Origin: Desulfotalea psychrophila LSv54
GTDB lineage: Bacteria > Desulfobacterota > Desulfobulbia > Desulfobulbales > Desulfocapsaceae
DNA length: 32,000 nucleotides
Assembly (NCBI RefSeq): GCF_000025945.1
Contig: NC_006138.1
Coordinates: forward strand, 720,001 to 752,000
Direction: 5' to 3'
Shown piece by piece: positions 1 to 32,000 of this stretch (the first letter of the stretch is position 1; each line of letters opens with the position of its first letter). The translations under genes were made by a program, and so were the position numbers. A model generated the notes under the pieces. It was given only the letters and a program-made list of their open reading frames with translations, was not told the origin of the DNA and did not search any database.

Positions 1-827
1 GCGGCCATGGGGGCATCACTCTTTGGCTTTTCCCGTCGATATGCTCTATAGAGGTATCTATCATTAAATTCTATAGACTCTCCGTGTCTGTATGTCTTGG
101 TAAAGGCCCTTATCCTTTTCTTGTAAAATTCATTAAGGTGATCTATCCCACCGGGAACATTATTGGCGAGCATGTTATCAATTATCACCACCGAATTATA
201 GAGGTTAACCGGGGGATTGATAAGTAATACCTTGCTGAAGTTAAAGGACTTCTCTCTCTCGTCCATATGGGAGAGGAACACCGATTGAGCGGCACCCAGG
301 CTATATCCGGCAAGATAGAACTCCGTCACCTTCATATTTTTTTCTACTTTTTGCCAGATTGCCCGCATGACTCGGTAAAGATCAGCCGAATCCTCTTTCA
401 GGTTACCGGGGACACTACTGGTGGAAGCAGAAACTATAAAATCGGTAAAGCTGGGCGAAGAGAGAGAGATGACATGGTAACCGGCCTGGTAGAAGGCCCC
501 CTGCATAATTTTCATTTTGGGACTTTGAAAACTCGCGCCCGTTCCTGCGATTAAAAAGATAAGGGGGGCCGGACATTTCTGGGCTTGATAGGAGTAGTTT
601 AACTCAGCCATGTTCCAGAGCACTCCCGGCACCTTTCGCTCAGGAAATATTACAATTGATTCGAGTTTGGTGGGAAGTTCCTTGGGCAGTACTGCGGCAA
701 ACTCGTCAGGCGTGTTGAGTACCGTTGCCACATATGGATCTTTAAATGGATAATCATAGGCATTTGCCATAGTGCTACTGAGCAGTAACAGGCAAAGCCA
801 GGTACTCAATATTCGATTGATCAGCAT
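1..827 (-). CDS. secreted alpha/beta-fold hydrolase (esterase/lipase-like), 3' end runs off the window
   Basis: Missing from the ORF track because it is open to the window edge. My minus-strand translation starts at ATG 827-825, with GGAGG 4 nt upstream. It gives MLINRILSTWLCLLLLSSTMANA/YDYPFKDPYV (signal-peptide-like), then LIFLIAGTGAS and a GYSLGA nucleophile elbow (GxSxG). There is no stop down to position 1. The 267..554 + ORF is its antisense shadow. Confidence 0.7.
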   Translation of the reverse strand, partial: MLINRILSTWLCLLLLSSTMANAYDYPFKDPYVATVLNTPDEFAAVLPKELPTKLESIVIFPERKVPGVLWNMAELNYSYQAQKCPAPLIFLIAGTGASFQSPKMKIMQGAFYQAGYHVISLSSPSFTDFIVSASTSSVPGNLKEDSADLYRVMRAIWQKVEKNMKVTEFYLAGYSLGAAQSVFLSHMDEREKSFNFSKVLLINPPVNLYNSVVIIDNMLANNVPGGIDHLNEFYKKRIRAFTKTYRHGESIEFNDRYLYRAYRREKPKSDAPMA

Positions 828-1188
828 CTTTCCTCCCTCAATATAAATTACCATTTACCCAGAGGTCGCTCATATGCTTCCTCTAATCTGGGGGTATGCC
901 CTTTAACATTTGCCATAGAGATAGCTGAAATTTTCAGGTGGGAATAGCGCAGGGGAAAAACAGACGAGCAACCCTTGGTTGGCTATTAGTATTTTATTTC
1001 ATGAAAATCAGTGGCTAAGGTGAGAATATCACAGCAGACATAGTTTGGGCAAAAAAAATCAGCCATTATCGATACGCAGTGCTTGACGATTTTCTCTGAA
1101 TTAATAATCAACAGCCTTGATTTAAGGCCGTATCCTGATGTGGTAAGGATGGATTTTATGGAGGAGTAAGGGGGGGGTACTTGAAACG

Positions 1189-1230
1189 AAAAAAGGGAAT
1201 TAAAGCATAAGCTTTAATTCCCTTTTTATT
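1189..1230 (-). terminator. rho-independent terminator after the tRNA operon (bidirectional shape)
   Basis: Perfect 12-bp stem gggaattaaagc / gctttaattccc (1195-1206 and 1211-1222) with a 4-nt loop. It has an A-run on one side and a T-run on the other, so a U-tract follows the hairpin on either strand. Confidence 0.6.
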
Positions 1231-1233
1231 CGA

Positions 1234-1311
1234 TGGTCGGGGCGGTAGGATTCGAACCTACGGCCTCCTGCTCCCAAGGCAGGCGCGCTAACCAGGCTGC
1301 GCTACGCCCCG
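1234..1311 (-). tRNA. tRNA-Pro (anticodon UGG)
   Basis: The reverse complement reads CGGGGCGTAGCGCAGCCTGGTTAGCGCGCCTGCCTTGGGAGCAGGAGGCCGTAGGTTCGAATCCTACCGCCCCGACCA. It folds as a cloverleaf with anticodon stem CCTGC/GCAGG, loop CTTGGGA, a GGTTCGAATCC T-arm and an encoded CCA. Confidence 0.93.
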
Positions 1312-1348
1312 ACTATATAAAGTTTCAAATAAATGAAACGAATGTACT

Positions 1349-1424
1349 TGGCTCCCCGGGACGGATTCGAACCGCCGACAAGGTGATTAACAGTCACCCG
1401 CTCTACCAACTGAGCTACCGAGGA
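1349..1424 (-). tRNA. tRNA-Asn (anticodon GUU)
   Basis: The reverse complement reads TCCTCGGTAGCTCAGTTGGTAGAGCGGGTGACTGTTAATCACCTTGTCGGCGGTTCGAATCCGTCCCGGGGAGCCA. Anticodon stem is GGTGA/TCACC with loop CTGTTAA. It has a canonical D-arm and T-arm and an encoded CCA. Confidence 0.93.
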
Positions 1425-1477
1425 ACACAGAAGCATTAAGAGGTTGTTGTTATCAACCGTGCTCCGTATGGGGCGAG

Positions 1478-1506
1478 AATATACGGTAATCGGGTCCTGC
1501 TGTCAA
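1478..1506 (-). promoter_or_regulatory. sigma70-type promoter of the tRNA-Asn/tRNA-Pro operon
   Basis: The minus strand reads TTGACA (1506-1501), a 17-nt spacer, then TATATT (1483-1478), followed by the GC-rich discriminator ctcgcccc. It lies about 50 nt upstream of tRNA-Asn. Confidence 0.6.
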
Positions 1507-1621
1507 CACCTTTCTGTATGTTTTTTTCTGTTAAAAGGAAAAAACATAAAGACCAAGAAACACATGCTCTTTTTCTCCTTGAAATAGGGTTTTTTTTTGT
1601 TTTCCTAGCCTGTAATCTTTT

Positions 1622-2371
1622 TTACTTGTCGATGGCAAGTGCTGCCCAACTTTGACAGACAGGCATGATTTCTATAGAGTTAATATTTACATGGGCGGGT
1701 CGACTGGCAGACCAGAAAATAGTTTCCGCAATATCCGTGGCTGAGAGGTTTTCATGACCAGCATAAACACTACTGGCTCGTTTTTCGTCACCTGAAAAGC
1801 GAACAGCGGAGAATTCTGTTTCGGCAAGGCCTGGTTCTATATTGGTTACTCTAATGCCTGTTCCTGCGACATCGCAACGGAGATTACGGGAAAATTGGGC
1901 GACAAAGGCCTTGGAGGCACCATAGGTGTTTCCTCCTGGATAGGGATAGCTACCTGCCACCGAGCCAATATTGATAATATGACCGGTTCTATTTTTCATC
2001 ATCTGCGGTAAAATAAGGCGAGTCATATAGAGAAGACCGCTAATATTAGTATTGATCATTGTCTGCCAATGATCTAAGTCTGCTTTATCTGAGCCCTCCA
2101 GGCCGAGGGCAAGGCCAGCATTGTTAACAAGTATATCAATCTGGGAAAATTGTTGAGGAATATTGCTCACAAAATCTTCCACCTCATCTCGCACAGAAAT
2201 ATCAAACTGGGCGATATGAACGGGAACATTTTCCAGTTCTTTTTGTATTGTTTCGAGTCGATCCTGGCGTCTACCGCAGAGAATTAACTGCCAGTTGTGA
2301 GCTGCAAAAAGTTTTGCTGTTGCCTTGCCAAATCCAGATGTTGCTCCTGTTATTAGAATAGTTTTTTGCAT
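1622..2371 (-). CDS. NADP-dependent short-chain dehydrogenase/reductase, YdfG-like 3-hydroxy acid dehydrogenase
   Basis: 249 aa. It carries TGATSGFG (Rossmann TGxxxGxG), NNAG, and YGASKAF (catalytic YxxxK). The N-terminus resembles E. coli YdfG, recalled from memory. Confidence 0.88.
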   Translation of the reverse strand: MQKTILITGATSGFGKATAKLFAAHNWQLILCGRRQDRLETIQKELENVPVHIAQFDISVRDEVEDFVSNIPQQFSQIDILVNNAGLALGLEGSDKADLDHWQTMINTNISGLLYMTRLILPQMMKNRTGHIINIGSVAGSYPYPGGNTYGASKAFVAQFSRNLRCDVAGTGIRVTNIEPGLAETEFSAVRFSGDEKRASSVYAGHENLSATDIAETIFWSASRPAHVNINSIEIMPVCQSWAALAIDK

Positions 2372-2668
2372 ATGGGGCCTCTCTTTATAGGGTTTCGTAA
2401 AAAACTGTAAAGAATTATTTTACAGTAACTATAGGGGTATGCAGGGAAGTATAGTATATAATTAATGAAAAAATGAATTAAATGTTGCATGCGTATTTTT
2501 CATGACTGTTGTCATGGATTGTAAGGAGTGATATGCAGAAGTTAGAAAAGACCGTAATCTGCAGAAGGCAGTGTTGTTTTCTTGCAAGATTAATCAACTA
2601 CTGTACTTTGATAAACAGAGACAGAAAGCGGTTATTAAATCCATATTAAAGTTTTTTAAGAGAACATT

Positions 2669-4774
2669 ATGCTGGAACATCTTTTTTCCCCAAACAAAAT
2701 AGCTGTTATTGGTGCATCACGACAGGTCGGTGCTGTAGGGCATGACATTGTTAAAAACCTTATTGAAGGAGGTTTTGCAGGTGAAATTATTCCGGTGAAC
2801 CCTGCCGGAGGTACTTTGCTGGGTTTGCCTGTTTACACAAGCCTTAAGGAGTATAAAGAATCTCTTGATATGGCTATTATTGCTGTAAACAAGGATCTTA
2901 TTATTGATGTTGTTCAGGATGCGCTGAGCAAGAGATGCACAACTATAGTTGCCATTGGTGCAGGTTTTAAAGAGAGTGGTGACGAGGGTGCCATGCTTGA
3001 GCAGGAGGTTTTGACCCTGTGCAAGCGATCCGGTGCGCGCTTACTCGGACCAAACTGTCTTGGTTTTATTAACACCGAATTGAAGATAAATGCATCCTTT
3101 GCCGGGCCAATGCCTCGCAAAGGTGGAATTAGTATTTTTTCTCAATCAGGTGCCCTTGCTACGGCGATGCTTGACCAGGCAGAGCAACGCGGTCTTGGTG
3201 TTTCTAAGCTTATCAGTGTTGGTAATAAGGCCGATATTACAGAAAACGATTTGCTCAGTTATTTTGCCGCAGATTCGTCTACAAAGGTTGTTGCTGGCTA
3301 TTTAGAGAATATTGTTAATGGTAATAATTTTCTTAAACATGCCACTCATATATCACGTAAAAAGCCTGTTATTCTTTTAAAATCAGGAACAAGTGAAGCG
3401 GGACAAAAATCGGCTACCAGTCATACCGGTGCCTTTACTGGTACTGACACTGCCTATGGTGCTGCCTTTAAACGGGCCGGAATTGTTCGAGCCGATAACT
3501 TTGATGACCTCTTTGATTGCACCATGGCTTTTTCTAATCAGCCTCTGCCGAAGGGTAATCGGGTACTTATTATCAGTAATGCCGGTGGAACAGGGACAAT
3601 TGCTGCCGATGCTGTGGAACATACAGGCTTTAAGGTAGCTGAACCACCGAGTAATAAAACCAACTCTCTCCGTGGTAGAAAACCCATTTATTCGGATATT
3701 GAAAGTCCTGTTTATGTTTTGGGTGATGCCCCGGCGGCTCTCTATGTTGAGGCTATATCAACAGCTCAAGAGGATAGTAATGTTGACGCTATTGTTCTTG
3801 TCTTAACCCCGGCAGCAATGACCGAGGCGAAAGCTGTACTTCTTGGTATTGCTGAAGTTTTGGATGGTAGCAAACCTCTTCTCTGTTGTCTGATGGGTGG
3901 TGGGGCATATGTTCCTCCTATGCATGAGCTCGTTGATGCAGGCCTGGCTATTTTCCCGACTCCTGAACGAGCAGTCGCAGCCTTTTCTGCAATGTATAAC
4001 CATGCCAGTTGGCGTTCTCTCCCCCCTCGAATTGTTACTCGTTTTCGGGTGAATCGTCGTCGTGCCGGTCGTATAATTCAGCGTAGTCAGGCCAGCGGAG
4101 TTCGTCGTTTGGGCGAGGTAAGGGCTAAGAAAATACTTGATGCCTATGGTTTCAATGTACCAGAGGGCTATCTTGTTGATTCAGCAGATGAGGCCGTGGA
4201 GTATGCGCGCAGGATTGGTTTTCCCGTGGCCCTAAAGGTTGTTTCTCCCGACATTGTTCATAAAACAGATATGGGTGGAGTATGTCTGAATCTTACCAAT
4301 GCTCAGCAGGTACAGGATGGTTATGATCTGATGAAGCTGCGGATTAAGCAGCAGCTACCTAATGCCAGAATTCAAGGTGTTTATGTTGAGAAGATGGCTG
4401 ATCCGGGACTTGAGGTTATTATCGGTATGAACCGGGATCCACAGTTTGGACCTATGTTGATGTTTGGCCTTGGTGGTATTTTTGTTGAGGTGATGAAGGA
4501 TGTCACCTTTCATCTGGCGCCTATAACCCAGGATGAGGCAATTCAGATGCTTAAAGCCACTCGCTCTTACCAAATTATGGAAGGACGGCGCGGTAATAAG
4601 GCTGTTGATATTGTGGCAATTGCAAACGGTCTTCAGAGAATTAGTCAGCTGGCAACGGATTATCCGCAGATAGTGGAACTTGATATTAATCCTTTTATTG
4701 TCGGTGAGGTGGGAAGTGATCCAATTGTTGCAGATGCATGTATCACCCTCGAAATTCCGGAAGAGACTCTTTAA
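2669..4774 (+). CDS. ADP-forming acetyl-CoA synthetase / acetate--CoA ligase family protein (fused alpha-beta, CoA-binding plus ATP-grasp)
   Basis: 701 aa. It has an N-terminal CoA-binding Rossmann segment (IAVIGASR..VGHDIVKNL) and a GPNCLG motif. A SHTGAFTG loop fits the phosphohistidine loop of NDP-forming acyl-CoA synthetases. The C-terminal half is ATP-grasp-like. Confidence 0.85.
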   Translation: MLEHLFSPNKIAVIGASRQVGAVGHDIVKNLIEGGFAGEIIPVNPAGGTLLGLPVYTSLKEYKESLDMAIIAVNKDLIIDVVQDALSKRCTTIVAIGAGFKESGDEGAMLEQEVLTLCKRSGARLLGPNCLGFINTELKINASFAGPMPRKGGISIFSQSGALATAMLDQAEQRGLGVSKLISVGNKADITENDLLSYFAADSSTKVVAGYLENIVNGNNFLKHATHISRKKPVILLKSGTSEAGQKSATSHTGAFTGTDTAYGAAFKRAGIVRADNFDDLFDCTMAFSNQPLPKGNRVLIISNAGGTGTIAADAVEHTGFKVAEPPSNKTNSLRGRKPIYSDIESPVYVLGDAPAALYVEAISTAQEDSNVDAIVLVLTPAAMTEAKAVLLGIAEVLDGSKPLLCCLMGGGAYVPPMHELVDAGLAIFPTPERAVAAFSAMYNHASWRSLPPRIVTRFRVNRRRAGRIIQRSQASGVRRLGEVRAKKILDAYGFNVPEGYLVDSADEAVEYARRIGFPVALKVVSPDIVHKTDMGGVCLNLTNAQQVQDGYDLMKLRIKQQLPNARIQGVYVEKMADPGLEVIIGMNRDPQFGPMLMFGLGGIFVEVMKDVTFHLAPITQDEAIQMLKATRSYQIMEGRRGNKAVDIVAIANGLQRISQLATDYPQIVELDINPFIVGEVGSDPIVADACITLEIPEETL

Positions 4775-4795
4775 ATTGAATATGCGGATCATAAG

Positions 4796-6685
4796 GTGAT
4801 GATCATGGACTATGATGTAAATTGGCGAAATAACTATAAAGAAATGGTTAGCACAGCAAAACGTGCTGTGAAGCAGATTCGTTCTGGACAGCGAGTTTTT
4901 ATCGGCACCGGTTGTGGAGAACCAACCGAGCTGGTAAGCGCGATGACCAAACGTGCCGGAGAACTTGCCGATGTGGAGATTATTCAACTCTTCACTAAAG
5001 GAAGTGCCCCCTATGCCCAGCAGAAATTTGCTAACAGCTTTCGTATAAATGCCTTCTTTATTGGGCAAAAGGTGCGTGATGCCATACGTAAAGGGGTGGG
5101 TAGTTATACCCCGGTTCTGCTCTCCAATGTACCAAACCTATTTAATTCAGGACAGATTCCCATTGATGTTGCCCTTATTCAGGTAACACGACCCAATGCC
5201 GCCGGTAAGGTGAGTCTTGGTGTTTCTGTGGATATTGTTCGCAGTGCAATTGATAATGCCTCACTGATCGTTGCCCAGGTAAATCCCAATATGCCATGGA
5301 CAGGAAGTGACAGTGTTATTGATATTCATGATTTGGATATTCTGGTACCGGTGGATGTGCCACTGCTTGAGCATATTTTGCCTGAACCTCATGAGGTGAG
5401 TCGTAAGATTGGTAAAAATGTAGCGGCCCTTGTTCCTGATGGAGCAACCCTGCAGATGGGAATGGGTAGGCTTCAGGAGTACGGTCGCATTCCCTATGCC
5501 GTTGTTGAGTTTTTAAAGAATAAGAAAAATCTTGGTATTCATACCGAGATGATAACGGATAATATCATTGAGTTGATTGAATCCGGAGCCGTCACTGGTA
5601 GCCGTAAGAGTCGTGACCGGGGTAAGATTGTTACCAGTCTCTGTATGGGAACCAAGAAGCTCTATGATTATATAGATGATAATCCTCTTTTTTGTTTCAG
5701 ACCTACGGAATACGTGAACGATTCTATTGTCATTAGCGAACAGACAAAGATGATTGCTATTAATATGGCCCAAGAGGTGGATCTGACAGGTCAGGTTTCT
5801 TCGGACTCCATTGAGGGGATTCTCTACTCTGGTATTGGTGGTTTGGTTGATTTTAACCGTGGCGCAGCCAGGTCCAAGCAGGGTAAAACCATCATCTGTA
5901 TTCCTTCAACCAATCCTGAGGGGACGAAATCGAATATTTTATCTGGCCTTAAGTCAGGTGCAGGGGTTGTTATTACTCGGGGTACGGTGCACTATATCGC
6001 TACGGAGTATGGTGTTGCCTATCTCTATGGTAAGTCTATTCAGGAACGGGCCATTGCCCTGATTTCCATAGCCCATCCGGCTTTTCGTGAGCAGCTCTTT
6101 AATGAAGCGGTGCAGGCGCACTATATTCATCCGGAGTTGGCAGGATTTGAAGATAAGTTTATCGTTTCAGCTGATGATTCGATGCGCACCTCTATGCTGC
6201 TCAACGATGGCACTCAGATTAACTTTAGATCCATCCTGCCCACCGATGAGCCTTTGATGCGTGAGCTGGTATATACCCTCTCCAAGGAGACGGTATACTA
6301 TCGTTTTATGAATCATCAGGCGAACTTCACCCATAGGCAGATTCAGGATTTTGTTTATATTGATCACCGTAAAGATGTGGCTATTGTTGGTGTTGTCCCC
6401 GAGGCTCATGGGGAGGATATTGTTGCCGTTGGTCGTTATTATCTTGATACCGAGACGAATCGGGCTGAGATAGCCTTTGTGGTTCATGATAAATGGCAGA
6501 ATAAAAGTTTAGGTTCTTTTCTCTTTAAGTTCCTGGCTGATATCGCGAAGCGAAATGGCATCACAGGTTTTACTGCAGAGGTATTACGGGAAAACCAGAG
6601 AATGCAGACTATTTTCAATCACTCAGGACATAAGGTAACTACTTGCTTGGAAGAGGGCGTTTATAGTTATGTTATTGATTTTTAA
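4796..6685 (+). CDS. acetyl-CoA hydrolase/transferase family domain fused to a C-terminal Pat-type GNAT acetyltransferase domain
   Basis: 629 aa. The first ~440 aa carry CoA-transferase motifs LGIHTEMITD and SGIGGLVDFNRGA. The last ~170 aa (FRSILPTDEP..YYRF..FTH..IDH..AEIAFVVHDKWQNKSLG..LEEGVYSYVIDF) align block by block with the GNAT domain of Pat/YfiQ, from memory. The track start at 4796 is GTG. ATG 4799 or 4805 may be the real start, since AAGGTG lies at 4793-4798. Confidence 0.8.
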   Translation: MMIMDYDVNWRNNYKEMVSTAKRAVKQIRSGQRVFIGTGCGEPTELVSAMTKRAGELADVEIIQLFTKGSAPYAQQKFANSFRINAFFIGQKVRDAIRKGVGSYTPVLLSNVPNLFNSGQIPIDVALIQVTRPNAAGKVSLGVSVDIVRSAIDNASLIVAQVNPNMPWTGSDSVIDIHDLDILVPVDVPLLEHILPEPHEVSRKIGKNVAALVPDGATLQMGMGRLQEYGRIPYAVVEFLKNKKNLGIHTEMITDNIIELIESGAVTGSRKSRDRGKIVTSLCMGTKKLYDYIDDNPLFCFRPTEYVNDSIVISEQTKMIAINMAQEVDLTGQVSSDSIEGILYSGIGGLVDFNRGAARSKQGKTIICIPSTNPEGTKSNILSGLKSGAGVVITRGTVHYIATEYGVAYLYGKSIQERAIALISIAHPAFREQLFNEAVQAHYIHPELAGFEDKFIVSADDSMRTSMLLNDGTQINFRSILPTDEPLMRELVYTLSKETVYYRFMNHQANFTHRQIQDFVYIDHRKDVAIVGVVPEAHGEDIVAVGRYYLDTETNRAEIAFVVHDKWQNKSLGSFLFKFLADIAKRNGITGFTAEVLRENQRMQTIFNHSGHKVTTCLEEGVYSYVIDF

Positions 6686-6717
6686 ATTTTTTTAAATGTT
6701 TTCATTTTAGAAAAATG

Positions 6718-6763
6718 AATAAGTTTGTTAGAGGCTTGCTGTCTCTGGCAAACTTATTTTTTT
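6718..6763 (+). terminator. rho-independent terminator after the ACD/transferase-GNAT pair
   Basis: Stem aataagtttg (6718-6727) pairs with caaacttatt (6749-6758) and is followed by a T-run to 6763. Confidence 0.6.
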
Positions 6764-6804
6764 ATAATCCGCACCTGTGTTTGATTTAAATGATGAGGAA
6801 TTTG

Positions 6805-8388
6805 ATGCGAATTGAAATATACGATACAACCCTACGTGATGGAACCCAGGCTGAAAATTTTAATATTTCTGTCGACGATAAGTTACGCATCGCCCAGGAA
6901 CTTGATACTCTGGGTGTTGATTTTATCGAGGGTGGTTGGCCGGGGTCTAATCCAGTGACCATCGAATTTTTTAATCGTATTGGAGAGATAGATCTTAAGC
7001 ATAGCAAGATTGTTGCCTTTGGTTCTACCCGGCATATAAAAAACAGGCCGGAAGAAGATGCAAATCTGCAGGCCCTGCTTGCTGCCAAGACACCTGCCAT
7101 TATCATCTTTGGGAAAAGTTGGGATATCCATGCAACGGATGCCCTCAATATTAGCCTGGAAGAGAATCTGCAAATTATCGAGGATAGTCTTGCCTATCTA
7201 CGCCCTCATGTAGAGCATCTCTTCTATGATGCGGAACATTTTTTTGATGGTTTCAAGAATAATGAAGAGTATGCCCTTAAAACTGTGGCAAGTGCCATTG
7301 CCGGTGGTGCTGAGCGCATTGTCCTCTGTGATACCAATGGTGGAACCCTGCCCCATGAAATCCCTCCCATTATCAAGCGGGTAAAAGAGTTTGTTGCCGG
7401 TTTGAGTGAGACAGTTGGTCTTGGTATTCATCCTCACAATGATTCAGACTCAGCGGTAGCCAATGCTCTGATGGCCGCATCCTCGGGGGTAGAGCAGATT
7501 CAGGGGACTATGAATGGTTTTGGTGAGCGCTGCGGAAATGCGAATCTGACCTCAATTATACCCGCCCTAGTCTTTAAGATGGGTTTTGACTGTGGGGTAA
7601 AAGAGCACATAAGTCGACTCTATGGTTGTTCACGTTTGGTGACTGAACTGGCCAACCTTCCCCATAACCACTATCAACCCTATGTGGGTAAGTCTGCCTT
7701 TGCTCATAAGGGGGGCATCCATGTCAGTGCCGTTAAGCGTAATCCACTTACCTATGAGCATATTGCTCCGGAGCTGGTGGGCAATAGCAGAAGGATTTTG
7801 CTCTCGGATCAGGCGGGCCGGGCCAATATTCTCTTTAAGGCCAAGGAGTGGGGAATTCACATTCGTCCGGATGATCCTATCTTGCCGGCCATTATCAAGG
7901 AGCTTAAGGAACTTGAGAACCTTGGCTATCAGTATGAGGCTGCAGAGGCAAGTTTTGAGCTTATTATGCGCAAGCTTTTGGGCTTGAGGAGAAACTATTT
8001 TTCCTTTCAGGGCTTTCGGGTAACGGATAATAAGTATCGCATGGATAAGCCACCTCTCACCGAGGCAACTATTCGTCTCTCTGTGGGGGGGGTGGAGGTA
8101 CATACTGCCGCTGGTGGCGATGGCCCGGTAAATGCCCTTGATTCTGCAATCCGTAAGGCGCTTATACGATTTTATCCCATCCTGGAAGAGATGGAGCTTG
8201 TCGATTTTAAGGTGCGGGTTCTTTCAGGAGAGTATGGAACAGAGGCCAAGGTACGTGTTCTTATCGAGAGCCGTGATGGTGAGGAGAGTTGGGGTACGGT
8301 CGGCGTTTCGGTTAACATAATAGAGGCAAGTTGGCAGGCCCTTATCGACTCTATTACCTATAAATTAATGAAAGAAGAAAAGAAGTAG
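6805..8388 (+). CDS. cimA: (R)-citramalate synthase (LeuA/HMGL-like family)
   Basis: MRIEIYDTTLRDGTQAENFNISVDDKLRIAQELDTLGVDFIEGGWPGSNP is the signature N-terminus of CimA-type 2-isopropylmalate/citramalate synthases. A C-terminal LeuA-type regulatory domain is present. I prefer ATG 6805 (GAGGA 5 nt upstream) over the track start at 6790. Confidence 0.88.
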   Translation: MRIEIYDTTLRDGTQAENFNISVDDKLRIAQELDTLGVDFIEGGWPGSNPVTIEFFNRIGEIDLKHSKIVAFGSTRHIKNRPEEDANLQALLAAKTPAIIIFGKSWDIHATDALNISLEENLQIIEDSLAYLRPHVEHLFYDAEHFFDGFKNNEEYALKTVASAIAGGAERIVLCDTNGGTLPHEIPPIIKRVKEFVAGLSETVGLGIHPHNDSDSAVANALMAASSGVEQIQGTMNGFGERCGNANLTSIIPALVFKMGFDCGVKEHISRLYGCSRLVTELANLPHNHYQPYVGKSAFAHKGGIHVSAVKRNPLTYEHIAPELVGNSRRILLSDQAGRANILFKAKEWGIHIRPDDPILPAIIKELKELENLGYQYEAAEASFELIMRKLLGLRRNYFSFQGFRVTDNKYRMDKPPLTEATIRLSVGGVEVHTAAGGDGPVNALDSAIRKALIRFYPILEEMELVDFKVRVLSGEYGTEAKVRVLIESRDGEESWGTVGVSVNIIEASWQALIDSITYKLMKEEKK

Positions 8389-8413
8389 CAGGATGGCTAC
8401 TTGGTAAAGATAG

Positions 8414-8448
8414 CAAAAAAAGGATAACCCGATATCTCGGGTTATCCT
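8414..8448 (-). terminator. strong hairpin whose U-tract is on the minus strand only
   Basis: 12-bp stem aggataacccga / tcgggttatcct with loop tatc. An A-run (8414-8420) lies on its left and C-rich sequence on its right. It is therefore a canonical intrinsic terminator only for minus-strand transcription, although both flanking genes are on the plus strand. Confidence 0.4.
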
Positions 8449-8671
8449 CCTTCCCCCCCTCCTCAAAAAATTACCTCTCAAAAAATTCGAAGACTATAGT
8501 CCCTATCGCTACAGGATAGTTTTATCCCCTCTTGGCAAAAGAGGAGGAAAAAATTAATGCCTTCCTTTATAAGGCAATGAGTTTGCGTTATTCTCTGTGG
8601 AAGTGGTGGGGCTCTATGGTATTATATGGCATGGCTTAAAATAAGAATAATGATGGTTAAGAGGAGGATCT

Positions 8672-9649
8672 ATGAAACCCCCAGTACGAGTTGCTATTAC
8701 CGGTGCAGCCGGCCACGTTAGTTATTCTCTTATCTTTCGTATTGCAGCAGGTCATATGCTTGGTAAAGACCAGCCTGTAATTCTTCAACTCCTGGAGATC
8801 CCTCAGGCAATGGATGTATTGAAGGGTGTGGTCCTGGAACTTGAAGACTGTGCCTTTCCCCTGCTGCACGGTCTTGTCTGTTCCGATGATGTTCATGTGG
8901 CCTTTAAGGATGCAGACTATGCTATTTTGGTGGGTGCTCGTCCCCGTGGCCCAGGGATGGAGCGTTCTGATCTGATTCAGGCCAACGGACCTATTTTTAC
9001 AACCCAGGGTGAGGCCCTGAGTGCCGAGGCAAATCCCGAGGTAAAGGTACTTGTTGTTGGCAATCCTGCTAATACCAATGCCCTTATTCTGCTCAAGAAC
9101 GCGCCCTATATAAATCCTCGTAATATAACAGCTATGATGCGCCTGGATCACAATAGAGCCTTATTTCAGGTTGCCAAGAAAATGGGCTGTCACTGCAGTG
9201 ATGTTGAAAAGATGGTTGTTTGGGGAAATCACTCTGCGAGCCAATTCCCAGATATAAGCTATGCTGAAATTGCAGGTGAGAAGGTTGCTAAAGGTGTTGA
9301 GAATAATTGGCATGGTGATAATCTTATTCCGATAATTCAACAACGTGGAGCTGCTGTTATAAAGGCTCGTGGAGCTTCCAGCGCTGCCTCTGCTGCCTCT
9401 GCTGCTATTGATCATATGAGAAACTGGGTGCTTGGTTCCGGTGGTAAATGGGTAAGTATGGGGGTTTATAGCAGGGGCAACAGCTATGGCCTTGATGAAG
9501 ATATAATGTTTAGCTTGCCCGTTATCTGTGAAGACGGTGACTGGCGGGAGGTAGCAGGTCTTGAACTCTCCTCTTTTCAACGGGCGATGCTAGAGGCAAC
9601 GGAGGCTGAACTTCAGGCTGAACGGGAGGCTGTTGCCGATATAATTTAG
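8672..9649 (+). CDS. mdh: NAD-dependent malate dehydrogenase (long, cytosolic/Thermus-type)
   Basis: 325 aa. [16 protein letters not shown] is the NAD-binding fold and MRLDHNRA is the catalytic His/Asp-Arg block. GNPANTNA is also present. GAGGAGG sits 5 nt upstream of the ATG. Confidence 0.93.
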
Positions 9650-9674
9650 TAGTCTTCTCTTAAGCAGAGAAAAA

Positions 9675-9712
9675 AGGTCCCATCCCACAGAGTGGGATGG
9701 GACCTTTCTCTT
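9675..9712. terminator. bidirectional terminator between convergent mdh and the DUF1456 gene
   Basis: 13-bp perfect stem aggtcccatccca / tgggatgggacct, with A-rich sequence upstream and a T-rich tract downstream. Confidence 0.65.
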
Positions 9713-9746
9713 TCTTATGCTCTATGAAAGGTAAGCAGTCCAGTTC

Positions 9747-10211
9747 TTAGGTGGTGGGGCGGTGTCGTAGCTGTAATCCGACTAAAAAATTGCGTAAAAC
9801 CTGGTCACCACACTCTCGGTAGTGTTTATGGTCCGCCTTACGAAAAAGGGCACTGAGTTCATGCTTGCTAATATTGAACTCTGCCAGGGCCATAATCTCT
9901 ATCACATCCTCGGCCTTGAGGTTGAGGGCTATCTTCAGTTTCATGAAGATGGCGTTATTGTTTAAACGTTTTTCTATCTCTGGCTGTGCACCCTCTTTTT
10001 TTCCCCTTCTATAGTTGATAAAGCCATTAAGAAAGGCTGCCATCTCCCTGTCTTTACACTTTTTGAAGGCGGTGTCGTCATCTTTTAATAACCAACTGTG
10101 TATATCTTCTCGTGTTGTTACGAAGTCGGCTGCAGAAAAAATTTCTACCATTTTGGGGTCACTAAAATCAAAGGTGTAGCGAATTCGACGTAATATATCG
10201 TTGTTTGTCAT
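9747..10211 (-). CDS. DUF1456 (YehS-like) family protein
   Basis: MTNNDILRRIRYTFDFSD... is followed by a second internal repeat (NNNAIFMKLKIALNLKAEDVIEI). This matches the two-repeat DUF1456/YehS architecture from memory. The track start at 10235 is TTG, and I prefer ATG 10211. Confidence 0.75.
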   Translation of the reverse strand: MTNNDILRRIRYTFDFSDPKMVEIFSAADFVTTREDIHSWLLKDDDTAFKKCKDREMAAFLNGFINYRRGKKEGAQPEIEKRLNNNAIFMKLKIALNLKAEDVIEIMALAEFNISKHELSALFRKADHKHYRECGDQVLRNFLVGLQLRHRPTT

Positions 10212-10687
10212 AGGATTATTTTGGTTGAGTTGCAAACTATATATGATGGACCTTGCCTTTGGCTCGGCATCACGAGATCTCTAAGCGGTAATTCTCAGCC
10301 ATTATATCCTATCTGTTCTATATAACCCCCTATATTCGCAGGAGGGATAGAGGAAAAGTAGCAGGGCAGACACCAGGCTATCTCTTGCGGGAATCATTTG
10401 CCTATTGATTTTAAATAGCTACCATAAAAAGGGGGCCTAAATTCGCAGAGCAGGCCTCTATGCCTTTACTATTCCGGTGAGGAGTTATCGGTAAAGACCT
10501 GGGCGTATAGAAAAGTCGATAAAATATGGTCATAATTTACAGAACTGCCTTGCAGATAGAGGGGCTTATGGCTAGTGTATAATCTGTTTACTTATAAGAT
10601 ATTACTAACAAAGAGGTCACAATAGCGTTCCAGGCATCCACTGACATCTTTGCCCCTTACTGAAAATAACAAAAATAAAATAAATCT

Positions 10688-11605
10688 ATGTCATTTCCAG
10701 CCCTTATAGAAAAGGTACACCGCAGAGCTAATATTTTCTTTCCAAATGAGAGGTATACAGCTGAATTAATAGACGAAATGATAGATGTTGGTGATATATT
10801 TATTGAAGCCAAGGATATATTACCCTATCTGCATTCAGCCTTACTCGATGGGAAAATGGTTGAGGTGCAGTTGGATAATAATCCTCGGGTATTTTTCAGC
10901 CATCTTCACGATGATCCTCCTCCGCCCTTGGAACAAGAGGAACAAGAGGAACAAGAGGAACAAGAGGAGGCTGCTTATAAGGAGAACAGCTATCTTGAGA
11001 ATCTCTCTCATGTCATCATGTTTCCCGTAGAGCCTGGTATGGGGAACTATGCCCTGCGTTACAGCCGTTATGTTATTCTTCGTTTTTTTGTTTCGTTTTA
11101 TGCTGTTGAGGTTGCAGCAGAGTTTCAGGAGGTTGTCTATCAGGATGGAGTTCCTCTGTTTCGTCTGGGTTTTCCCTCCATAGGGCGTATTGTTCGCAAG
11201 GCCCGGGAATTTCGAGCTAAGGTAGCAAAAAAAATGGAGTTGATGTTGGTTGTTCAGGCAAGCAGTAAGCGCCCAACAATAGAAACCCGTATTATTGATA
11301 TCAGTGCCGGGGGTGTTAGTTTTTTTCTTTCCCGTCTAGAACAGAAAAGGATCAAAGTTGATGATGTGTTGCGACTAAAGGTCTATCTGGATCAGAAATT
11401 ATTGCTCAGCATAGGGGGGAGGGTGAGACATCTCTCCAAGATAAGAACCGGCAGTGGGGTGGAGTTCATCTGTGGCTTTCAGTTTGATTTAGCAAATAGA
11501 ACAGTTGCAAGCTCTGTTGAAGCGCTGGTTGCTCAGGTGCAGCGTGTTCATCTACATGAACTGGCAGATAAATCTGCCGAGTATGGGTTTTCTGTCCTGG
11601 CCTAG
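10688..11605 (+). CDS. PilZ-domain-like protein with an acidic EQE-repeat linker (possible c-di-GMP effector)
   Basis: 305 aa. The C-terminal part has RKAREFRAKV followed ~30 aa later by RIIDISAGGVSFF (the DxSxxG half of the PilZ motif). The RxxxR half is not canonical. The N-terminal ~170 aa are unassigned. Confidence 0.55.
   Translation: MSFPALIEKVHRRANIFFPNERYTAELIDEMIDVGDIFIEAKDILPYLHSALLDGKMVEVQLDNNPRVFFSHLHDDPPPPLEQEEQEEQEEQEEAAYKENSYLENLSHVIMFPVEPGMGNYALRYSRYVILRFFVSFYAVEVAAEFQEVVYQDGVPLFRLGFPSIGRIVRKAREFRAKVAKKMELMLVVQASSKRPTIETRIIDISAGGVSFFLSRLEQKRIKVDDVLRLKVYLDQKLLLSIGGRVRHLSKIRTGSGVEFICGFQFDLANRTVASSVEALVAQVQRVHLHELADKSAEYGFSVLA
10931..10968 (+). repeat. in-frame 9-bp tandem repeat (gaacaagag) x4 plus a partial unit
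   Basis: Read directly as gaacaagag x4. It encodes EQEEQEEQEEQEE inside the PilZ-like CDS. Confidence 0.95.
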
Positions 11606-12613
11606 GAATCTGTCGGTTTTGTGGCAGCAGATTTGGCAGGTAATCGCTGTTGCATTGTCTGTCCGGTACTTGGAGGAAACTCCGGGCATTTATGTTCTTG
11701 AGCGGCCGGGAACATGCTATCCAGATATTTATTGTGCTTTATTCTGCTTGTAGCCACATAGCTAGTTATACCAACTCGATCAAGAAGCTCATAGTTAGGC
11801 TCACTAAAATAACAGGTATCTGCAGGTAACACCGATATTTTTTTCTAAAGCGATGTAATTCCTCAATTGCTAGCCCGCTTGGAAGCGGTGCTGTGGGTGG
11901 TTTTTCTGGCGGTTTACTCCCTGTTTATTCTCTTTTTATTTTCGTCTTACCAATTTTTCTGCATACGCCTTTTGCTCTTTAACATGGCTGGCAGATGCAC
12001 GAGCCTCTATCTCTATTTTAGCTTATCTGATTTTTTCAAGACGATCCTCGCGTCTGGCAATCTGCTGTTGTCACTCTCTTCTGTTTTATTCAGCAATATT
12101 TCAATTTTTGTTTGTAACTGCTTTTCAAGTTGACAGGCTCGCCCATAACTAAGAGCCCTATCTTTTGAAGCATTAGATTTGACCTTGCTTCCATCAAGGC
12201 TGACACCATCAAAGCGAAGAACTTCCATTTCATGAGCTATATAAATAATCAGGACAAAAAAAAATTTGTAAATGAGGGAGAGAGGGATGTCTGCAGGAGG
12301 CTATAGTGTCGTGCCGGGATGACAGTTGCCCGTGATATATCGAAAATCAACAGAGTCATAAGTGACTTTTACAATTTTACAATGGCAAAACATTCCTGTC
12401 GCATATCCGTAGAACAAAAGAAGGGCTGTCGTCATTTCTTGGTTATATATTTTACTGTTTTGACCGATATATTAATTCTTAATTGCAGAAAGAGTCAATG
12501 GTCAGGCAGGAGTGCTGAGGAACCAAATTCATTGTTGAGAATTTTGCTGGCCTGTCCGCCTGGCCTGCCTGAAGTAGGGCATTGCCCTTTCCAAGTAGAG
12601 ATCTTTCGGTCAT
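11602..12613 (-). pseudogene. decayed IS1182/IS5-like DDE transposase relic (stops, frameshifts, internal deletions, no intact ends seen)
   Basis: Minus-strand fragments are colinear with IS1182-type transposases, recalled from memory. In order they are NLVPQHSCLTIDSF (like LIPEDHPVRFID.F), EMTTALLLFYGYATGMF...YDSVDFRYITGNCHPGTTL*, LDGSKVKSNASKDRALSYGR, and PADTCYFSEPNYELLDRVGITSYVATSRIKH (like DAGYFSEEN...YIA). They lie in different frames and are separated by stops. Confidence 0.7.
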
Positions 12614-12848
12614 TTTCTGCTGTCTTCTTTGGGAGAAGATATTAATATTGAGTACTTTTTTTGCCTTCTTGCAAGATATTAAAACTCTAGGTACATATAT
12701 ATTGTAAACTTTGTTGTAATGAAATTTTTTTATGGCGAGGCGCTGTTGAAGGAAAGTATCTTTATGGCAGAACTTTTTAATTTTAAATATAGATTAAGAC
12801 CTTGCGCGATGTCTATAGACTCTACAGGGGCAGACAAGAGAGGGACTT

Positions 12849-13616
12849 TTGAATAAAAATGCTATGCAATTAAATAGTTATAGGGCTGAGCCATTTCAGT
12901 TTCGGGCACGTCGTCATACCATGATGGTTTTGTATCTGCTTGAGCCAGATCATCCTGATTTTATAGAAATGTTACAAAACAAGATTGAGCGAGCAAGGAA
13001 TTTTTTTGATCATGCTCCGGTCATTGTTGATTTAGGTGGATTTGTTGGTAAAGAGATATCGGTAACGATCAAAGAAATTTTTATATTACTTCGACGTGCC
13101 GGTTTGATCCCCTTGGGGGTTCAAGGTGGAGATGCTCAGCTGCAGGGGGAGGCGGCAGGTTTTTCTATTCCTGTTGTTCCTGAGCTAGGAAGAAGGTGCG
13201 ATGGGCAGGCTCTGACTGAGATTCTCCTGCAACCACCTGAGATAGCTGATTCGGTGGTAGAGGATGTTGCGCCCCTGGAGGCTGTATCTCCAACAACCCT
13301 GTTGATAACGAGCCCTATTCGTTCCGGACAAAGAGTATATGCCGAAGGTGGAGACCTTATCTGCACAGCAACTGTTTCAGCTGGTGCTGAGGTCCTTGCC
13401 GATGGCAATGTTCATGTTTATGCCCCTCTGCGAGGCCGTGTTTATGCGGGGGTGAAGGGGGATATCAAGGCGGGTATTTTTTGTAAATCCCTTGAGGCGG
13501 AATTTGTTTCAATTGCTGGCAATTATAAGGTCAGTGATCAGTTTGATGAAAATATCCGTAAAAAGAGTGTGCATATTTTTTTGCAGAAAGAGAGACTATT
13601 ATTAAATATCCTGTGA
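12849..13616 (+). CDS. minC: septum site-determining protein MinC
   Basis: The C-terminal beta-helix block RSGQRVYAEGGDLICTATVSAGAEVLADGNVHVYAPLRGRVYAG is classic MinC. It sits directly upstream of minD and minE. The start is TTG 12849 (AGAGGGA upstream) or ATG 12864. Confidence 0.88.
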   Translation: MNKNAMQLNSYRAEPFQFRARRHTMMVLYLLEPDHPDFIEMLQNKIERARNFFDHAPVIVDLGGFVGKEISVTIKEIFILLRRAGLIPLGVQGGDAQLQGEAAGFSIPVVPELGRRCDGQALTEILLQPPEIADSVVEDVAPLEAVSPTTLLITSPIRSGQRVYAEGGDLICTATVSAGAEVLADGNVHVYAPLRGRVYAGVKGDIKAGIFCKSLEAEFVSIAGNYKVSDQFDENIRKKSVHIFLQKERLLLNIL

Positions 13617-13660
13617 TCTTTTTATGAAGATGAAATGGGAGTTATAGAAGGAGAGGAGCA

Positions 13661-14476
13661 ATGGCTAAAATTATTACTGTGACATCGGGTAAGGGTGGTG
13701 TTGGCAAGACAACCTCCAGTGCGGCAATTGCCACGGGCCTGGCCTTGCTGGGCTATAGAACAGTTGTTGTTGATTTTGATGTAGGTTTGCGTAATCTCGA
13801 TCTGGTGATGGGCTGTGAGCGACGGGTGGTTTTTGACTTTATCAATGTCCTCCGGGGTGAGGCAACCATTAACCAGGCACTGATTAAGGACAGACAGGTA
13901 GATAATCTTTATATTTTTCCAACTTCTCAGACCAGGGATAAGGATGCCCTGGATAAGGAAGGGGTTGGACGTATATTCGAAGAGCTGAAAAAGGATTTTG
14001 ATTATATTATCTGTGATTCTCCGGCCGGTATTGAAAAGGGAGCCCTGCTTGCCCTGTATTACGCCGATGAGGCTATTATTGTAACCAACCCTGAAGTATC
14101 TTCGGTACGTGATTCAGACCGTATTTTAGGGGTGCTTGCCTCTCGTAGTTTGCGAGCAGAGCAGAATCTTGAGCCTGTAAAGCACCATCTGATTCTTGCC
14201 CGTTATGATGCCGTCAGGGTTCAAAGTGGCGAAATGCTTACCCTGGAAGATGTTCTTGATATTCTTGCTATTCCACTTATTGGCGTAGTTCCTGAATCAA
14301 AGGCTGTTTTGCGGGCATCTAATGTTGGCAGGCCTGTAATCCTTGACGGGGAAAGCGACGCGGGCCAAGCCTATGAAGATGCCGTTGCCCGTTTCCTTGG
14401 CGAAGAGCGATCAATGCGTTTTTTGACAACGCCCCCGAAAAATTTCTTTAACAGGTTATTTGGGGGGGACTCATGA
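13661..14476 (+). CDS. minD: septum site-determining ATPase MinD
   Basis: MAKIITVTSGKGGVGKTT carries the deviant Walker A motif. Full-length MinD similarity continues to a C-terminal amphipathic tail (FFNRLFG). Confidence 0.95.
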   Translation: MAKIITVTSGKGGVGKTTSSAAIATGLALLGYRTVVVDFDVGLRNLDLVMGCERRVVFDFINVLRGEATINQALIKDRQVDNLYIFPTSQTRDKDALDKEGVGRIFEELKKDFDYIICDSPAGIEKGALLALYYADEAIIVTNPEVSSVRDSDRILGVLASRSLRAEQNLEPVKHHLILARYDAVRVQSGEMLTLEDVLDILAIPLIGVVPESKAVLRASNVGRPVILDGESDAGQAYEDAVARFLGEERSMRFLTTPPKNFFNRLFGGDS

Positions 14477-14727
14477 GCCTCTTTAGCTTTTTTAAAAATG
14501 AAGAGAAACCGTCTTCTGCGGCCAGAGCCAAGGAACGACTTCAGGTGGTTATAGCCCATGAACGCGGGGCTGTGGAAAGGCCGGATTATCTTCCCCAGTT
14601 ACAGAGAGATCTGTTGGAAGTAATTAAAAAATATGTTGATATTTCAGAGGACAAACTGGATATCAAGGTAGACTGTATTGGTGGACTATCAACCTTGGAG
14701 GTGAATGTGGAGCTGCCGGATAGTTAA
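14473..14727 (+). CDS. minE: cell division topological specificity factor MinE
   Basis: 84 aa. The ATGA overlaps the minD stop. The sequence FFKNEEKPSSAARAKERLQVVIAHER is the conserved MinE N-terminus. Confidence 0.92.
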   Translation: MSLFSFFKNEEKPSSAARAKERLQVVIAHERGAVERPDYLPQLQRDLLEVIKKYVDISEDKLDIKVDCIGGLSTLEVNVELPDS

Positions 14728-14765
14728 TGTTAGTATGGCTGTTTCCCAGGTGTGATGACAGGGCA

Positions 14766-15962
14766 TCACATCTCATGCTTGTCCCCTGGCAGGGTTTTAT
14801 TTAAGAGCAGATAGCCAAGCAGTCCGGAGAAAAGTGAACCCATAATAATTCCCAGTCGTTCATCAAATATGAGTCCTGTGATAGCCTGATCAAAGGCCAG
14901 GGAACCCACGAAGAGACTCATGGTGAATCCTATTCCTGCCAGAGCTGACATGCCTGTAACCGTAGACCAGTTAAGATCAACGGGGAGTTTGGTGAGGCGG
15001 AGTTGCACCCCCACCCAGAGAAAAGAAATAATTCCCAGGGGTTTACCTATAAAGAGACCCAGGGCAATACCCATTGGCACGGCATGGGTGAAAAAATCCA
15101 TGCTTATATTGGTGAGGTTGATGCCTGAATTTGCAAAGGCAAAAATGGGTAGAATAATGAAGGTTGCGGTGCCTTGCAGGTCGTGTTCAAGGTTTTTCAG
15201 AGGCGACTGCCCAGGGTGTTTCCGAGAATACATGGGGATGAACATGGCAAGGATTACGCCAGCAAGGGTTGCGTGTACACCTGATTTGAGCATGGCAATC
15301 CACATGATTGAGCCGATGAATATATAAACAGTGGTGCGCTCCACCTTGCATCTGTTGACAATAAAGAGGATGAGCATACAGAGAAGGGCGATCAGGAGGC
15401 CGGGAAGATAGATATCATTGGTGTAAAAACAGGCAATGATAAGAATGGCTCCAATATCATCAAAGATGGCAAGCGTGGTAAGTAGTATCTTGAGGCTTGT
15501 GGGCACCCGTGAACCAAGAAGAGAGAGGATACCAAGGGCAAAGGCGATATCTGTGGCGGCAGGAATGGCCCAGCCCCTTAGGGCAACGGGATCCTGATAG
15601 TTGAAGGCAAGGTAGATACAGGAGGGTACCACCATTCCTCCCAGGGCACCGATGGCCGGGAGAATAATATTACTCCGCTGGGAGAGACCTCCTTCAAATA
15701 TCTCTCTTTTAAGTTCTAAACCCACCAGAAAAAAGAAACCTGCCATGAGTCCATCGTTTATCCATAGCAGAAGTGGCTTGGCAATTTCCAGTGGCCCGAA
15801 GCGTACCTCCACCGGAGTGGTGATCAGCATACTGTAGAGGTAGTGGCCTGGGGAGTTTGCCATGATAAGGGCAAGAGCGGTTGCAAGCATAAGAAGTATG
15901 CCGCCTATGGAGTTGCTCTTTAATAGAGCGAAGACGGATTTTTTTTCTTTTTGTGTTCCCAT
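14766..15962 (-). CDS. nhaA: Na+/H+ antiporter NhaA
   Basis: Motifs FFFLVGLELKRE and IFDDIGAI (paired Asp) are present, with ~12 TM segments. The track start at 16100 adds 46 non-homologous residues. I prefer ATG 15962 (MGTQKEKKSVFALLK...). Confidence 0.9.
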   Translation of the reverse strand: MGTQKEKKSVFALLKSNSIGGILLMLATALALIMANSPGHYLYSMLITTPVEVRFGPLEIAKPLLLWINDGLMAGFFFLVGLELKREIFEGGLSQRSNIILPAIGALGGMVVPSCIYLAFNYQDPVALRGWAIPAATDIAFALGILSLLGSRVPTSLKILLTTLAIFDDIGAILIIACFYTNDIYLPGLLIALLCMLILFIVNRCKVERTTVYIFIGSIMWIAMLKSGVHATLAGVILAMFIPMYSRKHPGQSPLKNLEHDLQGTATFIILPIFAFANSGINLTNISMDFFTHAVPMGIALGLFIGKPLGIISFLWVGVQLRLTKLPVDLNWSTVTGMSALAGIGFTMSLFVGSLAFDQAITGLIFDERLGIIMGSLFSGLLGYLLLNKTLPGDKHEM

Positions 15963-16139
15963 GGTGTCCTGTTGGCGGAGTTTAAATAAGGGAGGAATCC
16001 TTCCTTGCTTTTTTTCTGTCTCTCTTGTAGACGCTTGAGAGAAGGGAAGAAGATTAATCCCTTTTAATGAAAACTTATCGTAGGTAAAATTAAAAAGCAA
16101 GAAATTGACGGAGCTTATCCGTCTAGCGGAGATTATATT

Positions 16140-16508
16140 ATGATGATAAATAGAGGCGCAGTTTTATTACGATATAAGCAACCTATGGTTGATTGGGTAA
16201 ACAGCACTCACCCTGCAGATGAAGAGCAGGAGGTTTTAACCATGGCGGCTCTTAATGCCGACAGAACTATTTTCCTGGTTGACGATCGCGATGTTGAGGA
16301 GCTCGATCAGTGGCTTGCCCTGAATTTCGTTCAGCTTTTTGAGACTGAGCTTGAGGATTGGTCTGAGGATCAGAAATTGTGGCCAGCACCTCTTGATATG
16401 GAGACATTTTTGAACTGGTTTGAGGTGGAGTGTCATGGCCTTATTATTGATACTGTTGGTGCCCCAATTGTTGCCATGGACGAGTTCATGGATGATGTAG
16501 CCGAGTAA
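16140..16508 (+). CDS. hypothetical small acidic protein
   Basis: 122-aa ORF with GGAGA 7 nt upstream of the ATG. It lies divergent from nhaA and 21 nt upstream of the EamA gene. I recognise no family. Confidence 0.55.
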   Translation: MMINRGAVLLRYKQPMVDWVNSTHPADEEQEVLTMAALNADRTIFLVDDRDVEELDQWLALNFVQLFETELEDWSEDQKLWPAPLDMETFLNWFEVECHGLIIDTVGAPIVAMDEFMDDVAE

Positions 16509-16529
16509 TATCTGTAAGAAGAGAGAAAG

Positions 16530-17426
16530 ATGAGCCGTTTGCAAGCTAATTTACTCCTGAGCCTTGCTGCTCTGATTTGGGGAAGTAGTTTTGTTGTTCA
16601 GCAGATAGGTACGGGGAATTTGGATGCCGCCTCTTTTACGGGAGCTCGCTTTTTGCTTGGCTCCCTGGTGGTTCTGCCCTTTGCCCTTAGGCAATTTTTG
16701 CATGTTCAAAGGGAGGTCAGGGCCTTTACGTTGAGGGACGGGTTGGGAATTGCCCTTACCGGGTCTGTCCTCTGTGTTGCTGCCGCCCTGCAGCAGTACG
16801 GTATTCTTCGTACCACGGTGACAAATTCAGGTTTTTTAACGGCCCTATACGTACCCATGGTGCCTATTTTGGCCCTATTGGTTTTTCGTAAAAAACCTCA
16901 TTGGTCTGCCTGGCCAGCCTCCATATGTTGTTTTGTGGGTACCTATATTATGAGCGGAGCTCAGAATGTGGTGCTTGCCAGCGGCGATTTGTGGGTAATT
17001 TCCAGTACCATCTTTTGGGCCAGTCATGTGCTTCTTATTGGTATTATGGTGCAAAAAACTGAGGCACCTCTGGTTGTGGCCTGCGGGCAATTTTTTATCT
17101 GTGGAATTTTAGGCCTTTTTTTGGGACAATATTTAGAGTCTCCAGATCTGAATGTCTTTGCCGGAGCCTTAACGGGGATACTCTGTATGGGCTTTTTTTC
17201 TGTTGCCCTTGCCTTTACCTTTCAGGTTATTGGTCAACGCTATACTCCGGCCCCGGATGCGGCTATTATTTTAAGTTCGGAGACGGTCTTTGCCGCCCTC
17301 TGTGGCGCAATTTTTCTTGGTGAGCGGGTCTCGGATTTTCAGCTCGCCGGTGGTCTGTTGATTTTTGGGGGGATTATTGCTGTTGAGATTCTGCCAATGT
17401 TGAAAACAGCCAGGATTTTGTCGTAA
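16530..17426 (+). CDS. DMT-superfamily (EamA-like) transporter
   Basis: 298 aa with about 10 hydrophobic segments in a two-fold repeat. The N-terminus LLSLAALIWGSSFVVQQIG is typical of EamA. Confidence 0.85.
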   Translation: MSRLQANLLLSLAALIWGSSFVVQQIGTGNLDAASFTGARFLLGSLVVLPFALRQFLHVQREVRAFTLRDGLGIALTGSVLCVAAALQQYGILRTTVTNSGFLTALYVPMVPILALLVFRKKPHWSAWPASICCFVGTYIMSGAQNVVLASGDLWVISSTIFWASHVLLIGIMVQKTEAPLVVACGQFFICGILGLFLGQYLESPDLNVFAGALTGILCMGFFSVALAFTFQVIGQRYTPAPDAAIILSSETVFAALCGAIFLGERVSDFQLAGGLLIFGGIIAVEILPMLKTARILS

Positions 17427-17621
17427 AATTGGGGATAAAACTGCTTTACAGATGAAAAAAAGAAGGAAACTTCTTGCAATGTCATTTGAAAATAGGTAAC
17501 AAAGCGCATACAAAAACGTAGATGTTTTGCCAAGTGCGCTAAATGTCGTTGTTTGGAGGTGTTTTTTGGCCATTGACAATACGTTGTAAATAATAGAACT
17601 ATTTTCCTTTAGGAGGTTGTT

Positions 17622-18248
17622 ATGTCCCTGCATATTGCAGATCATCCTCTGGTAAAGCATAAGCTTGGTCTTATGCGCCAAAATGATATTTCCACAAAAG
17701 ATTTTCGTGCTCTAGCCTCTGAGATTGCCAGGCTTTTGACTTATGAAGCTGTGAAGGATCTTCCCACCGAAAAACATATTGTTGACGGTTGGGCCGGTCC
17801 CGTTGAAGTCGATAGACTGAAGGGTAAAAAGATTACCATTGTACCGATTCTTCGTGCCGGACTTGGTATGATGGACGGTGTTATTGATCTCATCCCTTCT
17901 GCAAAGGTTACTGTTGTAGGCTTCTATCGGGATGAAGAGACTCTTGAGCCCGTTGAGTACTATGTGAAAACAGCCAGTGAGATGAGTGAGCGCGTTGCCC
18001 TCATTATTGATCCTATGCTTGCAACTGGTGGAACCCTTATTGCAACCATTGACACCCTTAAGAAGGCTGGTAGCAAGAAGATCAAGGGACTTTTCCTGGT
18101 AGCTGCCCCTGAGGGTATCAAAAAGGTTCAAGATGCCCATCCAGATGTAGAGATCTATGTGGCTGCGGTTGATGAACGGCTTAATGAGGCAGGTTACATC
18201 CTGCCTGGCCTCGGTGATGCCGGGGATAAGATATTTGGTACCAGATAG
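17622..18248 (+). CDS. upp: uracil phosphoribosyltransferase
   Basis: 208 aa. [12 protein letters not shown] is present, along with the PRPP loop [11 protein letters not shown] and the C-terminal [22 protein letters not shown] sits upstream of the ATG. Confidence 0.95.
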
Positions 18249-18254
18249 TTTGTT

Positions 18255-18288
18255 TGGTCATTGCCGAAAGGCAATGACCATTTTTTTT
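18255..18288 (+). terminator. rho-independent terminator of upp
   Basis: 11-bp stem tggtcattgcc / ggcaatgacca with a gaaa loop, followed by 8 T. Confidence 0.85.
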
Positions 18289-18392
18289 GTGCATTTATTA
18301 GGTGGAGAAGGACATGTGCTGTTCTTCCTTTTTTTTAAGAGTCCTGGCATCTTGCTGCGACTCTGTTTTTATGTAAGGTAGGAGTGGTTCAT

Positions 18393-19711
18393 ATGGATGG
18401 AAAAAATTCTCTTGATTATAACTTTCGCTTTCGCGATTGTTTTCTGGGGGCGCAGATGCTCTTTGTCGCCTTTGGTGCCCTGGTACTTGTGCCGATTTTA
18501 ACGGGACTTGATCCCAATGTATCACTTTTTACAGCGGGTATTGGTACCCTCGTCTTTCAGGTGATCACCAGGGGGAAAATTCCTGTATTTTTGGCATCTT
18601 CCTTCGCCTTTATTGCTCCTATTATATATGGGGTCCAAACCTGGGGGGTGGCGGGAACCATGTGTGGTCTTGCTGCTGCCGGTGTCTTTTATATTATTTT
18701 GAGCTTTTTCGTTCGTTATTTTGGTACAGGTATTGTGCATCGATTACTGCCTCCGGTGGTAACCGGTCCCGTTATCATGGTCATTGGTCTGGTGCTGGCC
18801 CCCGTGGCGGTCCATATGGCCACCGGCCGAACAGGTGATGGCTCTGCCTGGTTGGTGCCTTCGGATACCGCGGCTATCATTGCCGGTGTCTCTCTGGTGA
18901 CCACTATTTTGGTAACTCTCCTGGGTCGAGGCTGGTTAAAGCTTGTGCCCATCATGTGCGGTATAACCGCAGGCTATATTACCTGTCTTGTCCTTGATTT
19001 CAGCGGTTATACGTGCCACGTCATCAGGCCGCCTTTGATCCAGGCGTTTTGGCCAACTACACATCTTCTCAGCTTCTATCTTTAAAGCCGATCACCGATA
19101 GTGCCTGGTTTGCCATACCTCACTTCACCTTTCCCGAGTGGAACTGGAGTGCCGTGCTCTTTATTGTCCCTATTGCCATTGCCCCTGCTATTGAGCATTT
19201 TGGCGATGTACTGGCCATTCGCTCTGTTACCGGAAAGGACTATTTGGAAGAGCCCGGAATCCAAAATACCCTGCTCGGTGATGGAGTTGCCACCTCCATA
19301 GCCTCTTTTCTCGGTGGTCCCCCAAACACCACCTATTCCGAGGTGACGGGAGCGGTTGCCTTGACCAAGGCCTTTAACCCTGCAATTATGACCTGGACTG
19401 CCCTGACAGCAATTCTCTTCTCCTTTGTGGGTAAGATCGGTGCCTTTCTTGCCACTATTCCAACTCCTGTCATGGGTGGAATTATGATTCTGCTTTTTGG
19501 TATGATTACCGTAATCGGTATTAATACCTTGGTGAAGGCAGGCTCTGACCTTAGTCGTCCCCGTAACCTTGTTATTGTCTCTGTTATTTTGGTATGTGGT
19601 ATTGGTGGGATGAAGTTTACTGCCGGTGCGCTTGCCATTGAGAAGATTGGTCTTGCCGGTATACTTGGCGTGCTCCTCAATCTTATTTTGCCAGCAGAGC
19701 GTGAGGAATAG
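18393..19711 (+). pseudogene. uraA: NCS2-family uracil permease (UraA/PyrP-like) split across two reading frames
   Basis: The ORFs 18384..19085 and 19013..19711 are the N- and C-terminal halves of one uracil/xanthine permease (FLGAQMLFVAFGALVLVPILTG... then ...AWFAIPHFTFPEWNW...IEHFGD...GGPPNTTYSE...). They lie in frames that differ by 1. The overlap window for the frame switch is 18998-19085. The likely start is ATG 18393, with GGAG 8 nt upstream. Confidence 0.75.
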
Positions 19712-19841
19712 AGCTTTACTCGACATAAGAGCATAAATTGTATTGAAAAATAGGCACATTTAGGGTTCTTTTGGGGCTCTTGGTGACAGTTTTTTACTAT
19801 TGTGTGGTGTCTGGAAAAGACATCACTTTTTTGGAGACATT

Positions 19842-21728
19842 ATGGATTTCCCTATTGATTTAAAAGAATATACCCCGCTGAAGTTTGATCTTGGTCAGAC
19901 AGAGATGACCGATGAACAGCGTCAGACATTGAAGAAAAACATTGATGTTGTGCGGGATGGTCTTGTCTTTTTCACAGCTCTTGCCAATGTAAAAAGCCTT
20001 GGTGGTCACACCGGTGGTGCCTTTGATATTGTTCCAGAGCTTCTCATTGTTGATGGCTTTATGAAGGGCAGTGACTCCATTGTTCCCGTATATTACGATG
20101 AGGCGGGTCACCGTGTTGCTATTCAATATATGATGTCCGTACTCAATGGATATAATGATGCTGAGGCTCTCTTTCACTACCGTGAGTTTGGTAAGGGTTT
20201 TTATGGTCATCCCGAGCGTGACGAGAGAGACGGTATCTTCTTCTCCTCTGGTCGTCTTGGTCATATGTGGTCCCATGTAAATGGAGTGGCTGAATTTGAT
20301 CGTGATAAGACCCTTGTCATGTTTGGTAGTGATGGCTCTCAGATGGAAGGTGACGATGCCGAGGCAGCTCGCTATGCCGTTGCCCGCAATCTGAATGTTA
20401 AGCTCTTTATCGATGATAATAATGTGACCATTGCCGGCCATCCCTCAGAGTATATGAAGGGATATGATCTGAATAAGACCCTGAGTGGTCATGGTCTTAC
20501 CGTCTCCGAGGGAGACGGCGAAGAGCTCGATGGGCTCTTTGCCCGTATTCAGCAGGCCTTTACTCAGAGCGGTCCCGTTGCCGTTATCAACAAGCGTCCC
20601 ATGGCTGTTGGGGTTAAGGGAATTCATGGTCTGCCCAAGGGACATGATGTTATTCCGGTAGACATGGCCGTTGAATATCTCACTGCCCGTGGCCAAAACG
20701 AGGCAGTTTCTTACCTGCAAAACTTCAAGACCGAAAAAACTAAGCGAAGCTATCTGGGTTCAAGTCCGGAGACCGCCAAGAGCCGTGATGAGTTTGGTAA
20801 GATCGTCTGTGGTTTGCTTGACGAGATGAAGGAACCGGAGAAAAGGGTACTGGTGGTTGATTCTGATCTTGAGGGATCCTGTGGTCTGCATCATATTCGT
20901 AAGAATCATCCGGAGGTCTATGTCAGTGCCGGTATCATGGAGCGTAATAACTACTCCGTTGCGGCAGGCTTTGGCTCAGAGGCTGGCCGCCAAGGAATTT
21001 TTGGTACCTTCTCTGCCTTTCTTGAGATGTTGATCTCTGAGATTACCATGGCTCGTCTTAACAGAGCTAATGTTCTGGCTCACTTCTCCCACGCTGGAGT
21101 GGATGAGATGGCTGATAATACCTGTCACTTTGGTATTAATAACTTCTTTGCCGATAACGCCCTGGCCGAAGACGATAATACCCGTCTCTACTTCCCGGCG
21201 GATGCCCTGCAGATGAAGGCTATCCTGCAGAGAATCTTTCATGATATGGGTCTGCGTTTTGTTTTCTCCACCCGTTCAGCCACTCCATTTCTCCTGTCAG
21301 AGAGTGGTGAGAAGATCTACGGTGAAGGATACTCCTTTGAGCCTGGTGAAGATGAGATCATCCGTGAAGGTAAGGATGGCTATATCGTAACCTATGGTGA
21401 GATGACCTATCGTTGCCTTGATGCCATTGAGCAGTTGAAGGCCGAGGGCATTGAGGTTGGTTTGATTAATAAGCCAACCCTGAATGTTGTCGATGAAGAG
21501 ATGATCGCTAAGGTGGGTGCAAGCCCACTGGTACTGGTGGTTGAGAGTCAGAACACCAAGACCGGTCTTGGTTCTCGTTATGGTAGTTGGTTGCTTGAGC
21601 GTGGATTTGCTCCGAAATACTCCCTGCTTGGCACCTCGCGTCCGGGCCAGGGTGGCATTAGTGAACAACTTGATTTTCAGGGCATTGATGTCGACGGCAT
21701 CAAGGCTAAGATTAAGGCCATGCTTTAA
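19842..21728 (+). CDS. transketolase-family ThDP enzyme (divergent)
   Basis: The protein is colinear with transketolase. GGHTGGAFD matches SGHPGA, GHPERD matches GHPE, and GSDGSQMEG...FIDDNNVTIAG matches the ThDP motif GDGCMMEG...YDDNGISIDG. Pyrimidine-binding and C-terminal domains follow. I prefer ATG 19842 (GGAGA upstream) over the track start at 19800. Confidence 0.78.
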   Translation: MDFPIDLKEYTPLKFDLGQTEMTDEQRQTLKKNIDVVRDGLVFFTALANVKSLGGHTGGAFDIVPELLIVDGFMKGSDSIVPVYYDEAGHRVAIQYMMSVLNGYNDAEALFHYREFGKGFYGHPERDERDGIFFSSGRLGHMWSHVNGVAEFDRDKTLVMFGSDGSQMEGDDAEAARYAVARNLNVKLFIDDNNVTIAGHPSEYMKGYDLNKTLSGHGLTVSEGDGEELDGLFARIQQAFTQSGPVAVINKRPMAVGVKGIHGLPKGHDVIPVDMAVEYLTARGQNEAVSYLQNFKTEKTKRSYLGSSPETAKSRDEFGKIVCGLLDEMKEPEKRVLVVDSDLEGSCGLHHIRKNHPEVYVSAGIMERNNYSVAAGFGSEAGRQGIFGTFSAFLEMLISEITMARLNRANVLAHFSHAGVDEMADNTCHFGINNFFADNALAEDDNTRLYFPADALQMKAILQRIFHDMGLRFVFSTRSATPFLLSESGEKIYGEGYSFEPGEDEIIREGKDGYIVTYGEMTYRCLDAIEQLKAEGIEVGLINKPTLNVVDEEMIAKVGASPLVLVVESQNTKTGLGSRYGSWLLERGFAPKYSLLGTSRPGQGGISEQLDFQGIDVDGIKAKIKAML

Positions 21729-21763
21729 TCGGCTGAACGCAATATCTTAGATAGCAGTGTAAT

Positions 21764-21801
21764 CAGCCTATATTCTTATGGAATATAGGCTGTTCTTTTT
21801 T
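21764..21801 (+). terminator. rho-independent terminator of the transketolase-like gene
   Basis: 12-bp stem cagcctatattc / gaatataggctg, followed by ttctttttt. Confidence 0.75.
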
Positions 21802-21814
21802 GAGGTGGCTGAAT

Positions 21815-22504
21815 ATGGCAGATGAAAAAAATCTTGTTTTACGTCTTGGCGGAAATGGCAGGACCTTGCTTACCAGTGATGGAAAAATTGTTCATCCTCC
21901 TGCCGGTTGGAAATTACTTCCCCCCGGTGATGCCGGTCTTACCCGCAGGGTAAAGGCCATGGGCTCGCACTGGTTGGTTCAGGAAAAACGGGGTCGTCGT
22001 ACCTATTCAAAGGGGATTTGGGCCAAGGGTTCTCATATAGTTCATGCCCGGGAGGAGATCGAGGCCAAAAGAGCCACCCCTGCCTACATAAAAAAGATGG
22101 CTACCGATGTAAAGAGGCGTGAAAAAAAGCAGGAGGAGTATGTGGACGACTTTCATCAGGCCATCCTTCTCTATTTGCAGTTTCATCGTCGTCACAGTAT
22201 GATAGCAGAGAAAATAGCAGGTCAGGTGGCCCGGCATGCAACTCCTGTGGGTAGTGGAACCGTTGCCAGGACTCAACGTATTCCCCTGGAAAAACGAGCG
22301 GAGGCGGCCGTTATTGCCTGGATGCGACATAAAACCACTGCCTATGATCAGATGAGTATTGCCCAAGTGAAGGGCAGACGTCGTGAGGTGCGCCGGGAGT
22401 TGGCCCATCAGTCTGTTAATCTCTTGGCCAGATATCGTCAGGGAGATGATATTCCGCTGACCTGTCCTCTCTATCGGGCTGTAGCTATTACATCTCCGCT
22501 CTAA
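21815..22504 (+). CDS. DUF2293 domain-containing protein
   Basis: The block ARHATPVGSGTVARTQRIPLEKRAEAAVIAWMRHKTTAYDQM..KGRRREVRREL matches the DUF2293 signature as I recall it. ATG 21815 has GAGGTGG upstream. The track start at 21800 is TTG. Confidence 0.65.
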   Translation: MADEKNLVLRLGGNGRTLLTSDGKIVHPPAGWKLLPPGDAGLTRRVKAMGSHWLVQEKRGRRTYSKGIWAKGSHIVHAREEIEAKRATPAYIKKMATDVKRREKKQEEYVDDFHQAILLYLQFHRRHSMIAEKIAGQVARHATPVGSGTVARTQRIPLEKRAEAAVIAWMRHKTTAYDQMSIAQVKGRRREVRRELAHQSVNLLARYRQGDDIPLTCPLYRAVAITSPL

Positions 22505-22878
22505 TAGCTACGATCACGAAAATTTATGCCTTTTTACATTTGCGCTTATTTGAATATATGCTAAAAGAGTGTTTTACTTTTTTTTGCCTGATTTTGCGTT
22601 TACGATTTTCGCAGAGTCGGGCCTCTGTTATTTCAGCTGTAGCCCTCAGTAGCATTTTAAAAGATTAGCATGGACGTTATTGTGATCTTTTATTGTGCTC
22701 TTTGTTGATATTTATTGTCGTCGATCTGTGAAGATTGATCTGGATAAAGATTGTTGACCTTGTTTTAACGAAAGTGTTGAGAGGTGATGTTTTTGCGCAG
22801 GTTATTGGTCAGCCAAAGCTCGCGTTCAGGTGTCTCCGACTGTAGTTTTTAAATGAAAATCGTTTTGAGGAGAGGAAA

Positions 22879-23943
22879 ATGCGCTTATTTAAGGTACTGT
22901 TGGCAATTGCTCTGACCATGCTTGTGGTAGGAACATCTCAGGCAGCTAAAAAAGAAACCAAGGTGGGTTTTGTCTATGTATCTCCAATCGGGGATGCGGG
23001 ATACTCATATGCCCATGATCTTGGCAGACAGGCCGTTGCTAAAATGCCTGGTGTTTCAACATCCTATGTTGAATCTGTTCCAGAAGGTCCCGATTCAGAG
23101 CGTGTTATTTCGAATATGGCTCGTAAAGGCTATGATGTGATTTTTTCCACCAGCTTTGGCTATATGGATCCTACCCTGAAGGTTGCTAAAAGATTTCCTA
23201 AGACAGCTTTTCTGCACTGTTCCGGTTTTAAAAAATCTGCAAATATGGGTAACTATTTTGGCCGTATGTATCAGGCCCGTTACCTCTCAGGTATGGTTGC
23301 CGGTTATATGACCAAGAGCAATACCATCGGTTATGTAGCTGCCTTTCCTATTCCCGAGGTAATTCGTGGCATTAATGCCTTTGCCCTTGGTCTGCAGTCC
23401 GTTAATCCTCAGGCTGTGGTTCGTGTTGTCTGGACCAAGACCTGGTACGATCCTGCCACCGAGAAAGAGGCTGCAAAATCTCTTCTTGACGTAGGTGCCG
23501 ATGTGATCGCTCAGCATCAGGATTCCCCGGGCCCACAGGAAGCTGCTCAGGAAAAAGGTGTATACTCAATCGGTTATAATTCCGATATGTCAGTTTTTGC
23601 TCCTAAATCTCATCTCACAGCCCCTGTCTGGAACTGGGCTCCTTATTACACCAGTGTCGTAAAAGAGGTTCAGGCCGGTACCTGGAAGGCGGATTCTGCA
23701 TGGCTAGGACTTGAGACCGGGGTTATTGCCCTTGCTCCCTATGGGGATATGGTTCCACAAGATGTTCGGGACGCGGTTGAAGTACGTAAGCAAGAGATTG
23801 CCAGCGGCAAGTACAAGGTTTTCGCAGGTCCCATTGAGGATCAAAGTGGTAAAGTGCGAATTGCTTCAGGAAAAACTGCAAGCGACGAGTCTTTGCTCGG
23901 TATGATGTGGTTTGTGAATGGTGTTGTTGGTACCACCGAATAA
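22879..23943 (+). CDS. BMP-family (PnrA/Med-like) ABC transporter substrate-binding protein, nucleoside or purine type
   Basis: A signal peptide ends in SQA. KVGFVYVSPIGDAGYSYAHDLG and the later GYVAAFPIPEVIRGINAF blocks are typical of BMP lipoprotein-family binding proteins. GAGGAGAGG lies upstream. Confidence 0.88.
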   Translation: MRLFKVLLAIALTMLVVGTSQAAKKETKVGFVYVSPIGDAGYSYAHDLGRQAVAKMPGVSTSYVESVPEGPDSERVISNMARKGYDVIFSTSFGYMDPTLKVAKRFPKTAFLHCSGFKKSANMGNYFGRMYQARYLSGMVAGYMTKSNTIGYVAAFPIPEVIRGINAFALGLQSVNPQAVVRVVWTKTWYDPATEKEAAKSLLDVGADVIAQHQDSPGPQEAAQEKGVYSIGYNSDMSVFAPKSHLTAPVWNWAPYYTSVVKEVQAGTWKADSAWLGLETGVIALAPYGDMVPQDVRDAVEVRKQEIASGKYKVFAGPIEDQSGKVRIASGKTASDESLLGMMWFVNGVVGTTE

Positions 23944-24019
23944 CGCAATTTTAGGATGTCTCCTTCAGCCTATGCGTTGAGGGAGACGTGCAAATATTCT
24001 CTTTTACACGGATACGTTG

Positions 24020-25078
24020 ATGCTTCAGTTACGCGTCGCGAAAAGACAGGAATCTCTTGGCTGGGGTTCCTTTTTTGTTTTACTCGCAGCCCTTGCCCTC
24101 TCCCTTGTCCTGAGTGGTTTTCTTCTCTATCTGCGAGGAACACCACCCCTTGATGGGCTCATTGCCATGTTCACAGGTGGCTTCGGCTCCAAGTGGGCCC
24201 TTGAGGATAGTTTATTAAAGGCTATTCCCATTTTCCTCTGTTCACTGGGGGTGGCAGTTGCCTTTCGTCTTCAGGTGTGGAATATCGGGGCAGAGGGGCA
24301 ATTTGCCCTGGGAGCCATCGGCTCCACCTGGGTTGCGCTTACCTTTCCAAATTTACCGGGCTTTCTTATGCTTGCTGCCATGATCCTTATGGCGGTTCTT
24401 GCCGGTGGCGTTTGGGGGGTTATTCCCGCAATCTTAAGACAAAAGTTCAAGGCAAATGAGATCATTGTCACCCTGATGATGAACTATATTGCAATCCTTA
24501 TACTTCAATATCTGGTCTACGGTGCCTGGAAGGATCCAAGTAGTTTTGGTTTTCCCATGACCCGCGAATTTAGCGAGGCAGCCATTGTTGGTAAGATAGG
24601 TGAAAGCTCTGTCAATTGGGGATTGGCCCACTGCTTTGTCTTGGGCGTGGTCGTCTGGGCATTTTTTAAATTTACTAAAACAGGTTTTGAGCTGAAGGCA
24701 GCCGGTTCCAGCGTTCCGGCGGTAAAGTATGCCGGTATTCGTTATGACTTTCTGGTGATTTTGGTGATGGGAATCAGTGGTGCCCTTGCCGGTTGGGCCG
24801 GTTTTTTGGAGGCCTCTGCTACCACAAATCGTCTGCAACCTGCAATCATGGTGGGCTATGGCTATACGGCCATTGTTGTTGCCTGGCTTGCCCGTCTTCA
24901 TCCTCTAAGCATTGCCATTGCCTCCTTTCTTCTTGCAGGGCTTCGAGTGGGGGTTGAGAATTTGCAACTCGACTTTCAGGTACCAGCGGCCTTTGGTGGT
25001 ATTATAGAGGGACTCATCTTGCTTACGGTACTTGCCGGTGGCTTTTTCACATATTATAAAATTGTGCGGAGAAAATAG
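24020..25078 (+). CDS. ABC transporter permease (BMP/nucleoside-type, first of two)
   Basis: Polytopic membrane protein of ~350 aa directly downstream of the binding-protein gene. The NIGAEGQ motif is typical of this permease family. Confidence 0.87.
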   Translation: MLQLRVAKRQESLGWGSFFVLLAALALSLVLSGFLLYLRGTPPLDGLIAMFTGGFGSKWALEDSLLKAIPIFLCSLGVAVAFRLQVWNIGAEGQFALGAIGSTWVALTFPNLPGFLMLAAMILMAVLAGGVWGVIPAILRQKFKANEIIVTLMMNYIAILILQYLVYGAWKDPSSFGFPMTREFSEAAIVGKIGESSVNWGLAHCFVLGVVVWAFFKFTKTGFELKAAGSSVPAVKYAGIRYDFLVILVMGISGALAGWAGFLEASATTNRLQPAIMVGYGYTAIVVAWLARLHPLSIAIASFLLAGLRVGVENLQLDFQVPAAFGGIIEGLILLTVLAGGFFTYYKIVRRK

Positions 25079-25998
25079 TGGGCATTGAAATTATTATTCC
25101 TCTCCTCGCGGCAACGGTTCAGGCGGGAACGCCTGTGCTTTTAGCCACTTTGGGTGAGATTTTCACTGAAAAATCAGGCGTTCTCAACCTTGGCGTTGAG
25201 GGGGTTATGCTTGTTGGTGCCCTGGCAGGATTTGTGGTATCACGCTATACCGGTGATCCTACTCTGGGCTTTTTGGCAGCAGGCTGTGCGGGGCTTCTGC
25301 TTACCTCTCTCCATGGTATTGTTTGCCTGTGGTTTCAGGGTAATCAGGTGGTTTCCGGGCTTGCCCTCACCATCCTGGGAACGGGTCTTGCCAACTATCT
25401 CGGCACCTCTTTTGTCGGCCTGTCGGCGCCTGGCTTCAGCCCTGTAAATGTACCTTTTCTCTCAGCAATTCCTGCTATCGGGCCAATATTTTTTCAGCAC
25501 GACCCGTTGGTATATGTCTCCTATCTCATTCCCTTTGTTCTCTGCTTTTTGTTTAACTCAACTCGTTTTGGCCTTTCTCTGCGTTCCGTGGGAGAATATC
25601 CGGCAGCGGCTACGGCTGCAGGCATTAATGTTAATGCCTATCGTTGGGTTGGTATCTGGGGTGGTGGCTTTTTAATGGGCCTGGGTGGTGCCTATCTGTC
25701 GCTTGCCTATACTCATATGTGGACAACAAATCTTACCGGTGGTAGAGGTTGGATTGCCGTTGCCCTTGTTATTTTTGCTTTTTGGCGACCAGGTCGTGCC
25801 GTCTTTGGTGCCTATCTGTTTGGCGGTATTATGTCTCTGCAACTTCGTTTGCAGGCCTCAGGCATAGCAGTCCCCTCGTCGTTGTTATTAATGTTGCCGT
25901 ATTTTCTCACCATTTTTGTGCTTGTCCTCTCATCCTGGCGTAAGAGTTCCAGTGATGAACCGGCGGCTCTTGGGGTGAACGTGGAACCTATTGATTAG
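25078..25998 (+). CDS. ABC transporter permease (second of two)
   Basis: A GTG start overlaps the preceding TAG by 1 nt (TAGTG). The protein is polytopic and the NLGVEGVML motif is paralogous to that of the first permease. Confidence 0.87.
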   Translation: MGIEIIIPLLAATVQAGTPVLLATLGEIFTEKSGVLNLGVEGVMLVGALAGFVVSRYTGDPTLGFLAAGCAGLLLTSLHGIVCLWFQGNQVVSGLALTILGTGLANYLGTSFVGLSAPGFSPVNVPFLSAIPAIGPIFFQHDPLVYVSYLIPFVLCFLFNSTRFGLSLRSVGEYPAAATAAGINVNAYRWVGIWGGGFLMGLGGAYLSLAYTHMWTTNLTGGRGWIAVALVIFAFWRPGRAVFGAYLFGGIMSLQLRLQASGIAVPSSLLLMLPYFLTIFVLVLSSWRKSSSDEPAALGVNVEPID

Positions 25999-26025
25999 TC
26001 TTGGCTGATTATTTAAGGAGAACTT

Positions 26026-26508
26026 ATGTCAGATCAGTATAAAAGAACCTATCCTATTTCTTGGGATCAGTTGCATAGAGATTCTAAGGCGCTTGCCTGG
26101 CGTCTGCTTGATAAGGATTTTTTTAAGGGAATCATTGCCATTACCCGTGGAGGTATGGTGCCGGCGGCAATTATTGCCCGAGAGTTGGATATTCACCTTA
26201 TCGATACCATCTGTATCTCCTCCTATGATTGGAAGGAGAAAAAGGGTGAGGCAGATATATTGAAGGGTTTTGATGGTGATGGAGAGGGTTGGCTTCTTAT
26301 TGATGATCTGGTGGATACGGGCAGAACTGCTGAGGTGGTCAAAAATTTGATTCCCAAGGCGCATTTTGCCACGGTTTATGCCAAGCCATCCGGCCGTCCT
26401 CTGGTTGACACCTTTGTTACCGAGGTAAGTCAGGATACCTGGATACTCTTTCCATGGGATACAGAATCTCAGTTTGCAGCACCGCTTATCGGTAGGGAGC
26501 AACGCTAG
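26026..26508 (+). CDS. gpt: xanthine-guanine phosphoribosyltransferase
   Basis: 160 aa and near-colinear with E. coli Gpt from memory. Shared blocks are [51 protein letters not shown] and [10 protein letters not shown]...DTWI.FPWD. Confidence 0.93.
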
Positions 26509-26511
26509 AGC

Positions 26512-27999
26512 ATGACCTCGTCAGCAATACGACTCGAAAACATATCAAAGTCCTTTGGTGATGTCCATGCCAACAGAGATGTTTCGTTGGATATACGCAA
26601 GGGGCGCGTCCTCGCTCTCCTCGGTGAAAATGGAGCAGGTAAGTCCACCCTGATGTCTATCCTGGCCGGACAGCTTCAACCCGATTCCGGCACCCTCTAT
26701 GTCGAGGGGGAAGCCGTTGTCTTTTCCACCACGGAGAAGGCTATTGGGGCAGGGGTGGGCATGGTTTATCAGCATTTTAAGCTGGTCGAGGCCATGACCG
26801 TTGCGGAAAATATCATCCTGGGTCGTAAGGGGAGTTTTCTCCTCAACAAGGCTGCCATGTATCGGGACGTTCAGGACCTTGCCAACCAGTATGGGATGGA
26901 TGTTGATCCCCGGGCCAAGGTACATACCCTCGCCATGGGCGAAAAACAGCAGGTTGAAATCCTTAAACTGCTCTTCCGACAATCAAATATCCTTATCTTT
27001 GATGAACCGACGGCAGTTCTCACCCCCACCGAGGCCGAAGGCCTTTTTGTGGCCATTAAGCGGATGACGGAGTTGGGCAAGGGTATTGTCTTTATCAGCC
27101 ATAAGCTGGAAGAGGTGATGCGTATTGCCGACGATGTAGCCATTCTTCGTCGTGGTGAGGTGGTTGATACCCTGTTGGTGGAGGATGTTTCATCCACCGC
27201 TGATCTTGCCGAGCGTATGGTGGGCAAGGCGGTATTGTTGGAGGTTAATCGCCAACCACTTGAGCCTCGGCAAACGGTGTTACGTGTTGATAACCTGCAA
27301 GACGAGGTGCTGAAAGGCGTTAGTATTGATCTGCGCAAGGGAGAAATTCTTGGTATTGTTGGTGTTGCTGGCAATGGTCAGAAACAGCTGATTGAAACCA
27401 TTTGCGGGCTGAAGAAGCCACGGCTAGCGGATTCGGTCAGTCTCTTTGGCTTGCACTGGAAGGAGTTTTTCAGCAATCGAAGTTGGGATCATGCCCTCAG
27501 CTATATTCCGGAAGATCGTCAGGGGCTTGCCACCTGCCGGGATCTTGATCTTGTTGATAACTTTTTGCTGACCACCAGAGAGGGGTTCACCAATGGCCCA
27601 TTTTTAGACAGGGCTGCCGCTGCTGAAAAGCTTGAACATTTGGTGGAACTCTTTGATATTCGCCCGCCCAATATTCATGCCCTTGCCTGGCATCTCTCCG
27701 GTGGTAATTTGCAGAAGATGGTCTTGGCTCGGGAGTTTTACCGGAAGCCTCGTCTGATTGTGGCTGAGCAACCCACCCAGGGACTCGATATTTCCGCAGC
27801 GGAAGAGGTCTGGAATCTCCTCCTCAAAACCCGTGAACAGGCAGGAGTGCTTTTGGTGACAGGAGATCTCTCCGAGGCCCTGGCCCTCTCCGATCGTATT
27901 GCCGTGATGTGTGGTGGCGAGGTGATTGGCACCTTCTCAGTGGATGACACCGAGCAGGTGGATAGGATTCCACAGATGATGGCTGGCATTAAGCAGTAG
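26512..27999 (+). CDS. ABC transporter ATP-binding protein with two nucleotide-binding domains (sugar/nucleoside uptake type)
   Basis: NBD1 has Walker A GENGAGKST and Walker B ILIFDEPT. NBD2 has the signature LSGGNLQKMVLARE and Walker B LIVAEQPT. Confidence 0.92.
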   Translation: MTSSAIRLENISKSFGDVHANRDVSLDIRKGRVLALLGENGAGKSTLMSILAGQLQPDSGTLYVEGEAVVFSTTEKAIGAGVGMVYQHFKLVEAMTVAENIILGRKGSFLLNKAAMYRDVQDLANQYGMDVDPRAKVHTLAMGEKQQVEILKLLFRQSNILIFDEPTAVLTPTEAEGLFVAIKRMTELGKGIVFISHKLEEVMRIADDVAILRRGEVVDTLLVEDVSSTADLAERMVGKAVLLEVNRQPLEPRQTVLRVDNLQDEVLKGVSIDLRKGEILGIVGVAGNGQKQLIETICGLKKPRLADSVSLFGLHWKEFFSNRSWDHALSYIPEDRQGLATCRDLDLVDNFLLTTREGFTNGPFLDRAAAAEKLEHLVELFDIRPPNIHALAWHLSGGNLQKMVLAREFYRKPRLIVAEQPTQGLDISAAEEVWNLLLKTREQAGVLLVTGDLSEALALSDRIAVMCGGEVIGTFSVDDTEQVDRIPQMMAGIKQ

Positions 28000-28011
28000 C
28001 AATTCCCATAT

Positions 28012-28033
28012 GAGACGCGATAAATCGCGTCTC
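28012..28033. other. GC-rich hairpin 12 nt after the ABC ATPase stop, with no U-tract
   Basis: gagacgcga-taaa-tcgcgtctc forms a 9-bp perfect stem. There is no T-run on either strand, so its terminator function is uncertain. Confidence 0.5.
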
Positions 28034-28126
28034 TACCTCACCTCCCCCTCCACTTTGCAAAATCCAAAGAACCCCTTTTCGGGACTCCCATGGAAGATGC
28101 GAGTCAGCCCCCCTATCCTCTAGGGC

Positions 28127-28192
28127 TTAAAGCTTGTGCACAGATCTTAGTGTCCGGTGTCTTGGCCACGGGATCAAGCTTGCCGAGGTCAG
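28127..28192 (-). pseudogene. degenerate duplicate of the last ~26 codons, stop codon included, of fdhA
   Basis: 28138-28178 matches 28612-28652 at 39 of 41 positions. The flanking blocks ttaaagcttgt vs ctaaagcttgt and ccgaggtcag vs ccgaggtcag also match. An 11-nt deletion and a 4-vs-5-nt replacement break the frame. Confidence 0.8.
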
Positions 28193-28196
28193 TTGC

Positions 28197-28225
28197 TTGC
28201 CTCTACCTATCTACAAAGCTACATT
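28197..28225 (+). promoter_or_regulatory. candidate sigma70 promoter reading into the tandem array
   Basis: TTGCCT (28197-28202), an exactly 17-nt spacer, then TACATT (28220-28225). This is a hexamer match only. Confidence 0.35.
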
Positions 28226-28235
28226 TGTCGACGAG

Positions 28236-28540
28236 CCAATAAACGCATGTGCAAACGCCAAACTGGAGAAGGCGCTATGTACATGTGTATAAACGGCAAG
28301 CGGGAAAAGAGGTCGTGTACAGATGTACAAACCCCGAAAACTTGAGTTGGCGGACAATATACAGATGTATAAAGCTAGAAAACTTGAGGAGACGGCCAAT
28401 ATACATCTGTACATTGATCAAAAACCTGAGGAGATGGCCAATATACATCTGTACACAGGTCAAAAACTTGAGGAGATGGCCAATATACAGACCTACAAAG
28501 GCTCAAAGCTTGGGGAAATGGTTTATTTACGAGATATAAG
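28236..28540 (+). repeat. tandem array of about 8 units (period 42 bp, outer units 38 bp and degenerate), each with a 14-bp palindromic core
   Basis: Cores lie at 28240 (TAAACGcaTGTGCA), 28278 (TGTACAtgTGTATA), 28316 (TGTACAgaTGTACA), 28358 (TATACAgaTGTATA), 28400 and 28442 (TATACAtcTGTACA), 28484 (TATACAgaCCTACA) and about 28524 (degenerate). The units starting at 28397 and 28439 are 38/42 identical. The consensus is caatatacatctgtacaNNgRtcaaaaacttgaggagatggc. Confidence 0.9.
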
Positions 28541-28556
28541 CTCTCAAATAGAGAAA

Positions 28557-28586
28557 GGCGACATGATCTTCATGTCGCCTTTTTTT
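28557..28586 (+). terminator. strong rho-independent terminator, best on the plus strand and also usable by fdhA
   Basis: Stem ggcgacatga / tcatgtcgcc (10 bp) with loop tct, followed by 7 T on the plus strand. On the minus strand the hairpin is followed by the weaker tttctctattt. Confidence 0.8.
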
Positions 28587-28589
28587 CTT

Positions 28590-31253
28590 CTAAAGCTTGT
28601 TTATCTGCACTGCACAGATCTTAGTCCCCGGTGTCTTGGCCACGGGATCAAGGGCACCCGAGGTCAGCATATTGGTCGGAGTTTCGGAAAAGTGAAAGGA
28701 CATGGATACGCTACCGGGACGACATGAGTCATTAATTTCGACAGCCACCTTAACAGCCCCCCTGCGGGAACGAACCTCCACAATCTCGCCATCCGTCAGT
28801 GAAAATTTTTCTGCATCCTCTGGGTGAATAATAAGATTTTCTCCGCGATCAAGGACATTGAGGCCAAATACCCTTCTGGTCATGGTTCCATGAAAGTGAA
28901 AGAGGCTGCGGTCCGTGTTGAGGAGAAGTGGATATTTCTTATCCACCTGTTCCGTGGTTTTTCTCGTCTTCAGGGGCATAAAACGTGCCCTGCCGTTGGC
29001 TGTGGCAAAACGCTCGGCATGGAGGAACTTGGTGCCCGGATGATCGGTGCTGGGACATGGCCACTGCAGGGTGCCATGCTGGAGTCGGTCATAGTTAATT
29101 CCCGCATAGTTGGGAATAGTGGCGGAAATCTCTTCCATGATCTGTTCCGGTCCCTCATGGTCAAAGCCCTTTGCTCCCATCCTTGTCGCAATCTCTTTAA
29201 TGATCCACCAATCGGGCCGTGAATCACCCACCGGTTCAATTGCCTGGCGTACCCGTTGCACCCGTCGTTCGGTGTTGGTGAAGGTACCGTCCTTTTCTGC
29301 AAAGCTGCTGGCGGGTAAGATGACGTCTGCCAGTTCAGCTGTCTCAGAAAAGAAGATGTCTTGAACTACCAGGAATTTTGCCCTGTTCATGGCCTCGATG
29401 GCATGGCTGGCATTGGCCTCACTGAGTACGGGGTTTTCACCGATGAGATAAACGGATTTGATGGAGCCATCGTAGAGGCCGTCAAAGATCTCTGTATGGG
29501 TCTTGCCCGGCACTGCGGAAAGCGATGTCTGCCACTTCTCTTCAAAGGCTGCCGTGTTGTTGACAACTTTTTGATAGCCTGGATAGACGTCGGGGAGGGC
29601 TCCCATATCACAGGATCCCTGCACATTGTTTTGCCCGCGCAGGGGATTAACGCCCGTTGACTCCTTGCCTACGTTTCCGGTAAGTAGGGCGAGATTACTG
29701 GTGGCAAGAACATTGTCGGTGCCGTGTACATGTTGGGTGATGCCCATGCAGTAGAGAATTGTGGCAGGTGACTCTGTTGCGTAGCAGAGGGCTGCCTCTC
29801 GGATTGTTTCGGCTGGGATTCCTGTGAGTTCTGCCACATCCTCCAGTTCGAATTGTTGCAGGGAGGCGAGGAAGGCAGGGTAGTTTTCACAGCGTTCTTC
29901 GATGAACTCCTTATCAATCAGGTCTTCCTCTACGATAATGCGCATCATTGTCATCAGCAGTGGAATGTCGGAACCCGGGGTATTCTGCAGGAAGATATGG
30001 GCATGTTTACAGAGATCAATTCTTTTCGGATTGATAACAATCAGCTTTGCGCCTCGGCGAACAGCATCCTTTATCTGCAGGGCGATAATTGGATGGGCGG
30101 CGGTGGTATTGGTACCAATCGCCAGGATTACCTGAGCATCGCCAATTTCGGCAATGGAGTTTGTCATTGCGCCGCTTCCAAAAGCAGTGGCCAGACCGGC
30201 CACGGTGGGAGCGTGTCACAAACGGGCGCAGTGATCTATATTGTTGGTTTTCATCACCGTGCGGGTAAATTTTTGCAGGAGGTAGTTTTCCTCGTTGGTG
30301 CATTTGGCAGAGGAGACTGCGGCAAAGCTATCACCCTTGTTCTTGGCAAAATTGTCGGCAATGAGATCAAGGGCCTCATCCCAGCTTACCGGCACAAAAC
30401 CTTCGGGCCTGCGCACCATGGGGGTGGTGAGTCGTTCCTTTGAGTTGACATAGTTAAAACCAAAGCGGCCCTTAACGCAGAGGCGGCCCCTATTGGCTGG
30501 ATTACCATGTTCGCCCCGGGCGCTTACTATCTTGTTATCGCGTACCCCCAGATCAAGTCCACATCCACAGCCACAGTAGGCGCAGACGGTTTTAACCCAG
30601 TGGCTCGGCTTAACATAATCTTTTTCAGTAAGGGCTCCCACCGGACAGCGGGCAACACATTCTCCGCAGGATTCGCAGTTAGAGAGGATCCTGGCCTTGT
30701 CGCCAAAACCGGCTACCTTGGTTGTCAGACCACGGTAGGCAAAGTCGATGGCGTTGATGTTTTGCAATTCGTCACAGGTACGTATGCAGATACCGCAGAG
30801 CACGCATCTATTGGGATCGAAGTCAAAAAACGGGTTGGAGTCATCTATGGGCAGAAGTACCTCCGGCTTTTTCAGGCGAGCCAGATGTTTTTTGTTCACC
30901 CCGATATAGTCTGCTGCCTGCTGGAGTTTGCAGGTGGTGTTGCGGGCACAGGCCAGACAGTCCATGTCATGGTCGGCAATGAGCAGTTCAATGGCAATTT
31001 TTCGGGTTTTGGCAATTGTCTCTGTCTCTGTCTCAATGACCATGCCTTCTTCCACGGGGGTCTTGCAGGAGAGGGCATCCCAACGACCGTTTACCCGCAC
31101 GGTGCAGAGGCGACAGGCTCCCACTGGTTCGAGATCGTTATGGTAGCAGAGATGGGGGATATAGATTCCCTTCTGCAGGGCAGCCTGGAGGACATAGCTC
31201 CCCTCGGGGGCAGTTACGGAACGGCCGTTAATCGTTAGTGTTACTTTCTTCAT
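28590..31253 (-). CDS. fdhA: formate dehydrogenase catalytic subunit, selenocysteine-containing, with a NuoG-like N-terminal Fe-S extension (NAD(P)-linked type)
   Basis: Track ORFs 30216..31253 and 28590..30203 are in the same frame, separated only by TGA (30218-30216). The junction reads HCARL-U-HAPTVAGLATAFGSGAM, the conserved Sec/Cys active-site block of Mo/W formate dehydrogenases. The N-terminus has a 2Fe-2S motif (CRLCTV), HDMDCLAC, two CxxCxxCxxxCP motifs and CAYCGCGCG. The total is 887 codons. Confidence 0.92.
30174..30215 (-). promoter_or_regulatory. bacterial SECIS element directing Sec insertion at the fdhA UGA
   Basis: The mRNA after the UGA reads CACGCUCCCACC-GUGGCC-GGUCU-GGCCAC-UGCUUUUGGAAGC. 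A 6-bp apical stem (30203-30198 with 30192-30187) starts 12 nt after the UGA. Its GGUCU loop resembles the E. coli fdhF SECIS loop as I recall it. A lower stem GCUCCCA/UGGAAGC has one mismatch. Confidence 0.8.
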
Positions 31254-31256
31254 ATA

Positions 31257-32000
31257 TTATTCTCCCAACCCATTACCGGGGATGCAGCTAACTGCGGCCC
31301 ATTTTTTCGGACATTTTTCCAGACAAACTCCGCAACGGATACAGAGTGCTTGGTCGATTTGATGTACCTGTCTCTTTTCGCCACTGATGGCCGAGACAGG
31401 GCAGGCCCTGGCGCAGGCAGTACAGCCTGTGCATTTTTCAGGGTCGATGTGAAAAGAGATAAGGTCTTTGCATGCACATGCGGGACAGGCCTTGTCGCGG
31501 ATATGAGCCTCGTACTCGTCTCTAAAATATTTAATGGTGGTGAGAACGGGGTTTGCTGCACTCTTGCCCAGTCCGCAGAGAGAACCAGCGTTAACTGCCT
31601 CGCCCACCTCAAGAAGTAGCTCTATGTCTCCCTCTTTGCCGCGACCGGCGACAATATCTTCAAGGATGTTGAGCATCTGTTTGGTGCCAAGCTTGCAGAG
31701 GGTGCACTGGCCGCAGGACTCTTTTTGGGTGAAATCGAGAAAATATCGGGCAATGTCCACCATACAGGTTGACTCATCCATGACCACCAGTCCACCGGAG
31801 CCCATCATGGCCCCGGCAGAAACCAGAGAGTCATAATCCACAGGGGTATCAAGGGTGTGGGCGGGAAGGCAGCCACCGGAGGGGCCACCGGATTGAATGG
31901 CCTTGAAGGGACTTTCACCGACCATCCCACCACCCAGCTCAAAGACGATTTCACGCAGGGTGGTGCCCATGGGGACTTCGATGAGTCCGCAGTGCTTGAC
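31257..32000 (-). CDS. NuoF/HydB-like NAD(P)H-binding flavoprotein (diaphorase subunit of the FDH complex), 5' end outside the window
   Basis: The frame stays open upstream of the track Met (VKHCGLIEVP-MGTTLREIV). It carries the NuoF 4Fe-4S block ESCGQCTLCKLG and a C-terminal 2x[4Fe-4S] ferredoxin domain (CTGCTACARACP, CIRCGVCLEKCP). It ends 3 nt before the fdhA ATG. Confidence 0.9.
   Translation of the reverse strand, partial: VKHCGLIEVPMGTTLREIVFELGGGMVGESPFKAIQSGGPSGGCLPAHTLDTPVDYDSLVSAGAMMGSGGLVVMDESTCMVDIARYFLDFTQKESCGQCTLCKLGTKQMLNILEDIVAGRGKEGDIELLLEVGEAVNAGSLCGLGKSAANPVLTTIKYFRDEYEAHIRDKACPACACKDLISFHIDPEKCTGCTACARACPVSAISGEKRQVHQIDQALCIRCGVCLEKCPKKWAAVSCIPGNGLGE

Follow-up and report, generated by a model that had tools for sequence, protein, structure and literature searches.

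A 42-bp-phased array of palindromic sites beside a duplicated fdhA 3' end in Desulfotalea psychrophila

Layout of the gap between the ABC transporter gene and fdhA

The window analyzed here, by which we mean the whole 32-kb stretch of Desulfotalea psychrophila LSv54 DNA, contains a gap of 590 bp between two genes that are convergent, as the first-pass annotation had described: an ABC transporter ATPase gene ending at 27999 on the + strand, and fdhA, ending at 28590 on the - strand. The former is the last gene of a nucleoside-type operon (Bmp, permease, permease, xanthine phosphoribosyltransferase, ATPase), and its product matches, with 100% identity, a D. psychrophila protein from a contig of 3,523,383 bp. 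Since this contig is chromosome-sized and the ATPase gene lies 590 bp away, the array described below is probably located on the chromosome. The latter gene encodes the alpha subunit of a formate dehydrogenase and is divided into two ORFs by an in-frame TGA at 30216-30218 (minus strand). The surrounding residues, …NIDHCARL*HAPTVAGLA…, represent the active-site context of selenocysteine formate dehydrogenases, and relatives show the division as well, into products of ~346 and ~540 aa; judging from this context, the TGA would be a selenocysteine codon. Elsewhere in the window, a xanthine/uracil permease gene (Pfam Xan_ur_permease) is split into two overlapping ORFs (18384-19085 and 19013-19711, + strand) that cover profile positions 5-208 and 203-386, while relatives have one undivided gene of ~436 aa (L016, positions 14-1324); either a frameshift, a pseudogene or an error of sequencing underlies this split. 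The features in and around the gap are the following:

26512-27999, + strand: ABC transporter ATP-binding gene, left convergent neighbour (NCBIfam ABC ATPase families, best 1e-114, below cutoff)
28012-28033, + strand: perfect hairpin with an 8-bp stem, GAGACGCG ATAAAT CGCGTCTC, without T-tract, just 3' of the ABC gene (sequence)
28067-28089, - strand: terminator-like hairpin downstream of the relic fdhA end (terminator scan)
28113-28193, - strand: relic copy of the last ~26 fdhA codons, ...LDPVAKTPDTKICAQALSPRG* (repeat search; translation compared with orthologues)
28217-28232, no strand assigned: degenerate palindrome AGCTACATTTGTCGAC (TACAnnTGTC); the first perfect core follows 60 bp downstream
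28278-28291, no strand assigned: isolated perfect core TGTACATGTGTATA, with the array starting 38 bp further on; flanks not unit-like (pattern scan, shuffle tests)
28316-28525, no strand assigned: five head-to-tail 42-bp units, U1-U5 (Tandem Repeats Finder, repeat search, nhmmer, per-column variation)
28554-28586, no strand assigned: bidirectional terminator with a 13-bp stem, between the array and the fdhA stop (terminator scan, sequence)
28590-28668, - strand: live fdhA 3' end, ...LDPVAKTPGTKICAVQINKL*, second copy of the bracketing direct repeat (repeat search; orthologues)
28590-31253, - strand: fdhA, formate dehydrogenase alpha subunit, right convergent neighbour (TIGR01591, 6e-184, for the C-terminal part; NuoG/Fdh-alpha for the N-terminal part)

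Read in the direction of fdhA, the gap thus comprises the stop codon, the bidirectional terminator, the array, an 84-bp leader, the relic fdhA end and the terminator-like hairpin. The hairpin at 28554-28586 has a run of T on the + strand and, on the - strand, a tail rich in U; it forms the dominant stem in the RNA folds of both. No promoter-like site was detected at the array gap by the promoter/terminator scan.

The array is bracketed by a duplication of the fdhA 3' end, which the first-pass annotation overlooked. The direct repeat (28137-28193 and 28611-28668, 474 bp apart) extends over about 57 nt, 42 nt of which are 95% identical, and the homology between the two ends stops at the stop codon. 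The live end, …KICAVQINKL*, agrees with its orthologues (…CAVRLEKV…, …CAVRIRKL…, …CAVRIEKL…), whereas the relic end carries a 10-nt deletion and a Gly-to-Asp change and reads …KICAQALSPRG*. As a decayed fdhA end lies 474 bp from the real one, the array sits inside an insertion or rearrangement scar that left fdhA intact, and the hairpin at 28067-28089 may well be the former fdhA terminator. A direct repeat of the 3' end of the target gene also brackets elements integrated at gene 3' ends (attL/attR), but integrase or element genes are expected inside such elements, whereas no ORF of the 474-bp segment has a protein-family match. The att-like 23-mer is absent from the viral contigs of IMG/VR. 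A derivation of the 42-bp unit itself from the fdhA 3' end was also considered and discarded, as local alignments gave p=0.01-0.38 against shuffles and were unconvincing over four tests.

Geometry of the array and variation among its units

According to Tandem Repeats Finder, the array at 28318-28499 (period 42, 4.3 copies, 78% matches) is the sole long-period repeat of the 32-kb window. Among shorter ones, GGAACAAGA, a perfect 9-bp repeat in 4.3 copies, is present at 10930-10968, in frame, inside a PilZ-domain ORF (10688-11605), and possibly represents a variable three-residue repeat. A repeat search of the window found the copies of the array in register and spaced 42/42/42, and a unit HMM (nhmmer) recovered exactly U1-U5 (28316-28525, E = 4e-11 to 1e-8), and no further unit in the window or in seven related loci. 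Each unit consists of a 14-bp core, TRTACA-NN-TGTAYA, a variable linker of 7 nt and a conserved block of 21 nt (AAAACTTGAGGAGAYGGCCAA). In register, U3 and U4 are 90% identical, U2 and U4 81%, U1 and U2 79%, and U2 and U3 76%, while U5, whose core is degenerate, shares 60-67% identity with the other units; the central units are thus most alike and the edge units decayed.

Pattern scanning of the window with TRTACANNTGTAYA gave matches at 28278, 28316, 28358, 28400 and 28442, i.e., five perfect cores (versus 0.15 expected; 0 of 100 dinucleotide shuffles reach five), all of them confined to the ABC ATPase/fdhA gap; the shorter motif TACANNTGTA does not occur elsewhere in the window either. The array is thus real, as seen from Tandem Repeats Finder, the in-register copies and the excess of cores over shuffles. 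Its extent is smaller than the about eight units initially reported, as the unit HMM recognizes only U1-U5. An outer unit placed at 28526 shares 21-33% identity with the units, which is the random level, another one at 28236 amounts to a weak local match (10 of 12, p=0.1), and a third, at 28278, is an isolated core whose 3' spacer is no more unit-like than shuffles (p=0.46-0.65). The perfect cores are spaced by 38, 42, 42 and 42 bp; four consecutive core-to-core intervals of 42 bp had been claimed, and the fourth is present, leading to a degenerate core (TATACAGACCTACA) at 28484. The degenerate site at 28217-28232 is the single match in the window to RNYKACANNTGTMRNY, the refined operator considered below. 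Together with the perfect core at 28278 and its shuffled-like spacer, it indicates that cores exist outside recognizable units.

Changes are unevenly distributed along the units. Among U1-U4, the 12 half-site positions of the core show 0.17 changes per site and the 21-nt block 0.29, versus 1.0 for the central dinucleotide and 1.29 for the 7-nt linker that follows the core; the excess of changes in centre and linker is significant in a random-placement test on U1-U4 (p=0.0006), which, like the other tests on unit variation, is post hoc and based on 4-5 units. Variation within the half-sites is limited to R/Y at two symmetric positions, and the 28 nt between cores match the consensus at 19-27 of 28 positions. 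Even the lone core at 28278 has intact half-sites within decayed surroundings, and such a perfect core beside a decayed spacer is the pattern to be expected if the half-sites of a dimer-binding site were under constraint. U5 lost its core and kept 21 of 28 spacer positions. Since conservation of the 21-nt block comes close to that of the half-sites, much of the likeness between the units could be due to recent amplification alone. The centres of the cores read, in order, TG, GA, GA, TC and TC (28322-28323, 28364-28365, 28406-28407 and 28448-28449 in U1-U4). GA and TC being reverse complements, the centre has been flipped in half of these four cores while the rest of the unit keeps its orientation, one possible cause of which would be hairpin-mediated template switching.

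Related genomes and resemblances to known sites

The adjacency of the ABC operon and the fdh operon is seen only in D. psychrophila when compared with seven related loci (L016, L019, L023, L024, L026, L042 and L043). In relatives with a 76-81% identical ABC ATPase (Desulfotalea-like genomes and metagenome contigs), other genes follow the ABC operon, and contigs encoding a 71-74% identical FdhA keep the nuoE-nuoF-fdhA operon and have other genes downstream. As every compared relative has different genes beyond each operon, the gap between 27999 and 28590 represents a synteny breakpoint. At both junctions, the gaps of these relatives measure 27-182 bp (versus 590 bp here) and contain no TACANNTGTA. 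Since their junctions differ and lack cores, the junction and the array are specific to the D. psychrophila lineage, among closest relatives that are distant (71-81% protein identity). According to the first-pass annotation, absence of the array from orthologous loci would have spoken against its reading; this is what we found in part, as the array is absent at both junctions in every relative examined, these relatives being distant and the junction itself not being conserved.

Searches for the unit beyond these loci yielded no relatives. The 42-bp unit had no blastn match among plasmids (PLSDB) and phages (INPHARED), and a tolerant unit pattern matched only twice among 241 million metagenome records, singly and by chance, in front of an unrelated gene. 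In IMG/VR, unit patterns gave single chance matches inside coding regions only. The six-frame translation of the array had no match among 5.8 billion protein clusters, and Rfam, at gathering as well as permissive thresholds, returned only sub-threshold matches to the terminator hairpin. In the literature searched, we found no relevant description of a 42-bp palindromic repeat or of a D. psychrophila repeat.

The core resembles the operators of the CopY/CopR-BlaI-MecI repressors, for which a "cop box" TACANNTGTA and a refined 16-base operator RNYKACANNTGTMRNY have been defined (PMC7253601). The former is contained exactly in all five perfect cores, but none of the five matches the refined 16-mer, all of them failing at the symmetric positions 3 and 14, and we therefore rejected a membership in this operator class. 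The setting also differs: these operators occur singly or paired at promoters of the regulator or target operon, whereas the array here consists of 42-bp tandem units in a 3'-3' gap, and no CopY/BlaI (Penicillinase_R) family gene or cop/bla operon was found in the window by Pfam.

We also scanned genomes, one per species, for two cores 42 bp apart, and obtained two kinds of matches, sites with two or three dyads and true 42-bp tandem arrays; because the search pattern imposed both the core and the distance, the shared period and core are partly so by construction, and only the multi-unit character is independent. In the first kind (L002, L006 and L015), palindromes of the same TRTACA-NN-TGTAYA type lie 42 bp apart; genes for TetR-family regulators adjoin the dyads in L002 and L015, and the dyads of L006 lie next to a transporter gene, the same one as is paired with the regulator in L015. 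These TetR-linked operators, with two or three sites, occupy divergent promoter regions next to the regulator, whereas five to seven sites lie here in a 3'-3' gap without regulator. Among viral contigs, TGTACAnnTGTACA pairs were found at nine loci with spacings of 32-57 bp, none of them at 42, so that the viral pairs give no sign of 42 bp being a privileged distance between dyads. The dyads beside TetR genes and the viral dyad pairs indicate that TRTACA-NN-TGTAYA is a genuine and common operator type for dimeric repressors; the palindrome type is not diagnostic of any single repressor family. In a phage contig of IMG/VR (IMGVR_UViG_3300031627_000002, L022 1700-1860), palindromes of the TGTACA/TATACA type are densely clustered ahead of an 11-bp tandem repeat (AATAGTGCAAA); this could be an operator or origin region with the same half-site.

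The second kind of match, found in Bacteroidota, consists of arrays of four to seven units with a period of 42, cores of the same type (TTGTACAnnTGTACAA) and a variable or flipped centre. The hosts include Flavobacterium sp. PLA-1-15, Daejeonella, Parabacteroides, a Bacteroidetes metagenome-assembled genome and others, and Flavobacterium sp. PLA-1-15 alone has arrays at no fewer than five loci, two of which lie at the end of a contig:

Flavobacterium sp. PLA-1-15: L001 3891-4189; L003 2301-2517; L007 1-230; L008 6601-6816; L009 2640-2764
Other Bacteroidota: L004 5517-5774; L010 3776-4079; L012 3125-3367

In three of the Flavobacterium arrays (L001, L003 and L008), the first core has AC at its centre and the remaining ones GT, so that the centre is likewise flipped. 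The units of the Bacteroidota arrays often contain a second small palindrome, and the arrays occur in all gene orientations without a common neighbour gene; the literature searched did not yield any account of them. The spacers of these arrays show no relationship with the D. psychrophila unit (best p 0.028 among five comparisons), and homology between the two was therefore rejected.

Possible nature of the array

Several known classes of repeats could be set aside, CRISPR arrays and microsatellites in agreement with the first-pass annotation. The array is not a CRISPR, as the "spacers" between the cores are themselves repeated and no cas domains are present in the window, and a period of 42 does not fit a microsatellite. 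A REP/BIME element was equally held to be excluded there, which we can support in part, no other copy having been found in the 32-kb window or the related loci. Iteron origins of plasmids and phages are characterized by direct repeats of 17-22 bp at about 22-bp spacing, a rep gene, an AT-rich region and DnaA boxes; with a period of 42, palindromic sites and no rep gene in the window, such an origin was rejected as well.

The likeness to a partition centromere, proposed at first sight, stands for the architecture. The sopC site of plasmid F is made of 12 units of 43 bp, and SopB binds to a 16-bp inverted repeat in each of them. The units here are of near-equal length, contain one short inverted repeat each and are phased at about four helical turns as in sopC, but only five are present, apparently on the chromosome rather than a plasmid, and the core sequence is unrelated. 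A centromere of this kind, as the relic of an integrated plasmid or prophage or as a chromosomal site for a plasmid-encoded ParB-type protein, would fit these tandem units as well as the bracketing direct repeat at a gene 3' end, which resembles an attL/attR pair. Yet, no sopA/sopB or parA/parB pair and no ParB were found by Pfam scans of the window ORFs, and the lone ParA-like ATPase, 14 kb away, is probably MinD, as it directly follows MinC. (A 1.2-kb segment upstream of minC, at 11605-12848, contains only short ORFs of up to 108 aa, none with a Pfam match.) The sopC/parS boxes TGGGACCnnGGTCCCA, TGGGACCNNGGTCCCA and TGTTNCACGTGAAACA are absent from the window, where their best matches have four mismatches and lie outside the array; the bracketed segment measures only 474 bp and has no integrase, and plasmids, phages and viral contigs (PLSDB, INPHARED and IMG/VR) gave no match. 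The analogy to sopC is thus architectural only, strict membership failing on every other feature examined, and we consider a partition centromere improbable. A structured RNA that ends at the 28554-28586 terminator, be it an sRNA or the long 3' UTR of the ABC operon, would be in line with a folding z-score of -6.3 on the + strand, with the strong + strand terminator directly after the array and with the hairpin behind the ABC gene, whose missing T-tract makes read-through plausible. The - strand folds equally well, though (z=-6.3), so the signal reflects DNA palindromy and the terminator rather than a strand-specific RNA; as neither a promoter-like site, nor an Rfam family above threshold, nor homologues for covariation were found, this explanation is very unlikely. 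Still less credible, to the point of rejection, is a small protein with 14-residue repeats (42 bp being 14 codons): the array is open in four of six frames, with ORFs at 28249-28539, which ends 15 bp before the terminator, and at 28323-28727, but open frames are automatic when the period is divisible by three. The six-frame search of 5.8 billion protein clusters was empty and no Pfam match was obtained, no ribosome-binding site is evident ahead of the GTG start at 28249, and the second ORF, of 134 aa, crosses the terminator into antisense fdhA.

We tentatively favor, at somewhat below even probability, a lineage-specific, locally amplified array of operator-type palindromes in an fdhA 3'-end scar, which would serve as a phased platform for a dimeric DNA-binding protein encoded elsewhere. 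Following this scenario, a segment of ~474 bp would have been inserted or rearranged into the fdhA 3' end, leaving a decayed copy of ~26 codons on the far side, and a 42-bp stretch carrying the operator-type palindrome TRTACA-NN-TGTAYA would have been amplified locally by replication slippage or unequal exchange. The palindromes would be putative landing sites for a helix-turn-helix or winged-helix dimer encoded elsewhere in the genome, each monomer contacting one TRTACA half-site and the two central bases not being read. As 42 bp correspond to ~4.0 helical turns, the dimers, four to five in number, would come to lie on the same face of the DNA and might bind cooperatively. The complex might act as a transcriptional roadblock separating the two convergent operons or titrate the protein, or the sites might be what remains of the regulatory or partition region of a mobile element since lost. 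The array with its cores and spacing, the bracketing duplication, the absence from relatives and the variation within units are observed, whereas the binding of a protein, the identity of this protein and the action of the complex are inferred. Against this reading, no binding protein is recognizable in the tested ORFs of the 32-kb window (Pfam), as the first-pass annotation had also reported for the neighborhood, and U5 lost its core while keeping most of its spacer, which looks like neutral decay. Moreover, the array being unique and absent from every relative examined, no evolutionary conservation argues for a function.

The main rival to such an operator array is a functionless minisatellite, i.e., a junk 42-bp stretch in a rearrangement scar in which a chance palindrome was amplified by slippage, the palindromes being mere passengers. 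MIRU/VNTR minisatellites are likewise intergenic tandem repeats of tens of bp with a period that is a multiple of three and decayed edge units. MIRUs form dispersed families with copy-number polymorphism and carry small coupled ORFs, whereas the array here has no coding signal. Neutral origin would account for a unit without relatives in any collection searched, for the absence of the array from all relatives examined, for the decayed core of U5 and for the adjoining pseudogene fragment, and central units that are alike between decayed edge units are the classic neutral picture; the Bacteroidota arrays, in all orientations and without a common neighbour, also look like selfish or neutral repeats. 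It does not readily account for a perfect lone core at 28278 with randomized flanks and an extra degenerate site at 28217, nor for substitutions that avoid the half-sites and cluster in centre and linker, and we regard it as the less likely of the two, while still a serious contender. Its practical value would then be limited to a possible strain-typing marker.

If, in line with the operator-array reading, a protein coats the array, the locus would offer a small natural case of cooperative binding in phase with the DNA helix on a bacterial chromosome, and a handle on a regulator of this psychrophilic sulfate reducer. As for fdhA, its duplicated 3' end is a record of a selenoprotein gene surviving an insertion. 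It is also conceivable, although we deem it improbable, that the D. psychrophila and Bacteroidota arrays are independent cases of one uncharacterized class, that of 42-bp-phased TRTACA-NN-TGTAYA arrays with free spacers, kept because a dimeric protein or oligomer coats one face of the helix; its function could be chromosomal and centromere-like, nucleoid-organizing or repeat-propagating, and the recurrent flip of the centre would reflect the way in which such arrays arise or are processed. As similar arrays with the same core exist in several Bacteroidota, 42-bp arrays may represent an under-described kind of bacterial repeat, and their recurrence is the lead most worth following.
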